This document shows positions 1 to 64,000 of a DNA stretch of 64,000 bases, one piece after another (position 1 is the first letter of the stretch; every line of letters starts with the position of its first letter). The stretch covers positions 1-64,000 of the forward strand of contig JABCTZ010000036.1 in assembly GCA_018238155.1 (NCBI GenBank). Reading direction: 5' to 3'. This DNA is from Candidatus Heimdallarchaeota archaeon. GTDB lineage: Archaea > Asgardarchaeota > Heimdallarchaeia > JABLTI01. A program made the position numbers and the translations under genes. The notes beneath the pieces were generated by a model, which was not told where the DNA came from, ran no database searches, and worked only from the letters and a program-made list of their open reading frames with translations.

Positions 1-31
1 AAATAAAGGAAAACGATTTAGTTTCAATCAT
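1..31 (-). CDS. possible 5' end of a gene running off the left window edge (MIETKSFSFI...)
   Basis: ATG at 31-29 on the minus strand, open to the window edge, 42 nt downstream of the F420 reductase stop; too short to identify. Confidence 0.3.
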   Translation of the reverse strand, partial: MIETKSFSFI

Positions 32-73
32 TTTTATTGATTATATTTCAAGTGAATAGAGCTGACCTTGGAA

Positions 74-739
74 TCAGCTTGTAATAATTCGAAATGATCC
101 ATGTTTCAATTTGTTTAATTTATTGAGATTTATGACCAATGCAGTCATCTGTTCCGTTGTTCTTGAAAATGATAATGGTCCTGCATCTAATGGTCTTAGA
201 CCTGATATCTTTGATAAAACCTCTTTGATTTCTTGCTTTGCTTTCTTATTATCTCCCGTTAAGAAGAGATCAACATTTAATGGTTCATCTATTTTATTCA
301 ATTTAGAAGCAGAAATTGTTTTGAATCCTCCAACTACAGCTATTCCTTCTGGAACAAGAGTTTGCAAGTATTCACTTACAGAATTATTAGGTACTTCATC
401 AGAGCAACTCGCAAGACCTGCTTGAAATGTTAATGGAACAATGACATCTACAAGAATAGTTTCTGGCTGAAGGGATGGTTTTATCTTTTCAATAGTATCT
501 ACCATATTTTGATAGGGAACAACCACAAATAGTAGATTGCATCTTTTCACCACGTCTTCATTAGATTCGCCAATAAATTGACCTTCAGGGATTTTTTCAC
601 TTAATTCTTTTGCTGCGAGAACTGCTTTCTCTTTTGTTCTTGAACCAAGAATAACTGAATATCCTGCCATTGCTAATCTTAGTGCAATACCCTTGCTTTG
701 TTTGCCCGTTCCTGGAATCAATCCAATTTTTCTGTTCAT
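74..739 (-). CDS. npdG: NADPH-dependent F420 reductase (F420H2:NADP+ oxidoreductase)
   Basis: Rossmann-type IPGTGKQSKGIALRLA, GSR motif, VDVIVPL, GFKTISA, LDAGPL; 221 aa is typical of Fno/NpdG. Confidence 0.88.
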   Translation of the reverse strand: MNRKIGLIPGTGKQSKGIALRLAMAGYSVILGSRTKEKAVLAAKELSEKIPEGQFIGESNEDVVKRCNLLFVVVPYQNMVDTIEKIKPSLQPETILVDVIVPLTFQAGLASCSDEVPNNSVSEYLQTLVPEGIAVVGGFKTISASKLNKIDEPLNVDLFLTGDNKKAKQEIKEVLSKISGLRPLDAGPLSFSRTTEQMTALVINLNKLNKLKHGSFRIITS

Positions 740-926
740 TTTGATTTCTCCAAAAATTTTTTTGTTTAAAATTATCTATTAGAGCTATTAGAATCCATTT
801 GCAGATTATTCTAATACTAAATAAAAAGATTGCTTTATTCTAAAGTCAATATTTATATATTATTCATCAAAGGGATTAGTAGTAATAAAGAAAGTAAGAA
901 AAAACTTTACTCGAGTTAGAGCGCAA

Positions 927-2180
927 ATGTCAGATTCAGCTTCATCCTTTGAAACCTATAAAATAAAACAAAGCATCGAGAGATTAGAGAGAAAAAAATC
1001 GTTTAATGGTGCAACTTGCTTAGTAACATTGTATATGCCTCATGGAACTTCTTTACCTGATGTTACAAACCAGCTGACTGACGAAAGAGGCACTGCAGCA
1101 AATATCAAGAGTAAACAAACAGGTAAAGCAGTTACTGCTGCTCTTTCAAGCATTTTAAGTCGATTAAAACAGATGAAAACTATGCCTAAAAATGGGCTAG
1201 TTATTTTTTGTGGTCAAACTGAAGCAGGTAAAATTGAATATTGGCCAATTACTCCTGTAGAACCAATTACTCGTAAAATGTATGTTTGTGATTCACGATT
1301 TCATACAGAATATTTACGAGAGCAATTGATTGAAAAAGATCAATATGGATTAATGGTCATTGATCGTAAAAGTGCTGCATACGCTCTGCTCCGTGGGAAT
1401 CACATGACCTTTTTGCGTAGTATGGGTTCCTTTGTTCCTGGAAAACATGGTAAAGGTGGACAGTCACAAAGGAGAATACAAAGAGGAACTGAGGTTCTTG
1501 CTCAAGAGCATTTGAAGAGAGCAGGTGTAATTGCAAGTAAACTATTCCTTGAAGTTCCTGATTTGAGGGGCATAGTTGTAGGTGGTCCTGCGCTTGCCAA
1601 AGATCTTTTCGTTCGAGGAAATAATCTTGATTATCGATTAGTAGACAAAATCATCGGAACAGTAGATGTTGGTTACACCGGTGAACAAGGCATTCGTGAA
1701 ATGATGGAAAAGTCTGTTGAACTGCTAAAAGATGTTCGATACCTTGAAGAAAAGGAATTCGTCCAGACTTTTCTAAGAGAACTTGGCAAAGATACTGGTA
1801 TGGTCGCTTATGGTCAAAAAGAAGTAATAAACGCAATAGACCTTGGTGCTGTAAAGAAGCTATTAATCAGCGAAGAAATGGATGTATTCCGAGTTAAAGT
1901 TGCGTGCCCTCAATGTGGCTTTTCAAGACAGGACAATGTAAAAGCTAGGCAATTGGTTGCATACGAAGAGGATTTGCTCAAAAGCAATTGTCCTGAATGT
2001 AATAGCTCTAGATTAACCATTGATGAAACAGAGGATTTTGTTGCTGAAATAGGTAAAAAAGCATTGGATTCTGGATCTGAAATTGAAATCATTAGTATAG
2101 ATACTGAGGAAGGTATGATTCTCTTCAAATCTTTTGGTGGACTAGTAGCTTTACTTAGGTATCCCGTTCGGGAAATGTAA
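927..2180 (+). CDS. prf1: archaeal peptide chain release factor aRF1
   Basis: NIKS motif (AANIKSK), YxCxxxF (YVCDSRF), GGQS motif, C-terminal FGGLVALLRY, CxxC...CxxC minidomain. Confidence 0.97.
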   Translation: MSDSASSFETYKIKQSIERLERKKSFNGATCLVTLYMPHGTSLPDVTNQLTDERGTAANIKSKQTGKAVTAALSSILSRLKQMKTMPKNGLVIFCGQTEAGKIEYWPITPVEPITRKMYVCDSRFHTEYLREQLIEKDQYGLMVIDRKSAAYALLRGNHMTFLRSMGSFVPGKHGKGGQSQRRIQRGTEVLAQEHLKRAGVIASKLFLEVPDLRGIVVGGPALAKDLFVRGNNLDYRLVDKIIGTVDVGYTGEQGIREMMEKSVELLKDVRYLEEKEFVQTFLRELGKDTGMVAYGQKEVINAIDLGAVKKLLISEEMDVFRVKVACPQCGFSRQDNVKARQLVAYEEDLLKSNCPECNSSRLTIDETEDFVAEIGKKALDSGSEIEIISIDTEEGMILFKSFGGLVALLRYPVREM

Positions 2181-2193
2181 AGAAAATAATCTA

Positions 2194-2210
2194 TGGGGAT
2201 TTTTTCCCCA
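2194..2210. terminator. short hairpin between convergent genes
   Basis: TGGGGA-ttttt-TCCCCA between the aRF1 and SSB stop codons. Confidence 0.4.
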
Positions 2211-2231
2211 AACAAATATTCTTGACTAAAA

Positions 2232-2624
2232 TTAGTATCTTCTCTGTTGTCGTTTTTTAAATTTCGGTTTATAGTCATCGGGTGGAACAGGAAAATCTGG
2301 TGGAATTTTTTCCGTTTCGACAAAATCTTTTGCATCTTCAATTTTCACAAGCTCTCCATATTTCCCTACATTTAACCTTAATTCGTTTCTAATAACTTTT
2401 ATGAATCCATTTTTAACTTCTCCAATCTCTCCTTCATCTAATAATTCTATACTTGTATCCCACAACGTAAGGAAAATTCTTCCTGTATCATCACCTACTT
2501 CTACTTCTGCAAGCTGTAACTCCTTTCCATCTGCTGAAGAAATTTCTCTGGATTCACCTTTTTTTATCACACGAAAACGAATGTCAACATTTCTCATATC
2601 TGCTAGTAATTGATTAATTTTCAT
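2232..2624 (-). CDS. single OB-fold ssDNA-binding protein (SSB/RPA-like)
   Basis: VGDDTGRIFLTLW and LRLNVGKYG match the crenarchaeal SSB/RPA OB fold; Pro/basic C-tail; AGGTGA SD-like site upstream. Confidence 0.85.
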   Translation of the reverse strand: MKINQLLADMRNVDIRFRVIKKGESREISSADGKELQLAEVEVGDDTGRIFLTLWDTSIELLDEGEIGEVKNGFIKVIRNELRLNVGKYGELVKIEDAKDFVETEKIPPDFPVPPDDYKPKFKKRQQRRY

Positions 2625-2913
2625 AGTTTATTTCACCTTTATCAAATATAGCTCAATTGTTTTTAAAAGAAACCTTACTGTTAATAAATGTCCTTTTTAG
2701 TATAAATTCAATTAGAAAAAATAATGTATCATTACATGTTGAGAAAAAACTAACTAGGAAAGAGTACTCTGGATAAATTATCTATAGCTTCATCATCATA
2801 TTTGTCAATTGTTTCTGACAAATCATTTTTCTTTCTTCTTCCTTTTTTCTCATTTCAATACACTTTTATTGTATATCAAACATTTTAAATTATAATTTAC
2901 GTGAGGGTGTAAA

Positions 2914-5658
2914 TTGAATTCAATTAAAAAACGATTTTTACTAACAATGTGGGTTGTAGGATTATTCTCACTCACAGGCTTTATCGTTCCATCTATATAT
3001 GGAATTAATAACAATGACTCATTCTACTCTACAAAAGGTTCTGATTCATTTGTTGAAGATTTTTCGACCACATCCAATATGGATGGTTCATCTACCTCTT
3101 TTGGTTGGGGAACAGGAACAGTTACTAATGCTCGTGATTTTTCATGGAATCTTCTAGATCATTACTATACTGAGTCTCCTGTAGTTGATGTTGAAGTTCA
3201 AGGGAGAAAAGCATATCTTGGTTTGTATAATGAATCTCAAACTGATGCTATTACTATTCTTAATATCAATAATCTTCTTGATATCAAGCTTCAAGGAATA
3301 GAAAATCATAGTGATTTCAGTCAAACAAAAGCAATCGCTGTTGAGGGTGATTACCTTCTGTCCGGACAAAAACATACTACAATTCAAGATGCACTAGTAT
3401 GTAATGATGTTGAAGACCCCTTCAATCCTGCATGGACGTGGGGTAGTGGTCTTGATAATTTTATCACAGATATCGAAATCTACGGTCACATTGCTTTCTT
3501 TACTTCTTATAATGTTAATAACAATCGGTCATTACGTTACATAGATGTAGAAGACCCATTTAATTATGTTCCATATGTTAGTTGTGATTGGGATTGTAAT
3601 CAATCACTAGGGTTGACTGTTAACGGAGGATTAGCATATATCGCAGCAAGCACCGAAGGATTTTACGTGCTCAATATTACAAATAAAGCCTACCCAACTG
3701 AAATTGGTTATGTTAATACTCCAGGTAATGCTACAGATGTCATTGTTGATGGTGGTTTTGCTTATTTGGCTGATGGTCCAGCTGGAGTACATGTGATAGA
3801 TATCAGAGATCCATCAAATCCAACAATACTTAGCACTTTTGATACTCCAGGTCTTGCACAAAAATTGGTTAAGCAAGGGAGAACACTCTTCATTGCTGAT
3901 GGCACTGGAAAAGTACAAATCTGTGATGTTTTTGATCCTCATCACATTTCAATTGTAACAGATATTCCTGCAATACCCTACACCTATGATGTTGCTCTTT
4001 TTGGTGGTGATTTGATTGCTGGCACACAAAACGGTATTTATTCCATTAGAATTGGATATATGGCTAATTTTAGCAATTCATGGTACCCAAATCCATTCGA
4101 GGCACCTGAAATCTGGGATGTTAGAGTAGATAATGGTATTGCTTATATCGCTGCTGGTGAAGATGGTGTTTTAGCTGTTGATGTTAGAAATCCTCTACAA
4201 CCCTCATTAATAGGGAATTATGTAACCGGACCTGGACATGAGATTAGAAAAATTGATGTTAATGGAAGATTTCTTTATGGAATTGGTCCAAGTGATTATA
4301 TGACATTTGACATTTCTGATCCAACTGATATTAAAATAGTGAGTGCTCAATCTGGGGGCGGATTAACAGACGTGTTTATTCATGGAGAATTATATTACAT
4401 GTCATTCGTTTCAGGGTTTGCTATATTGAATGTCTCCGATAATTATAATCCTGTTGTTATAACGAGCCATATTCCAGTAGCAACACATGTAAACAATACT
4501 GCCATTTGGACACAAGGAACACATGTGTATATGGTCGAAGGTAATGATGGATCATTATCTGATGAATTTAGTTGTTATGGTGTCACAAATTTCATAAATC
4601 CGACTTTGAGTTATTCTGGTAGTCGAACGACACCAATGTATGATATTCATGTTGATGGAGATTTAGCTTATCTTGGAGCTGGTGGTTGGCTTGCAATTTA
4701 CAATGTTTCTGATCCAACAGCATTTACTTATCCAGATTATGAAATAACTACCTCATGGGGTGTCTGGAGTTTTGGTAGATATGTTGTTAGTGCTGAAATG
4801 GCAAAAGGTGCTCGTCTTTATGACACAACCAATGTTAATGACTTTGAATTACATAGTTATTATTCTGCTCCAACTGAATCTCTTCAAGTGACTATGTCAG
4901 GCGACTATACATACGTAGCCAATCAAACATCACTAGTTACTCTTCGACACTTCTGCAGTTTAGCTGATACTTATAATCCTGGAACTTCATTTGCCCAATC
5001 AATGAAAATTAGCCCAGATCCCAAACGATTGATAACAGAAGCAACTTTGCACAAAGATGACAAAGTACCATTTGGAACTGCTGTAGAGTATTTTATGTCT
5101 GCAGATGGTGGCGCTAATTGGGAGTTTGTTACTCCTGGCGCTCCACATGTTTTTGCTAATCCTGGATATGACCTTCGATGGAGGGCTGAAATTATAGGTC
5201 CCAGAGATCGCAGCGTTCATCTTTATGAAATCGCTATTAATTATGAATTTAATCTTTCACCAACAACTCCTACATTAACAGATCCAGGAGATACTAACGC
5301 CTTAGGTTTAGTTTCTCTTAAATGGACTGCAAGCTCAGATGCCGATGGTACCATTGCTTTCTATGAAGTAGAAGTTAGTACTGATGCTAGCTATGTTATT
5401 GTTGTCAAAGAATATAATGTCACTTCTTTGAAACAAAGTGTTTATCCTTTATCGTCTGGAACTTACTATTTCCGTGTACGGGCTATGGATGATGGTGGAG
5501 CAATGAGTGATTGGAGTACAGCAGATATCGAGGTTACTTTTAGTCTTCTCGGACCAATGTGGATTGGAATTATTGTCGGAAGCTTAGTACTAATAATCGT
5601 TCTTATTGTTGTCATCTCAGTTCTAGTTCGGCGGAAAAAGAAAGGTGTATTTAGATGA
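2914..5658 (+). CDS. secreted, membrane-anchored LVIVD-repeat (beta-propeller) protein with an FnIII-like domain
   Basis: N-terminal signal, repeated units such as AYLADGPAGVHVIDIRDPSNP, FnIII-like TYYFRVRAMD, C-terminal TM followed by RRKKK. Confidence 0.85.
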   Translation: MNSIKKRFLLTMWVVGLFSLTGFIVPSIYGINNNDSFYSTKGSDSFVEDFSTTSNMDGSSTSFGWGTGTVTNARDFSWNLLDHYYTESPVVDVEVQGRKAYLGLYNESQTDAITILNINNLLDIKLQGIENHSDFSQTKAIAVEGDYLLSGQKHTTIQDALVCNDVEDPFNPAWTWGSGLDNFITDIEIYGHIAFFTSYNVNNNRSLRYIDVEDPFNYVPYVSCDWDCNQSLGLTVNGGLAYIAASTEGFYVLNITNKAYPTEIGYVNTPGNATDVIVDGGFAYLADGPAGVHVIDIRDPSNPTILSTFDTPGLAQKLVKQGRTLFIADGTGKVQICDVFDPHHISIVTDIPAIPYTYDVALFGGDLIAGTQNGIYSIRIGYMANFSNSWYPNPFEAPEIWDVRVDNGIAYIAAGEDGVLAVDVRNPLQPSLIGNYVTGPGHEIRKIDVNGRFLYGIGPSDYMTFDISDPTDIKIVSAQSGGGLTDVFIHGELYYMSFVSGFAILNVSDNYNPVVITSHIPVATHVNNTAIWTQGTHVYMVEGNDGSLSDEFSCYGVTNFINPTLSYSGSRTTPMYDIHVDGDLAYLGAGGWLAIYNVSDPTAFTYPDYEITTSWGVWSFGRYVVSAEMAKGARLYDTTNVNDFELHSYYSAPTESLQVTMSGDYTYVANQTSLVTLRHFCSLADTYNPGTSFAQSMKISPDPKRLITEATLHKDDKVPFGTAVEYFMSADGGANWEFVTPGAPHVFANPGYDLRWRAEIIGPRDRSVHLYEIAINYEFNLSPTTPTLTDPGDTNALGLVSLKWTASSDADGTIAFYEVEVSTDASYVIVVKEYNVTSLKQSVYPLSSGTYYFRVRAMDDGGAMSDWSTADIEVTFSLLGPMWIGIIVGSLVLIIVLIVVISVLVRRKKKGVFR

Positions 5659-5674
5659 TAAATACAAACGGTTA

Positions 5675-5708
5675 GAGGCGTTTGATTAACGTCTCACAAT
5701 CTTTTTTT
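5675..5708 (+). terminator. stem-loop plus T-tract after the LVIVD gene
   Basis: GAGGCGTT(5675-82)/AACGTCTC(5688-95) 8-bp stem with one G-U pair, then a T7 tract. Confidence 0.55.
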
Positions 5709-5846
5709 CTATTTTCTCTATTCTTTTACTATTTAATCAACAAATATATTGTCATTTTACTCAAGGGCGAAAAATGAACTTGAATAGAAAAACGGGTGAT
5801 TTTTTAGGTCGAGGAAAAAACCTGTTTATTGAAAGAGCATTTTGAA

Positions 5847-8057
5847 TTAATTGTTAGTAGACTTCCCATCCTGTTTGTCAGTCTTTTCTGGAGTGCCACT
5901 TTTATTTCTTCTTCCTCTTTTTTTTGCTCTAATTGTTTTCTTATTTGTTTTAACATGTTCTTGATATTGTATTTCTAAAGAATTTTTCATAACTCTATCT
6001 TCACACTCTTCTCTAAGAAATACAAGTAAGTCTTTTTCTGTAAATCGATGCTTATCTTTTCTGCTAATAACTTTGACTTTTTCAGCTAATTCGGGATAAT
6101 TTTTAATTGCTTTTTCAACCATTTGTAATTCTGCTTCTACTAACTTTTTATCAGCAAACTTTCTTTCTTCAAGATCCTTCAGTCTTTGCATTTCCAAGCA
6201 TTTCATAACATCCGAATTAGAAACAATTCCTACTAGATTTCTTGTGCTAGGATTATCAAGAATTGCTATTCGACCAATGTCTGATCGGTAGAGCAAACTC
6301 ATTGCTTGATCAACAGTTTCATCTGGATAAAGTACATACGGCTTTGCATTTCCTGCTTCCATCACCGTAGTTTCCAATTGCTTGTTATTTAATGCTAATT
6401 TTAAATGTGTGGTAGTAACGATACCTAGGAATTCTCCCTTTAAATTAATGATTGGATAACCTAAATGGTCCATAGTATTTACTAGAGAATCAAACTCACT
6501 CATTTTCATGTGCTCAGGTACACAAATTACATTGGTAGTCATTATGTCCTTCACTTTATACGTTTCTAGTAAATCCGTTGGTCCAGCCATTGAAATATTG
6601 ATACCTCTGATCAAGAGTTTCTGAGTATAGATATTCTCTTTCATTGTAGTTTTGCTCATAAAATAACTAATAGTGCATGTTAACATTAGTGGAATAAATG
6701 TGTGATATGAATGGGTCATTTCTGATGCCATGAAAATCATTGTTAGGACAGCACGAGATGAGCCTGAAAACACCGCTGCAAAACCTACCAAAGTGAATAG
6801 AGCAAAATCTTGCTTAGTGAAGTTCAGTGCGGGAATAACTGAGTTCAATACAAAAGCAAATCCATAACCTGTTGTGGCACCAATAACTAAAGCAGGTGCA
6901 AAAACACCTCCTGAATTCCCTGACCCAACAGAAAATCCTGTAGCAAGTATTTTCAGTAATAATAAAAGAATTAATACCACAATCACTCCACCACCAAGCA
7001 TCGTCCAAGAATTTTCAATTGGTTCATTCGCAAATAAAGATGTGATTGTTTCATAACCAACGCCAAAAATCCTTGGTATACCTTCCACATTGTCAATACT
7101 AAATAAAGGCTCATTTCCTCCTATTGGTGAGAAGTGTAAATCTTGCGATAGTACTCTTGGTGAAAGAAGACCTATTAAACCTGTGAGAAACCCACCTGCA
7201 ATAGGCCAAACTACCACTGGTACTCTTTTGACTTTATGAACCGCATTTTCAATTAAACCCAATGATTTGGTATAGAGAATTGCAACTAAACCTGCAACAA
7301 CGCCTAATAACAAGAACCAGTGAAGATAAGGTACATAATCATTAAATGATATTTGGGTTAATTCTGTGGGAATTTCAAAAATGGGCTCTGAACCTGTATC
7401 TAGAATAAATCTTCCAAATATATTCGCAATTAATGAAGAAAGAATTATTGGAATAAGCTGATCTGCACTTAATGAAATAATGAGTATTTCTAGTCCAAAA
7501 AGTGCTGCACCAATAGGGGCGTTGAATGTTGCAGAAATACCTGCAACAAGTCCACAAACAACAACCGTTTTAATACTTCTGCCTCTAAGACCCAATTTTC
7601 TACCTAAGAAGGAACTAAATCCTCCACCAATTTGAGCGATAGGTCCTTCTCTTCCTAAACTCAGACCTCCTCCAATGCAAATGCCTGAAAGAGCCATTTT
7701 TAGATATGGTGTTGTGGTTTTGATATATCCGTCTTCAAAAATGATACTTTCCATTACTTCTGGAATTCCATGACCTTTTGCTTCCGGAGCCCATTTATTA
7801 AGAATGGGAGCTGTTATTGCTGCAGCCAAAGTTGGAAGAAGCACAATCATCAATAATTGAGCAATACCGGCATTGTTGTAAATTAAACCATAAAATAAAA
7901 TCCTTGTAAGAGCAATATAATTACTAAAAACCCATGCAGCTCCTGCACCAACTAAACCCGAAAGAATCGCAATCAAGTAAATAAGAAATGATCGACGTTT
8001 AAATAATACTTGCAAGAATTGCTTTGGATGTTTTATAGAGAACCAAACAGATCTCAA
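5847..8057 (-). CDS. CLC-family chloride channel/transporter with tandem CBS domains (paralog 1; true start may lie upstream, see findings)
   Basis: GHGIPE, GREGP, GGVFAP, IY motif, CBS pair, charged C-tail. Confidence 0.92.
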   Translation of the reverse strand: MRSVWFSIKHPKQFLQVLFKRRSFLIYLIAILSGLVGAGAAWVFSNYIALTRILFYGLIYNNAGIAQLLMIVLLPTLAAAITAPILNKWAPEAKGHGIPEVMESIIFEDGYIKTTTPYLKMALSGICIGGGLSLGREGPIAQIGGGFSSFLGRKLGLRGRSIKTVVVCGLVAGISATFNAPIGAALFGLEILIISLSADQLIPIILSSLIANIFGRFILDTGSEPIFEIPTELTQISFNDYVPYLHWFLLLGVVAGLVAILYTKSLGLIENAVHKVKRVPVVVWPIAGGFLTGLIGLLSPRVLSQDLHFSPIGGNEPLFSIDNVEGIPRIFGVGYETITSLFANEPIENSWTMLGGGVIVVLILLLLLKILATGFSVGSGNSGGVFAPALVIGATTGYGFAFVLNSVIPALNFTKQDFALFTLVGFAAVFSGSSRAVLTMIFMASEMTHSYHTFIPLMLTCTISYFMSKTTMKENIYTQKLLIRGINISMAGPTDLLETYKVKDIMTTNVICVPEHMKMSEFDSLVNTMDHLGYPIINLKGEFLGIVTTTHLKLALNNKQLETTVMEAGNAKPYVLYPDETVDQAMSLLYRSDIGRIAILDNPSTRNLVGIVSNSDVMKCLEMQRLKDLEERKFADKKLVEAELQMVEKAIKNYPELAEKVKVISRKDKHRFTEKDLLVFLREECEDRVMKNSLEIQYQEHVKTNKKTIRAKKRGRRNKSGTPEKTDKQDGKSTNN

Positions 8058-8427
8058 ACTGTTAATGAACCCTCTTTGAAGAAAAAGCTGTAATTTTCCA
8101 CTCCTAATCTCACCTTCAACTAATTTTTTTCACCAATATTCTCAATAGCATGATTTTCTTTATTTGAACTATCTTTGCTTTCTTTTGATTTTGTGTTTCG
8201 ATTCTCAGTATCCAATAGCTTTTCCTTCTTGTAAATATAGAAATAATTTATTGCCTAACTTAGCAACCTCTAATTGCCTTCACAATTATTTCATCTTTTA
8301 AATCTACCTTTTATTATTCAAATAGTTGGTAAATATTTTAATACATTCTTAACAATAAAAATAACTCTATTTCTAACTAATTATTTTAATTAAGAATTGT
8401 TTGACCAATATCCTAAATTGATTATAA

Positions 8428-10473
8428 TTAATCTTCCTTTTTGATTTGTTTAAATTTCTCTCTTTCGAAGCTACGAAGAATATCAGTTTTGGATAATATA
8501 CCAACTAATATTCCATTTTCGAGTGAGTCTAGCACTGGTGCACGTTTGATGCCTTTTCTATTTAAAATATTGATTGCCTCATCAACAGTTTGATCTTGAT
8601 ATAAAGCTATAACATTGCGTGAAGAAAAATCTTGAGCTAATTTTTCTAGCTCGTCTTTCATTTTAGCTCTCCGTATATCTGAAAGCGAAATAATTCCTAT
8701 GAGTTTCTTCTTTTCATTAATTACAGGATAACCAAAAGGACCATCAGATTCCACTAACTCACAAACTTCTCTCATGGTGGTTTTTTCTCCAATAGTAATT
8801 ACATCTGTTGTCATAATATCTTTAACAGTTGTAGTGGATAAAATTGTTACATTTCCACCTAATGTGATTTTAAGTCCTTTATCAACAAGAGCTTGTGTGT
8901 AAATTGATTCTTTAAGTAACCCTCGACAAATTAGATAGCTGACACTACACGTTAACATCAAGGGTATTACCATCATAATATTTCCTGTCATTTCTGACCC
9001 CATGAATATCATTGTTAAGGGTGCTCTAGTTGCCCCTGCAAATACAGCAGCTAAACCCGCTAATGCAAAAACTGAAACATTAACATTTGTCCCAAAAGCC
9101 GAATTGATACCATTTGCAAAGAGGCTTCCTGTACAAGCTCCAATAAATAGTGCAGGAGCAAATATTCCTCCTGGATTGCCTGAACCAACTGAGAATGAAG
9201 TGATAATTATTTTTAAAAGTAAAAGCACGAAAAGAAAAAGTAACACTGAGTTAAACGGGTTCTGTGTACTAAGATCACTTGAATTGCTGAGAATATTTGT
9301 TATTGTTGCATATCCTGCTCCAAAAATAAGTGGTATCCCATTTGCGTCTTTTGGACTTCCAAGAGCTACTAACCCTGTAAGTAATGCTCCGAGAACAGGT
9401 AGAAATACTCCTCGTATAGGCAATCTTTTAAAAATTGCTGAAGTAAAATGGAAAAATTTGGTGTATAGTACTCCTACAATTCCTGCAATAACACCAAATA
9501 GAATAAACCAATGTAAGTCGTAAATATATGACGTCCAATCTAGACTTTTTAATGCTTCAACATTGAAGGATGGTTCTGGCATTCCGGAGCTATTTGGTGA
9601 TAATTTCAAGATATCTATTAATGAACTAAGAGTTGATGCAGTTAATGATGCAATTATTATTGGGACAATTTCATCAGCAACTAATGATACCAGAAGGATT
9701 TCGATACCAAAAAGCGCTCCACCAATTGGTGAGTTAAAAGTAGCTGAAATTCCTGCAGAAAGACCAGCAATAACAATGATACGCATATTTCTTCCATGGA
9801 GTCCAACAAAACGTGCAACACTAGCACTTAAACCCGCTCCAATTTGAGTTATAGGTCCTTCTCTTCCAACACTTAATCCTGCACCAGAACTAATTGCAGA
9901 TGTAATCATCTTAATGAAAGGAGTTCTTCTTCTCATAGCTCCATCATTAAAAGCAATAGATTCCATAACTTGAGGAATGCCAGAACCTTTAGATTCGGGG
10001 CTATAATTCCAAATAATTGGTGCTGTTAAAAGAGAAGCAATAATTGGCGTTAAAATTATTGCTAGAAATTTCCATCCATTGAAATTTGAATTCATTAATC
10101 CAAATATTTGTCCCATAAAGACATAATCTGCTCCAACGCTTAACCAATCAAATCCCCAAGCTGCCAGAGCACCAATAATACCTACAATAATCGCTAAAAC
10201 ATTGATAATAAATTGTTTATTTTTTATTAATTCCAAGAGCGCTTTTTTTGGATGTTTAATATCATCAACAAATTCGCGCCAAGTATTTCTAGTTGATGTT
10301 TTAGTTTTGTTCCATTTACTTACTAAGAAATCATCCAATTCATCTGTATCTAATTCATCTTCAAATTCTTTTGACTCTTCACTTGAAGGAATATCCTTAA
10401 TTTCTTTTTGATCCATATTTTCTTTTTTTCTATTTTGTTTCGATGGGACCATTGGTTGAATATTCTCCTTCAA
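8428..10473 (-). CDS. CLC-family chloride channel/transporter with CBS domains (paralog 2)
   Basis: GSGIPQ, GREGP, GGIFAP, SIYT, CBS pair; start could be the ATG near 10416. Confidence 0.92.
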   Translation of the reverse strand: MKENIQPMVPSKQNRKKENMDQKEIKDIPSSEESKEFEDELDTDELDDFLVSKWNKTKTSTRNTWREFVDDIKHPKKALLELIKNKQFIINVLAIIVGIIGALAAWGFDWLSVGADYVFMGQIFGLMNSNFNGWKFLAIILTPIIASLLTAPIIWNYSPESKGSGIPQVMESIAFNDGAMRRRTPFIKMITSAISSGAGLSVGREGPITQIGAGLSASVARFVGLHGRNMRIIVIAGLSAGISATFNSPIGGALFGIEILLVSLVADEIVPIIIASLTASTLSSLIDILKLSPNSSGMPEPSFNVEALKSLDWTSYIYDLHWFILFGVIAGIVGVLYTKFFHFTSAIFKRLPIRGVFLPVLGALLTGLVALGSPKDANGIPLIFGAGYATITNILSNSSDLSTQNPFNSVLLFLFVLLLLKIIITSFSVGSGNPGGIFAPALFIGACTGSLFANGINSAFGTNVNVSVFALAGLAAVFAGATRAPLTMIFMGSEMTGNIMMVIPLMLTCSVSYLICRGLLKESIYTQALVDKGLKITLGGNVTILSTTTVKDIMTTDVITIGEKTTMREVCELVESDGPFGYPVINEKKKLIGIISLSDIRRAKMKDELEKLAQDFSSRNVIALYQDQTVDEAINILNRKGIKRAPVLDSLENGILVGILSKTDILRSFEREKFKQIKKED

Positions 10474-10635
10474 ATATATCTGCAGTTGTATATATTCTAC
10501 TCTTCTTTTTCAGTTAATTCTTTTATCATCTATTTTAGCTAACTATCTTCTAAAGAGTTTGTTGTTTACGTTCTTTTTTCTATTTTTGATTAAATAGAAA
10601 GCTTGAAAATAGGTAAAACTATTTTTCCAATGTAA

Positions 10636-12816
10636 ATGCTGAATGAAGTGAATAATATGGGTTCAATAAGCTGTCCTAAATGCAAGGGAACAGGAAACGA
10701 AATTATATCTGATAAAACATGTCCAGATTGTAAAGGAATTGGGAGCACAAAAATAGTTCTTTCTTCCTTTGGGGCATCATCAAATGACAACAAGTGTAAA
10801 ACTTGCAAAGGAGCAGGTAACTTAATCAAAAAGGAAAAATGCACTGCTTGCAATGGAAACGGAACAATAATTCTCTGTGATTCTTGTAAGAAAATTATCT
10901 CGGAACCAATTCCTAAAGAGCATGGTGTTATCCAATGTTCTGAATGCAAAGAATCTCCGATTGTATTTGTTTTAAAACCTCCTTGTAGTACAAGAACTAT
11001 TAGAGTTGGAACATACTATCATGCTAAAGTCAAAAATTTCAAAGATTTTGGTGTTTTTGCAGAACTTTTCCCAGGTGTAGAGGGTCTGATTAGAACTCAG
11101 AACCTCAAAGGCTTACAAATAAACGATGCTGGTAAGAAAATAATTGTTTATGTTAATGCCAAAACCCGAGATGGAAAATTGGAGTTAACTCCTGCCAATT
11201 TGAAAGAATATCGACATGGTGTAAAACGAGACCAAATGGACCACTTCAAAATTTCTTCTATTTCAAGAAGACTGCAGAATAAAACAGTGCTTTTACAAGG
11301 AAAAGTTTCGCAGATACGGAAAACTTCGGGTCCAATATCATATAATTTTACCGACGAAACAGGTTCAATTGCTGGTGCCGCATTTATCAAGCCAATGGAA
11401 GAAAATCCCTACAAAACAATTGAAGTGGGTGATATTGTTGAAGTTGTAGGCACTGTAAATACTCATCGTGATATGTTACAAATAGAAATTCAAGATATGA
11501 TTGAAGCCGGTGATGAAGAAACCAAAGAGATATTGGAACGTATTGAGAAAGTATTGGATAAGAAATCAGAACCGGAAAAAATTCCTTTCCTGATAAAAAA
11601 TGAAATTTTAGAAAAGATGAAACCAGACCTTTACAAATTAGCAAAGCTAATAAGGCGTGCTGTTTATGATGGAACACCAATTCTTCTTAGACATCATGCA
11701 GATACAGATGGAATTTCTTGTGCTGTCGCAATTGAACATGCAATTCTATCTTTAATAATGGAAGAACAAGCTGAAACAGTGAAATTCCGTATAAAACGTT
11801 CTCCTTCGAAATCTCCTTTTTGGGATTTTATTGATGTAACAAAAGATCTTGACTTTGCTCTTCAAGATGCAATAAGATTTGGTGATAAATTACCTTTTGT
11901 GATTTTACTAGATTTGGGTAGTTCACATGAAAGCCTTGCATCAATAAATATGGCGAAACTTTTTGGTATCAATGTTTGTGTATTAGATCATCATTTTCCA
12001 GAAAAAATAATTAAGGAAAATGTGGAAATCCATGCAAATCCTTACTATGTTGGTGGTGATTACAATCTTTGTGCTGGAATGCTGGGTGTAGAGCTTGCCA
12101 GAATAATTAATCCAAAAATTTCTGACAAAATTGACTATTTGGCTGCTATTGCAGGTGCAGCAGACAGAGTTTCAGGTCCAGAAATAAAGCAATACCTGAA
12201 AATCGCAAAGAAAAAGGGTTTGACTGAAGAATTCATCAGAAAAATTGCTTTAGCTATTGATTACGAGCAATATTTTCTAAGATTTTCTGATGGGAAAAAT
12301 ATCGTTGATAGTATTTTTGGTATTAATGAACTTAATTCTACTAATCACAAGGAACTTGTTGATTTTCTTTATTCCGAAGCAAAAACGGCAATGGATAGAC
12401 AATTAGCGATTAGTATGACACACATTCAAGAAGAGATCCTACCAAATGATGCTATTTTAGTTACTTTAGATATTGAGGCATATTCCCCTCGGTTTGAATT
12501 TCCAAATCCTGGTAAATCAACTGGTGCAGTTCATGATACTATTTGTACAAGAGAACCTGAAAGAGCTGTCATTACTTTGGGTGTTGGACCAGATTTTGTT
12601 ATCCTCAGATCAAGAGACGCAATTATTAATTTTCCCAAAATAATTGGTAATCTCAAAAAGAAGATTCCACAAGCAGGAGCTGATGGTGGAGGACATGAAG
12701 TCGTTGGTACAGTGAAATTCGTTTCGGGAATGCATGCCGAAGTTTTGGACTATCTTAAGAAAGCTTTAGGAAAAGCTAAAACGAAATTTAGTGTTGCTAA
12801 GAAACGAAAAAAATAA
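10636..12816 (+). CDS. archaeal RecJ-like DHH phosphoesterase with DnaJ-type Zn finger and S1/OB folds (COG1107-type)
   Basis: CxxCxGxG repeats, S1-like DFGVFAEL, OB fold DETGSI, HHADTDG, DHH, GGGH. Confidence 0.9.
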   Translation: MLNEVNNMGSISCPKCKGTGNEIISDKTCPDCKGIGSTKIVLSSFGASSNDNKCKTCKGAGNLIKKEKCTACNGNGTIILCDSCKKIISEPIPKEHGVIQCSECKESPIVFVLKPPCSTRTIRVGTYYHAKVKNFKDFGVFAELFPGVEGLIRTQNLKGLQINDAGKKIIVYVNAKTRDGKLELTPANLKEYRHGVKRDQMDHFKISSISRRLQNKTVLLQGKVSQIRKTSGPISYNFTDETGSIAGAAFIKPMEENPYKTIEVGDIVEVVGTVNTHRDMLQIEIQDMIEAGDEETKEILERIEKVLDKKSEPEKIPFLIKNEILEKMKPDLYKLAKLIRRAVYDGTPILLRHHADTDGISCAVAIEHAILSLIMEEQAETVKFRIKRSPSKSPFWDFIDVTKDLDFALQDAIRFGDKLPFVILLDLGSSHESLASINMAKLFGINVCVLDHHFPEKIIKENVEIHANPYYVGGDYNLCAGMLGVELARIINPKISDKIDYLAAIAGAADRVSGPEIKQYLKIAKKKGLTEEFIRKIALAIDYEQYFLRFSDGKNIVDSIFGINELNSTNHKELVDFLYSEAKTAMDRQLAISMTHIQEEILPNDAILVTLDIEAYSPRFEFPNPGKSTGAVHDTICTREPERAVITLGVGPDFVILRSRDAIINFPKIIGNLKKKIPQAGADGGGHEVVGTVKFVSGMHAEVLDYLKKALGKAKTKFSVAKKRKK

Positions 12817-12826
12817 AGCTATGAAT

Positions 12827-12857
12827 ACTCATTTTTGAGTGTGGGTGAATAACCCAC
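12827..12857. terminator. twin hairpins between convergent genes
   Basis: ACTC-attttt-GAGT followed by GTGGGT-gaata-ACCCAC, with a T-rich tract downstream. Confidence 0.45.
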
Positions 12858-12874
12858 ATAAATATTTTTTTCAA

Positions 12875-13699
12875 TTATTCCTTGAAATAAGTTGCTGTTG
12901 ATCCTTTTGCAATTACATCATGCTTGTGAATACTCTCGAGACTTTTGACAATTGCTGTTAAATCTAATTTCTTATCATTGAAACTTTCTTTTGATCGAGC
13001 TAATATACTTCTACAAACATCTTCAACAAACATTGGATTATCATACATACTATCAATAACATATTGTTCATCTTCTGTTTTCAAAATAGAGTAAGTTTCA
13101 GCAGGAAAGGATTTCTTCAAAATATTGACCAATGATTCAAAGGACGGCATTTGATCTAATGTTCCTTTAGCAGTTAACTTTCCCAATGCTCTTTGAACAT
13201 GTGTTCTTTTTTCCGGACTGTTTTCCATCGCATGAGGACAAACAGTATTACCAATATATTCTATTGAAATAGCAATCAAATCTTCATGCCCATCTTGAAC
13301 CCATGTTTCAACAGTAACGTTCGTCACTTCAAATGTTTTTTTCTTAGTTACCGGTGTTCTCGTTTCATAAAAGAAATCAAAGTTTAATGATAAATGAGCA
13401 TGTGAGTATGGATGTTTTTCTTTCAATTTTTTCAAGGCTTGTAAAGATAATTGTTCTACAGAATGGTGGGCATTTCGTTCATCATTAATGATTCCAACTA
13501 CTGATTCACAAATTCGAGACATGTGAGCTCCCTTCATTTCTGCGGGTAAATTTATTGTTACTTCTATTGCAGGAGTTAAATGGTACGTTTTTCCCTCTCG
13601 AGTAATTACCAATAATGTCTTGAAATTAGTAATACCTACATAATCAAGTGATATTTCATTCATAGGTTTCTCATTTTGTGTTTCAATTTGATTTTTCAC
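12875..13699 (-). CDS. mptA: GTP cyclohydrolase, MptA/FolE2 family
   Basis: KGAHMSR, TVCPHA, THVQR, NPMFVEDVCR, ESIHKHD motifs. Confidence 0.88.
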   Translation of the reverse strand: MKNQIETQNEKPMNEISLDYVGITNFKTLLVITREGKTYHLTPAIEVTINLPAEMKGAHMSRICESVVGIINDERNAHHSVEQLSLQALKKLKEKHPYSHAHLSLNFDFFYETRTPVTKKKTFEVTNVTVETWVQDGHEDLIAISIEYIGNTVCPHAMENSPEKRTHVQRALGKLTAKGTLDQMPSFESLVNILKKSFPAETYSILKTEDEQYVIDSMYDNPMFVEDVCRSILARSKESFNDKKLDLTAIVKSLESIHKHDVIAKGSTATYFKE

Positions 13700-13867
13700 T
13701 GGTTCACTCTCAATTTATCTATTTAGCCTATACTAGGAGCTTTTGTTATGAAAATTTAAACACTTTGTATTGTTTACTATTTTTCCCCTTAAATATTATC
13801 TATATATTAAAGAAAGTATTATAGATGTGTGTAAATACAAAACCATAAGAATATTCATTGTGCTGGC

Positions 13868-14629
13868 ATGCTTAAGGGGATACTGATGGCAATAACAACA
13901 TTACTCTTTGATATGGATTCAACGTTGATTGATATCGATGAAACCCATTTCAGTAAGACATATTTCAAGACGTTACATGAATGTCATTTCAGTGATTTTG
14001 ATTTAGGCTACTTTTGTAATTCTTTAACAGAAATAACTAGATATGTAATGTTAAGCAAATCTCCCAAAGAATTCACTATTGATACTTTTGTAAAAGAAAT
14101 GTCAAAAAAATATAAAAGAAAACCAGAAGATCTCTTTGAGAACCTTCTCCATTTTTATAATAATGAATATGAAACACTCCGTCCTTTTGTACGCCCCATA
14201 AGGGGAGTGAAAAAAATGTTAAAATATTGTTTCAAAGAAGGATATGAAGTAATAGTTGCAACTACTCCAGTTTTCCCCGAAGTAGCTATACGAAAACGAT
14301 TAAAGTGGGGTGGCTTGGAGAAATTTGATTTTAAATTGGTTACTCATGCAGGGAATATGCATTTCTCTAAACCAAGAGAAGAATATTATCAAGAAGTACT
14401 TTCAATGATAGGTAAAAAGAAGGATGAATGCATAATGGTTGGCAATGAATTCATGTCTGATATCGTAGGTCCAACTCGGATGGGTCTGAAAACATTCTAT
14501 TGTCCTTTACCTACAGTAAATGATGATTTATTCGTTTCACCCGAATTGAAAAGGTTTAGTAAAATAAAACCAACGTATCGTGGAACTATCAATGACTTTG
14601 CAAAGTTACTAAATGATGGTCTTCAATAG
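13868..14629 (+). CDS. HAD-superfamily hydrolase
   Basis: FDMDSTL motif I, KP motif III, MVGNEFMSDI motif IV. Confidence 0.85.
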   Translation: MLKGILMAITTLLFDMDSTLIDIDETHFSKTYFKTLHECHFSDFDLGYFCNSLTEITRYVMLSKSPKEFTIDTFVKEMSKKYKRKPEDLFENLLHFYNNEYETLRPFVRPIRGVKKMLKYCFKEGYEVIVATTPVFPEVAIRKRLKWGGLEKFDFKLVTHAGNMHFSKPREEYYQEVLSMIGKKKDECIMVGNEFMSDIVGPTRMGLKTFYCPLPTVNDDLFVSPELKRFSKIKPTYRGTINDFAKLLNDGLQ

Positions 14630-14663
14630 ACATATTTAACTTTCTGTTTTGTTTATTCCAGAT

Positions 14664-15170
14664 CTATAATTCAACTATTTTTTTGATATCGTTTCCTGAA
14701 TATATTTTCAAACCATGTCTCTTCAATTGAGCAGTAGAAACGCCTCGACCGGTTACTAGGTATTTTTCCTCACCGACTTTCTTATTATAAATTTGATACA
14801 CACCACATGAAGGGCTTTTATCTCTCATTATGGCTGTTTTAACATTAAATAATGTAGCATATTTTATTGATTCCTCTGCTCCTAAAAGGAAATGAGAAGT
14901 AATATCATTATTTTCTTCGTTTAGTACTTTTGTTTCAAAATCAAGAACAGCTTCTCCTGAACCTTCAAGTATCGACATACCGATTCTTGGTGTGCTCATT
15001 CCACCAAGCTGCTCAGGGCAAAATGGGATGAGTATTTTTCTTTGAGCTAGTTTAATAACTTCCACGCTCTTTCGGATTTCACAATTATAAGTACATTTTA
15101 TTCCCAATAAACAAGCACTTACCATAATAGGCTCATTCTTAGTTGACTCGAGAGTTTTGTTCATGATCAA
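14664..15170 (-). CDS. DUF523 / 2-thiouracil desulfidase (TudS)-family Fe-S protein
   Basis: VSACLLG, CPEQLGGMSTPR, KSPSCG motifs. Confidence 0.85.
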   Translation of the reverse strand: MIMNKTLESTKNEPIMVSACLLGIKCTYNCEIRKSVEVIKLAQRKILIPFCPEQLGGMSTPRIGMSILEGSGEAVLDFETKVLNEENNDITSHFLLGAEESIKYATLFNVKTAIMRDKSPSCGVYQIYNKKVGEEKYLVTGRGVSTAQLKRHGLKIYSGNDIKKIVEL

Positions 15171-15259
15171 TCACCTATTTCTTATACAATGCTGCTTTAA
15201 TAATTAATGGAAAACCTTTTTGGTAGAAGTCCAATCTGTTTGTTTAGAAAGAATAGAAC

Positions 15260-15934
15260 GTGAAAGAAATGAACGGTTCAACATTTACTCCTTTTGTACC
15301 AAAGTTTGATTTAATTGCTCATTTATACAGTTTTGTTACTGGTGCTTTATTTATTTTAGGAGGAGCTACGGAAAACATTCTTCGAAAGAGAGCATACACA
15401 GAAACACTGATCCTAAAAGGCAACGAACTAATTCTAGATGTTTGCTGCGCAAATGGTAAAGGTACTCGTATACTTTCTAAATTGGTACCAAAAGGAAGCG
15501 TTTATGGAATCGATCTTAGTCCAGGAATGATTGCAAGTGCAATTGCAAAAAACACCCGGAAATATCATAATACAAAATTTAAAGTTGGAGATTGTTCTAA
15601 AATACCTTTTAATGATAGAACATTTGATGTGGTAACCGCAACATTAGCTTTGCATGAATTACCAACTAGTTTGGTACAAACTGTAATGATTGAAATTAAA
15701 CGTGTTCTAAAACCAAATGGATTTCTGTTCGTTTTTGATTTTAGGTATCCAAGAAAACCAACAGTCTATTTACGTGCACTGTACAATTTTTTGAGGTTAT
15801 TTGAAGATGATTCTGCTGCAAGATTTATGATGGTAGATCAAACACAGCTCTTTGCAAAATATGGTTTCATAAAGATACTTCAAAATAATTACCTCTCAGG
15901 ATTTATGCCTGCCACTCTCTATCAGTTAAAATAA
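15260..15934 (+). CDS. class I SAM-dependent methyltransferase (UbiE-like)
   Basis: ILDVCCANG, GIDLSPGMI, IPFNDRTFDVV, RVLKPNG. Confidence 0.85.
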   Translation: MKEMNGSTFTPFVPKFDLIAHLYSFVTGALFILGGATENILRKRAYTETLILKGNELILDVCCANGKGTRILSKLVPKGSVYGIDLSPGMIASAIAKNTRKYHNTKFKVGDCSKIPFNDRTFDVVTATLALHELPTSLVQTVMIEIKRVLKPNGFLFVFDFRYPRKPTVYLRALYNFLRLFEDDSAARFMMVDQTQLFAKYGFIKILQNNYLSGFMPATLYQLK

Positions 15935-16024
15935 AAAAAATCTTTATTGGGTTTGTTTGAAATAAGAAATATATTTCAAACAGGTAATTTTTCGAAGAAG
16001 AATAGAAATAATTAATGTTGAGGT

Positions 16025-16906
16025 TTAAACCAAACCTCGTTCAACTAGCATGCTAAATTCTTCAAGAGAAAGTTTCTTACCTTCTTTGTATTTTCGCAAA
16101 GCTTCATCAGCTCTTGCTTCGATTGTTTCCTTGACTTCTCTGAAATGATCAACGCGAGCTTTTTGCCTAATACCTTGAAGCTCTTTCTGGTATTTTTCTT
16201 TGCCTTTAATGATCTCAATGAATTTCTTATGAGTTTCATCAGCAAGCTTTTTCGTTTCAATGAAATCTTTGTGGCATTGATCTGCTTCTTTGCGGATTTC
16301 ATCAATTTGAGCAAAAAGTTTGGTCATTTCATGATGATGTCTTTGAGAAGATTTGGCTGTGCGAATAACAGCTTTATGATAATGATTCATTTCAGCTTTC
16401 AAACCTTCAAATGTACTAAATCGAGCATTTCTTTCCTGACGAAGGGTTCTAATTGTTTCAGCTTCTTCAAGTTGTTCTTGTAAAGTAGCTATTTCTTGAA
16501 CAAGTCTTTTCTCTTCTTCGGGTGGTAGAATTTCAGTTTGAATCTTCCACTCAAGCTGTTTTAAATTGCGTCTTAGAACTTTTTCTGGGATAGGTAGCTT
16601 AGGCAACGGTTCCAAATGTTCATCTTCTTTGATTTGGTCTACTTCTTTCTTTGCTTCCGCCAGGTTTTTGCGTACTTCTTCACGCTTAACCTTGAAATCT
16701 TGGACTTTAGTATTCTCTAAGTCTCTTTCTTTCTGGTGTTCTTTGACTTTGGCAATTAATTCAGCCATTTGCTTATTCAATTCATCTCGTCTGTCAGCTT
16801 TTGCACGAGCTTCACCGTTGAGTTTATCTCTTTTATCTCTGAGCTCACTGGCTTGTCTTTCTTGCTCGGACAACTTAACAACAAGTTGATCAACTTCTGA
16901 TATCAT
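16025..16906 (-). CDS. conserved archaeal coiled-coil protein (COG1340-like)
   Basis: long heptads, LEWKIQTEILPPEEEKRLV, C-terminal GKKLSLEEF. Confidence 0.75.
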   Translation of the reverse strand: MISEVDQLVVKLSEQERQASELRDKRDKLNGEARAKADRRDELNKQMAELIAKVKEHQKERDLENTKVQDFKVKREEVRKNLAEAKKEVDQIKEDEHLEPLPKLPIPEKVLRRNLKQLEWKIQTEILPPEEEKRLVQEIATLQEQLEEAETIRTLRQERNARFSTFEGLKAEMNHYHKAVIRTAKSSQRHHHEMTKLFAQIDEIRKEADQCHKDFIETKKLADETHKKFIEIIKGKEKYQKELQGIRQKARVDHFREVKETIEARADEALRKYKEGKKLSLEEFSMLVERGLV

Positions 16907-17082
16907 GATGGGAAATCTCCATTTTATGTGCTTTAGGGGTTTTTCATCGAAAATTAGAACAAGCGTTCTAACTCGCAGTCACCTAAAAAAGATTGTTCTT
17001 TTCTAAGGCAATGTTCGAAAATGAAATCTAAACTTTTATAAATTCTTCTATGAAATGCAGATAACCAATAGTGAGCTAAAAA

Positions 17083-17173
17083 AGGCATTCAACTAGTAAT
17101 AAAAAAGGTTTTAATGCCTAAAAGCTCAGACTATCCGAAATGCCTAAAAACTGTAAGTGTTTTTTTGAGGCAT
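17083..17173. promoter_or_regulatory. repeated ATGCCT/AGGCAT motif cluster upstream of secY
   Basis: AGGCATT 17083-89, AATGCCTAAAA at 17113-23 and again at 17139-49, AGGCAT 17168-73. Confidence 0.4.
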
Positions 17174-17216
17174 AGGTACAATTATGTACTACAAATTCCA
17201 ACGTAAATAACAGAGT

Positions 17217-18650
17217 GTGAAACTAATGACCAGTAGATTCCTAAAAATCTTCAAACCTTTTACTCATATTACGTTTGAAGTCAAAAAACCTGATAGAACA
17301 ATCTCGTTCAAGGAAAAATCAATATGGACTATTGCTTGTCTAGTTGTTTACTTCATAATGATCAGTGTACCACTCTATGGTATCGAAAAAACAACTGGAA
17401 CTGCAGATCCATTTTTTGCTATGAGAGCAATTCTCGCTTCTCAAAGAGGTACTTTGGGAGAACTAGGAATTGGACCTATTGTCACTGCTGGACTTATCAT
17501 GCAATTGTTAGTTGGTAGTCAAATCATCAAAGTTGATTTTGGTAATCCTGAAGAAAGAGCACTTTATACTGGTGCACAAAAAGTTTTGAGTGTTGCAATG
17601 ATCCTCTTCGAGGCTGGTGCATATATTTTTGGTGGAGCTTATGGTGAAAATGTAGGATTGCTTACAGGTACACTAATCTTCGTCCAGTTACTTGCGGCCG
17701 GCTTGGTGATTATGCTGATGGATGAGCTGATACAGAAAGGCTATGGCCTAGGTTCTGGTATTTCGTTATTTATTGCAGCAGGTGTATCATTTAACATCTT
17801 AAACGGTCTATTCGGTTTCACCGATGGTATCGGCGCAGCCCCCTCAGGAAGATATTATGGTGCAATAATAGCATTCTTTTATGGTTTGAGTAACGGAGAG
17901 AAATTCATTAACGTAACTTATAGACCGAATAACCCAGATATAATTGCATTCCTGGCGACAATCCTAGTCTTCGGCTTGGTGATCTATGTGGAATCGATGA
18001 GAATAGAAATACCGATTTCGCATGCAAAACACAAGATTCCGGCTAGGTATCCGATCAAGTTCCTGTACACTTCGAATATACCGGTAATCCTTGCGTCAGC
18101 ATTATTCGCAAATATATACTTTATCTCACAGATAATGTACCGGAAGTGGCCTGGGAACCCGATTGTCGATCTCATAGGTAAATGGGACTTTACACTGGAT
18201 CAACCGATGCCAACAGCAGGCTTGGCGCTCTATACCACTGCGCCGCGCGGCATAGCGCAAGTCGTTGAAGGACCGATACGGTCTGTAATATACCTCTTTG
18301 TTTTGATAGGTGCATGTATGATCTTTTCATCTATCTGGCTAGAAACAGCTGGTATGGGTTCAAGAGACGTAGCGAAACAACTATTGGATGCAGATATGCA
18401 AATACCTGGTTTCAGACGTAATCCAAAAGTCTTGGAGAAATATTTAGACAGATATATCCCCATTGCAGCATTACTAGGTGGGCTCTTTGTTGGGCTTCTA
18501 GCTGGTTTTGCAGATTTCCTTGGAGCGTTAGGAACGGGGACTGGTATTCTGCTGACAACAGGAATTATAAAACAATATACTGAAATCATCGCGAAAGAAC
18601 GGCTTGCAGAAATTAGCCCTGCTGTGCGAGGTTTCCTTGGTATGGAATAA
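17217..18650 (+). CDS. secY: preprotein translocase subunit SecY (Sec61alpha)
   Basis: ASQRGTLGELGIGPIVTAGLIMQLL, GYGLGSGISLFIAAGV, YPIKFLYTSNIPVIL, GTGTGILL. Confidence 0.98.
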   Translation: MKLMTSRFLKIFKPFTHITFEVKKPDRTISFKEKSIWTIACLVVYFIMISVPLYGIEKTTGTADPFFAMRAILASQRGTLGELGIGPIVTAGLIMQLLVGSQIIKVDFGNPEERALYTGAQKVLSVAMILFEAGAYIFGGAYGENVGLLTGTLIFVQLLAAGLVIMLMDELIQKGYGLGSGISLFIAAGVSFNILNGLFGFTDGIGAAPSGRYYGAIIAFFYGLSNGEKFINVTYRPNNPDIIAFLATILVFGLVIYVESMRIEIPISHAKHKIPARYPIKFLYTSNIPVILASALFANIYFISQIMYRKWPGNPIVDLIGKWDFTLDQPMPTAGLALYTTAPRGIAQVVEGPIRSVIYLFVLIGACMIFSSIWLETAGMGSRDVAKQLLDADMQIPGFRRNPKVLEKYLDRYIPIAALLGGLFVGLLAGFADFLGALGTGTGILLTTGIIKQYTEIIAKERLAEISPAVRGFLGME

Positions 18651-18791
18651 GATTTGATTACATTAACAATCAAATCATCCCTTTTTATTTTCTTTATAAA
18701 GAAATGAATTTTGATTTCAAGCACAAATAATAAAAAGGTGTTTGTTATCGAAAATAATCGAGTTAATAATCTTGTATTATAACTTCAATCT

Positions 18792-18938
18792 GCGAGGGTA
18801 GCCAAGCTCGGTCAACGGCGAAGGACTCAAGATCGACCGGTAATCCCGGTAAACAAGGAATGTCCGTTGAAATTAAGGATTCGATGAGAAATCCTTTCCT
18901 GTAGAGGTTCGTGCGTTCGAATCGCGCCCCTCGCACCA
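18792..18938 (+). tRNA. tRNA-Leu(CAA) with a 59-nt intron at 37/38 (18832-18890); CCA encoded
   Basis: acceptor GCGAGGG/CCCTCGC, A73, anticodon stem AAGGA/TCCTT, loop CT-CAA-GA after splicing, long variable arm, TTCGAAT; canonical BHB (CTCA/TGAG helix, AGA and AAA bulges, TCGA/TCGA). Confidence 0.95.
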
Positions 18939-19161
18939 ACTATTTCTACAAGTAGCTCATTTAATGGAAATTGATAATTTTTTAGATATTACAAAGCTCA
19001 TTATATTAAAAACAAAGTTGTGGAGAATATTTCATTGATACTTTCAATTTTATTATCAGAAATTTTTAGTTTCCCGAGATCAGTCAATTTATTTGTTGAT
19101 TTATAAACAACTATTTTTCTGAACAGTTCACTGAACTGTATTCAATATAATTTTAATACAA

Positions 19162-20811
19162 ATGAAGAGCATTATTATATTAACAATGTCGCGGTGGAGA
19201 GCAATGAAGAAAAAGTTGGAAGGTTATTTGGTAGCTATTGGCGTGATAGTATTTTTTGCAATAATAAATTTTATGTTTATTAATATTGGAAGTGTCAATT
19301 TTGAACTTTCACCTTTACATGAACAAAATTCATTCTCAGAAAAAAATGGTTTTTTACAAATTCAAGAATTACCTGATTCATATATTAAAATTCTAACTTC
19401 AATTAATTTCATTTTGTTAATGATAATTTGTTTCCTTTGTTTAAGTGTACCAATCACTATATTGATTCATTTCATCATCCAAAAACGATTGAAAAACAAT
19501 GAAGAAAAATTTCCTTGGGTGAAAAAGGATTTCAAAATAAAAGATGAGCGTACGAAAGCTCTAGATTTCATACAAATGGATTCAATAAATTTGATTAAAT
19601 ATGGATTTTATATATTTTTACTACTTCCAGTGATTGAAGGAATCTTTATAGCAATAGCATTTCCTGCTCTTTCTCATTCCCTCTTTCCTGGGGATCCAAT
19701 TCCTTTTGGATATATCTTTTTCTTATTTCTTTTCGCAATCATTATATTTGTTTTTGAAATCATTGCAGGTTTACTTATTGGAATTGGATTCATCAAATTA
19801 TCTAAGGAAGATACACAAAAAAAGTACTTAGTTACCTTAGGAATTTTTTGGCTAATTTGGCTAATATTCAGTCCATTTTTAAAATTAACCTTGTTTATAG
19901 GCATCGCTATGGAATCTTTAACTGAGAATGGTCTAATTTCAAGCATTTATTTTTGGTTTAATAATCCAGCGATATCTTTTGCTTTTGTGATTTTGTTTGT
20001 TCTACGACTGATTATTACAAGTCTAGTTTTATATTTCTCTGCAATAATATTACAAGAGAAAGAATTGATAAAAACAAAGGGGTTGTTGGTTGCTTCTTCG
20101 ATAATAATTTGGTTTATTTCATCTGGAATACATATTCTTTCTCTAGTCTTTGACACAGTCCCTTTTAGAGAGGGTACTTTATTTTATGGTCTTCAAATGT
20201 TAGTTGGTAGTTTTTTCTTTGCTTATATGATCATTTCTCCAATGGTAGCAATTATTACAACAATATTTTTTGTTAAAGAGTTTAAAATAAAACAGAAAAA
20301 GGAGAAGGAAATTTTAATTCGTTCAAAACATGATATTTTATCATTATCAGATATTTTTACTAACAAGTCAATCTTTTTCCAAGATATTAGTTTAGTCAAA
20401 AAACTGAATTTTCTTTCACAGATTGAAAGCACAGAATTTAGTGAAGACATTCATAGAAATTTTACAAGTAGGTTAGATGGTCACATTTTTATTGTATTTA
20501 TGGATATTGAGAAAAGGTCTTTACCAAAATTCTTAGTAGATTTTGTAAAAATGAATAAAGTGTTATCTGAAATAAACACCTTGTTCTATACAAAAATCAG
20601 TAGTAAAAAACAACCCTTTCTATCAATTATTAAGTGGGAAGCATCAACTGATTTTGAATCAATAATTGAATTCAATTTTGATAAGCTTCCGTGTATCTTC
20701 ATTCTAGACAAACTCGGAAATGAGCTTGGTAAAATTGAAGGTAAATTAGAACATGAGCAAACTTTAGTTGAGGAGTTGATTTTCCATCTTGATGTTGGAT
20801 TATTTATTTAA
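19162..20811 (+). CDS. polytopic membrane protein (~8 TM) with a C-terminal thioredoxin-like domain lacking CxxC
   Basis: hydrophobic segments, then FNFDKLPCIFILDKLGNELGKIEG; paralog of the next gene. Confidence 0.65.
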   Translation: MKSIIILTMSRWRAMKKKLEGYLVAIGVIVFFAIINFMFINIGSVNFELSPLHEQNSFSEKNGFLQIQELPDSYIKILTSINFILLMIICFLCLSVPITILIHFIIQKRLKNNEEKFPWVKKDFKIKDERTKALDFIQMDSINLIKYGFYIFLLLPVIEGIFIAIAFPALSHSLFPGDPIPFGYIFFLFLFAIIIFVFEIIAGLLIGIGFIKLSKEDTQKKYLVTLGIFWLIWLIFSPFLKLTLFIGIAMESLTENGLISSIYFWFNNPAISFAFVILFVLRLIITSLVLYFSAIILQEKELIKTKGLLVASSIIIWFISSGIHILSLVFDTVPFREGTLFYGLQMLVGSFFFAYMIISPMVAIITTIFFVKEFKIKQKKEKEILIRSKHDILSLSDIFTNKSIFFQDISLVKKLNFLSQIESTEFSEDIHRNFTSRLDGHIFIVFMDIEKRSLPKFLVDFVKMNKVLSEINTLFYTKISSKKQPFLSIIKWEASTDFESIIEFNFDKLPCIFILDKLGNELGKIEGKLEHEQTLVEELIFHLDVGLFI

Positions 20812-22249
20812 TTATTACAGAAGTACATTTAATAACAGCTCAATTTGCAAGCTTCCACAAATAAACTATTTCCTTAATTGTGAGTGTGAATCTTTTAGCT
20901 GGTTTTGGATTTGTTTTACTATATTCTTTATCACATTAGGATTAATGATATTTGTAATTACAAAAAAGATTAAGGAATCCAAAAGAGTTTCGAAAATGAA
21001 ATTCACTGAAGCCAAAGTAGAACAAATGGAAAACGAAAAATCCTTGTCAATCTTAGAGAATAATAGCTTATATTTACTCCGTACAGGATTTTTAGTGTTA
21101 TTTATTCAGAATGTTATCTTGTCAATAGTCTTTTTTTCTAGCGGACTTTTGACTATTGTAATCGTTTATGAAACTCTAGAAATAATTGTTTTTTGTTTGG
21201 CTCATCTAGATATAATTACAGCAATATTGCTATCTATATCGTTTAAATTAACCAAAAAATCTTTTAAAAACACAAAATATAATTCAATATGCTCGATTTT
21301 GTGGATTTGTTGGATTATTACAGCAATGTCCTATAGGTTACTTATGTTTCATCAACTTAATTTTGTTGAATATCATCCACCTCTTAATGTAAGAATTACA
21401 TATTATGCAGTAAGAGCAGTATTATTTGCTTTAAGCAGTTCAGTATTTTGTTTTGCTGTTTTCTTCTCTGCAATATCCTTATCGGAGAATTATTTGCTAA
21501 ATCATAAATGGTTATTTGTTGGGTTTGGATTACTAAACTTGATAGCAACTTATGTTTACGTTTTGTCAAATTTAATACCAATAGGTGAACAAGGTGAATC
21601 CATAAATGATTTTTGCAGGATTTTCAGCGAAATAGGTGATTATATGTTTTACCTAAAATTACTGGGGGTCCCAATAATTGGGACAATATCACTGTTTTTT
21701 GTTTTAAGAGAAATAAAAGAATCAATAAAAAATGCTAGAGAACATTTTACTAGAAAAGATCATTCGTCGTCAAAATTATTTAATGAAAGTTTGAAAATCA
21801 AAGAATATAGAGAGCGTTTAGACTATCAATTGGATAAGGAAATTGAACAAGAATTGCAAGAACATAAGCTTGATTTGGAGGCGTTGGAAGTATTTAACTC
21901 TAAAGCAACTAATTCTTCATTTGTTTTATTTGTTCCAAGAAATATCAAGAAAATAAATAGATTGATGATTGAATATCTACAAATAGCACAAGCTAATCCT
22001 AAAATTAAGATGCTAATTTACAATAAATTGGAAGAACAAAGGCACAAAAAATTGCATAACATCCATTGGAAACCTGAAGGAGCAATAGAAGAATTACTTG
22101 AATTTAATTTCAATGAACTTCCAGCTATTTTTATAATTGACAAAACCTTATGCGAAATTGGTAAAATTGAAGGAAATCTTCCCAAAAAAGTAACGTTGTT
22201 AGATGGATTGATTTATTATTTGGATGTTGGTGGATTTATAGAAACTTAA
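20789..22249 (+). CDS. polytopic membrane protein (~7 TM) with a C-terminal thioredoxin-like domain lacking CxxC
   Basis: IAQANPKIKMLI...FNFNELPAIFIIDKTLCEIGKIEG; shares the LDVG C-terminus with the upstream gene; start uncertain. Confidence 0.65.
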   Translation: MMLDYLFNYYRSTFNNSSICKLPQINYFLNCECESFSWFWICFTIFFITLGLMIFVITKKIKESKRVSKMKFTEAKVEQMENEKSLSILENNSLYLLRTGFLVLFIQNVILSIVFFSSGLLTIVIVYETLEIIVFCLAHLDIITAILLSISFKLTKKSFKNTKYNSICSILWICWIITAMSYRLLMFHQLNFVEYHPPLNVRITYYAVRAVLFALSSSVFCFAVFFSAISLSENYLLNHKWLFVGFGLLNLIATYVYVLSNLIPIGEQGESINDFCRIFSEIGDYMFYLKLLGVPIIGTISLFFVLREIKESIKNAREHFTRKDHSSSKLFNESLKIKEYRERLDYQLDKEIEQELQEHKLDLEALEVFNSKATNSSFVLFVPRNIKKINRLMIEYLQIAQANPKIKMLIYNKLEEQRHKKLHNIHWKPEGAIEELLEFNFNELPAIFIIDKTLCEIGKIEGNLPKKVTLLDGLIYYLDVGGFIET

Positions 22250-22288
22250 CTAAAGGAAATTGGGAGGTATTTCTACCCTCTCTAGTCT

Positions 22289-23503
22289 TTAGAAGAAAGT
22301 TCTCAAACGTGTTTTTACTTTTGGAAATATTTCATTGAAAATTTCAATTTTATGATTGGCTATTTTTATTTTTCCAATTTCAATTAATTCGTTCAATGAT
22401 CTATACCCAACAAATAGTTGAGTGAAGGCTTTGATATCAGTTAGCATATCGATGTCTTTTGCATCTTTACGGATTACTGATGCTTTTCCTTGAGAAATCG
22501 ATATTTCCATTCTATCTGAATTCCAAGGAGCATATTCATCTTCAATCTGAATAGAGAAATTTGCTGCTAATTTTTCAGCAAACTCCAATGATTCAATTGC
22601 TTTCTCTATATCGACAACTCGAAACATAGGTCCACCAGAAACATGATATTTTATACCATCTTCCCAAAGATTATCAAAGAAATCAAGAGGATTCTCGTCA
22701 CCCATAAATTTGAAATCAAAGTCTTTGGTCTGATCTGTATGTTTCTTGATATAATCAAGAACAGTTAACCTAGCTTGCATGGTATCGACAAGAGCATCTC
22801 TGAATTCTAAACGAACATTCCAATCTCCAGGCATTTTCTTAAGGTTGGTGATAAAATAACCAACAGTTTCATCACTGTCCTGAATCACAAAAAGTTTGCT
22901 GTGTTTTTTGAGATTATGGAATTTCCACTCTTTAGGAGTATCAAAGAGAACAAGATTATATTTTTCCTTGCCTATTTTTTTACGAAAAGGCATAATGACA
23001 TCAAAAGAATCATCATGAGAAATTTCTTTCAGAGATAAAGGTTTGAAATTTTTTGGAAGCAAAATATTCCTGGGGTTAGCAATTACCCAGCTGAAATCTG
23101 CACAATTCTCATAACCATATCGTCGATAAAATGAATACTTGAATGGATACAGAACTGAAATGAATTCCTTATTTTTTCTCATAACCTTTAGCGATTTAAT
23201 CAATAAAGCTGTAACTTGTTTCTGCTTACGATATTGGGGATATGTAGCAACAGCTGCAATTCCACCCATTTTTAGCAAATTACCTCGGACAAACATTTTG
23301 AAATGTTGTATGACATAAGTACTGACCAATTCATTATCCACAAAATAACCAAGACAATTATCCAAATCAAGTTGTGAAAAATAACTATTCCAATCTTCAT
23401 CATTAGTTCGTTCTCCTCCGCCAAAACAGTAGTCCCATAAATCTCTGAGGATGGGTTCATGTTCTTTTGATAAACATTTAATGGTCATTTTTATCTCTCT
23501 CAA
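22289..23503 (-). CDS. Eis-like GNAT acetyltransferase with SCP2-like C-terminus
   Basis: MGGIAAVATYPQYR, SVLYPFKYSFYRRYGYE, MFRVVDIEKA, APWN. Confidence 0.88.
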   Translation of the reverse strand: MREIKMTIKCLSKEHEPILRDLWDYCFGGGERTNDEDWNSYFSQLDLDNCLGYFVDNELVSTYVIQHFKMFVRGNLLKMGGIAAVATYPQYRKQKQVTALLIKSLKVMRKNKEFISVLYPFKYSFYRRYGYENCADFSWVIANPRNILLPKNFKPLSLKEISHDDSFDVIMPFRKKIGKEKYNLVLFDTPKEWKFHNLKKHSKLFVIQDSDETVGYFITNLKKMPGDWNVRLEFRDALVDTMQARLTVLDYIKKHTDQTKDFDFKFMGDENPLDFFDNLWEDGIKYHVSGGPMFRVVDIEKAIESLEFAEKLAANFSIQIEDEYAPWNSDRMEISISQGKASVIRKDAKDIDMLTDIKAFTQLFVGYRSLNELIEIGKIKIANHKIEIFNEIFPKVKTRLRTFF

Positions 23504-23734
23504 AAATATTCATTTTAATAATAAATAAAAACATCTATTTTCACTTATCTATAAGTAAGTAATCACCAGAATAACAAATAAAAGTCAATTTTAGGATCCT
23601 CATCGAACTATTGAAGATGATAAATACAAAGTGGCCGTTTTCTAAATGCCTGAAAAAAGATTATAATGAGTTGGTTGAATATAATTGAATAGATATTTAA
23701 ATAACTTTAATCCATATTAATTCGGGGAAAATAT

Positions 23735-23965
23735 ATGGCATCCACATACATTTACATTTTACTTAGCATCCTAGCTGTTGTTTTTGCTTTTCTTGTATAT
23801 GGTTCAGTTTATTTGCTTCTAAAACGTTTTCGAAGGGAAATGAAAGGAGACACTTATTTAATGCCGACTGACACTAGACCCAAAGAAGAATTACCTGTAG
23901 AACTTCGAGGAGAGCGAGATTATCGTTATAAGGATGCTCAAGTAGATCCTTATAAAAAGGAGTAA
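23735..23965 (+). CDS. small single-TM hypothetical protein
   Basis: 76 aa, N-terminal TM followed by KRFRR, normal codon usage. Confidence 0.6.
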   Translation: MASTYIYILLSILAVVFAFLVYGSVYLLLKRFRREMKGDTYLMPTDTRPKEELPVELRGERDYRYKDAQVDPYKKE

Positions 23966-24083
23966 TCAATTTTTTTAGATATTAAACTTGAATAATTATG
24001 TAAGAGTGGTTCAGTTTAGTATTTTCTTATTAGATAGTAATCTTTTTAATTGACTGTTTTTCAACTAAACATATTATCAGAAA

Positions 24084-24160
24084 GCCGTCGTAGCACAGCC
24101 TGGTAGTGCGACTCCTTGGTAAGGAGTAGGTCGTGAGTTCAAGTCTCATCGACGGCTCCA
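24084..24160 (+). tRNA. tRNA-Thr(GGT); CCA encoded
   Basis: GCCGTCG/CGACGGC acceptor, ACTCC-TT-GGT-AA-GGAGT anticodon arm, TTCAAGT T-loop, U73. Confidence 0.95.
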
Positions 24161-24175
24161 TTTCTCTCTTTTGAT

Positions 24176-24502
24176 TTAATCTCCAATACTTTTGAGTTTT
24201 AGTGGTTCGAATAATATGACATATGAATCTTTTTCACTTCTTGGTCTGTGTTGTGTTCCTTTTGGCACTACAAATAATTCCCCCTCTTTCAACACTGCAC
24301 TCTTTTGGTTTTCTATTTGAATTTCTATCTTTCCTTTATAGACGTAAAATAGTTCATCTTCTTGATGTTTGTGCCAATGATATTCTCCGGAAAAAAGGGC
24401 TAATCTTATGACATTATTATTTACTGTAACAATATCTATTGGTTGCCAAGGTTTCCCCTTTAACTCCTTTATTTTCTCAGAAATGTTTGTTGGAATATTC
24501 AT
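24176..24502 (-). CDS. cupin domain protein
   Basis: GEYHWHKHQEDELFYV and VVPKGTQHRP cupin motifs; start placed at MNIPTN. Confidence 0.85.
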   Translation of the reverse strand: MNIPTNISEKIKELKGKPWQPIDIVTVNNNVIRLALFSGEYHWHKHQEDELFYVYKGKIEIQIENQKSAVLKEGELFVVPKGTQHRPRSEKDSYVILFEPLKLKSIGD

Positions 24503-24639
24503 AGGATACTTATTCTTTCTGTGAATATATTTTCTTTCCAAAAATTGGTTCACTGAAAGTAGTGCGAATGCTCTCATATAGGGGGTTTTTATTCATTGTT
24601 AGTAATTTTTCATTACCTATCTGTGAGGGGTAAAATTTC

Positions 24640-25617
24640 TTGGTTCAAAAATTAAACAATAATCGAATTGAATTGATAAGCACTGGCGAAGATTTTCGTA
24701 ATGCAACCAAATCAATTGATGCTACTAATTATTCAGCTATTTTCCACGCGTACAAACAAAAGACCATTGCTGAATTGTTTGAAATTATCTCTCTCAATAA
24801 AATTAGGAATTATCGTTTAATTGCTGTTTATCTACTTGGCAAATTAGATGTGGCGAATCAAGAGGTAATTGATTTTTTACGTAATTTAGTTACATATGAG
24901 AATATCGATATTCGAAAAGAAGCTATTTGGTCTTTAGCTCGGTTGGGCGATAAGAATATTCTCCCAAAATTAATTAACATCTTAAAAACCGGTGCTACTG
25001 ATCTGGAAAAAAGTATTACTGCTAAATTAATTGGTAAAATAGGAAATGAGCATGTTATTTTGCCTTTGCTTAAATTATTGATTGAATCCGCTCCTTTATC
25101 CAGTCTTAGTGCCGGAATTGCTCTTCATCATTTGATAAATTGTATTGGTTATGAAGCAATTACTAAATATCTACGTCACCCTGAGCTAAAGATTAGGACA
25201 CAAGTGATCTGGTTTCTTTGTTCAAAAACAATGTTTTCCAATCAGCAAGAGGAGAAAAGGATTCTTATTATTCAGTTGAAAAAAGCGCTCCAATCGGAAA
25301 ATAATTGCAATGTAAAACTTGTTCTTGCTTATGCCCTCTCAACTTTAAATGTAATTGAGGGTGCAAAAGAATTGCTCTGTTTTTGCTTATCTAATAAAAT
25401 AAAGAAAGAACGTCAAAATTTCTTTTGGGAAGAAATTACTCGTTTCTATATTTACTCACAAAAGCAAGCATCTCTTGAACTAACGAGCAAATTAAATAAT
25501 GCCCTTTCAGGGAACGATCAAATACTCTCTCATACAAATAAAGCAATTTTTTCCCTTCTCAAAAAATTAGAAGATACTATCAGTAATCTAGATAAAATCT
25601 TTGATTTACCTCAATAG
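24640..25617 (+). CDS. HEAT-repeat (PBS-lyase-like) protein
   Basis: IRKEAIWSLARLGD and AKLIGKIGNEHVILPLLKLL repeats. Confidence 0.75.
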   Translation: MVQKLNNNRIELISTGEDFRNATKSIDATNYSAIFHAYKQKTIAELFEIISLNKIRNYRLIAVYLLGKLDVANQEVIDFLRNLVTYENIDIRKEAIWSLARLGDKNILPKLINILKTGATDLEKSITAKLIGKIGNEHVILPLLKLLIESAPLSSLSAGIALHHLINCIGYEAITKYLRHPELKIRTQVIWFLCSKTMFSNQQEEKRILIIQLKKALQSENNCNVKLVLAYALSTLNVIEGAKELLCFCLSNKIKKERQNFFWEEITRFYIYSQKQASLELTSKLNNALSGNDQILSHTNKAIFSLLKKLEDTISNLDKIFDLPQ

Positions 25618-25768
25618 CTTTGTTTTTTCTTATTCCCCGTACATGGGATAATGACTAATTACAATCAAAAAACAACAAACCTTCGAATTAACATAATAAT
25701 GTTAATTTCCTCCCTCTTTTATTGATGAATTTCCCCTTAGATTAACATATCTGTGATATGTATACGTA

Positions 25769-25776
25769 TTTATATA
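25769..25776 (+). promoter_or_regulatory. TATA-box-like element upstream of the ncRNA candidate
   Basis: TTTATATA about 21-28 nt upstream of the 5' end of the closing stem. Confidence 0.45.
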
Positions 25777-25796
25777 TAGATACCCAATAATAGGTT

Positions 25797-25952
25797 GGCG
25801 ATTAGAAAGCTAATGTATTCACAACAAACCTAAAGGTCTAGTAGTCGGTTTGGTTGGGGGTGCACTTGAAAAAGACGATAAGAAAATAGTCTTGTTTCCG
25901 AACCCGAGGGAACAAGATGACATTCGGAATTGTCGACTAATCGCCCTTTTTT
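25797..25952 (+). ncRNA. candidate structured ncRNA of unknown family (~150 nt)
   Basis: closing stem GGCGATTAG/CTAATCGCC, long internal stems with G-U pairs on the + strand, T6 tract immediately 3'. Confidence 0.65.
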
Positions 25953-25972
25953 CGTTTTGGTGAATAAAAAAT

Positions 25973-26830
25973 CTATTCTTCTAATTCTTTACCGATACTA
26001 ATAATTTTTTCTATAATACGCACTGTCTCGAGTGTTTCTTTGACATCATGCGTTCTGATAATATTTGCTCCATGAAGTACCGCTATACTTGTTGCTCCTA
26101 ATGATCCGAACAATCTTTCTTTTGGATCTTTAATGTCTAAAATGTGCCCAATAAATGATTTTCTTGATAATCCAATACAAATTGGTTGATTGAATGCTTT
26201 AATCATTTGTTGAATATTCATCAATAGATGAGCATCTATTTTATACCATTTAAAGTCATCAATACGATGAAACCCGATATCTGGATCGATAATTATCTTA
26301 TTTGGATTGATTCCTGCTTCTTCTGCTTTTTTCAACGAACCTTTCAAAGCTTCAATTACTCGTTCTGTTGGATTTCCTTTGAATCTATTTATGTTCCATG
26401 CACCAATTATTACTGGCACATCTAAATCTGCAGTGATCTTCGCCATTTTTTGATCTTCATTGAATCCGCTTATGTCATTGATCATTTTTGCACCTGATTC
26501 TATCGCTGCTTTAGCAACCACACTACTGGTTGAATCAATAGAAATGGGTTTCTTGATTTCATCAATGATAATATTGATTCCTTGTAAAGCTCTCTTTGTT
26601 TCCTCTTCTGTTGAAATTTGTGTTTCTAAATATGGTGCAGTGCTTTTAGCCCCAATATCAATTATTGTTGCTCCTGCTTTTACTTGCTGTAAGGCTGTTT
26701 GCAGTATTTTTCCCGGACCTGTTTTTACAGAGCTTTTGTAAAACGACTCCGGACTTAAGTTAATTACTCCTTGGATTTGCACAGGTTCATTCACACCGAT
26801 TTCCATTCCAGCAAGATTCACAATATTCAT
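25973..26830 (-). CDS. folP: dihydropteroate synthase
   Basis: GVINLSPESF, IIDIGAKST, ISIDS, INDISG, IIIDPDIGF, GLSRKSFIG, IIRTHDV. Confidence 0.92.
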   Translation of the reverse strand: MNIVNLAGMEIGVNEPVQIQGVINLSPESFYKSSVKTGPGKILQTALQQVKAGATIIDIGAKSTAPYLETQISTEEETKRALQGINIIIDEIKKPISIDSTSSVVAKAAIESGAKMINDISGFNEDQKMAKITADLDVPVIIGAWNINRFKGNPTERVIEALKGSLKKAEEAGINPNKIIIDPDIGFHRIDDFKWYKIDAHLLMNIQQMIKAFNQPICIGLSRKSFIGHILDIKDPKERLFGSLGATSIAVLHGANIIRTHDVKETLETVRIIEKIISIGKELEE

Positions 26831-26917
26831 AGTTATACACCATTTATATATTAGAAGCAAGTAGCAATTATTAAATGCGTTTTAAAAACTATTTGCATTA
26901 TTATTTGTTAAATTAAA

Positions 26918-28969
26918 TTGGTGACGAAATTGAGCAGACGCTTCGAGAAACTAAAAAATAAGTTCCCTTATTACAATGATGTTTTTGATACTGAAGAGCG
27001 AATAGATTTGATAATGAGGGAATTAAAATTATTTGATAAATTCAGATTGTTATCTGGAAGACGTTTTTCTCGTTGGTTCTCCAAACCAATTCTGCGTTTA
27101 AGAATCCCTTCTTTTGGGATGACCGATGGATCAAATGGTGTTGCGTTCCATTCAAGTTTTAGAAAGAATACCAAATTTCCTAATAGTAAATGTTTGTCCT
27201 CAACGTGGAATCGCGAACTAGCTAAAGAATATGGTATAGCGATAGCTAAAGAAGTACGAGCTTCAAAACGTCATGTATTATTGGCTCCGGGAATTAATAT
27301 TGATCGCACTCCCATGAATGGTCGTACATTTGAATATTTTAGTGAGGATCCCTATTTAACTCGTGAAATCGGAAGCCCTTTTGTGGAAGGCATTCAAAGT
27401 CAAAGAATAGGTGCTTGTTTGAAGCATTTTGTTGCGAATAATCAAGAAACAAATCGCTTTAGCATAAATTCACAAGTAGATGAAAGAGCTTTACAAGAGA
27501 TCTATTTACGAGGATTTAGAGATATTGTTCTCCGCTCTAATCCTTGGCTTATAATGGGAAGTTACAATAAAATAAATGGTGTTCGTGGTTGTGCACATAA
27601 AGCATTACTTCGAGATACTCTAATGAATAAATGGGGATACAATGGCTGTGTTATAACCGATTGGTTTGCAACTAGAGGTATTACTCAACCTGAGGACTGT
27701 ATTAAAGCGGGTTTATCTTTGGAAATGCCAAAACCTATCACCTATAAAACGAATCAACTTCGAAAAGCATACAAACAGGGTAAATTTACAATGGAGGAAC
27801 TAGATGATTTAGTTCGTAGGCTTTTACGAGTTATGTTTTATGTTGGACTTTTTGATGATCCTGAGTCTATTCCCCCCGGTGAGCGAAATACTCCTAAAAT
27901 TCAGCGAGTAGCTAGGAGAATTGCAGAAGAAGGGATAATCTTACTGAAAAACGAAAATGATATCCTACCACTTGATATAGATAGAGTCAAAACTATTGCT
28001 ATTCTTGGTCCAAACAAGAATAAGAGATTTGGTAAATTACTATATGGTGGAAGTGCTGCGGTTATTTCACCTTATGAAATAACTCCTGAGGTGGGCTTAA
28101 AGAAAAAATTAGAAGGTAAAGTGGAATTTACTGAGGATCGGATGATTGCTGATTATTGTATTGTTTTCGTAGGACTGGATCATAGCAGAGGCAAGGATTG
28201 CGAAGGTATTGATAGAAATAATTTTGAACTCCCCAAAGACCAGATAAAGCTGATAAAAGAAACAGTGAATATAAATCCAAATACTATTGTTGTTTTGCTG
28301 AATGGTAGTCCCGTACCAATGATACAATGGATTGACAATATTCCTGCTATTGTTGAAGCATGGTATCCAGGAATGGAGGGTGGTTTAGCAATTGCGGATG
28401 TACTTTTTGGTGATATAAATCCATCTGGAAAGTTACCAATAACCTTTCCAAAAGAATTGACTGATTCACCTGCTCATAAATCTGTAAAAACCTTCCCTGG
28501 AGATGGTGAAAACGTTCGCTATGAAGAAGGATTATTTGTGGGCTATCGTTATTTTGATCAACAGCAAATAGAACCACAATTCCCATTTGGTTTTGGACTA
28601 TCTTACACAACTTTTGAATATAGCAACTTGAAATTAGCCAATAATTTAATTTCAAAAGGCAGACCAGTTTCAATCTCAATTGATATAACAAATACTGGTC
28701 AAAGAGCTGGTTCAGAAATAGTTCAACTTTATATCAGCGCGAATGAATCACCAATTATCAGACCACCTAAGGAATTAAAGAGTTTCACAAAGGCTCATCT
28801 CGAACCTGGTCAAACTAAAACGGTTGAATTGCAAGTTAGTTTGAGTGATCTTATCTATTATGATAGCAGAATTCACAACTGGACCTATGGTTTAGGTACA
28901 TACACTGTTCGGGTAGGTAGTTCTTCTCGAGATATTAAATTTGAGACCTTAGTTGCCTGTAAACCTTAG
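26918..28969 (+). CDS. GH3 beta-glucosidase with C-terminal FnIII-like domain
   Basis: LAPGINIDRTPMNGRTFEYFSEDP, CLKHF, VITDW nucleophile, YEEGLFVGYRYF. Confidence 0.93.
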   Translation: MVTKLSRRFEKLKNKFPYYNDVFDTEERIDLIMRELKLFDKFRLLSGRRFSRWFSKPILRLRIPSFGMTDGSNGVAFHSSFRKNTKFPNSKCLSSTWNRELAKEYGIAIAKEVRASKRHVLLAPGINIDRTPMNGRTFEYFSEDPYLTREIGSPFVEGIQSQRIGACLKHFVANNQETNRFSINSQVDERALQEIYLRGFRDIVLRSNPWLIMGSYNKINGVRGCAHKALLRDTLMNKWGYNGCVITDWFATRGITQPEDCIKAGLSLEMPKPITYKTNQLRKAYKQGKFTMEELDDLVRRLLRVMFYVGLFDDPESIPPGERNTPKIQRVARRIAEEGIILLKNENDILPLDIDRVKTIAILGPNKNKRFGKLLYGGSAAVISPYEITPEVGLKKKLEGKVEFTEDRMIADYCIVFVGLDHSRGKDCEGIDRNNFELPKDQIKLIKETVNINPNTIVVLLNGSPVPMIQWIDNIPAIVEAWYPGMEGGLAIADVLFGDINPSGKLPITFPKELTDSPAHKSVKTFPGDGENVRYEEGLFVGYRYFDQQQIEPQFPFGFGLSYTTFEYSNLKLANNLISKGRPVSISIDITNTGQRAGSEIVQLYISANESPIIRPPKELKSFTKAHLEPGQTKTVELQVSLSDLIYYDSRIHNWTYGLGTYTVRVGSSSRDIKFETLVACKP

Positions 28970-29048
28970 AACGTCGTAATGAATTGAAAATTGCTGTCTA
29001 GTAAGAAATCTTATAAAATGGTAGTTCTCATTTTCAACTATTAACTAT

Positions 29049-29137
29049 GCCGAGGTAGTCAAGCTCGGACCACGACGCTGGTCTTGAAAACCAGTTCTCG
29101 CAAGGGAACGCGAGTTCAAATCTCGTCCTCGGCACCA
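29049..29137 (+). tRNA. tRNA-Ser(TGA); CCA encoded; discriminator A73
   Basis: GCCGAGG/CCTCGGC acceptor, CTGGT-CT-TGA-AA-ACCAG arm, long variable arm TTCTC-GCAA-GGGAA, TTCAAAT. Confidence 0.93.
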
Positions 29138-29380
29138 TTTCTATTTTACTTTATTCTGTCCCTGCGTTTTTTCCAAACAAATAATACGCTTATTTAATTC
29201 TGCTTTTGTTCTCTCGTTTCTTTTTAATAGTTTCTTCAAAAAATGATCAATTTTCAAATCAAATATAGTAATTATAATATATCTAACATAAAATATCTTA
29301 GTCACTAAGAGTGACCTCAATTTGAGACCACAAAAAGTGAATCTCTCTTTTTAAGTAGTATATTGTTGTTAGTTTAATGA

Positions 29381-29566
29381 CTTAGTGGGTCGGTCCAAAT
29401 ATTTGATGGTTCAGTTCCTTCTCTTTCATTAAATTCGCTTAATTTCGGAGGAAACAAAATGAAAATAAAATTTGTAATACAGTCAAGTGGTATAACACTT
29501 AAGATGGGTAATGTAAGCTTAATAATTGGGAGAAATATGGCAATCAAATTATTGATTCATATTTAA
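29381..29566 (+). pseudogene. probable FeoA-like remnant or small ORF
   Basis: in-frame LNSLNFGGNKMKIKFVIQSSGITLKMGNVSLIIGRNMAIKLLIHI* resembles the FeoA C-terminal half; in-frame TGA at 29378-80; ATG 29459 has GGAGG upstream. Confidence 0.4.
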
Positions 29567-29800
29567 TATAATTAGAGCTCATTAGTCAAATTTCAAACAA
29601 ATTGCTAATCTTTTATTCTGTGGTCACTTTATTTGAAATGAATGACAACTTGTGAACAGTAACAGAGAACAAATAAAAATTAAATATCTATATAATTTGA
29701 TACTACGAAATCGCCTTTAATACAACTTTTAAAAATGTAAAAATAGAATTATTATTACAGTTTTTGGATGTAACAAAAAATCAAGTGATAGTGAATACTG

Positions 29801-30502
29801 ATGTCCCAACAAGAGAAGATCAAAGAAATGATTGATACAGCTTATGATTTTGATGATGAAGATTTAATGAACGATAATTTTCTTTCGAAACCTGAAAGAG
29901 TTGCTCAAGATCTTGCTAAAATGGATAAAGAGCTTATCTTTCCAATTCTAATTGAAATGATTAAACCAGAAAATGAAGGTTATATTCGTTCATTAATAAT
30001 TCTGGTTCTTGGGGATATCAAAGATTCACGATCTGAGAGAATCCTAGTTGATTTATTACAGTTTGATAGAGATTCTGCAATTAGAAAAGAAGCTGCCTCT
30101 TCTCTATCTAGAAAAAAATCACCAGAAGTTGTGATTGTACTTGTTACTGCTCTACACAAAGATGAAAATGCAGATGTTAGAGCAGAGGTTGCATTCAGTC
30201 TTTCTACTTTAGAACCTGAAGGTTGGTTAGATCAATTTAGGCAAGCTTGGCTTGTGGAAAAAAAAGCTATTGTAAGATTTCGTTTAGCGCGAGAATTAGC
30301 TGTAGTTGAGGGTGAAAAGAGTCAATATATGAAAGCATTACTTGAAATGAAAGATAAAAATCAATTATCAGAGTTTCAAAAGGAAAGTGTAGAACGCCTT
30401 CAAGCAGATTTTCAACGTGAAGATTTGAAAGAAGTAAAAGATGTTATGAAAGAATTTTACGATGATGATGACGATCTAGATTTATCTGAGCTATTTGGAT
30501 GA
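29801..30502 (+). CDS. HEAT-repeat protein with acidic C-terminal tail
   Basis: DRDSAIRKEAASSL and DENADVRAEVAFSL repeats; ends DDDDDLDLSELFG. Confidence 0.8.
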   Translation: MSQQEKIKEMIDTAYDFDDEDLMNDNFLSKPERVAQDLAKMDKELIFPILIEMIKPENEGYIRSLIILVLGDIKDSRSERILVDLLQFDRDSAIRKEAASSLSRKKSPEVVIVLVTALHKDENADVRAEVAFSLSTLEPEGWLDQFRQAWLVEKKAIVRFRLARELAVVEGEKSQYMKALLEMKDKNQLSEFQKESVERLQADFQREDLKEVKDVMKEFYDDDDDLDLSELFG

Positions 30503-30604
30503 ATAAGGTGGTATTTTTATTCTCTATTTTTAGAGATTTATTGTGGAAAACGTTTGTTGCTAAACTTTTTTTCCACAATTATTTATTCTTGAAAGTGTTG
30601 AAAG

Positions 30605-31186
30605 ATGACTGATAAAGAGAACCAAACATTCTTTCTTTCAGGAAAGAATTCAAAGATTTATTTAGAAGTGGATAAGGCAAAAAATGGACAAGATGTTTTA
30701 GTAAAAGAACTTGTAAAACAGCAAATCCGTCCGTCAAATGATATTTGGATTGCTTATCTTACAACTATTATTGGTAAACTTGCAAGAACAGTTGAAAATA
30801 ATGATCAAAGAACACTTGAGAGCTTAATGATAAAATTAATTGCCCAATTAATGATTTGGTTAGAGTTCGTAAGAAATGATAATCTTGAAGATTTAACCAT
30901 TAAAACAAAGAATGTTCATAATCCTAGTTTTAATACCGTTTTTGTTAAATTAACTGGTGAACTCTCAAATACTATCTTGAAAAATAATAATAGAACGATT
31001 CAAAACAAACTTGCAATGTTCCAAGTATTCTGTGATAAATGGATAGAAAGATTAGATGCTCCATCGATAAAAATAATGAATAAAAAAACACTCAACAAAG
31101 AAGAAATCTATGAAAAATATTGGAAGCTAGATGACAATATAATTAAGGATTTTGAAGAGGTATTTGCCGGTTTGGATTTTGAATAG
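30605..31186 (+). CDS. hypothetical protein with two degenerate MazG-like helical repeats
   Basis: WIAYLTTIIGKLARTV...LIAQLMIWLE and VFVKLTGELSNTI...FCDKWIE. Confidence 0.55.
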   Translation: MTDKENQTFFLSGKNSKIYLEVDKAKNGQDVLVKELVKQQIRPSNDIWIAYLTTIIGKLARTVENNDQRTLESLMIKLIAQLMIWLEFVRNDNLEDLTIKTKNVHNPSFNTVFVKLTGELSNTILKNNNRTIQNKLAMFQVFCDKWIERLDAPSIKIMNKKTLNKEEIYEKYWKLDDNIIKDFEEVFAGLDFE

Positions 31187-31410
31187 CAAAAACAAAATTT
31201 TCTTTTTGTTAGAGTTATGTCTATTTATAAAGAGAAGGATACCCTTACTATTACTTGAACCTGTCATTTGTCGGTCAAATCAGCAAGGTTCATAGCTGGT
31301 GTTGTGCTGGTAAAGCTTTCTTTCATCAATTCGAACATCCCCAAAGAAAGAAAAAACTCTTCACATCTAAAATCCAGCACAAATCAACTAGCTATTTTGT
31401 CGTATTTACC

Positions 31411-32427
31411 TCAGTCCTCTTCTCTCAAAGATTCCTCAATCTCTTCAAGTAGTGCCTTTGCAGAGTCTTGAACTAATTCGTATTTATCCTCTCGAGCAAT
31501 TTTTTTAATAATTGGTATCAGTGTATCTAGATGTTTTTCAGAGGGTTTTTGATGCCAAAGAAGGGTTGATGTTTCAAGTGCGGACATACGTACCCGCCAC
31601 TGTCTGTCTTTAACAATGATCACAAGTAATTCTTCCATTATGTCCCACCCTCCGGCAGTTATTATTGGTAATAATACTAAGATTCGTAGAGAAGTATTAG
31701 GATCTTCTTTCAATATTTTGAGAAGAAAAGGAACTGATTCTTTAATTATATTTGGATTTTCACTTACAATTAAATATAAAGCACTCGCAGCTTCATATTG
31801 ACCAATTCGTCCTAATAAAGGGAATGGGTAGCTTTTACGATCCATAGACTTTAAAATTTCCTTAACAGCAAATTTATCATCTGCTTCAGCCAAAGCTTTG
31901 CTTGCTTCTCGAATAACTAGCTGGTTTTGGTCTTTCCTTAAAACTTTACCAAGTAATTTAATTGCATTTAGTGCTTTGTTTTTCTTTACGAACTTTCCAA
32001 TAATAGATACAGCATCAAGTCTTACTTTATAACTTAAATCATAACGAGCTATTGGTTTGATTATCGGTAAAATTTTTTTGATAACTTCTTTATCATTGAG
32101 AGCAATTTCTCCCAATAACTCAAGACCTCTCGACCGTTTTTTCCTTTGAAAAGATTTCAAGAGTTTTTTCAAAGCAGGTATCGCGGGTTCACCTATCATT
32201 ATTACTGTTTCTTCAGCTAGCCCTTGAAGAATGAAATCTTTTCTTCCATTAATAATTTTCATTAACTCTTCTAGAGCTGCTTCTGCATTCAAACCTAAAT
32301 CACATAGTTCCTTAACAGCATCTTTTTTCTCTTTAGCAGATTTGCTTTTTTGGAGAACACTAATACATTCATCAACTCTTACTTTAATTTCAGTCAAAAT
32401 TAAACACACCAAGAATTTGTTAAACAC
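31411..32427 (-). CDS. HEAT-repeat protein
   Basis: IGEPAIPALKKLL, DQNQLVIREASKAL, DRQWRVRMSALE. Confidence 0.8.
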   Translation of the reverse strand: MFNKFLVCLILTEIKVRVDECISVLQKSKSAKEKKDAVKELCDLGLNAEAALEELMKIINGRKDFILQGLAEETVIMIGEPAIPALKKLLKSFQRKKRSRGLELLGEIALNDKEVIKKILPIIKPIARYDLSYKVRLDAVSIIGKFVKKNKALNAIKLLGKVLRKDQNQLVIREASKALAEADDKFAVKEILKSMDRKSYPFPLLGRIGQYEAASALYLIVSENPNIIKESVPFLLKILKEDPNTSLRILVLLPIITAGGWDIMEELLVIIVKDRQWRVRMSALETSTLLWHQKPSEKHLDTLIPIIKKIAREDKYELVQDSAKALLEEIEESLREED

Positions 32428-32589
32428 TAAATAACACTTTAAATTCTATTGTTCTCGATATAAAAGTTCCAAACTTTATTTAGATTTCTGTTACAAAAAA
32501 AATCAATTATAGATATGTATTATACTTTTTTAATTTCGAGTAGAAAAGTAATTAAGTTAACACCGTTTCTGAAGAAACGAGGAATTTTT

Positions 32590-33003
32590 TTGAGTTTTGA
32601 GTTCAAAGATCATACAGCAGATACTATTGTTTATGCAAAAGGAGAGAATTTACAAGAAGCATTTGAACAAGCTGCTTTGGGTACCTATGAGGTAATGACT
32701 GATATTTCTCTTATCGAAACATCCCTTTCAAAGGAGGTAAACATAAAATCTGAAGATTTAAAATCATTACTTTTTGATTGGATTGATCAGTTAATTTATC
32801 TATTTGATACTGAGTATTTCATCTCAAGTAAAGTTTCTATTCTTGAGTTCGGTATTAGTGGTAAATTTTTCAAAATTTATGCTATATTGGAAGGAGAAGA
32901 ATTTAAAATTGGAAAGCATTCACAAAAAAGTGAAGTAAAAGCAATGACCTATTCCTTCATGGAAGTTGGAGAAAATTACGTAGAGTTTACTCTAGACTTG
33001 TAG
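32590..33003 (+). CDS. archease (RtcB cofactor)
   Basis: FEFKDHTAD, SEVKAMTY, C-terminal LDL; start placed at TTG 32590. Confidence 0.92.
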   Translation: MSFEFKDHTADTIVYAKGENLQEAFEQAALGTYEVMTDISLIETSLSKEVNIKSEDLKSLLFDWIDQLIYLFDTEYFISSKVSILEFGISGKFFKIYAILEGEEFKIGKHSQKSEVKAMTYSFMEVGENYVEFTLDL

Positions 33004-33076
33004 AGTTACAGTTTAAACATTCTTTGGTAATAACAAAACTAAAAAGCAAGAAAATAGAATTTCAAAGAGTGAGAAT

Positions 33077-34741
33077 ATGTCTTCGAAACGCAACCTAGTC
33101 AATGAATTACTCAAAAGAAATTGCCTAATAACTCCTGATTGTTATGAGATTTTAGAGGATGTAGATGATGCTACTTTTGATTTAGACCGGTTAGCGAATG
33201 CTTTGAAAAATGAACTTGTTATCACTGCTGAGAAATTGCGTGAAGCTCTTCAATCATTTGAAGAGTTTTTATCTGAAGGCGAAACCTTTGAATCTGAATC
33301 CACAAATGATGTAGATTTAGATCAATCTGAAATGGACGTTGAACTATCTTCTAAAAAAGAGAAAGAATCTCTTGATAATAATCTTTCAACCTCAAAAGAG
33401 AATGAAACAATAGTTGCGGCACCGATTAAAAATCTTTCAAAAGATCTTACAAGACAATTTGAGCCTATCGGTAGCAATATTGACACACAAATAAAGATAC
33501 TCCATGAATCATCCGGACAAACAACCATCGATGGGACACTAAATGATTTTGGCAGATATTTTTCTAGTAGATTTAAGCAGTTGAGTGCTATTTTGAGGAA
33601 AAGAGGTGATATTGGTGGTTCGTTTCGTATTGGAGACTTGAAGAAATCAAAAATTGATGATAATGAACGAATTGGCATCTTAGGAATGGTAACAACAAAA
33701 GTTTCATTAAAAAATGGCGGAATGTTATTTGAAATTGAGGATCCAACAGGTAGTATTACAATTACGATTTCTGCTAAAATGCAAGAATTACTAGTTAAAG
33801 CAGGAGCATTACTTCAAGATCAAGTTGCTTGTTTTTTTGGAAAGATTTATGGTGACCGGATGGTTCTCGAGGACTTTGTTTTTCCTGATCTTCCATTAAG
33901 TAGCAGAACAAAGACTGTGAAGGATCCAGTTAGTGTTTGCATGACCAGTGACTTACATATCGGGAGCAAAGAATTTCTGGAAGGCTCATTTAATAATTTG
34001 ATAGATTTCTTGAATGGACGGATAGATGACCCTTATCAACAAACACTGGCAAGTCAAGTAAAATATCTTATTGTTGGTGGTGATGTTGTAGAAGGAATCG
34101 GAATTTATCCAAAACAAGAAGATGATTTGATTATTACTGATATTTATAGACAATATGACAAAGCCGCTGAATTATTAGCAAAAATTCCTAATTGGATTCA
34201 CATAATTATCATTTCTGGTAATCATGACGCTTGTAGATTAGCTTTACCTCAACCCGCAATAGGAAGGGAGTATGCACCAAAATTATGGGCTATGAAAAAT
34301 GTTAGTATGCTATCTAATCCCTCCACAGTTAATATTCACGGGAAGGTCTTTCTTCTTTATCATGGGAACTCATTCGAAGATGTTTCTTCTTTGACACCTG
34401 GATTAAGTATGAGCGATGCAAATGGGCCAATGATTTATACTCTAAGATATAGGCACCTAGCTCCAACTTATGGGAGAAGAAGCAGTGTTGTTCCTAGTTT
34501 AAAAGATGAATTAGTTATTGAACATGTTCCGGATGTTTTTCATACTGGACATATTCACATAAACGCTCATACGCGATATAGAGGTGTTGACTGTATTAAT
34601 TCGGGAACTTTTCAATCGCAAACTGATTACATGCAATCAAAAAACATAAATCCAACTCCAGGCAGAGTTCCAATAATGAATCTACAATCAGGTAAATTTC
34701 ATGAGCTTATTTTCTATGACCCAAAAGAAGACAAACAGTAA
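33077..34741 (+). CDS. polB: DNA polymerase D small (proofreading) subunit DP1
   Basis: OB fold EDPTG, SDLHIGS, GDVVEGIGIYP, GNHD, YHG, RHLAP, HTGHIH. Confidence 0.95.
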   Translation: MSSKRNLVNELLKRNCLITPDCYEILEDVDDATFDLDRLANALKNELVITAEKLREALQSFEEFLSEGETFESESTNDVDLDQSEMDVELSSKKEKESLDNNLSTSKENETIVAAPIKNLSKDLTRQFEPIGSNIDTQIKILHESSGQTTIDGTLNDFGRYFSSRFKQLSAILRKRGDIGGSFRIGDLKKSKIDDNERIGILGMVTTKVSLKNGGMLFEIEDPTGSITITISAKMQELLVKAGALLQDQVACFFGKIYGDRMVLEDFVFPDLPLSSRTKTVKDPVSVCMTSDLHIGSKEFLEGSFNNLIDFLNGRIDDPYQQTLASQVKYLIVGGDVVEGIGIYPKQEDDLIITDIYRQYDKAAELLAKIPNWIHIIIISGNHDACRLALPQPAIGREYAPKLWAMKNVSMLSNPSTVNIHGKVFLLYHGNSFEDVSSLTPGLSMSDANGPMIYTLRYRHLAPTYGRRSSVVPSLKDELVIEHVPDVFHTGHIHINAHTRYRGVDCINSGTFQSQTDYMQSKNINPTPGRVPIMNLQSGKFHELIFYDPKEDKQ

Positions 34742-34778
34742 TCCCTTATAATAAGAATCGAAAGCTTTTTGTTCACTA

Positions 34779-35720
34779 GTGCAACCGAGTTGTTTGTGGT
34801 TGATTATGAAAAATCCTTGGTTGCGTATAATGCGCCCCTTTAATTGTTTTCTCATTTCTATGTGTGCTATAGTTGGTTGGGTTGCTGATAAAGGCTTATC
34901 CGCATTTACAGAACATTGGCCTGCATTGATAATGACTTTTATTGGTGGTTGGGCACTAAGTGCTGCAGCAATGATTTTGAATGATTATTTTGATATTGAA
35001 GTGGATATAATTAATCAACCACAAAGACCAATCCCTAATGGAGAAATAAAATCAAAAACAGCCTTAATAGTAGGTATTATTTTAGTTGTTCTTGGAATTT
35101 TGTTTGGTTTAGGCATCGATCTATACAGCTATTATGTTTTAGGTGGTGTTTTTGGTGTTGCTATTGTTTTTGCAATAGTAAATTCAATAATACTTCTAAC
35201 TTATACTAATTTTTTGAAGAAATATTCTATTCTTGGAAATTTAGCTGTATCAATGAGCGTATGGTTTGGATTTATGTACGGTGATTTAGTAGTTGATCTT
35301 CATTTCAATATTTTCCCTGAAACATTGGGTTTCGCAGCTTTTGTTCTTAATTTTGGAAGAGAAATAATGAAAGGCATTATGGATATTGAGGGTGATCGTA
35401 AGAACAATGTAACAACCGTTGCAACTGCTTTTGGAGTTAAGGCAACAGCAGTAATTTCAGCAATAACCTATATTCTTGCAATCAGTTCTGGTTTAATACC
35501 TATTTTTGTTGCAGAAGTAAGTTGGGTATATGTTTCAACCATTTCTTTTGCATTCATTTTAGCGGTAGTATGTGCAATCTGGATTTTAAAAGATCAAAGT
35601 ACCAAATCAATTATTAGAATCAAAACGATTATTCTCATTACAATGCTTGCAGCATTGGTGGCTTTTGCTTTAGAAGCTTTGTTAAGAGGTATAGTTCCAC
35701 CACTTATTATTAGCACTTAA
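34779..35720 (+). CDS. UbiA-family prenyltransferase, likely digeranylgeranylglyceryl-phosphate synthase
   Basis: MRPFN, NDYFDIEVDIINQPQRPIPNG, REIMKGIMDIEGD. Confidence 0.85.
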   Translation: MQPSCLWLIMKNPWLRIMRPFNCFLISMCAIVGWVADKGLSAFTEHWPALIMTFIGGWALSAAAMILNDYFDIEVDIINQPQRPIPNGEIKSKTALIVGIILVVLGILFGLGIDLYSYYVLGGVFGVAIVFAIVNSIILLTYTNFLKKYSILGNLAVSMSVWFGFMYGDLVVDLHFNIFPETLGFAAFVLNFGREIMKGIMDIEGDRKNNVTTVATAFGVKATAVISAITYILAISSGLIPIFVAEVSWVYVSTISFAFILAVVCAIWILKDQSTKSIIRIKTIILITMLAALVAFALEALLRGIVPPLIIST

Positions 35721-35783
35721 TATATTATTAGCTTTAAGAAGAAAAAGAAAAAGGCTAAGAATTAGATTAATACTAATCTTAGT

Positions 35784-36638
35784 TTATTCTATATTAGAAG
35801 GTTTAGAATTTGGTTCTGCAGCTGGAGGCAATTCTGTTGCTCCTTCTACTGGTGCAGCAGGTGCGTTTGTCTTAATTTTTATCTCAATGGACGTTAATCT
35901 TTGGTTTATAAGATCAAATGCTTTTGATAACCTCCCTAGTTCTTCTTTTAGACTTCCAGTGGATTCTACACCTGTGTTTTGTACTTGATTTGCAGATGTT
36001 GCACTTCCTCCGGTAATTGCTGTCCCTTCTAATTGATTTACTTTTGATTCAAGAGCATCTACTGCAGTTAAGAGTGATGGAACACGATCATCATGGGGAG
36101 TTTTTGCCACAGATTCCTCGATTTTGTCTAGTCTATCTATTAGATTAGTGAACATTTCGGCGTCACCTTTGGTTTTATTCTTTGCAAACTCAGCTTCCAA
36201 TCTTGCTACTCGTTCAGTCTCCAAAGATCTTAAGCTGTTGTTAACATCGCCAATGCTCTCTTTCAGCTCTTCTACCATATTTTCTATCGTGTTTTCAATT
36301 AAGTCAATCTTTTGTTTCATTTCTTCAAGTTCAGAAGAATCAATTATGTCCTCAATTGCTTGAGGCGCTGATGTAGGTAAGCTTGTTTCTGCTTGTGTGA
36401 AAAGTTGGTCACAAACATTTCTTAAGGGATATTTATCGATAACAAGTCTTGAATTTTTCAATAATTCATTAGAAGCTTTATTAATTCCATTTTTAGAAAA
36501 TACTGGAACAATAACTTCATTTTCAACACCTCCTCTGAGTAAAAGAGATAAAACCCATCTACCACGGTCTTCAGCAAGTTGCAAATAATACATTGTGCCT
36601 GGAATTTGTATTTTCACTTTATCTATACTTTGTGACAT
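35784..36638 (-). CDS. hypothetical protein: globular N-domain, long coiled coil, Pro-rich tail
   Basis: 284-aa ORF with heptad repeats; no family recognised. Confidence 0.7.
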   Translation of the reverse strand: MSQSIDKVKIQIPGTMYYLQLAEDRGRWVLSLLLRGGVENEVIVPVFSKNGINKASNELLKNSRLVIDKYPLRNVCDQLFTQAETSLPTSAPQAIEDIIDSSELEEMKQKIDLIENTIENMVEELKESIGDVNNSLRSLETERVARLEAEFAKNKTKGDAEMFTNLIDRLDKIEESVAKTPHDDRVPSLLTAVDALESKVNQLEGTAITGGSATSANQVQNTGVESTGSLKEELGRLSKAFDLINQRLTSIEIKIKTNAPAAPVEGATELPPAAEPNSKPSNIE

Positions 36639-36778
36639 CGTAACACCGTTCCTTTCAAAAAGATATTTTGTTTTCTTATGACTTTATGTTAATGAAGAAT
36701 ATATATAAAACTTTACGAGTGGGTAAATTTCAACCAATTTAAAAAAGGAGCTAGAAATAGTTCTAGCTTGTAAAATAT

Positions 36779-37699
36779 TTATTTTTCTAAGAACTCTTGT
36801 ACTTTATAGGCTGCGACACAACCGTCTCCAACAGCAGTAGCAATTTGTTTTATTCGACCACAAACATCACCAATAGCATATACACCAGGGATATTTGTTT
36901 CCATAGTAGCAATATCGGATATGATATAGCCACGATCATCTACTTCAATTTTTAGTTGCTCTGCTAAGACAGTATTTGGCACACTACCATATTCGATGAA
37001 AATCCCTTCAGCCTTCACTTTGTGTTCTTCTTTGCTAGATTTAAAAGTAAATGACTCAACGTATTCTCCACCAGAAATCTCGGATACTCTAGTTTGATAA
37101 TGAATTTCTATATTATCTCGAGTTTTTAATCTATTTTCATAAATAGGTTCTGCACCTAGCTCTTTTCTTGTACAGATTAAATACACTTTAGAAGAAATAT
37201 TAGAAAGATAAATCGCTGCTTTAGCTGCTCCCGTGCCATATCCAAGGACAGCGGTTGGTTTTCCTTGATAAAGAGCTCCATCGCAAACAGCACAATAAGA
37301 CACTCCTTTGCTATAATATTCTTCTTCACCTTTAATTTTCATTTTTTTATGCCGTGCACCCATGCCGAGGATAACTGCTTGAGCTTTAATTGTTTCTTCT
37401 TCCTCAGTTTTTACAATGAATTTTCCATTCTCTTTTTCGATTGAAATAACTCTATCATAAGAAACTTTGGCACCATTTGCTTTGGTTTGTTTTTCCATTC
37501 CTTCCATTAGCTCTAAACCTTGAACTCCTTTTGCAAAGCCGGAATAATTTTCAATCAAACCTAAATTCGCAACTTGAGACTCATAAGGGTTGCCGATTAC
37601 CAAAGTTGACACTCCTGCTCTGGCAGTATATATTCCTGCTGTCAATCCTGCAGGTCCTGCTCCTACAATCACTACTTGATATTCTTTCTTTTGTAACAT
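36779..37699 (-). CDS. trxB: thioredoxin reductase
   Basis: GAGPAGLTAG, GVSYCAVCDG, GVYAIGD, QIATAVGDG. Confidence 0.92.
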   Translation of the reverse strand: MLQKKEYQVVIVGAGPAGLTAGIYTARAGVSTLVIGNPYESQVANLGLIENYSGFAKGVQGLELMEGMEKQTKANGAKVSYDRVISIEKENGKFIVKTEEEETIKAQAVILGMGARHKKMKIKGEEEYYSKGVSYCAVCDGALYQGKPTAVLGYGTGAAKAAIYLSNISSKVYLICTRKELGAEPIYENRLKTRDNIEIHYQTRVSEISGGEYVESFTFKSSKEEHKVKAEGIFIEYGSVPNTVLAEQLKIEVDDRGYIISDIATMETNIPGVYAIGDVCGRIKQIATAVGDGCVAAYKVQEFLEK

Positions 37700-37785
37700 T
37701 TTGTTTGTCTATCCCTTGTTTTATTTTTGCTGTCAAATTTTTGTTGTATACAGAGAACTTTGATGGTAATTAAATATGCTTCTCC

Positions 37786-39408
37786 TTACATAGTAATTTT
37801 TTCTGAATAAATAATATTAGTTATTTTTCCGATACCTTTTGTTCTCCCTTCCCTGAAAAGTATTTTTGCCCCTACTTTCAAATATTCTGGATAATACATG
37901 AATCTAAATCTTACTTTTGCTTTATCTCCCGTTCTCACTACTTCCTTATTCATATCAATGATTTTTGCTGTTTGCCGAATCGTGCCACAATGAATTACTG
38001 CTTGATAATTCTTTTGAATTGTTGTGGAATGATATAATATTAGTACTTCTGCTTCAAATTCTTTTGCCACTTTTGGAATGATTTGTTGGTCAAGTAATAC
38101 CATACCTTTTCTAATTGCAGTTCTTTGAATTCTTTTTAATGCAAATGTTGCCGTTTGACCTGCAACCACTCTTTTAACAGGCAATCGTTTATTATGAATG
38201 CTCTTTACTTTTACTTGTTTGAATTTTCCATTTTCATCTGGTCCTAATTGCAAAATATTGTCGATTGCGATGGATCCACTCAAGAGTGTTCCTGCGACTA
38301 CAGTACCAACTCCTGTAACTGAGTATGTTTCATCGATATGAAATTCTGCCTGTTTATCAATAAATTCTTCCCATTTTTTATTCGCTGGAAGGATATTGAG
38401 AAATCTCCTAAGAAGGGCTAGATTTTCACCTGTAACATTGGATACAAGAAAGATGGGTACAATTCTTCCTGATAAAAGGTTCTTTGCACTCACTATTATA
38501 TCATCTTCATTCCTAATAATAATTGGAATTTTGTTAGACCCAGGCAGTTTCAATAGTTTCGTCAAATTCTCAATAGTTTGTTTTAAGATGTGTTTGGGAC
38601 AGATATCAATTTTTGTTATTACAACAATTACAGGTACTTTTAGAGCTAGGACAATGCCAAGATGCTCTTTTGTCATACCAACCACTCCCATATTTGATCC
38701 GACAACGAGTAATGCATAATCTGGTAGATGGCCTGTTAAACCGAACAGAGTTGTTTTCAGATATTTCTCATGACCTCCTAAATCAATAAAAGTTAATACT
38801 TTTGCACTTTCTTCAATTATTTTCGCCCAAGATTGATTACCTAATAAATTATAATTAACAATTTTTCCTTTGCTATCAAATCCAAGTATCTGTTGACTAA
38901 TACTAGATGTTCTACCTGTTTCCACTTCATGTTTGTGTCGAAAAACATTGACTCGAGTCAATCCTCTCCCATTATCTAATTTCCCTTGTGTAAGCACTCC
39001 AACTAAAGTGCTCTTTCCACTATCAACATTTCCTGCAACTGCAACTCTTATTTCGATATATTCTTCCTCTGCTAGTTTTCGTACTAAAATTTCCGCTACT
39101 TTTCCTGATTCTCCTTCTCTTTCTCTTAAGATAGTTATATCAGCTTGAAGTTGTTCAGCCATTTTCTCAAGGGTTTTAATGGAGTTTTTTAGTTCTTCTT
39201 CATTAATACCTTTGGGATATCCATTATCTTCAATACCAATTTCATAAATCGCTTCTCCTTGCCCTTCTTGTAAGCGGAATTTCATTTGAGTAACTAAATG
39301 CTCAAACCTAGTTGCTGAAGGATCGATTAACTTTAGTTTATATTCAACATTTCCTTCCTCCTTCTCTTGTTCTAAAAAAGGCGTTTTATCTTTTTTGGAA
39401 GAGGGCAT
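37786..39408 (-). CDS. GTPBP1/GTPBP2-family translational GTPase
   Basis: GNVEYKLKL N-domain, GNVDSGKST, HKHEVETGRTSS, DLGGHEKY, TKID, two beta-barrel domains, FREGRTKGIG. Confidence 0.93.
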   Translation of the reverse strand: MPSSKKDKTPFLEQEKEEGNVEYKLKLIDPSATRFEHLVTQMKFRLQEGQGEAIYEIGIEDNGYPKGINEEELKNSIKTLEKMAEQLQADITILREREGESGKVAEILVRKLAEEEYIEIRVAVAGNVDSGKSTLVGVLTQGKLDNGRGLTRVNVFRHKHEVETGRTSSISQQILGFDSKGKIVNYNLLGNQSWAKIIEESAKVLTFIDLGGHEKYLKTTLFGLTGHLPDYALLVVGSNMGVVGMTKEHLGIVLALKVPVIVVITKIDICPKHILKQTIENLTKLLKLPGSNKIPIIIRNEDDIIVSAKNLLSGRIVPIFLVSNVTGENLALLRRFLNILPANKKWEEFIDKQAEFHIDETYSVTGVGTVVAGTLLSGSIAIDNILQLGPDENGKFKQVKVKSIHNKRLPVKRVVAGQTATFALKRIQRTAIRKGMVLLDQQIIPKVAKEFEAEVLILYHSTTIQKNYQAVIHCGTIRQTAKIIDMNKEVVRTGDKAKVRFRFMYYPEYLKVGAKILFREGRTKGIGKITNIIYSEKITM

Positions 39409-39516
39409 ACTTACAAACTCCTTCTATTATCTAATTAGAATAGCTAATCTTGCTTTATTAATGCTAAGAATTATTTGCTTGTATGGTGTTTATTACTAAA
39501 AAACAAAGGGTATCTC

Positions 39517-40725
39517 TTAATTTTTTATGTCAATTTTTACGTCATGATTTGTTAATTTTCTTACTTCTCTCTGAGCTTCGGCTGCAAAAGAAGCAATGGT
39601 TTTATTTAATTCTTGAAGAGAACTATCCATTTCACGAATTCTACGTTGCTTCCTATTTTCGTTTTTCTCTAAAGATTCTTGCGCTTCTTTATATTCTTGT
39701 ATTTGATCCTTCAAACCTAAATTATCAATTTTTACTTCAATATTGGTTATCTGTTCTTTTAGCATTAGTAAATCAGTGTGAAGTTCCTTTATAGATCCAT
39801 CAATTACATTATGCGCATATGTTATTGCTTTATTTTTCATTGAAGCTTTCAATTTTATTTTTTCAGCTTTTGCTGCTTCAATCAATATTTCCATTAAATT
39901 ATCTAACTTCTTATGTCCTTCTTCTAACTCCCAAAGAGCCTCTATAGGGTTTTCTCTTAAGAGATTGGCTATTATAATTAACTCAGGAGGAACCATAATT
40001 TTTCCATCTTGTGCTCGAGAAGTTAATTTTCTTAGAGGTTTATCCATTCCTCCAAGTTCTAAACGGAGTTTCTTTCCAATTATTTGGACTTCTTTATTTA
40101 GTTTATCTAATTGTGCTAATACTTCTTTTGATTCAAGAGAAGTTGTACTATTGTTTAATTTTGAAATCTCTTCTAAAATTTCATCAACTTCTGCTTTTTC
40201 AGCAGAAATTTGTTTCTTGAGATTATCTCGACTTTCAACTTTGCTGATAATCAGCGAAATTTTCTCAGAAGTATTATCTACTTCTTGGAGAAGTACAGTT
40301 TTATTTTCGATGAATTGATTAAAGTCCTGATAATTTTTTTGTATTCTAGTAAGAGCTCTATTTAAAATAAACACTCTTGTTTTGTATTTTCGCTTCAAGT
40401 TTGGAATGAATCTTCTACCAATTATCATAACTCTTTGCAAAAACTTTCCCAAACTTTTAACCCACTCTTCCGTTGACTTATAAGTAATCTTTTCGGGATA
40501 CTCAAAATTAGTAACCATCGCAGTCATTTTTTCGAAGATATTTTGTGAGGAACGCGTTTCAGCATCTATGGTATCTCCAATTTCGAAATCTTGTGCTGCA
40601 AGTTCCAATTCTCCCATCGAAGATCTGACTAATTCAATTCTCTTATGTATTTCTTGCCGCACTTTTTTTACACTATTTTCGGTTTCATCTTTAAACCATT
40701 TATTCATTTTACTTAGTGAAATCAA
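39517..40725 (-). CDS. hypothetical coiled-coil protein
   Basis: 402 aa, heptad-rich, no catalytic motifs. Confidence 0.7.
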   Translation of the reverse strand: MISLSKMNKWFKDETENSVKKVRQEIHKRIELVRSSMGELELAAQDFEIGDTIDAETRSSQNIFEKMTAMVTNFEYPEKITYKSTEEWVKSLGKFLQRVMIIGRRFIPNLKRKYKTRVFILNRALTRIQKNYQDFNQFIENKTVLLQEVDNTSEKISLIISKVESRDNLKKQISAEKAEVDEILEEISKLNNSTTSLESKEVLAQLDKLNKEVQIIGKKLRLELGGMDKPLRKLTSRAQDGKIMVPPELIIIANLLRENPIEALWELEEGHKKLDNLMEILIEAAKAEKIKLKASMKNKAITYAHNVIDGSIKELHTDLLMLKEQITNIEVKIDNLGLKDQIQEYKEAQESLEKNENRKQRRIREMDSSLQELNKTIASFAAEAQREVRKLTNHDVKIDIKN

Positions 40726-41299
40726 TTTGTTTCATCCCTAGAACAATGTATATTCCATAATTATTATGCTGAAATTAATTTTTAGGTATATTACTAAATT
40801 GTAAATGCTGTTTTATTTATGTTTGCATTTTTAGGTCTATTACTACTTTTTATTGATTTATCTCTCTTGAAAAGAGAGATTGCTATTTCACTTAAATCAT
40901 TTGGGTTAACTGGATTATCAATAATTTTGATTCTTCCTAATTCCTACTACTCTTTTACTGTGAAGAATAATACTCTTTTTTTTTGACACAATGTTGTTTT
41001 ATAACGATAGACTACCAATCATCAAATGATAGTTTCTTCACTCCGTTAAGTTGAGTGAGCTCACAAGAAATCTAATTAGCAAAATGTCTTTGAGATTTAA
41101 TTAATAAAGATAGACCATGTTTCCTTTTCTCATTCTATATAATTTGCTAAATTATTAAAATATTGATTAATAAGAAGAATTTTTAATTATGAATCAGAGA
41201 AAAAGACTTTTAACTAGGTTATTCAGAGTTTTGAAAATTAGGATTAACTTTAATTATAAGTAAAGATTATAGTATTCTGATACAGAAATTTTCTGTAGG

Positions 41300-42190
41300 A
41301 TGAAAGTAATGCCTTCAAAACAAGTAGATAAAACAAATCTAAAAGAATCAGTAACTGAAATTAAAAAGAAATTTCACATAGTTGGACGAACAAGTGAATT
41401 AATGAGATCCCTCGCAGCAAAAGCTGCTGGAAGACATATTCTATTAGAAGGTCCTGTTGGTGTGGGAAAAACAGAAATTGCTCATGCACTTGCTGCTTAC
41501 CTTAATACAAAATTTGTTAGATTTGATGGGGATGAAAGATATCATCCTGATAAATTAGTTGGTCATTTCGATCCTCCTGTAGTCTTAGAGAAAGGATATT
41601 CCTTTGATTCCTTTGTTTCAGGACCACTTATTCGAGCTATGAACAGTGGAGCTATTCTTTTTGCGAATGAGATTAATCGTTGCCCTGAATCTACACAAAA
41701 TGTTCTGTTATCTGCTATGGATGAAGCAAGAATTGTTATACCAAAACTTGGTGAAGTAAACGCAAAAGATGGCTTCTTTATAATTGCAACACAAAATCCT
41801 GTAGAATTTATAGCAACAACACCATTGGGTGAAGCTATTAAAGATAGATTCGTTTGGATTAGATTAGATTATCAATCCGCTGTAGAAGAGAAGCAAATAG
41901 TTGCCGCAAAAATGAAAGATGCCCCCAAAGAACTCGTTGAATATTCTGTAAACATAGTAAGAGAAACACGTATTTCAGCTAAATTACGAAGAGGGTCTAG
42001 CATCAGAGGTGCTATTGATTTAGCTTCAATTATTTTTGAATTTGAGGACAGGTCAATGCAAACCTGGATAGATATCAGTATAATGGCACTTGCAACTAAA
42101 ATAGAATTGGAAGATGGCATAGAAGAAAAAATTGAGACTGTAATCGAAGAAATTGTCCGAAAGGTTATTGGTAAGTTTTTTCGGACCTAG
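41300..42190 (+). CDS. MoxR-family AAA+ ATPase
   Basis: Walker A GPVGVGKT, Walker B variant LFANEINR, IATQNP, EAIKDRF. Confidence 0.9.
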   Translation: MKVMPSKQVDKTNLKESVTEIKKKFHIVGRTSELMRSLAAKAAGRHILLEGPVGVGKTEIAHALAAYLNTKFVRFDGDERYHPDKLVGHFDPPVVLEKGYSFDSFVSGPLIRAMNSGAILFANEINRCPESTQNVLLSAMDEARIVIPKLGEVNAKDGFFIIATQNPVEFIATTPLGEAIKDRFVWIRLDYQSAVEEKQIVAAKMKDAPKELVEYSVNIVRETRISAKLRRGSSIRGAIDLASIIFEFEDRSMQTWIDISIMALATKIELEDGIEEKIETVIEEIVRKVIGKFFRT

Positions 42191-42200
42191 TGAGATAGTA

Positions 42201-43262
42201 ATGCCTCAAACAGGTGGTGGTCGTGCTCCACCTCAATTTGGTCGCTTAACACCAGAAAAACTTATTGAAGCCGAAATTGTTTCTGGTACTCGTTCAGCTG
42301 AACAATATCAAGATATGACCAAGGGAATGAAATTCCCTAAAATTAAAAAAATGACCGAGCTTGCTATTGAATATGATAATATTCCTGCTCTAAAAGGCAT
42401 AGCTAAAAGCAATCAATTTGCTGTTGCTGAGGCACTACAATCAAACGAAGGTGTAAGAATGCTTGAAAGAAGAGCTGCAAGAGGCGAGGGTAGTGCACCC
42501 GAATTGTTCTTTATGTTGCGGAGCAATTTTGACCCACAATATCGAAAAATCTATCGAAGATTAGCAAGAAAATCAGTTTTGAAATCCTCTTACAGAGTTG
42601 TTGGTCGAGGACTGAAAGGTGAATTGCGTATTAAAACTGAATATGAACCTGGAATGACTGATTTTGACATGGATAATTTAATTGAGAAATTTCTGTTAAA
42701 TCGATATATTCAATATTCTGATATCGTTGCTATTGAACGAAGAAGCAGAGAAAATATTGGTGTGTTAATGTTTGATACTTCTGGTTCATTATATGGAGAA
42801 AAGTTTAGAAATGCCGCAATGGCAGTAGCTATACTCGCTTATCATTTAGCAAAAGAAAAATATGCCGTAATTCTTTTCAACACAAATGCAACAATAATAA
42901 AACATCTGGATGAAAAAGTAAAGATAGATGATTTAATCGATAGAGTACTCGAAAGTGAATCCGCAGGTTATACTAATCTCTCTGAAGCATTAAAAACTGG
43001 TTTAGGTGAATTGAATAAGGACAAACACACCGAGAAATTTGGTGTACTAATTACTGATGGATGCTTCAATAGAGGAGTTGACCCACGATCTTTTGCAAAA
43101 AGTTATTTCAACTTGCATGTTCTAGGTCTTCCAACAGAAAAAGCTTGGGGTGAAACCGTTTGTCGTGATTTAGCAAGAATTGGTAAAGGACGCTTTATGA
43201 GAGTAAGCAGTCTAAATCAAATACCAAGAATTCTAATGAAATTATTGCGAAAGAAAGGTTAA
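42201..43262 (+). CDS. vWA (MIDAS) domain protein, MoxR partner
   Basis: FDTSGS (DxSxS), GYTNLSEAL, LITDG; start placed at ATG 42201 (ORF track gives 42153). Confidence 0.85.
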   Translation: MPQTGGGRAPPQFGRLTPEKLIEAEIVSGTRSAEQYQDMTKGMKFPKIKKMTELAIEYDNIPALKGIAKSNQFAVAEALQSNEGVRMLERRAARGEGSAPELFFMLRSNFDPQYRKIYRRLARKSVLKSSYRVVGRGLKGELRIKTEYEPGMTDFDMDNLIEKFLLNRYIQYSDIVAIERRSRENIGVLMFDTSGSLYGEKFRNAAMAVAILAYHLAKEKYAVILFNTNATIIKHLDEKVKIDDLIDRVLESESAGYTNLSEALKTGLGELNKDKHTEKFGVLITDGCFNRGVDPRSFAKSYFNLHVLGLPTEKAWGETVCRDLARIGKGRFMRVSSLNQIPRILMKLLRKKG

Positions 43263-43345
43263 CCTAGTTTAAATAGGAATGACTTTCTCATTTACACTTG
43301 AAGTTTGTTTTTTTTTAAAATAAAAAAAAAGAAGATATTGCTGAA

Positions 43346-43651
43346 TCAAAGATTGAACATTTTGCTTAAATCTTCACTTTCTTCTTCTTTTTGTGGTTTT
43401 TTCTTTCTGGTGTAAGCAGATATTAACTCAGGATGGTTGTGTTGAACGTGTTGTCTCCAATTTTTTACCATCACACCACAATAACCACAAATACTTAACG
43501 CCTCTTTTTCCTCTCTTTTCTTTAGATATTCGGCATATTTTGGATGTTTTCTTTTCATATGTTCTTCTACGTCATCGACCAAGCATTGACAAATTTTGCA
43601 AAATTTAAGTCCTTGCCTTTTATTTTGAATAATGGATGATTTAGCACACAA
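43346..43651 (-). CDS. small protein with two C2H2-type zinc fingers
   Basis: CKIC-x9-HMKRKH and CGYC-x9-HVQHNH. Confidence 0.7.
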   Translation of the reverse strand: MCAKSSIIQNKRQGLKFCKICQCLVDDVEEHMKRKHPKYAEYLKKREEKEALSICGYCGVMVKNWRQHVQHNHPELISAYTRKKKPQKEEESEDLSKMFNL

Positions 43652-44053
43652 TTTGAGGTTCCTCGGCGTGTTTTTTTTTTAAAAGCTCATTATTTCTATA
43701 TCAAGAATTATCAATCAAGATACAATATATTAAATTCTTATCACTTCGTATAAAAGTATTACTCGTGTTGCTTTTTTTCGAAAAAGGAGCAGTAACAAAG
43801 AGCTAATTTGAATATTTTTGTCGACATATTGTCTAAAAAGAAATAATTGCACTATCTAAATAGTGTTTTTTTCAGTTGAAAATTAACATAAATTTCGAGC
43901 GTTTTAAGGCTTTTTTTTGTCCGTAGAAAGCAAATTTTAGAAAATATTAAAGAAACATCATTTCTATTTTTTACATAGTTCTTTAGAAAAAAAAATAAAG
44001 TAGTACATATATTGTATTCAATGCTATATATCTAGGAGCAAAGAGATCCGATT

Positions 44054-44947
44054 ATGACAACACGTATTGCTTGGGCAATTACAGGCGCAGGTTGCTGGTT
44101 AACAGAAAGTTTTGCCGTTCTAGGAAAGTTATTGAAAAAGGACGGGATTAAAATTGATTTATTCTTCAGTAAAGCTGGTAGAGAGGTTGCACAATGTTAT
44201 GGTGTGTTTGAGTCTCCAGTACCAATGAAAACACCATTTATTGACAAAATTCGTGAAATACCGAATTTTAATGAGGATATCTTTATGCCTAATTTTGTTG
44301 AAAAATTTCAATGGTTAGGTGCAAAGGATACTCGAGATCTTAAGAAAACTATGATAACGAAATCTCTAGAAGAAGAATTTGATTTTGAAGAAGCTTTTCG
44401 TGATGTTGTTTTTGAAATAGATGAAGGATCTAGTTTTCCAACAGCAGCAACAGCTTCTAATAATCGGTATGATGTAATAGTTATTTCCCCTGCAACAGGC
44501 AACACTGTGGCAAAAATTTCTCAAGGTATAGCGGATAATTTAGTTACAAATTTAGCTATAATGGGTAGTAAAAGTGAAAATACACCTGTAATTATCATTC
44601 CAACTGATTTCAAAGAAGGAATTTCAAAAAGCTATTTACCAATAATGCTTCATTCCGATACATGCAAAAAATGCTCGGAATGTTCTTCTCTTTGGGCTTG
44701 TAAACCAGGAGCTATCCGAAGAAAAAGGGGAAAAGTACAAATTCATCGTTTGAAATGTACCGGTTGTTTGGATTGTGTACGATATTGTCGACATGGTATC
44801 ATTACTTTTCTTGAAGAAATTGAAGTACATGTAAGGTCACGTGAGGTAGACGCAACAAACTTGCTCAAAAGCCAACGTGGTTTTAAAGTCTTGGGAACAC
44901 CAGAAGACGCTTACAATTATATCAGTAAGATGCTGAAAAAGAGCTAG
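44054..44947 (+). CDS. AfpA-family flavoprotein with 2x[4Fe-4S], dihydromethanopterin reductase DmrX-like
   Basis: IAWAITGAG, SPATGNTVAKISQGIADNLVTN, CKKCSEC...C and CTGCLDCVRYC. Confidence 0.82.
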   Translation: MTTRIAWAITGAGCWLTESFAVLGKLLKKDGIKIDLFFSKAGREVAQCYGVFESPVPMKTPFIDKIREIPNFNEDIFMPNFVEKFQWLGAKDTRDLKKTMITKSLEEEFDFEEAFRDVVFEIDEGSSFPTAATASNNRYDVIVISPATGNTVAKISQGIADNLVTNLAIMGSKSENTPVIIIPTDFKEGISKSYLPIMLHSDTCKKCSECSSLWACKPGAIRRKRGKVQIHRLKCTGCLDCVRYCRHGIITFLEEIEVHVRSREVDATNLLKSQRGFKVLGTPEDAYNYISKMLKKS

Positions 44948-45000
44948 CTTTTAGCAAACTCTCTTAATATGAGAGTTAAATTACTTTATCTTGGAGCTGA

Positions 45001-46617
45001 GTGTTTATGTTAAATTCAAAAAGAAAAAAAAACAATAAAATTCTTGCTTTAACTGGACGTTCTGCAGAAAAAATAGTCAGAAGTATCGTTCCATCAAATG
45101 TAACTGTTAAAGTATTGCCGATAGATGTTGCTGCTTTTATTAATAAGGATTTAATACTAAAAAATTTAACAAAAGAAGAAGCGCAAAAATATGATTTAAT
45201 TTTAACACCGGGTTTTGTTCAAGGAGATCTAGCTTCTTTACATACTTTACTTGGAGTGTCTGTTGTAAAAGGTCCAAGATATGCAAGTGATATCAAATTG
45301 GCAGTTACTGAACTGGATTTTGATGAGTTTTCCTCAAAATATTCCGCAGATAGATTTCTCAAAAAGAAAAAATATTCTCAAACCCGTCAAATTCTAAATG
45401 ATGGATTTAATAGACCGGTAAATGAAAAAATAGGTGAATTTATTCTCGGAGTTGGGAATACTTTTCCTATTGGGATAAATCGTCCACCTATTGTTATGAG
45501 TGAAATTATTGATGCACCAAAATTGACTATGGAGGAAGTGCTAACAAGAGCACAATTCTTCATCAATAGCGGAGCCAATGTGATTGATATTGGTGCAATA
45601 GCAAAAAACCCACAACCAGCAAAAATCAAAACGATAATTACTGAGCTCCAAAAATTGAAAAAAAGCAACAATATTATTTTGAGTATTGATACACTAAATG
45701 AAGAAGAAATTTTAGCCGCTGTTGATGCAAAAATAGATTTAATCTTAAGTATAGATCACGGAAATGTTAATCAGCTAATTGATAAAATACCTAAAGAAAC
45801 TGGGATTGTTTTTTTACCTACAAATGTAAAGGAAGGTTTCATGCCTAAAACATCTGAAGATCGAGTAAAATCTTTGATCAAGTTAAGGGATAAATTACGA
45901 GCTGCAGGTTATACAAAACTTTTCGCTGATCCAATAATTGAAATGCCAATATATCCCGGTTTTGCATCTTCTTTAGAAAGTTATATTCAATACAGAAAAA
46001 TAGATTCAACAACACCTATGATGACTTGTATAGGAAATGTTACTGAATTTATTGAAGCTGATCCCGTAGGAATAAATACTCTATTTGGATGTTTAGCAGT
46101 AGAATTAGGCATTCAATTGCTTCTAATGACTGACTTTAGTGTAAAATGTCGTGGAGGAACAAAAGAGATTGTGAAAGCAAGAGATTTAGCTTTTGCAGCT
46201 AAGAAGAGAAATTCTCCACCTATAGGTCATGGCGTTAACATACTCTTAGCAAAGAGTAGAACTGATTTTGAAATTGAGATACCTATAAACAAAGATTTGG
46301 AAATTATTGATCTAACAAGTGATGATGGAGCATTATATACAATGCATTATGACTTGGACCCAAAAGGTAGTTTTACAATTTGGATCAATAACCAAAAACA
46401 GAAGATATATGTTTCTCATTTAGATATTTCTTGTAAGAAACCTGATTTATTGTTAATATCTTCAGAAGCGAGAATGCTTTTTGAAGAAATTACTAAAAGA
46501 GGATTATTATCAAAAATGGATCATGCATTTTACCTTGGAAGAGAATTAGAACGAGCAGAAATCTGCCTCTATTTAGGGAAAACATACATCCAAAACGAAC
46601 AGGCATTTAAAGACTAA
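45001..46617 (+). CDS. archaeal dihydropteroate-synthase-like protein with C-terminal DUF4346-like domain
   Basis: ALTGRSA, LPIDVAAF, SEIIDAP, IDIG, GNVTEFIEADPVG, DPKGSF...HAFYLGRELERAE. Confidence 0.82.
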   Translation: MFMLNSKRKKNNKILALTGRSAEKIVRSIVPSNVTVKVLPIDVAAFINKDLILKNLTKEEAQKYDLILTPGFVQGDLASLHTLLGVSVVKGPRYASDIKLAVTELDFDEFSSKYSADRFLKKKKYSQTRQILNDGFNRPVNEKIGEFILGVGNTFPIGINRPPIVMSEIIDAPKLTMEEVLTRAQFFINSGANVIDIGAIAKNPQPAKIKTIITELQKLKKSNNIILSIDTLNEEEILAAVDAKIDLILSIDHGNVNQLIDKIPKETGIVFLPTNVKEGFMPKTSEDRVKSLIKLRDKLRAAGYTKLFADPIIEMPIYPGFASSLESYIQYRKIDSTTPMMTCIGNVTEFIEADPVGINTLFGCLAVELGIQLLLMTDFSVKCRGGTKEIVKARDLAFAAKKRNSPPIGHGVNILLAKSRTDFEIEIPINKDLEIIDLTSDDGALYTMHYDLDPKGSFTIWINNQKQKIYVSHLDISCKKPDLLLISSEARMLFEEITKRGLLSKMDHAFYLGRELERAEICLYLGKTYIQNEQAFKD

Positions 46618-46743
46618 AAGTATTACAAATATGGGTTATTAAACGGAGGGCAAATTTTTCAAAATATGAGCAATTCTTAATAAGCTGATGTTCAATTGAT
46701 TAAGCGGTTAGGAAAGAAAACCAGAAATTAGAGGTTATTTAGA

Positions 46744-47139
46744 ATGAAGTTAGATGAGAATGCAAAATATGCTCAATCACATGAGTGGATTAGAAAAGAA
46801 AGCGATGATGTTTTCGTAGTAGGCATTTCTGATTTTGCTCAAAGCTCAATGAAAGATATCGTATTTGTTGAATTGCCATCAGAAGGAACAACTTTTAAGA
46901 AAGGCGATAAAGCTTGTGACCTTGAGTCTGTGAAATCGGTAGAAGAAATAAAATCTCCAATTGCTGGAGAAGTGACCGCTGTAAATAGTACTCTAGAAGA
47001 TTCTGCTGAGCCAATTAATGATGATCCTTATGGTGAGGGTTGGTTCTTTAAAATAAAAGCATCAAACCCAGCTGAATTTGATGAATTATTATCTCCGGAA
47101 GATTATCGGAAATTCGTTGATTCATTAGGTAAAAAATAA
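46744..47139 (+). CDS. gcvH: glycine cleavage system H protein
   Basis: SHEW, VGISDFAQ, ESVK lipoyl-lysine, NDDPYGEGW. Confidence 0.96.
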   Translation: MKLDENAKYAQSHEWIRKESDDVFVVGISDFAQSSMKDIVFVELPSEGTTFKKGDKACDLESVKSVEEIKSPIAGEVTAVNSTLEDSAEPINDDPYGEGWFFKIKASNPAEFDELLSPEDYRKFVDSLGKK

Positions 47140-47147
47140 TAATTATT

Positions 47148-48548
47148 ATGGAGTCTGATCTTTTCATGAGCGAAAAAAATGAAGGGTCAGCTAACGAGAA
47201 ACAAAAACAAATGGAATCGTACCTTGGTATCAAGGATATTGCCGAACTATACAAGGACATTCCATCTTCAGTTCTTTTCAAACGTCCTTTAGAAATTGCC
47301 GGACCAATGTCTGAACGTGACTTGTCAATTTATATTGACAATGTTCTAACAATGAACAAAAAAGTTATTCCATTTTTGGGCGGAGGTGCACAAAACCACT
47401 TCATCCCTGCTTTAGTTCAAGAAGTAATAAGCAAACCAGAGCTTCAAAATGCTTACACTCCTTATCAACCTGAAGTATCACAAGGAATGCTACAAGGTAT
47501 TTTTGAATATCAAAGTTTGGTTAGTGAATTAACAAATCTTAACGTTACTAATGCATCAATGTACGATTGGGCTACTGCTATTGCAGAAGCATTACTAATG
47601 TCAGTTAGATTGTTAAAAAAGAGAAAAAAAGTACTAATCACTGCGAGTGTTCATCCTGATAGATTATCTGTCATTAAAAATTATCTAGATGGACCAAAAA
47701 TCACCTATGAGTTTGTTCAGATAAATGAAAAGACTGGTCAAGTAGATTTAGCTGACCTCAAAGAAAAATTAACAGAAGATGTTGCTGCCTTTTATTTTGA
47801 AAATCCAAACTGTTTTGGAGTAATTGAAAGTAAGGCTGAAGAAATTTGTAATATGATTCATGCTGTCGATGCAATAGCAATTGCTGGAGTAGATCCAATT
47901 TCATTGGGCATTTTGAAACCTCCTGGAGATTACGGTGTTGATATCGCTGTAGGAGAAGGGCAAGGTTTAGGTATTCCTGTGAGCTTCGGTGGACCTCATT
48001 TTGGTTTCTTCTCAATCAATTATGATAGGAAAACCATTAGACAAATGCCTGGAAGATTGGTCGGAATGACTAAAACCCAAGATGGTACTCAAAGGGCTTT
48101 TGTTCTAACACTTTCAACTCGAGAACAACACATCAGAAGGGAAAAAGCAACAAGTAATATTTGTACAAATCAATCAATTCTAGCATTTGGTGCAGGAGTG
48201 TATCTTTCACTTCTAGGTCCAGAAGGAATAAAATGTACAGCAGAATATTGCTTGACTGCAGCAAAATATCTCTCGAGCAAAATAAACGAACTCAAGAATT
48301 TTGAATCACCTATCTTTACAGGATCACATTATAATGAATTCACCGTGAGATTAAAGAAAGGAAAGATGGCTGAAGTGCAGAAAATGCTCGTAGACAAAGG
48401 TTTTGTTGGAGGATTTTCGTTAGTTGAATGCCACCCAGAATTCGGAGAGACAGCAACCTATTGTGTAACAGAAATGCACACAATGGATGATATTAACAAT
48501 CTTTTAGCAGTACTAGAAGAAATTGACAAGAAACTCGGAGGAAAATAA
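47148..48548 (+). CDS. gcvPA: glycine dehydrogenase (decarboxylating) subunit 1
   Basis: AYTPYQPEVSQG, NASMYD, TREQHIRREKATSNICTNQ. Confidence 0.96.
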   Translation: MESDLFMSEKNEGSANEKQKQMESYLGIKDIAELYKDIPSSVLFKRPLEIAGPMSERDLSIYIDNVLTMNKKVIPFLGGGAQNHFIPALVQEVISKPELQNAYTPYQPEVSQGMLQGIFEYQSLVSELTNLNVTNASMYDWATAIAEALLMSVRLLKKRKKVLITASVHPDRLSVIKNYLDGPKITYEFVQINEKTGQVDLADLKEKLTEDVAAFYFENPNCFGVIESKAEEICNMIHAVDAIAIAGVDPISLGILKPPGDYGVDIAVGEGQGLGIPVSFGGPHFGFFSINYDRKTIRQMPGRLVGMTKTQDGTQRAFVLTLSTREQHIRREKATSNICTNQSILAFGAGVYLSLLGPEGIKCTAEYCLTAAKYLSSKINELKNFESPIFTGSHYNEFTVRLKKGKMAEVQKMLVDKGFVGGFSLVECHPEFGETATYCVTEMHTMDDINNLLAVLEEIDKKLGGK

Positions 48549-48549
48549 T

Positions 48550-50076
48550 ATGGCCAAACAAGCGAAATACGATGAACCTCTAGTTTTTGAGATAGAGACA
48601 ACGAAATATGCAAAATATCATCCTCCCAAAATACCTGTTGAAATAACAAAAACAGTTGGAAATGTTTCAGAATTAATTCCCAAAGAAATGCAAAGAGAAG
48701 CATTACCCAATCTACCGAGTTTGGCAGAGTTTCAACTCTCAAGACATTATACACACCTTGCACAAATGACTTTTTCAGTAGATAGTGGATTCTATCCACT
48801 AGGCAGTTGTACAATGAAATATAATCCAAAAATAAATGATGTTATTTCTTGTGATAAGCGCATCGCTGAATCACATCCTTATCAACCTGATGAAACTGTT
48901 CAAGGAAATATCCGTATTCTTTGTGAAACAGATCAGATGCTCTCTGAATTAGCTGGTATGGTTAGAACAACTCTTCAACCTTCTGCAGGAGCACATGGTG
49001 AATTAACAGGAATACTGGTTATTCGTGCTTATCATGAAGATCATGGTGAAGGAGAGCAAAGAACTGAAGTAATAGTTCCAGATTCTGCTCATGGTACAAA
49101 TCCAGCTACAGCAGCAATGGCAGGGTATCGAACTGTAGTCATCCAATCAAAAGAAAATGGCTTGGTTGACCTTGAAGCATTAAAAAGTGCTGTCAGTGAA
49201 AAAACTGCCGCGCTAATGCTTACAAATCCAAACACTCTAGGGTTATTCGAAGAAGAAATTCTTGAAATTGCTAAAGTAGTTCATGATGTTGGTGGATTGC
49301 TCTATTATGATGGTGCAAATTTCAATGCAATAATGGGTATTTGTAGACCTGGTGATATGGGTTTTGATGTTATTCATTTTAATGTTCATAAAACCCTGTC
49401 AACCCCTCACGGCGGAGGAGGACCAGGTTCGGGTCCAGTTGGTGTTGTTGAGAAATTGGTTCCATATTTACCTAAACCAATGCCTGAATATGATACGAAA
49501 AATAACCACTATTACTTAAATCATGACTTGCCAAAATCGATTGGAAAGATTCGTGGATTCTGGGGTAATTTCAGTGTTCTTGTTAGAGCTTATGTCTATA
49601 TGCTGTCCTTAGGCGGAAATGGTTTGAAAATAGCTTCAGAACAAGCTGTTTTAAATGCAAATTATTTGAAAAAGAAAATTCTAGTGCTAAAAGGATGGAC
49701 TCTACCATTCTCTACAGAAACTCCAAGAAAACATGAATTTGTTTTAAGTGGAGAAGATTTGCATAACGAAACAGGTATAAGCACTTTAGATGTTGCCAAA
49801 AGATTACTTGATTTGGGTTATCATGCACCAACAGTCTATTTTCCATTAATTGTTCATGAAGCTTTGATGATAGAACCTACTGAAACAGAATCTAAAGAAA
49901 CTCTTGATGAATTTACAGAAGCAATGAAACAAATTCTCACAGAAGCACGCGAAAATCCTGAAATAATTAAAAATGCTCCTCAGTTAACACCTATCTCTCG
50001 AGTGGATGAAGTATTAGCTGCAAAAGAGCCGATTCTTACATGGCAAATGTTCAAAGAAAAACAAATGGAGAAGTAA
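48550..50076 (+). CDS. gcvPB: glycine dehydrogenase (decarboxylating) subunit 2
   Basis: YPLGSCTMKYNP, SAHGTNPATA, NVHKTLSTPHGGGGPG (PLP lysine), MIEPTETES. Confidence 0.96.
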   Translation: MAKQAKYDEPLVFEIETTKYAKYHPPKIPVEITKTVGNVSELIPKEMQREALPNLPSLAEFQLSRHYTHLAQMTFSVDSGFYPLGSCTMKYNPKINDVISCDKRIAESHPYQPDETVQGNIRILCETDQMLSELAGMVRTTLQPSAGAHGELTGILVIRAYHEDHGEGEQRTEVIVPDSAHGTNPATAAMAGYRTVVIQSKENGLVDLEALKSAVSEKTAALMLTNPNTLGLFEEEILEIAKVVHDVGGLLYYDGANFNAIMGICRPGDMGFDVIHFNVHKTLSTPHGGGGPGSGPVGVVEKLVPYLPKPMPEYDTKNNHYYLNHDLPKSIGKIRGFWGNFSVLVRAYVYMLSLGGNGLKIASEQAVLNANYLKKKILVLKGWTLPFSTETPRKHEFVLSGEDLHNETGISTLDVAKRLLDLGYHAPTVYFPLIVHEALMIEPTETESKETLDEFTEAMKQILTEARENPEIIKNAPQLTPISRVDEVLAAKEPILTWQMFKEKQMEK

Positions 50077-50100
50077 AAGACTTCTCACTAACTCTTTTTT

Positions 50101-51264
50101 TTACTTTTCGATTCTCATTAAGATATCTTCATGATAGCTCGTTACTACTCTAATAAATCCATGAAGTTCTTTATCTAATTCAATATCTCCCGTATCCACT
50201 CGAAGACGTTCTGTCTTTTCAAGTTTAGAAACTGTAGCAATTAGAATAATATTCTTTTTTCCAATCTTTCTAATAACTGCCGGAGAAAATTGTTGATTTC
50301 CACGTCCAAAAATAAAACCTTGATTACCAATAACTGTGATAATTATTTTTGAATTTGAATACTGTTTCAGTAAATCCAATAATTGCTTTTCATTTAGATC
50401 CATTGCAATTAGTTTTCTATTAAAGATTGCATCAATTCCTAGGAGAGTTTTTTCTAATTTAAGATAATCAGCTACAACTTTGCATGTTGTTCCTGATCCC
50501 AATAGATAGAGAGTATCTCTATCCATATCATCTGATACTCTTTCAGCAATAACTCTTTGATCATGCTTTTCATCAAAGGTGGATGCAGAAGCCATTTTTC
50601 CTCCCTGAAAAGAAGCTGTAAGATAAGGTATCTTTACCATGCCTTTCAACTCCGCGCTTACTCTACCTGCTCGGAATGCTTCTTCATCAATGTCCATTAC
50701 TTCCATCTCTGTTAGATTTAATTGTCCACTATGAAATTGTTTGAAAATTTCACCTGCAATTTCCGGGCTTAAAGCAAAACAGGCACTGTGCATTTTAACT
50801 CCACTTGGTACTGCTAATACCGGAATTTTATCTTCTATTGCTTCAAAAACATCACATGCAGTTCCGTCTCCACCAATGAAGATCAATAGATCAGCATTTT
50901 TTTCAAGAATGAGTCTAGCTGCTTTTTTAGTGTCTTCTCGAGATGGTTTTTTATTGCTAGTTTTTCCAATAATTGAATAATTAAATCCCATTTCTGCTAG
51001 AACAGCTTCGCCCATTTCATCATTAAAACAAAGAAAGGATGTGGTATCTTTCAAATTTCCAATTGATTTAAGAAACCGCATTGCACGCTCATTTGATACT
51101 TTCTTACCTTCCCCGTCCTCAATTTTTGCCCAAATAGCTTCTACATCATCGCTACCTTTGAAGCCTATTCGACCACCAACTCCTGCAATTGGATTGATAA
51201 TTAATCCGACCAATAAATTCTCTCTCTCAGGAGCTGCTGTTGTACTAATATTTGTTGGATTCAT
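50101..51264 (-). CDS. ATP-NAD kinase family protein (polyphosphate/ATP-dependent)
   Basis: INPIAGVGG, GGDGT, PSGVKMHS, GFIFGRGNQQ, LRVDTGD. Confidence 0.85.
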   Translation of the reverse strand: MNPTNISTTAAPERENLLVGLIINPIAGVGGRIGFKGSDDVEAIWAKIEDGEGKKVSNERAMRFLKSIGNLKDTTSFLCFNDEMGEAVLAEMGFNYSIIGKTSNKKPSREDTKKAARLILEKNADLLIFIGGDGTACDVFEAIEDKIPVLAVPSGVKMHSACFALSPEIAGEIFKQFHSGQLNLTEMEVMDIDEEAFRAGRVSAELKGMVKIPYLTASFQGGKMASASTFDEKHDQRVIAERVSDDMDRDTLYLLGSGTTCKVVADYLKLEKTLLGIDAIFNRKLIAMDLNEKQLLDLLKQYSNSKIIITVIGNQGFIFGRGNQQFSPAVIRKIGKKNIILIATVSKLEKTERLRVDTGDIELDKELHGFIRVVTSYHEDILMRIEK

Positions 51265-51440
51265 TGATTTCTCACTTTCACTCAGTAATGTCTTTCTTTC
51301 TTCAATTAATTGTTAGGGATAGAAAATAATCTATCAATTATATTTGCTTCTACATTTTCTTTATAATATATAAGTAAAGAAGTACAAATATAACACGAAA
51401 AAGTAATAAAACTCAATAACAATCTCTTATTGAAATATAG

Positions 51441-53489
51441 GTGAGAAATGTGGAGTTTCCTAAAACAAAACGTGAAGATATTATTGAAACAATTCATGGT
51501 GTAGAAGTTCACGACCCATATCGTTGGCTTGAAGATTTTAACAACATTAATGTACAAAAGTGGTTGGATGAGCAACATAATTTAACAAAGAATGTGTTGA
51601 AAGCAATTCCTAATAGAGATGTTGCATTAAAACGAATGACAGAACTGTTTTCTTTAGGAGCAATTTCAATTCCAATCAAACATAAAGAGAGTACCTTCTT
51701 CTTTAAGAGAACTACAGAGAAACATTCCATTTTGTATTATCAGGGTAAGGAAAAAAAAACTAGTGTACTAATTGATCCAAATGAACTTAGTAAGAAAAAT
51801 CCTATTGCTTTAGATTGGTATTATGTTTCACCTGAAATAAAATATCTTGTCTATGGTCTATCAGAAAATGGCGATGAATGGAGTTTATTACAAATAAAAA
51901 ATATTGACACCGGTGAAATATTAGAGGACAAAATTCCAAGAACGCGCCACTGTAGTTTAGCTTGGTTACCTGATGAGTCTGGTTTTTACTATACTAGATT
52001 CCCTCAAGTAGGCTCTGTACCAGAAGGTCAAGAGCATTACAATTGTAAAGTCTATTTTCACAAGATAGGCACAAATTGGAAAGATGATAAAATAATATTT
52101 GGTGAGGGACGCGCTGCAACAAATCACTATACTGTCCAAATATCAAAAGATGCCGAATATCTCATAATTGCAATTCAAAAGTATACTAAAAATGATTTGT
52201 TTCTTCTAAATTTGGAAACTAAGGAACTTGTAGACATTATTGTAAATCAAGATTGTCTATCAATGGTGAAGGTAATAGATGATGAACTATGGATTTTAAC
52301 TAACAGAAATGCTCCAAGAAAAGCACTATATAAAACAACTTTCGAAAGACCTACATTTGAGGATTGGGAATTAATTATACCTGAAAGTGACAATATTATC
52401 TCTCAATTTCTTATCTCTAAAGAGAAAATCTATCTTTTAGTAATGAAAAATGCCTATGATCATATTGTGCTCCATAATCATCAAGGACGATATTTGAAAA
52501 CATTAGATTTACCAAAATATGCTTCTATTACTGGATTGGCTAGAAACCAAGAGAAGACAAAGAATGTTTCTGAATTTTTTGTTATGGTTACTTCTTTCTT
52601 ACAACCCAGATCGATTTATTCCTATAATCTTTCACAAGAAGAAATAACTCTATATGATGAGATAAAACCACCTGTAAATCCTGAAGATTATATCGTCAAC
52701 CAAGTTTGGTATAAATCAAAAGATGGTACTAAAGTTTCAATGTTTATTGTTCATAAGAAAGGTTTGAAATTTGATGGAAATAATCCAACATTGTTGTGTG
52801 GTTATGGTGGTTTTAACATTGCTTTGAAACCTCCCTATATTAAAGAATCAAGATTCTATTGGTTGGAGCGAGGTGGTGTAATTGCTATTGCAAATCTTCG
52901 AGGTGGTTCTGAATATGGAGAAGAATGGCACAAAGGTGGTATGCTGAAGAATAAGCAAAATGTATTTGATGATTTCATTTATGCCGGTCAATGGTTAATT
53001 GAAAACAAATATGCCTCTAATAAAACACTAGCTATTTTTGGAAGAAGTAATGGTGGATTATTGACTGGTGCAGCAGTAACTCAAAGACCAGATTTATTTA
53101 GTGCTGTATATATTGGAGTGCCATTACTCGATATGATTCGATATCAACTTTTTAGCATAGCAAGATACTGGATCCCTGAATATGGTTCTTCAGAAGATCC
53201 GGAACAATTCAAATTCATTTACAAATATTCTCCATATCACAACGTCAAAAAAGGAACAAAATATCCGGCAACATATCTAGTAGCTGCTGCATCTGATAGT
53301 AGAGTTGATGTCAATCATGCAATGAAAATGACTGGATATATGCAGTGGGCAAATGCATCAAAAGAACCAATTCTGTTGTTTGTTGAAAGACAAGCAGGAC
53401 ATGGAATAGGAAAACCCATTGACAAAGTTGCAGAAGCGGAAGCAAATAAATTCACTTTTCTTGGGTGGAAAACAGGAATGAAATTATAA
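51441..53489 (+). CDS. prolyl oligopeptidase (S9A)
   Basis: DPYRWLE, GYGGF, NLRGGSEYGEEWH, GRSNGG nucleophile, DSRV, AGHG. Confidence 0.94.
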   Translation: MRNVEFPKTKREDIIETIHGVEVHDPYRWLEDFNNINVQKWLDEQHNLTKNVLKAIPNRDVALKRMTELFSLGAISIPIKHKESTFFFKRTTEKHSILYYQGKEKKTSVLIDPNELSKKNPIALDWYYVSPEIKYLVYGLSENGDEWSLLQIKNIDTGEILEDKIPRTRHCSLAWLPDESGFYYTRFPQVGSVPEGQEHYNCKVYFHKIGTNWKDDKIIFGEGRAATNHYTVQISKDAEYLIIAIQKYTKNDLFLLNLETKELVDIIVNQDCLSMVKVIDDELWILTNRNAPRKALYKTTFERPTFEDWELIIPESDNIISQFLISKEKIYLLVMKNAYDHIVLHNHQGRYLKTLDLPKYASITGLARNQEKTKNVSEFFVMVTSFLQPRSIYSYNLSQEEITLYDEIKPPVNPEDYIVNQVWYKSKDGTKVSMFIVHKKGLKFDGNNPTLLCGYGGFNIALKPPYIKESRFYWLERGGVIAIANLRGGSEYGEEWHKGGMLKNKQNVFDDFIYAGQWLIENKYASNKTLAIFGRSNGGLLTGAAVTQRPDLFSAVYIGVPLLDMIRYQLFSIARYWIPEYGSSEDPEQFKFIYKYSPYHNVKKGTKYPATYLVAAASDSRVDVNHAMKMTGYMQWANASKEPILLFVERQAGHGIGKPIDKVAEAEANKFTFLGWKTGMKL

Positions 53490-53512
53490 TCAAAGGAATG
53501 CTCTAATATAAG

Positions 53513-54028
53513 GTGATTTTTATGAAGATATATTTAGAACAAGGGGATATCACAAATATTCAAGCTGATGCTATTGTAAATGCAGCAAATAATGAATTGT
53601 GGATGGGTGCAGGGGTTGCAGGAGCCATTAAAAGAAAAGGGGGGATAGAAATAGAAAAAGATGCAATGAGCAAAGGACCGATAGAACATGGTGAAGCTAT
53701 AGAATCAATTGCTGGCAAATTGAATGCTAAATATGTTATACACGCTGCTGGTATGAGAAGTGATGGTTTCATCAGCAAAGAAAGCTTATCTAAATCAGTT
53801 GAAAACAGCTTATTTATTGCAGAAAAATTGCAATTACAATCGATTGCTTTTCCAGCTATTGGTACGGGCGTTGCAGGATTCCCACCAGAAGAATGTGCAA
53901 AAATAATGTTAGATGTATTGAGAAATTTCAAATATACAAAGCTGGAAAAAGTAATTCTTGTGTTGTATAGCAATGAAATGTATTCGCTCTTTCTAAAAGT
54001 TGCAGAAAACAAAGAAATTGAATTGTAA
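53513..54028 (+). CDS. macro domain ADP-ribose hydrolase (MacroD-type)
   Basis: GDIT, VNAAN, GAGVAGAI, HAAG, FPAIGTG. Confidence 0.92.
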   Translation: MIFMKIYLEQGDITNIQADAIVNAANNELWMGAGVAGAIKRKGGIEIEKDAMSKGPIEHGEAIESIAGKLNAKYVIHAAGMRSDGFISKESLSKSVENSLFIAEKLQLQSIAFPAIGTGVAGFPPEECAKIMLDVLRNFKYTKLEKVILVLYSNEMYSLFLKVAENKEIEL

Positions 54029-54044
54029 CGTTGGGTTACAATTC

Positions 54045-56780
54045 CTAATTATCCTCTGAAGTTTCTTGCTCTTCAGTTTGAGATGATTCTTCTAAAGCAT
54101 TTTGCGCTTTAACTATATTATCTTCCTTTTTGTCTTCTTCCTGAGAAAATTCCATTTCACGTTCAACTAAAATATCCAGTATTTTAAGTGAGAACGCTTG
54201 GCATTGATCAATAATTCGTTCTGCTTCTAGAGTATCAACATATAATTGCTCCTCAGAACCTTTGATTAATGGTAGGATTGTTGAATTCCAGATTCCTTTT
54301 GCTTCTGAATAGAGTGTTTGCGCATCTGTAGCAAACTCTGTTAATCCTTCACGAGATGCTGTACTTAAGACTTGAGAAGTCATTTTTTTGTCTAGTAAAT
54401 CCTCAAGTTCTTTTTCATATCCCAATAAAATGGTGATTGTCTTTTTTATTTCTTCTTTCTTTTGATCAATTACTGAAGGTTCTATTTCTTCTCTAACCTT
54501 TGGTAGGTCAATTGTAAATTCTTGAGCTGGCTCCTCTTGCACTACTTCTGCTGGGATATCTGCTGCGAGCTCCGTTTCAGAAATTATCCTTGTGTCAGCA
54601 TCCTCTTGACTTGACTTCATCTTATCTTCAAATCGTTTCTTTGCTGCCACTTCGACATTATTTCGTTCGGTTTTCTCCCAAGTCATTTCGCGTCCTTTAG
54701 CTTTTTCACTAGCAAACAATTCTGATTCTTCTCGTTCTAATTCCTTCTTTTGTGATGACTTCTTAGGTCTAAATGATCTAGCAACTAGAAATGAAAATGT
54801 TAAGAATAATGCGATTGTTGCTACACAGATAATGACTATGAACATAATTTGAGCATAATCAATAGGTTCTGCAATGCTTGGAGGGAATGAATCCGGATCT
54901 AATGGATCTGTACCGGCATTTACTTCCACACCATCATTATAACCATCTCCGTCTGTATCCGGATTTGTGGGATCTGTCCAGATACGTGATTCAAAATCGG
55001 TTGTAAGACCATCTCCATCTAGATCTAAATCAATATTATCAGCAACAAGTGGGTTCAATCCCCACTTAACTTCATATCCATCAGATAAAGTGTCTCCATC
55101 TGAATCGATTTTGAGTGGATTCGTATGATACTCATTGACTTCTTCTCCATCTAATAGAAAGTCACCATCTGTATCTGCTAGATGAGGATCTGTTCCTTCG
55201 AGGTATTCCTCAAGATTTGTCAAATCATCTTCATCTGTATCAATAGCTGCATCTGAACTATTTGTTGGGTTAAAGTTTTCTAGGATCTCGTAATCATCTG
55301 GCATCCCATCTGCGTCGCTATCACTACTGAGTGGATTTGTTCCGTAAACTAAAATCTCATTTCCATCGGAAATTGTGTCTCCATCCGTATCAGCTAAAGC
55401 AGGATTTGTTCCATATATTGCTTCATCTAAATCAGATAGTCCATCTCCATCTGTATCGATGGAACCATAGACGATATAAGCTTCTGTTGTTAGCTGATAT
55501 CGTTCAACAAAGGCAATATAATAATTACCAATTTTATCTACAGCGATTGATGGATCATGAGCAATACTTGAAGGTGAGCTTATTCTTTTTTCAAAATCCC
55601 AATTACTGGCCATATTTTTCTGCTTAAGATGGATTTGTGAGTTTCCCGTAATTTTTGTTTCAAAAACAACAATAATATTGCCATTTTGATCTGCTGCTAT
55701 TCCAAAATCACTTTCATCAACTAAAAAGGAATGAATGGTTGTTGGTGAAGACCAAGCACCTGCAGCACCTTTTGCCGGCGCAGTAATGTAATAGAGGTTG
55801 TTAGTTGTGCCATTATCTCTAAAAACAACTTCGATATTTTTACTATAATTGTTATAGGTAATAATAGGATCAATTGGCGCATAAGCTACATTAGTAATCT
55901 TCTCTTCTGATGTCCAAGCAGATCCTTCATCCAAGTAGGAATAATATAATTCCTGATCACTTGTTCTCTTATCTGACCAGATTAAATGAAGCGTATCGTT
56001 GCTATCAACAGTCAAAGCAAGCTGTGTTTCAGCAGCAATTTCTGCTCCATTAGTAATTCGAATAATTGGCGTATCCCAAAGACCAGTCGTAGCATTATAT
56101 TTTGTATAATAAAGGTCTCCAAGAGCATTATCTGTTGTATCTCTCCAAACTAGATGAACCAAACCAACACTATCAGATACGGTTATTGGATTTTCAGCAT
56201 CACCACTATTTGAAGTTAAATTATTTTTTCCACTGACGTTAATTCCATCTTCAACAATTACTTCTTGCAACTCGAAATCATCTTGTGGGTTTTCATCTTC
56301 TTCAAACACAAAATGAATGGATCCGTTAATATCAGGTGTAGGATTATAACCAGTTGGTAATGCATCTAATACCGTTTCAATTACCAATGGGGTTGGTAGC
56401 CATGCACTACTACTATTGCCAATAGAGAAGTAGATAGTACTTACCGGGCTTGTCTCAGGATTGATGATATCAACCCAAGAAACTCCTACCATTTCAGTTA
56501 AAGGATCATAGATTACTCGAGAATGAGATGAATTAGTTCCCGTATTAGAAATTCTTTCACCATCAGTAACAATGACTGCATTTGGATTAAATATTACAAC
56601 TATTGGCTCTTCAAGAATTGAAGGACTAACTCCTATTGCATTAGGAATTGCATTATATCCTTGAATGGCAATTGGTAGTACTAGACATAAAAATATAACA
56701 AAAGTAAAGGCAAAATTGGTTGACTTTTTCATTCGAACTAAAGTAATTTCAGATGACACAGTTTCAGACTTCCTACTCAA
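54045..56780 (-). CDS. single-pass surface protein: propeller-like ectodomain, Ca-binding DxDxDG (TSP3-like) repeats, TM, long cytoplasmic helical tail
   Basis: signal peptide; VHLVW/LHLIW repeats; many DTDGDGL...GTDP repeats; TM IMFIVIICVATIALFLTFSFLV; ~250-aa charged tail. Confidence 0.8.
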   Translation of the reverse strand: MSRKSETVSSEITLVRMKKSTNFAFTFVIFLCLVLPIAIQGYNAIPNAIGVSPSILEEPIVVIFNPNAVIVTDGERISNTGTNSSHSRVIYDPLTEMVGVSWVDIINPETSPVSTIYFSIGNSSSAWLPTPLVIETVLDALPTGYNPTPDINGSIHFVFEEDENPQDDFELQEVIVEDGINVSGKNNLTSNSGDAENPITVSDSVGLVHLVWRDTTDNALGDLYYTKYNATTGLWDTPIIRITNGAEIAAETQLALTVDSNDTLHLIWSDKRTSDQELYYSYLDEGSAWTSEEKITNVAYAPIDPIITYNNYSKNIEVVFRDNGTTNNLYYITAPAKGAAGAWSSPTTIHSFLVDESDFGIAADQNGNIIVVFETKITGNSQIHLKQKNMASNWDFEKRISSPSSIAHDPSIAVDKIGNYYIAFVERYQLTTEAYIVYGSIDTDGDGLSDLDEAIYGTNPALADTDGDTISDGNEILVYGTNPLSSDSDADGMPDDYEILENFNPTNSSDAAIDTDEDDLTNLEEYLEGTDPHLADTDGDFLLDGEEVNEYHTNPLKIDSDGDTLSDGYEVKWGLNPLVADNIDLDLDGDGLTTDFESRIWTDPTNPDTDGDGYNDGVEVNAGTDPLDPDSFPPSIAEPIDYAQIMFIVIICVATIALFLTFSFLVARSFRPKKSSQKKELEREESELFASEKAKGREMTWEKTERNNVEVAAKKRFEDKMKSSQEDADTRIISETELAADIPAEVVQEEPAQEFTIDLPKVREEIEPSVIDQKKEEIKKTITILLGYEKELEDLLDKKMTSQVLSTASREGLTEFATDAQTLYSEAKGIWNSTILPLIKGSEEQLYVDTLEAERIIDQCQAFSLKILDILVEREMEFSQEEDKKEDNIVKAQNALEESSQTEEQETSEDN

Positions 56781-57003
56781 TCTAGTATTTAGACTATGAG
56801 AAAAAAAAGCTTTTTATAGTGAACATTGGAGGTAAAATGATACAGTAGCAATTTAAAAGATAGCTAACAAGGGGAAAACTTTTTCTTTCTTGTGAAATTG
56901 AAACAACAGAGTATAGGAAAACTTATTAAAACAAATCCAAGGGTTGGAGAAATAGTTAATAAACACTTTGTTGTGGAAATTTTAATAAAATAAGGTGCAA
57001 ATA

Positions 57004-57510
57004 ATGGCTAATCAAGAAATCAAGGTACTCGTTGAAGGTGGAAAAGCATCTCCCGCACCACCACTAGGTCCTGCATTAGGACCAACTGGAGTAAATATCG
57101 GTCAAGTTATCAGTCAAATTAACCAACAAACCTCAATGTATAGAGGGATGAAGGTTCCTGTTACAATTACTATCAAACCTGATAGATCATTTGAGCTTAA
57201 TGTAGGTATCCCAACAACAAGTGGTTTAGTACTAAAAGAAGCAAAATTATCAAAAGGTGGGCATGGTTCAACAGAGGAAGTTCCTGAAGAACCTTTTATT
57301 GGAAATATCTCCATGCAACAAGTAATGAACATTGCTGAAATCAAAAAAGAAGGAAGTTTTGCTATAACGTATAAAACCCTTTGTAAAGAGATTTTGGGTA
57401 CTGTTTTAAGTTCAAAAGTTTCGTGTGAAGGAAAAGATCCTCGCGAAGTTCAAAAAGACATTGACAAAGGTGTCTACGATAAACTCTTTGTTGGCAAAGA
57501 TAAATTGTGA
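57004..57510 (+). CDS. rpl11: 50S ribosomal protein uL11
   Basis: VEGGKASPAPPLGPALGP, GMKVPV, KEILGT. Confidence 0.96.
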   Translation: MANQEIKVLVEGGKASPAPPLGPALGPTGVNIGQVISQINQQTSMYRGMKVPVTITIKPDRSFELNVGIPTTSGLVLKEAKLSKGGHGSTEEVPEEPFIGNISMQQVMNIAEIKKEGSFAITYKTLCKEILGTVLSSKVSCEGKDPREVQKDIDKGVYDKLFVGKDKL

Positions 57511-57562
57511 CATCACCACTCTTTTTTTCTATGGATAAATAGGATATCTAGTTTATCCATCA

Positions 57563-57985
57563 TTAGTTACCATAACAAATAAGTTGTTGGTACAGGTTCA
57601 TTTCTGAACCCCCACAAGGAACAGTCGTGTAAAGGATTCCTAAGTCTGTATAGAGCACATGGTTGAAGTCTTTCAGATTTCTAATTTTGTGATAATCAAT
57701 GAAGGATGCTTGGCAGGTGTTCACAGTAGCAATGTAATCGTGATTTGCGGTGAATCTACATTCTGAGTAATGGAACCATCGATTTCGCTTATCAGCGGTC
57801 AAGTTGTTTGATTCCTTAACTTTCATTCCTTCATCATCTGTTTTAGCTTTTTTGTGTTTCTTTCATTACCTCTGTGTTATCCAATAATACCTACCTCTAT
57901 TACAATTAGCAACTGTAAAACCTTGCCCAATTTGCATCAAACTAACAGTACAACCATTAGGATTTGTGCTTGAACACCAATATTT
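57563..57985 (-). pseudogene. possible decayed Cys/aromatic-rich gene
   Basis: 87-aa ORF continues upstream in the same frame after TAA-TGA (57863-68) as KYWCSSTNPNGCTVSLMQIGQGFTVANCNRGRYYWITQR; no family recognised. Confidence 0.25.
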
Positions 57986-58313
57986 TTATTGTTTCTTCTC
58001 TTCAAATTCTTGTCCCTTCATTTCTCAATTCACATGCTCCAGTATCCCTTATTCTAATTGCTCATAAAAACATCAATAGTAGTAACCCAAACTTTTATTT
58101 TTCAAAAGCTTTTGATTCTATAATTGAGCAAAGTTTGTTTTTGCTCAAATGCGCTGAATAAAAAACGAACAACCCAAATACGAATCCGAGTAGTTGATTG
58201 GATAAGAATTCCTCTCAAAAAAACTCTTAATTTGGGTAATTTAAAATAAAATGGTTCTAATTAATTTGGAACCTTCAGAGAAAGAGGTGTAAAAAATTTC
58301 AAAACATTCAGGC

Positions 58314-60431
58314 TTGAAATTCTTATTCAAACCAAAAAGTATTGCCGTTATCGGAGCCTCAGCAAAACCAGGGAAAATAGGTTACGAAATAATGGATAAT
58401 ATTCTATCCTATGGCTTCAAAGGTGAATTGTATCCTATTAATCTAAAAGAAATAGAGATTCTAGGTAAAAAATGCTATAAATCAGTAGCAGACGTACCTG
58501 GTGAAATCGATTTAGCTGTTATTTCAATTCCAGCAAAATACGTCCCTGCTGTTTTCGAAGGCTGTGGTAAAAAAGGTGTGAAATCTGCAGCAATTGTTAC
58601 AAGTGGTTTTGGCGAGGTCGGTGACCATGAAACTGAAAATCGTCTTGTTGAGATTGCTGAAAAATATAATATGCCATTTATTGGGCCAAACATTTTTGGA
58701 ATAGTATATGCTCCAAACAATATTAATGCCTCATTTGGTCCTGCTGATGTAAAACCAGGCAAGTTAGCCTTCATTACACAAAGTGGAGCACTAGGTATTG
58801 CACTTATGGGTTGGACAATTACCAATAAAATTGGTCTCTCATCAATCGTTAGTATTGGAAACAAAGCTCAAATTGGTGAAAGTGAGCTTCTAGAAAACTT
58901 TTTGAAAGATGATCCAAACACAAAAGCAATTTTGCTTTATGTTGAAGGTTTAATTGATGGTAGACAATCAATGAAAACATTCAAAGAAGTTGGTTTGAAG
59001 AAACCAATTATAGCATTAAAATCCGGGCGCTCAAAAAGAGGTGCAGCTGCTGCTGCAAGCCATACAGGAAGTCTAGCTGGTGCAGACAATATCTATTCTG
59101 CTGCATTCAAACAGTCAGGTGTTCTCAGAGCCATAGATGCTTCTGAAGCTTTTGACTGGGCAAGATGTATTACAAATAACCCTCGTCCTAAAGGAAAGAA
59201 TGCCGTTATCATAACAAATGGTGGTGGAGTAGGAGTAATGGCTACTGATGCTTGTGAGGACAATGATTTAGATCTTTACAATGATCAAGAGAAACTCAAA
59301 GAACTATTCTTTAAACCTGAGATAATGCCTCCTTTTGGTTCAACCAAAAATCCAGTAGATATTACTGGTGGCGGCGGAGAATTAGCATATAAAAAAGCAA
59401 TTGAAGCTGCTTATAATGCCAAAGAAATTCATTCCATTGTTGTACTTTATTGTCAAACAGCAACAACTAATCCAGATCTGTTAGCTGATTATATCATAGA
59501 AGTGGTAAAGAAAAACGGTGGTAAGAAACCATTTGTTATCGCAAATATTGGTGGAGAAGCAGTAGAAACTATGATTGACAAACTAAATGAAAATGACATC
59601 TCTGCATACGATCTCCCAGAAAAAGCTATTTCCTCCTTGAGCGCACTTTATAGATGGTCTGAGTTTATAGATAGAAACGAAAAACAAGGGAAAACAAAAC
59701 CACTGAAATTGCCAATTCCACAAATTAAAGCAATCATTGACAATATCAGAAAGGAAGGCAGAATTCAAATGCTCGAACATGAATCCAAACAAATTTTCAA
59801 ATTAATTGGTTTAAATGTTCCACCTTTCGCTCTGGCCCAAACTGTTGATGAAGCACAAAAATTTGCTCAAGAGGTTGGTTATCCCGTTGTTATGAAAATT
59901 GTTTCTGAAGATATTATTCACAAAAGTGATGCTGGTGGAGTAGTTGTTGGACCAAAAAATGCTAGAGAAGTCGATGAAGCATTTAATAAAATTTTAACAA
60001 ATGCCAAAAACTACAAAGCAGATGCAAATATTCGTGGTGTATTCATTTCTCATATGGTTCCAAAAGCAACAGAAGTCATTGTAGGTGTAACTCGAGATCC
60101 AACCTTCGGACCAGTAGTTATGTTTGGTCTAGGTGGAATCTTCGTAGAAATAATGAAAGATGTTGTTTTTAGAGTAGCTCCCTTCCCAAAGGAAGAAGCA
60201 AGACATATGATAAATGAAATAAAAAGCAAACCAATGCTCTACGGAGCTAGGGGAACAAAACCCGCAGATATAGATGCTTTAGTAGATACCATCTACATTA
60301 TTAGTCAGCTTGTATCTCAAGTGGATGACATTAAAGAATTAGATATCAACCCACTCTTTGCATTAGAAAAAGGTGCAAGTGCAGTCGATGCTCGGATTAC
60401 ATTAACAGAAAAAAGCTATCCAAGTAACTAA
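58314..60431 (+). CDS. ADP-forming acyl/acetyl-CoA synthetase, fused alpha+beta
   Basis: PKSIAVIGAS, GPNIFG, TQSGALG, SHTGSLAG phospho-His, TNGGG, HKSDAGGV, ELDINP. Confidence 0.93.
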   Translation: MKFLFKPKSIAVIGASAKPGKIGYEIMDNILSYGFKGELYPINLKEIEILGKKCYKSVADVPGEIDLAVISIPAKYVPAVFEGCGKKGVKSAAIVTSGFGEVGDHETENRLVEIAEKYNMPFIGPNIFGIVYAPNNINASFGPADVKPGKLAFITQSGALGIALMGWTITNKIGLSSIVSIGNKAQIGESELLENFLKDDPNTKAILLYVEGLIDGRQSMKTFKEVGLKKPIIALKSGRSKRGAAAAASHTGSLAGADNIYSAAFKQSGVLRAIDASEAFDWARCITNNPRPKGKNAVIITNGGGVGVMATDACEDNDLDLYNDQEKLKELFFKPEIMPPFGSTKNPVDITGGGGELAYKKAIEAAYNAKEIHSIVVLYCQTATTNPDLLADYIIEVVKKNGGKKPFVIANIGGEAVETMIDKLNENDISAYDLPEKAISSLSALYRWSEFIDRNEKQGKTKPLKLPIPQIKAIIDNIRKEGRIQMLEHESKQIFKLIGLNVPPFALAQTVDEAQKFAQEVGYPVVMKIVSEDIIHKSDAGGVVVGPKNAREVDEAFNKILTNAKNYKADANIRGVFISHMVPKATEVIVGVTRDPTFGPVVMFGLGGIFVEIMKDVVFRVAPFPKEEARHMINEIKSKPMLYGARGTKPADIDALVDTIYIISQLVSQVDDIKELDINPLFALEKGASAVDARITLTEKSYPSN

Positions 60432-60448
60432 TTTTTTAAAAAAAAACT

Positions 60449-60485
60449 GAGTGAATCGTTTTCACTCTTTCTTTTCTATTTTTTA
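60449..60485 (+). terminator. stem-loop plus pyrimidine tract
   Basis: GAGTGAA-tcgtt-TTCACTC then TTTCTTTTCTATTTTTT after the acyl-CoA synthetase. Confidence 0.5.
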
Positions 60486-60610
60486 ATCACAGAAAACTTA
60501 ATTTTGAATGAATGACTTTGAGAATTGATAGTTACAATTCTACAAGATGTTCGGTAATTTTAATAATCGGCTTGGCTTGAGCAATAAGCAATAAATGAAT
60601 ACTAGCAAAG

Positions 60611-61804
60611 GTGGGTCTTAAAATATACAAATTCAGCTATCAAAATGGGTTACTTTTAGAATTTTCCAATAACCAAAAGGTAATGATTGATAGCAAGAAT
60701 ACCAAAATACCACTAAAAGTAAACGCAATTGTGACACATGCACATTCAGATCACTTTGCAGCGATGAATTCTTACTCAACAACATTTGCAACACAAGCAA
60801 CGATTGATCTTTTTAATAAAATAAAAAAAACAAAAACAAGAAGTAATTTTATCTCTGTAGAATTTAATGAACAATTAAAACTACAACCTGACTCACCCGA
60901 TGTGAAAATTTCATTTATACCATCTGGTCATATTCTTGGTTCTGCATCTGTGTTCATTGAAAATGATAATAGTCGGTTTTTATTCTCGGGAGATGTAGGA
61001 GGAAAGGGGCAGCTAACCTCATTAGCACCTTTGAAAGCTGTTCAAGCAGATATTTTAGTTGTCGAAGCAACGTTTGGTTCTCCGGAATTAGTCTTCCCGT
61101 CTCGAGAGGAAACCTCAATGGAGATATTGAAATGGTCTGCAAACGTCATAAAAGAAAAGAAGAATGTGCTGTTTTCAGCAGGACGGTTAGGTTCCTCACA
61201 AGAATTGATTAAACTATTTAATAACCTCACAAATCTAAATGTTATAACTCATGGAGAAGTTACTCAACTATCAGAGATTTATCAAAAACATGGTGTAAAG
61301 CTGGTTTTTCATGATTCAAAATCAGAGGAAGGAAAGGAAATACTGAGAAACGGAGAGGCAATAATCATTCAACCCCGAGGGAAGAAGATCGTTCCGTATT
61401 TTATTACGGAACATGTTGAATGTAAGACTGCAATAGTAACAGGTATGGCTTCAAGATTTCAATATAGAAATTACGATGCTTCATTTCCATTATCTTCGCA
61501 TGCGAATTTTCACGAATTGATAGAATATATCAAAGAAGTATCTCCAGAATTGGTTTTCACAATATACGGTCTCGAGAAAAAACTCGCAAAAGCAATAACA
61601 AGAGAATTAGATATTCCAGCAATTCCTCTAAAAGACAAAACACCAAATGCAATACAAAAAACAAGTGATAAAATTGCTGTAGAACAAAATCAAAGAAAAA
61701 ATCTAGAAAGGGAAAAAGTAACCTTAAAGAAAATAGAGAGAAAAGTTGTTTCCAAAGAAAAGAAGGAAATAACCTTAGATGATTTTTTCAAGAAGGACAG
61801 CTAG
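60611..61804 (+). CDS. metallo-beta-lactamase/beta-CASP nuclease with a PIP-box-like C-terminus
   Basis: THAHSDH, SGHILGS, SGD, VEATFG, LSSHA; tail KEITLDDFF. Confidence 0.85.
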   Translation: MGLKIYKFSYQNGLLLEFSNNQKVMIDSKNTKIPLKVNAIVTHAHSDHFAAMNSYSTTFATQATIDLFNKIKKTKTRSNFISVEFNEQLKLQPDSPDVKISFIPSGHILGSASVFIENDNSRFLFSGDVGGKGQLTSLAPLKAVQADILVVEATFGSPELVFPSREETSMEILKWSANVIKEKKNVLFSAGRLGSSQELIKLFNNLTNLNVITHGEVTQLSEIYQKHGVKLVFHDSKSEEGKEILRNGEAIIIQPRGKKIVPYFITEHVECKTAIVTGMASRFQYRNYDASFPLSSHANFHELIEYIKEVSPELVFTIYGLEKKLAKAITRELDIPAIPLKDKTPNAIQKTSDKIAVEQNQRKNLEREKVTLKKIERKVVSKEKKEITLDDFFKKDS

Positions 61805-61825
61805 TTATAATGGCGCTGATTAGTT

Positions 61826-62227
61826 GTGACTCGAATTTTCAAAATGGTGTTATCAAAAATTCAACCAAGTCAGCTCTATATTAGTGAGAAAAAATTAGCT
61901 AATATAAAGGAAAAAACAAATAAAAACGGTATAGTTGAATTAGATCCTATACCGATTAAAAAGTTGGGCGATGATATAATCTATACAGATGGACATACTC
62001 GCGCTTTTCTTGCCTATCAAAACGGTGAAAAAGAAATTAGCGTTGAATGGGACGATGACGATTTAGATTGGGAAATGTATGCAGTATGTGTTCAATGGTG
62101 TAAAGATGAAGCAATTTATACAATTGGCGATTTACAAAAGAGAGTTGTTCCACATAAAAAATATGAAGTGGTTTGGTACAAGCGCTGTGATACTTTGCAT
62201 GCAGAAATAGCTCAGAAGAAAGCATAA
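61826..62227 (+). CDS. ParB/Srx-like nucleotide-binding small protein
   Basis: IQPSQLYIS, PIPIKK, DGHTRA motif. Confidence 0.6.
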   Translation: MTRIFKMVLSKIQPSQLYISEKKLANIKEKTNKNGIVELDPIPIKKLGDDIIYTDGHTRAFLAYQNGEKEISVEWDDDDLDWEMYAVCVQWCKDEAIYTIGDLQKRVVPHKKYEVVWYKRCDTLHAEIAQKKA

Positions 62228-62259
62228 AAGTGACATGAAAAATACTTTGGGAGTTTCTT

Positions 62260-62784
62260 TTACTTGGATTCTCTTTTTTCTTTGCCTTTATTTAAATCAA
62301 TAGCTTTTTCTTTCACTAGAGAGATTGGCGCTACGTCCTCGAATTTTGGTTCTGTTACAACATATATTTCAGCTATACCTTTTGGTGTGAAATTTTTTAC
62401 CATTCGACCTGAATGGAATCCAAATGGTCCAGGATGTTGAACATCTCGGAAAGTTAAACGATAATACGTTGCAAGATGTGCCCATTCATTGAGTTCATCA
62501 GGATGCTTTACAGATTTGGGTGCTGTTTCAGCTAAACCAATCCAATTGTACCAAGCATGTACATCTTCTGGGTCACCTAACGCACGACTTGTACTTGGGT
62601 CCATAGTTCTTCCGCTGTAATTTGCTGTGATTTTAATACACAACCATTTACCAACAAGTGTGATGATTCTATCCGCTGTACCTGGTCCATTTTTCTCAAA
62701 AGAATAATCAGACCATTCACTTTCCACTTCATCTTCAAGTTTACTGATCAAGAATTTTTCTAGTTTTGATATATCAATAGTCAT
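62260..62784 (-). CDS. hypothetical protein
   Basis: 174-aa ORF with GGAG SD-like site, co-directional with dtdA. Confidence 0.65.
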   Translation of the reverse strand: MTIDISKLEKFLISKLEDEVESEWSDYSFEKNGPGTADRIITLVGKWLCIKITANYSGRTMDPSTSRALGDPEDVHAWYNWIGLAETAPKSVKHPDELNEWAHLATYYRLTFRDVQHPGPFGFHSGRMVKNFTPKGIAEIYVVTEPKFEDVAPISLVKEKAIDLNKGKEKRESK

Positions 62785-62846
62785 CTGTCTAACTCCTTGA
62801 ACTTTAGTATACTGAAAAGATATTCTTCTTCTCCGATTTTCTTTTT

Positions 62847-63716
62847 TTAATAATCGGTTTTTCCATATTTAACATCTTTTGCTTTTACTACTTCTACATT
62901 ACGAGTTGAGCAACCATCCTTAATGATTTGAATTAAGGTTGCATTCAAGCTACTCCGATCAATTATCGCCCATTTGATTTTCTCAATTGTTTTATCGATC
63001 ATTTGTTCTACTATTGCTTGAGTGAGGTGTTCTTTATGATATTTAGGTAGAATGTGACCGATTGCTACAGGTGTTAATTCCATTAATTCATTGAATCGTG
63101 TTGTGTAATGTCCACCTCCAAAACAAATACTGGGAATAATTTTCTCTTCATTTTTTTGCAAACAGATTTTCATTAGAGTATTTGCAACAGCTTGTAACGC
63201 TAATTTATTCTTGAACTCTATCTCTGTGCTCCCTACTTCAACATAGATTAATGGCGTTTTTAGATTGGTTGGTCCATGGTGTGTTGCTTCTACTGTAACG
63301 TCAAAGTTAGTTAGAGCAAGTTTTTCTTGTTCTTTCAAAAGGTTGAGATATGCTTCTCTAATTGCTCTTGTACTTCCAAAAGCTAATTCCAAAGGATTGC
63401 CACCATGACTATTATCAGAACTAAGATTTCCGGTAATATGCGTTAGTAGGCTTGGTTTATTTGCCTTACTTTGATGACGTGAACCAAATAGCAATAGATC
63501 TGCTTCAAGCTTATCACAATGGTCTGTATGGATAACATCTTTTGTTGAATTCACTAATCGAATATTTTTATGTTTATAAATTGGTGTTTCATCAAATGTT
63601 TCTTCAGTTTCTTCGAATGACCAATTGTCCAAAAGGGTTTGGCGTATATTTCTACCACAAATATTTTTATCGGTGGTTATTATAACCGGTTTTTTAAGAT
63701 TCATTTGAACTTTCAC
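62847..63716 (-). CDS. dtdA: archaeal D-aminoacyl-tRNA deacylase (DTD2 family)
   Basis: SRHQS, LLTHITGN, EATHHGPT, VEVGS, FGGGHY, GHILPKY. Confidence 0.92.
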   Translation of the reverse strand: MKVQMNLKKPVIITTDKNICGRNIRQTLLDNWSFEETEETFDETPIYKHKNIRLVNSTKDVIHTDHCDKLEADLLLFGSRHQSKANKPSLLTHITGNLSSDNSHGGNPLELAFGSTRAIREAYLNLLKEQEKLALTNFDVTVEATHHGPTNLKTPLIYVEVGSTEIEFKNKLALQAVANTLMKICLQKNEEKIIPSICFGGGHYTTRFNELMELTPVAIGHILPKYHKEHLTQAIVEQMIDKTIEKIKWAIIDRSSLNATLIQIIKDGCSTRNVEVVKAKDVKYGKTDY

Positions 63717-63718
63717 CT

Positions 63719-64000
63719 CTAATTCAAAGAAATATTTTTAGCATTAATGAATTCCTCTATTTCATCTTTCCTAGGCATTCCATCTCGAGCATTGGAGAGT
63801 GTAATTTGTAACGCTGCACACGCTGCAGCATATTTCCCACAAGCAGAGAGGGATAGATTTTGTTTGTAAGAATGAATAAATCCTGCGGCATAAGCATCTC
63901 CCGCACCTGTAGTATCAACAACAGGAACTTCAAAGGATGGTATTTTCTCTATACCATCGTGGGAAACAATATATGACCCTTCATGCCCAAGTGTTACATT
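63719..64000 (-). CDS. PfkB/ribokinase-family carbohydrate kinase (C-terminal part, truncated by window edge)
   Basis: manual translation VTLGHEG...VVDTTGAGDAYAAGF; TAG stop at 63719-21. Confidence 0.9.
   Translation of the reverse strand, partial: NVTLGHEGSYIVSHDGIEKIPSFEVPVVDTTGAGDAYAAGFIHSYKQNLSLSACGKYAAACAALQITLSNARDGMPRKDEIEEFINAKNISLN

Follow-up and report, generated by a model that had tools for sequence, protein, structure and literature searches.

A roughly 150-base RNA encoded on the + strand at positions 25797-25946 of a 64,000-nt stretch of a Heimdall-group Asgard genome (the window in what follows) very probably constitutes a real, independent, and new family of structured-RNA genes. 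Its fold is a three-way junction: helix P1 closes the molecule, and from it branch the long arm P2 and another arm composed of P3, P3b, and P4. All members detected come from a single family of Heimdall-group Asgard archaea. The original prediction, made from this single sequence, proposed an RNA that is transcribed on its own and may belong to a new family. It is supported by the negative Rfam searches, the covariation, the fixed loci of the copies, the TATA-like box and T-run at conserved distances, and the convergent orientation of the downstream genes.

The flanking genes are a HEAT-repeat gene upstream (24640-25617, +) and the pterin-binding folP downstream (25973-26860, -), the latter convergent to the RNA, and the gene calls agree with the location first described, between convergent HEAT and folP genes. 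The strings on which the prediction was built are also in place (TTTATATA at 25769-76, GGCGATTAG at 25797-805, CTAATCGCC at 25937-45, and T6 at 25947-52), as are the long P2 stem, the 11-bp stem at 25889-918, and the GACA/TGTC stem at 25919-34. The G+C content of the RNA stretch is about 35-41%, that of the genome 33%, and that of the spacer just upstream about 28-29%. When the whole window is scanned with the 4227 models of Rfam 15 at the gathering threshold, the only matches are two tRNAs lying elsewhere, a tRNA-Thr at 24084 and a tRNA-Ser at 29049, which are the only tRNAs in the window according to both ARAGORN and Rfam. Rescanning the 371-nt region at E<=10 adds a single match, to the PyrD leader, which is spurious (17.6 bits versus a cut-off of 47), and at E<=1 nothing falls on the RNA at the loci of the two paralogues described below. 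Because no Rfam family matches, the novelty that had been proposed subject to such a scan stands. Full-text literature searches found no description of such an RNA.

A blastn search detects one copy in the source genome and an orthologue in each of the 10 remaining genomes of its genus (71-92% identity). Across the taxonomic family, each of the 11 further genomes has an orthologue. With a covariance model trained on the same-genus orthologues (R1), a second, far more diverged copy emerges in every genome of that family, and with a model trained on both kinds of copy (R2), two to three copies are detected in each of these 12 genomes. There are three in the source genome: paralogue A, which is the copy in the window, paralogue B at C7:85331-85493, and paralogue C at C42:18500-18664. 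Family members are about 150-165 nt long. Outside the taxonomic family the RNA seems to be absent from everything that was searched: the covariance model gives no match in the other 71 of 83 genomes of the class, none in the other genomes of a 151-genome sample of the phylum (0 of about 149), and none in viral contigs, and the folP flanks of five other Heimdall families contain no homologue. Weak matches of 16-19 bits in the genomes G032, G012, and G016 look spurious. A sequence pattern, whose second gap measures 56-59 in real copies, was run over 185,579 species genomes and retrieved only the same Heimdall metagenome-assembled genomes plus four chance bacterial matches that fail the covariance model. 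One metagenome-assembled genome published as 'Candidatus Bathyarchaeia archaeon' (records DATKZI010000037.1 and DATKZI010000014.1) carries A and B with exactly the model scores of the same-genus genome G010, and the name hence seems to be a wrong label on a genome of the Heimdall group.

The neighbours of each paralogue are the same from species to species, and A adjoins folP in every genome, including that of the second genus. Because this synteny is fixed, the copies are old, vertically inherited paralogues rather than a mobile element. A MITE or other mobile repeat would have left many dispersed, near-identical copies with terminal inverted repeats and target-site duplications, and the original prediction had named dispersed copies with such duplications as evidence against it. 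Instead, blastn finds a single copy and the covariance model three diverged paralogues that are syntenic across species.

At -49.1 kcal/mol, the predicted fold of 25797-25946 (+) is more stable than that of any of 200 dinucleotide shuffles, whose mean is -32.4 (z = -4.57); for the minus strand, z is only -1.36. The RNAalifold structure of ten orthologues contains 50 pairs, and compensatory changes occur in 18. Three G-U pairs, which work only on the + strand, are invariant among these orthologues; they confirm the strand that had been deduced from G-U pairs in the single sequence, and the fold of the minus strand is near chance. In an alignment of 24 members of the family, standard pairs occupy 90.3% of cells; shuffling the columns lowers this to 68.6%, and displacing the partners by 1-3 columns (slid controls) to 37-49%. 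Changes on both sides are found in 36 of the 50 pairs, that is, the covariation analysis suggested with the prediction reveals strong covariation across the family. The elements of the locus are listed in the table.

Elements of the RNA locus of paralogue A (positions in the window; counts refer to the 24-sequence alignment)
Element	Position	Strand	Remarks
Upstream promoter element, GATTAACAyATC...TGTTAT-like, about -57 to -37	25740..25760	+	Conserved in all paralogue-A orthologues; putative role
TATA-like box (TATTTATATA) followed by AGATA	25767..25782	+	TTTATATA (25769-76) centred about 25 nt upstream of G25797
P1 5' strand (GGCGATTAG), probable transcript start	25797..25805	+	Pairs with 25937-45; 99.5% of cells paired; double changes in 4/9 pairs
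Junction strand J1/2 (AAAG)	25806..25809	+	A25807, A25808, and G25809 invariant in 24/24
P2 arm, long hairpin with 16-nt apical loop	25810..25868	+	Helices 2 and 3; double changes in 18/20 pairs; 87-94% of cells paired
Conserved A-G / tandem G-A mismatch site in P2	A25821, G25857	+	
P2-loop kissing nucleotides (GGU)	25835..25837	+	Complementary to ACC 25902-04; G25835 in 23/24 sequences
Junction strand J2/3 (AAAAA)	25869..25873	+	A25869, A25871, and A25873 invariant in 24/24
P3 5' strand (GACGAT)	25874..25879	+	Pairs with ATTGTC 25929-34
2x3 internal loop	between P3 and P3b (GAA/TTC)		
P3b 5' strand (GAA) and 5' half of 4x4 internal loop (AAUA)	25882..25888	+	P3b pairs covary (GC/AU, AU/GC)
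P4 hairpin, 11 bp, loop GAACCCGA	25889..25918	+	Helix 6; double changes in 8/9 pairs
P4-loop kissing nucleotides (ACC)	25902..25904	+	C25904 invariant
3' half of internal loops: GACA, TTC (P3b 3' strand), GGA	25919..25928	+	A25920, C25921, T25924, and A25928 conserved in at least 22/24
P3 3' strand (ATTGTC)	25929..25934	+	Helix 4
Junction strand J3/1 (GA)	25935..25936	+	Unpaired in consensus; GA or GU in most copies
P1 3' strand (CTAATCGCC)	25937..25945	+	Helix 1; 9-bp closing helix
T6 run, likely archaeal termination signal	25947..25952	+	T-run directly after P1 in 24/24 copies

Most of the stems first proposed are retained in this fold, namely the closing stem, the long stem of P2 (which extends outward by CTAATG/CACTTG beyond the part originally listed), and the 11-bp stem. 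The exception is the local GACA/TGTC hairpin, which shows no compensatory change and whose fourth pair fails in 15 of the 24 sequences. It is replaced by the long-range helix P3, whose own fourth pair covaries across the family (GC, AU, CG, GU, and UA). The alternative pairings fare no better. TTCCGAA with TTCGGAA, which includes the suggested CCGA/TCGG kissing, is present here, but over the family it pairs in 56.5% of cells against 53.6% when shuffled; TAGTCG with CGACTA, proposed as a competitor of the closing stem, is likewise present here, but pairs in 57.7% of cells against 51.7%.

The invariant unpaired nucleotides concentrate in the junction and in the internal loops, while the helices vary freely. 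Family-wide invariants are the AAG of J1/2, the A-A-A of J2/3, the GAC/GUC of P3, the AAUA/GAC of the internal loop, and the A-G site of P2. The AAUA of the 4x4 internal loop is nearly invariant (AGUA in one species), and this AAUA/GACA loop resembles, in sequence, a loop-E or sarcin-ricin motif. From a reading of the alignment, a K-turn or K-junction seems unlikely both at the junction and in P2: the tandem G-A of P2 lacks a 3-nt bulge, and J1/2 has a G-C where a K-turn needs a G-A.

Besides the helices, the family has a predicted tertiary contact, which is that between the apical loops of P2 and P4 and not the pairings originally proposed. The two loops are complementary in every copy, with sequences that differ by lineage: GGGU(A) in P2 and (U)ACCC in P4 in lineage A, GGAUUG and CAAUC(C/U) in lineage B, GAAC(UUGA) and (UCAU)GUUC in lineage C, and GAGAGA and UCUCUC in the C copy of the second genus. 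Within the loops, near-invariance is confined to two nucleotides, G25835 and C25904, which lie in the middle of this contact. Scored by our own script on unaligned loops of related and hence not independent sequences, rather than by a formal covariation test, the loop-loop duplex has a mean energy of -7.5 kcal/mol within the same molecule, against -4.4 (sd 2.4) for shuffled loops and -3.9 to -6.5 kcal/mol between paralogue groups. In copy A of the source genome the contact is just 3 bp, GGU/ACC (-2.6 kcal/mol). Because the two arms differ little in length (about 21 versus about 27 stacked layers, by our own count from the alignment), the contact is probably intramolecular, with the arms joined at their tips to give a closed Y or tuning fork.

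Alternatively, the P2 and P4 loops might pair between molecules, so that the RNA would self-assemble into paralogue-specific dimers or rings, as do the phi29 pRNA and large multimeric bacterial RNAs. Each paralogue lineage indeed has its matched loop pair and weaker complementarity to the other paralogues, which would keep assemblies homotypic, and the loops are not palindromic, so that head-to-tail chains or rings are geometrically possible. The likeness to the phi29 pRNA (RF00044) extends to a size of 120-170 nt, a terminal helix between the two ends of the molecule, a three-way junction, and a pair of loops whose complementarity is kept by covariation while their sequence drifts. However, pRNA is phage-encoded and its intermolecular loops build a ring on the phage portal, whereas the present family is chromosomal, vertically inherited at three fixed loci among housekeeping genes, without a match to the Rfam model, phage or capsid context, or any copy in the viral contigs scanned. 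The contact is moreover only 3-6 bp long, and the similar arm lengths and the large flexible P2 loop make an intramolecular contact simpler. Self-assembly seems to us distinctly unlikely.

The three-way junction, the invariant purine-rich strands, and the distal loop-loop contact also recall the general plan of hammerheads, and the junction could in principle be the active site of a small ribozyme, self-cleaving or other, stabilized by the distal contact as in natural hammerheads. Yet its strands of 4, 5, and 2 nt (RAAG, AWAAA, and GA) do not fit the hammerhead core (CUGANGA, GAAA, and UH), no Rfam ribozyme family matches, and the 5' and 3' ends are locked in a 9-bp helix, as suits a stable full-length RNA. 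A catalytic role is very improbable.

Conserved signals surround the RNA. A box of the TTTAWAAG/AAATAAAG type precedes the first G of P1 by about 25-30 nt in all 24 copies; since the archaeal TATA element is positioned at about -26, this box is probably a promoter, and transcription would end at the T6 run. A promoter and a terminator had both been predicted: as sequences they are kept in 24 of 24 copies, and their functions may be taken as probable. Upstream of paralogues A and B there are further common elements, TGTTAT at about -47, CCnAATA at about -14, and AGATA or a similar sequence after the TATA box. None of these precedes the source genome's own genes for tRNA, SRP RNA, and RNase P RNA, and A and B could possibly share a dedicated transcription-factor site. 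The T-run is followed by about 12 nt (25953-25965 in the window and the equivalent positions elsewhere) that are conserved as well, as GGTTATGGGG, CGTTTTGGTG, or ACTTTGGTA, and that can form pairs with the end of the P1 3' strand (CCCC...GGGG, CGCC...GGTG). This segment might act as an additional terminator element, be a 3' trailer, or serve to terminate the convergent gene.

The three copies of the source genome are all intergenic and lie among unrelated housekeeping neighbours (HEAT and folP for A; pyrF, DUF202, and PolX for B; two glycosyltransferases for C), and these neighbourhoods point to no partner protein. At all three loci the downstream gene is convergent, with its stop codon 21-73 nt away, and the genes upstream of B and C are divergent. 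With no co-oriented gene downstream of any copy and divergent genes upstream of B and C, the RNA is neither a leader nor a 3' UTR; in particular, there is no 5' leader position for a cis riboswitch. The proximity of all three copies to the convergent stop codon, and the linkage of A to folP in all genomes, speak for a cis element, which might be a structure in the 3' UTR of the HEAT gene or else a terminator, antisense or bidirectional, serving the convergent folP. But the divergent genes exclude a 3' UTR at B and C, every copy has its own TATA-like box, and the conserved G-U pairs work on the + strand only, the minus-strand fold being no better than chance. A 150-nt covarying three-way junction also far exceeds what a terminator needs, and we give this explanation very little weight.

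The common archaeal RNAs can be set aside in turn. A tRNA, or a tRNA-Sec-like 9/4 fold with an intron, gives no ARAGORN or Rfam signal, and the T-arm-like GACA/TGTC hairpin is not conserved. The source genome has its own RNase P RNA (C24:104036-104373, 125.5 bits) and SRP RNA (C41:47065-47371, 115.4 bits), both above the cut-off. With the Alu domain of the latter class the family shares a closing helix with two hairpins, and the Alu loops form G-C tertiary pairs; the Alu hairpins, however, are a few bp long and belong to an RNA of roughly 300 nt, and the SRP RNA of the source genome is intact on a different contig. Box C/D guides are dismissed because the alignment contains no CUGA and no conserved RUGAUGA (GAUGA occurs in paralogue A alone), and H/ACA guides because no ACA comes after the lower stem; no Rfam snoRNA model matches. 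Y and vault RNAs, known from eukaryotes and some bacteria, are few paralogues of about 100-150 nt with a terminal stem followed by a U-run and a variable interior, and they serve as protein scaffolds. The likeness of our family to them is one of lifestyle only: the TROVE domain (PF05731) of Ro is not found in the source genome, which is 90.7% complete, while the Deinococcus and Bacteroides controls are positive, and there is no Rfam match to Y or vault RNAs.

The case of 5S rRNA deserves more attention, as no gene of the source genome or its relatives scores above the cut-off of the Rfam 5S model. One might therefore suppose that the family is derived from 5S rRNA, or is a ribosome-associated paralogue of it, keeping the layout of helix I, loop A, helices II-III, and helix V-loop E-helix IV. 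The order of the helices is indeed the same as in 5S rRNA (RF00001), and so are the 9-bp terminal helix, the AAAG-C of the first junction strand, as in loop A of the source genome's own putative 5S, and the loop-E-like AAUA/GACA (AGUA in one species) of the second arm. Sequence similarity is nevertheless limited to about 6 nt. RF00001 matches neither A (E<=10) nor B or C (E<=1), the RNA is about 30-45 nt longer than 5S rRNA, its paralogues are three and strongly diverged, and its apical loops pair mutually, a kissing of the loop C-loop D type that is foreign to the 5S fold. The absence of a 5S score and the foreign kissing loops imply that the family is not 5S rRNA, and a derivation from it is hardly probable.

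A better 5S candidate exists elsewhere in the source genome, where the best 5S-like signal, at C21:212067-212295 (L074:1501-1729), consists of two adjacent sub-threshold Rfam matches of 17.5 and 16.6 bits. Read by eye, this locus begins with the 3' two-thirds of the molecule (CCGGAAGUUAAGCC..., helix IV, GGGAAC), with the canonical loop C and helix IV motifs that our family lacks. Helix I follows, closed as a hairpin (GCUGCG-UUGCGA-CGCGGU), and then the 5' third (AAAG CUGGAGGG ... CCCGGAAAUGG). It is likely to be the 5S rRNA of the source genome, encoded by a circularly permuted gene. The same permuted layout is found in the complete genome G016 (L068:1501-1680).

Among known folds, the closest in plan are the purine (RF00167) and TPP (RF00059) riboswitches, which have a three-way junction closed by P1, side-by-side arms, and a distal tertiary contact, a loop-loop one in the purine class. 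The near-invariant junction nucleotides and the compensatory changes of the helices are also features of such tuning-fork aptamers. The RNA could thus be a trans-acting sensor of a small molecule, the junction or the internal loops forming the aptamer pocket and the ligand altering the stability of the RNA or its binding to a partner. Several copies with the same core in one genome, and the position of A beside folP in every genome, second genus included, would agree with this. Unlike these riboswitches, the family has no expression platform, no co-oriented downstream gene at its three loci, and no known ligand. It has instead its own putative promoter and terminator and two to three trans-encoded paralogues, of which B and C have unrelated neighbours. 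Its arms of about 21-27 layers are about three times those of known tuning-fork aptamers (about 7 bp), and no Rfam riboswitch model matches at E<=10. A sensing role is unlikely on this evidence.

Taking these elements together, the explanation that we find somewhat favoured overall is a family of structured RNAs, shaped as a closed Y, transcribed separately, and acting in trans as scaffolds. Transcription would start at about G25797 from the TATA-type promoter and end at the T6 run, giving a stable, compact RNA. That the invariant positions lie at the junction and in the internal loops, and that the helices change freely, suggests a scaffold: the invariant nucleotides may form a binding platform common to the family for one partner, most likely a protein, and the variable helices may be merely rigid struts. 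The specific mechanism, an RNP scaffold or a decoy for a protein, is put forward tentatively and is open to considerable doubt. An aptamer for a small molecule or a self-assembling RNA could make just as good use of this architecture. Judging from sequence comparisons, a protein partner is our best guess among the readings considered here, ahead of the aptamer, self-assembling, 5S-derived, ribozyme, and cis-element ones. A more ambitious reading, that of a class specific to the Asgard lineage in which a closed Y under a multi-element promoter senses a metabolite in trans or forms paralogue-specific multimers or an RNP, appears rather improbable.

To our knowledge, Asgard archaea, which the literature places closest to eukaryotes, have so far yielded very few structured non-coding RNAs. 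The word new applies here to the family, which has no detectable relatives; three-way junctions held by a distal contact between loops are a familiar type of fold. The family is ready for Rfam-style curation and for experiment, since its secondary structure is well supported, its tertiary contact covaries, it comprises three paralogues, and elements of its promoter are conserved. For the same pairs of species, the RNA has 75-77% nucleotide identity and the protein of the flanking HEAT gene (24640-25617) 38-43% amino-acid identity, and this better conservation of the RNA implies an important function. The narrow distribution, within one taxonomic family, may mark a lineage-specific RNP or regulatory system. 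If the Asgard-specific reading of sensing in trans, multimers, or an RNP were true, the RNA would represent a new functional class of RNA, beyond a new family.
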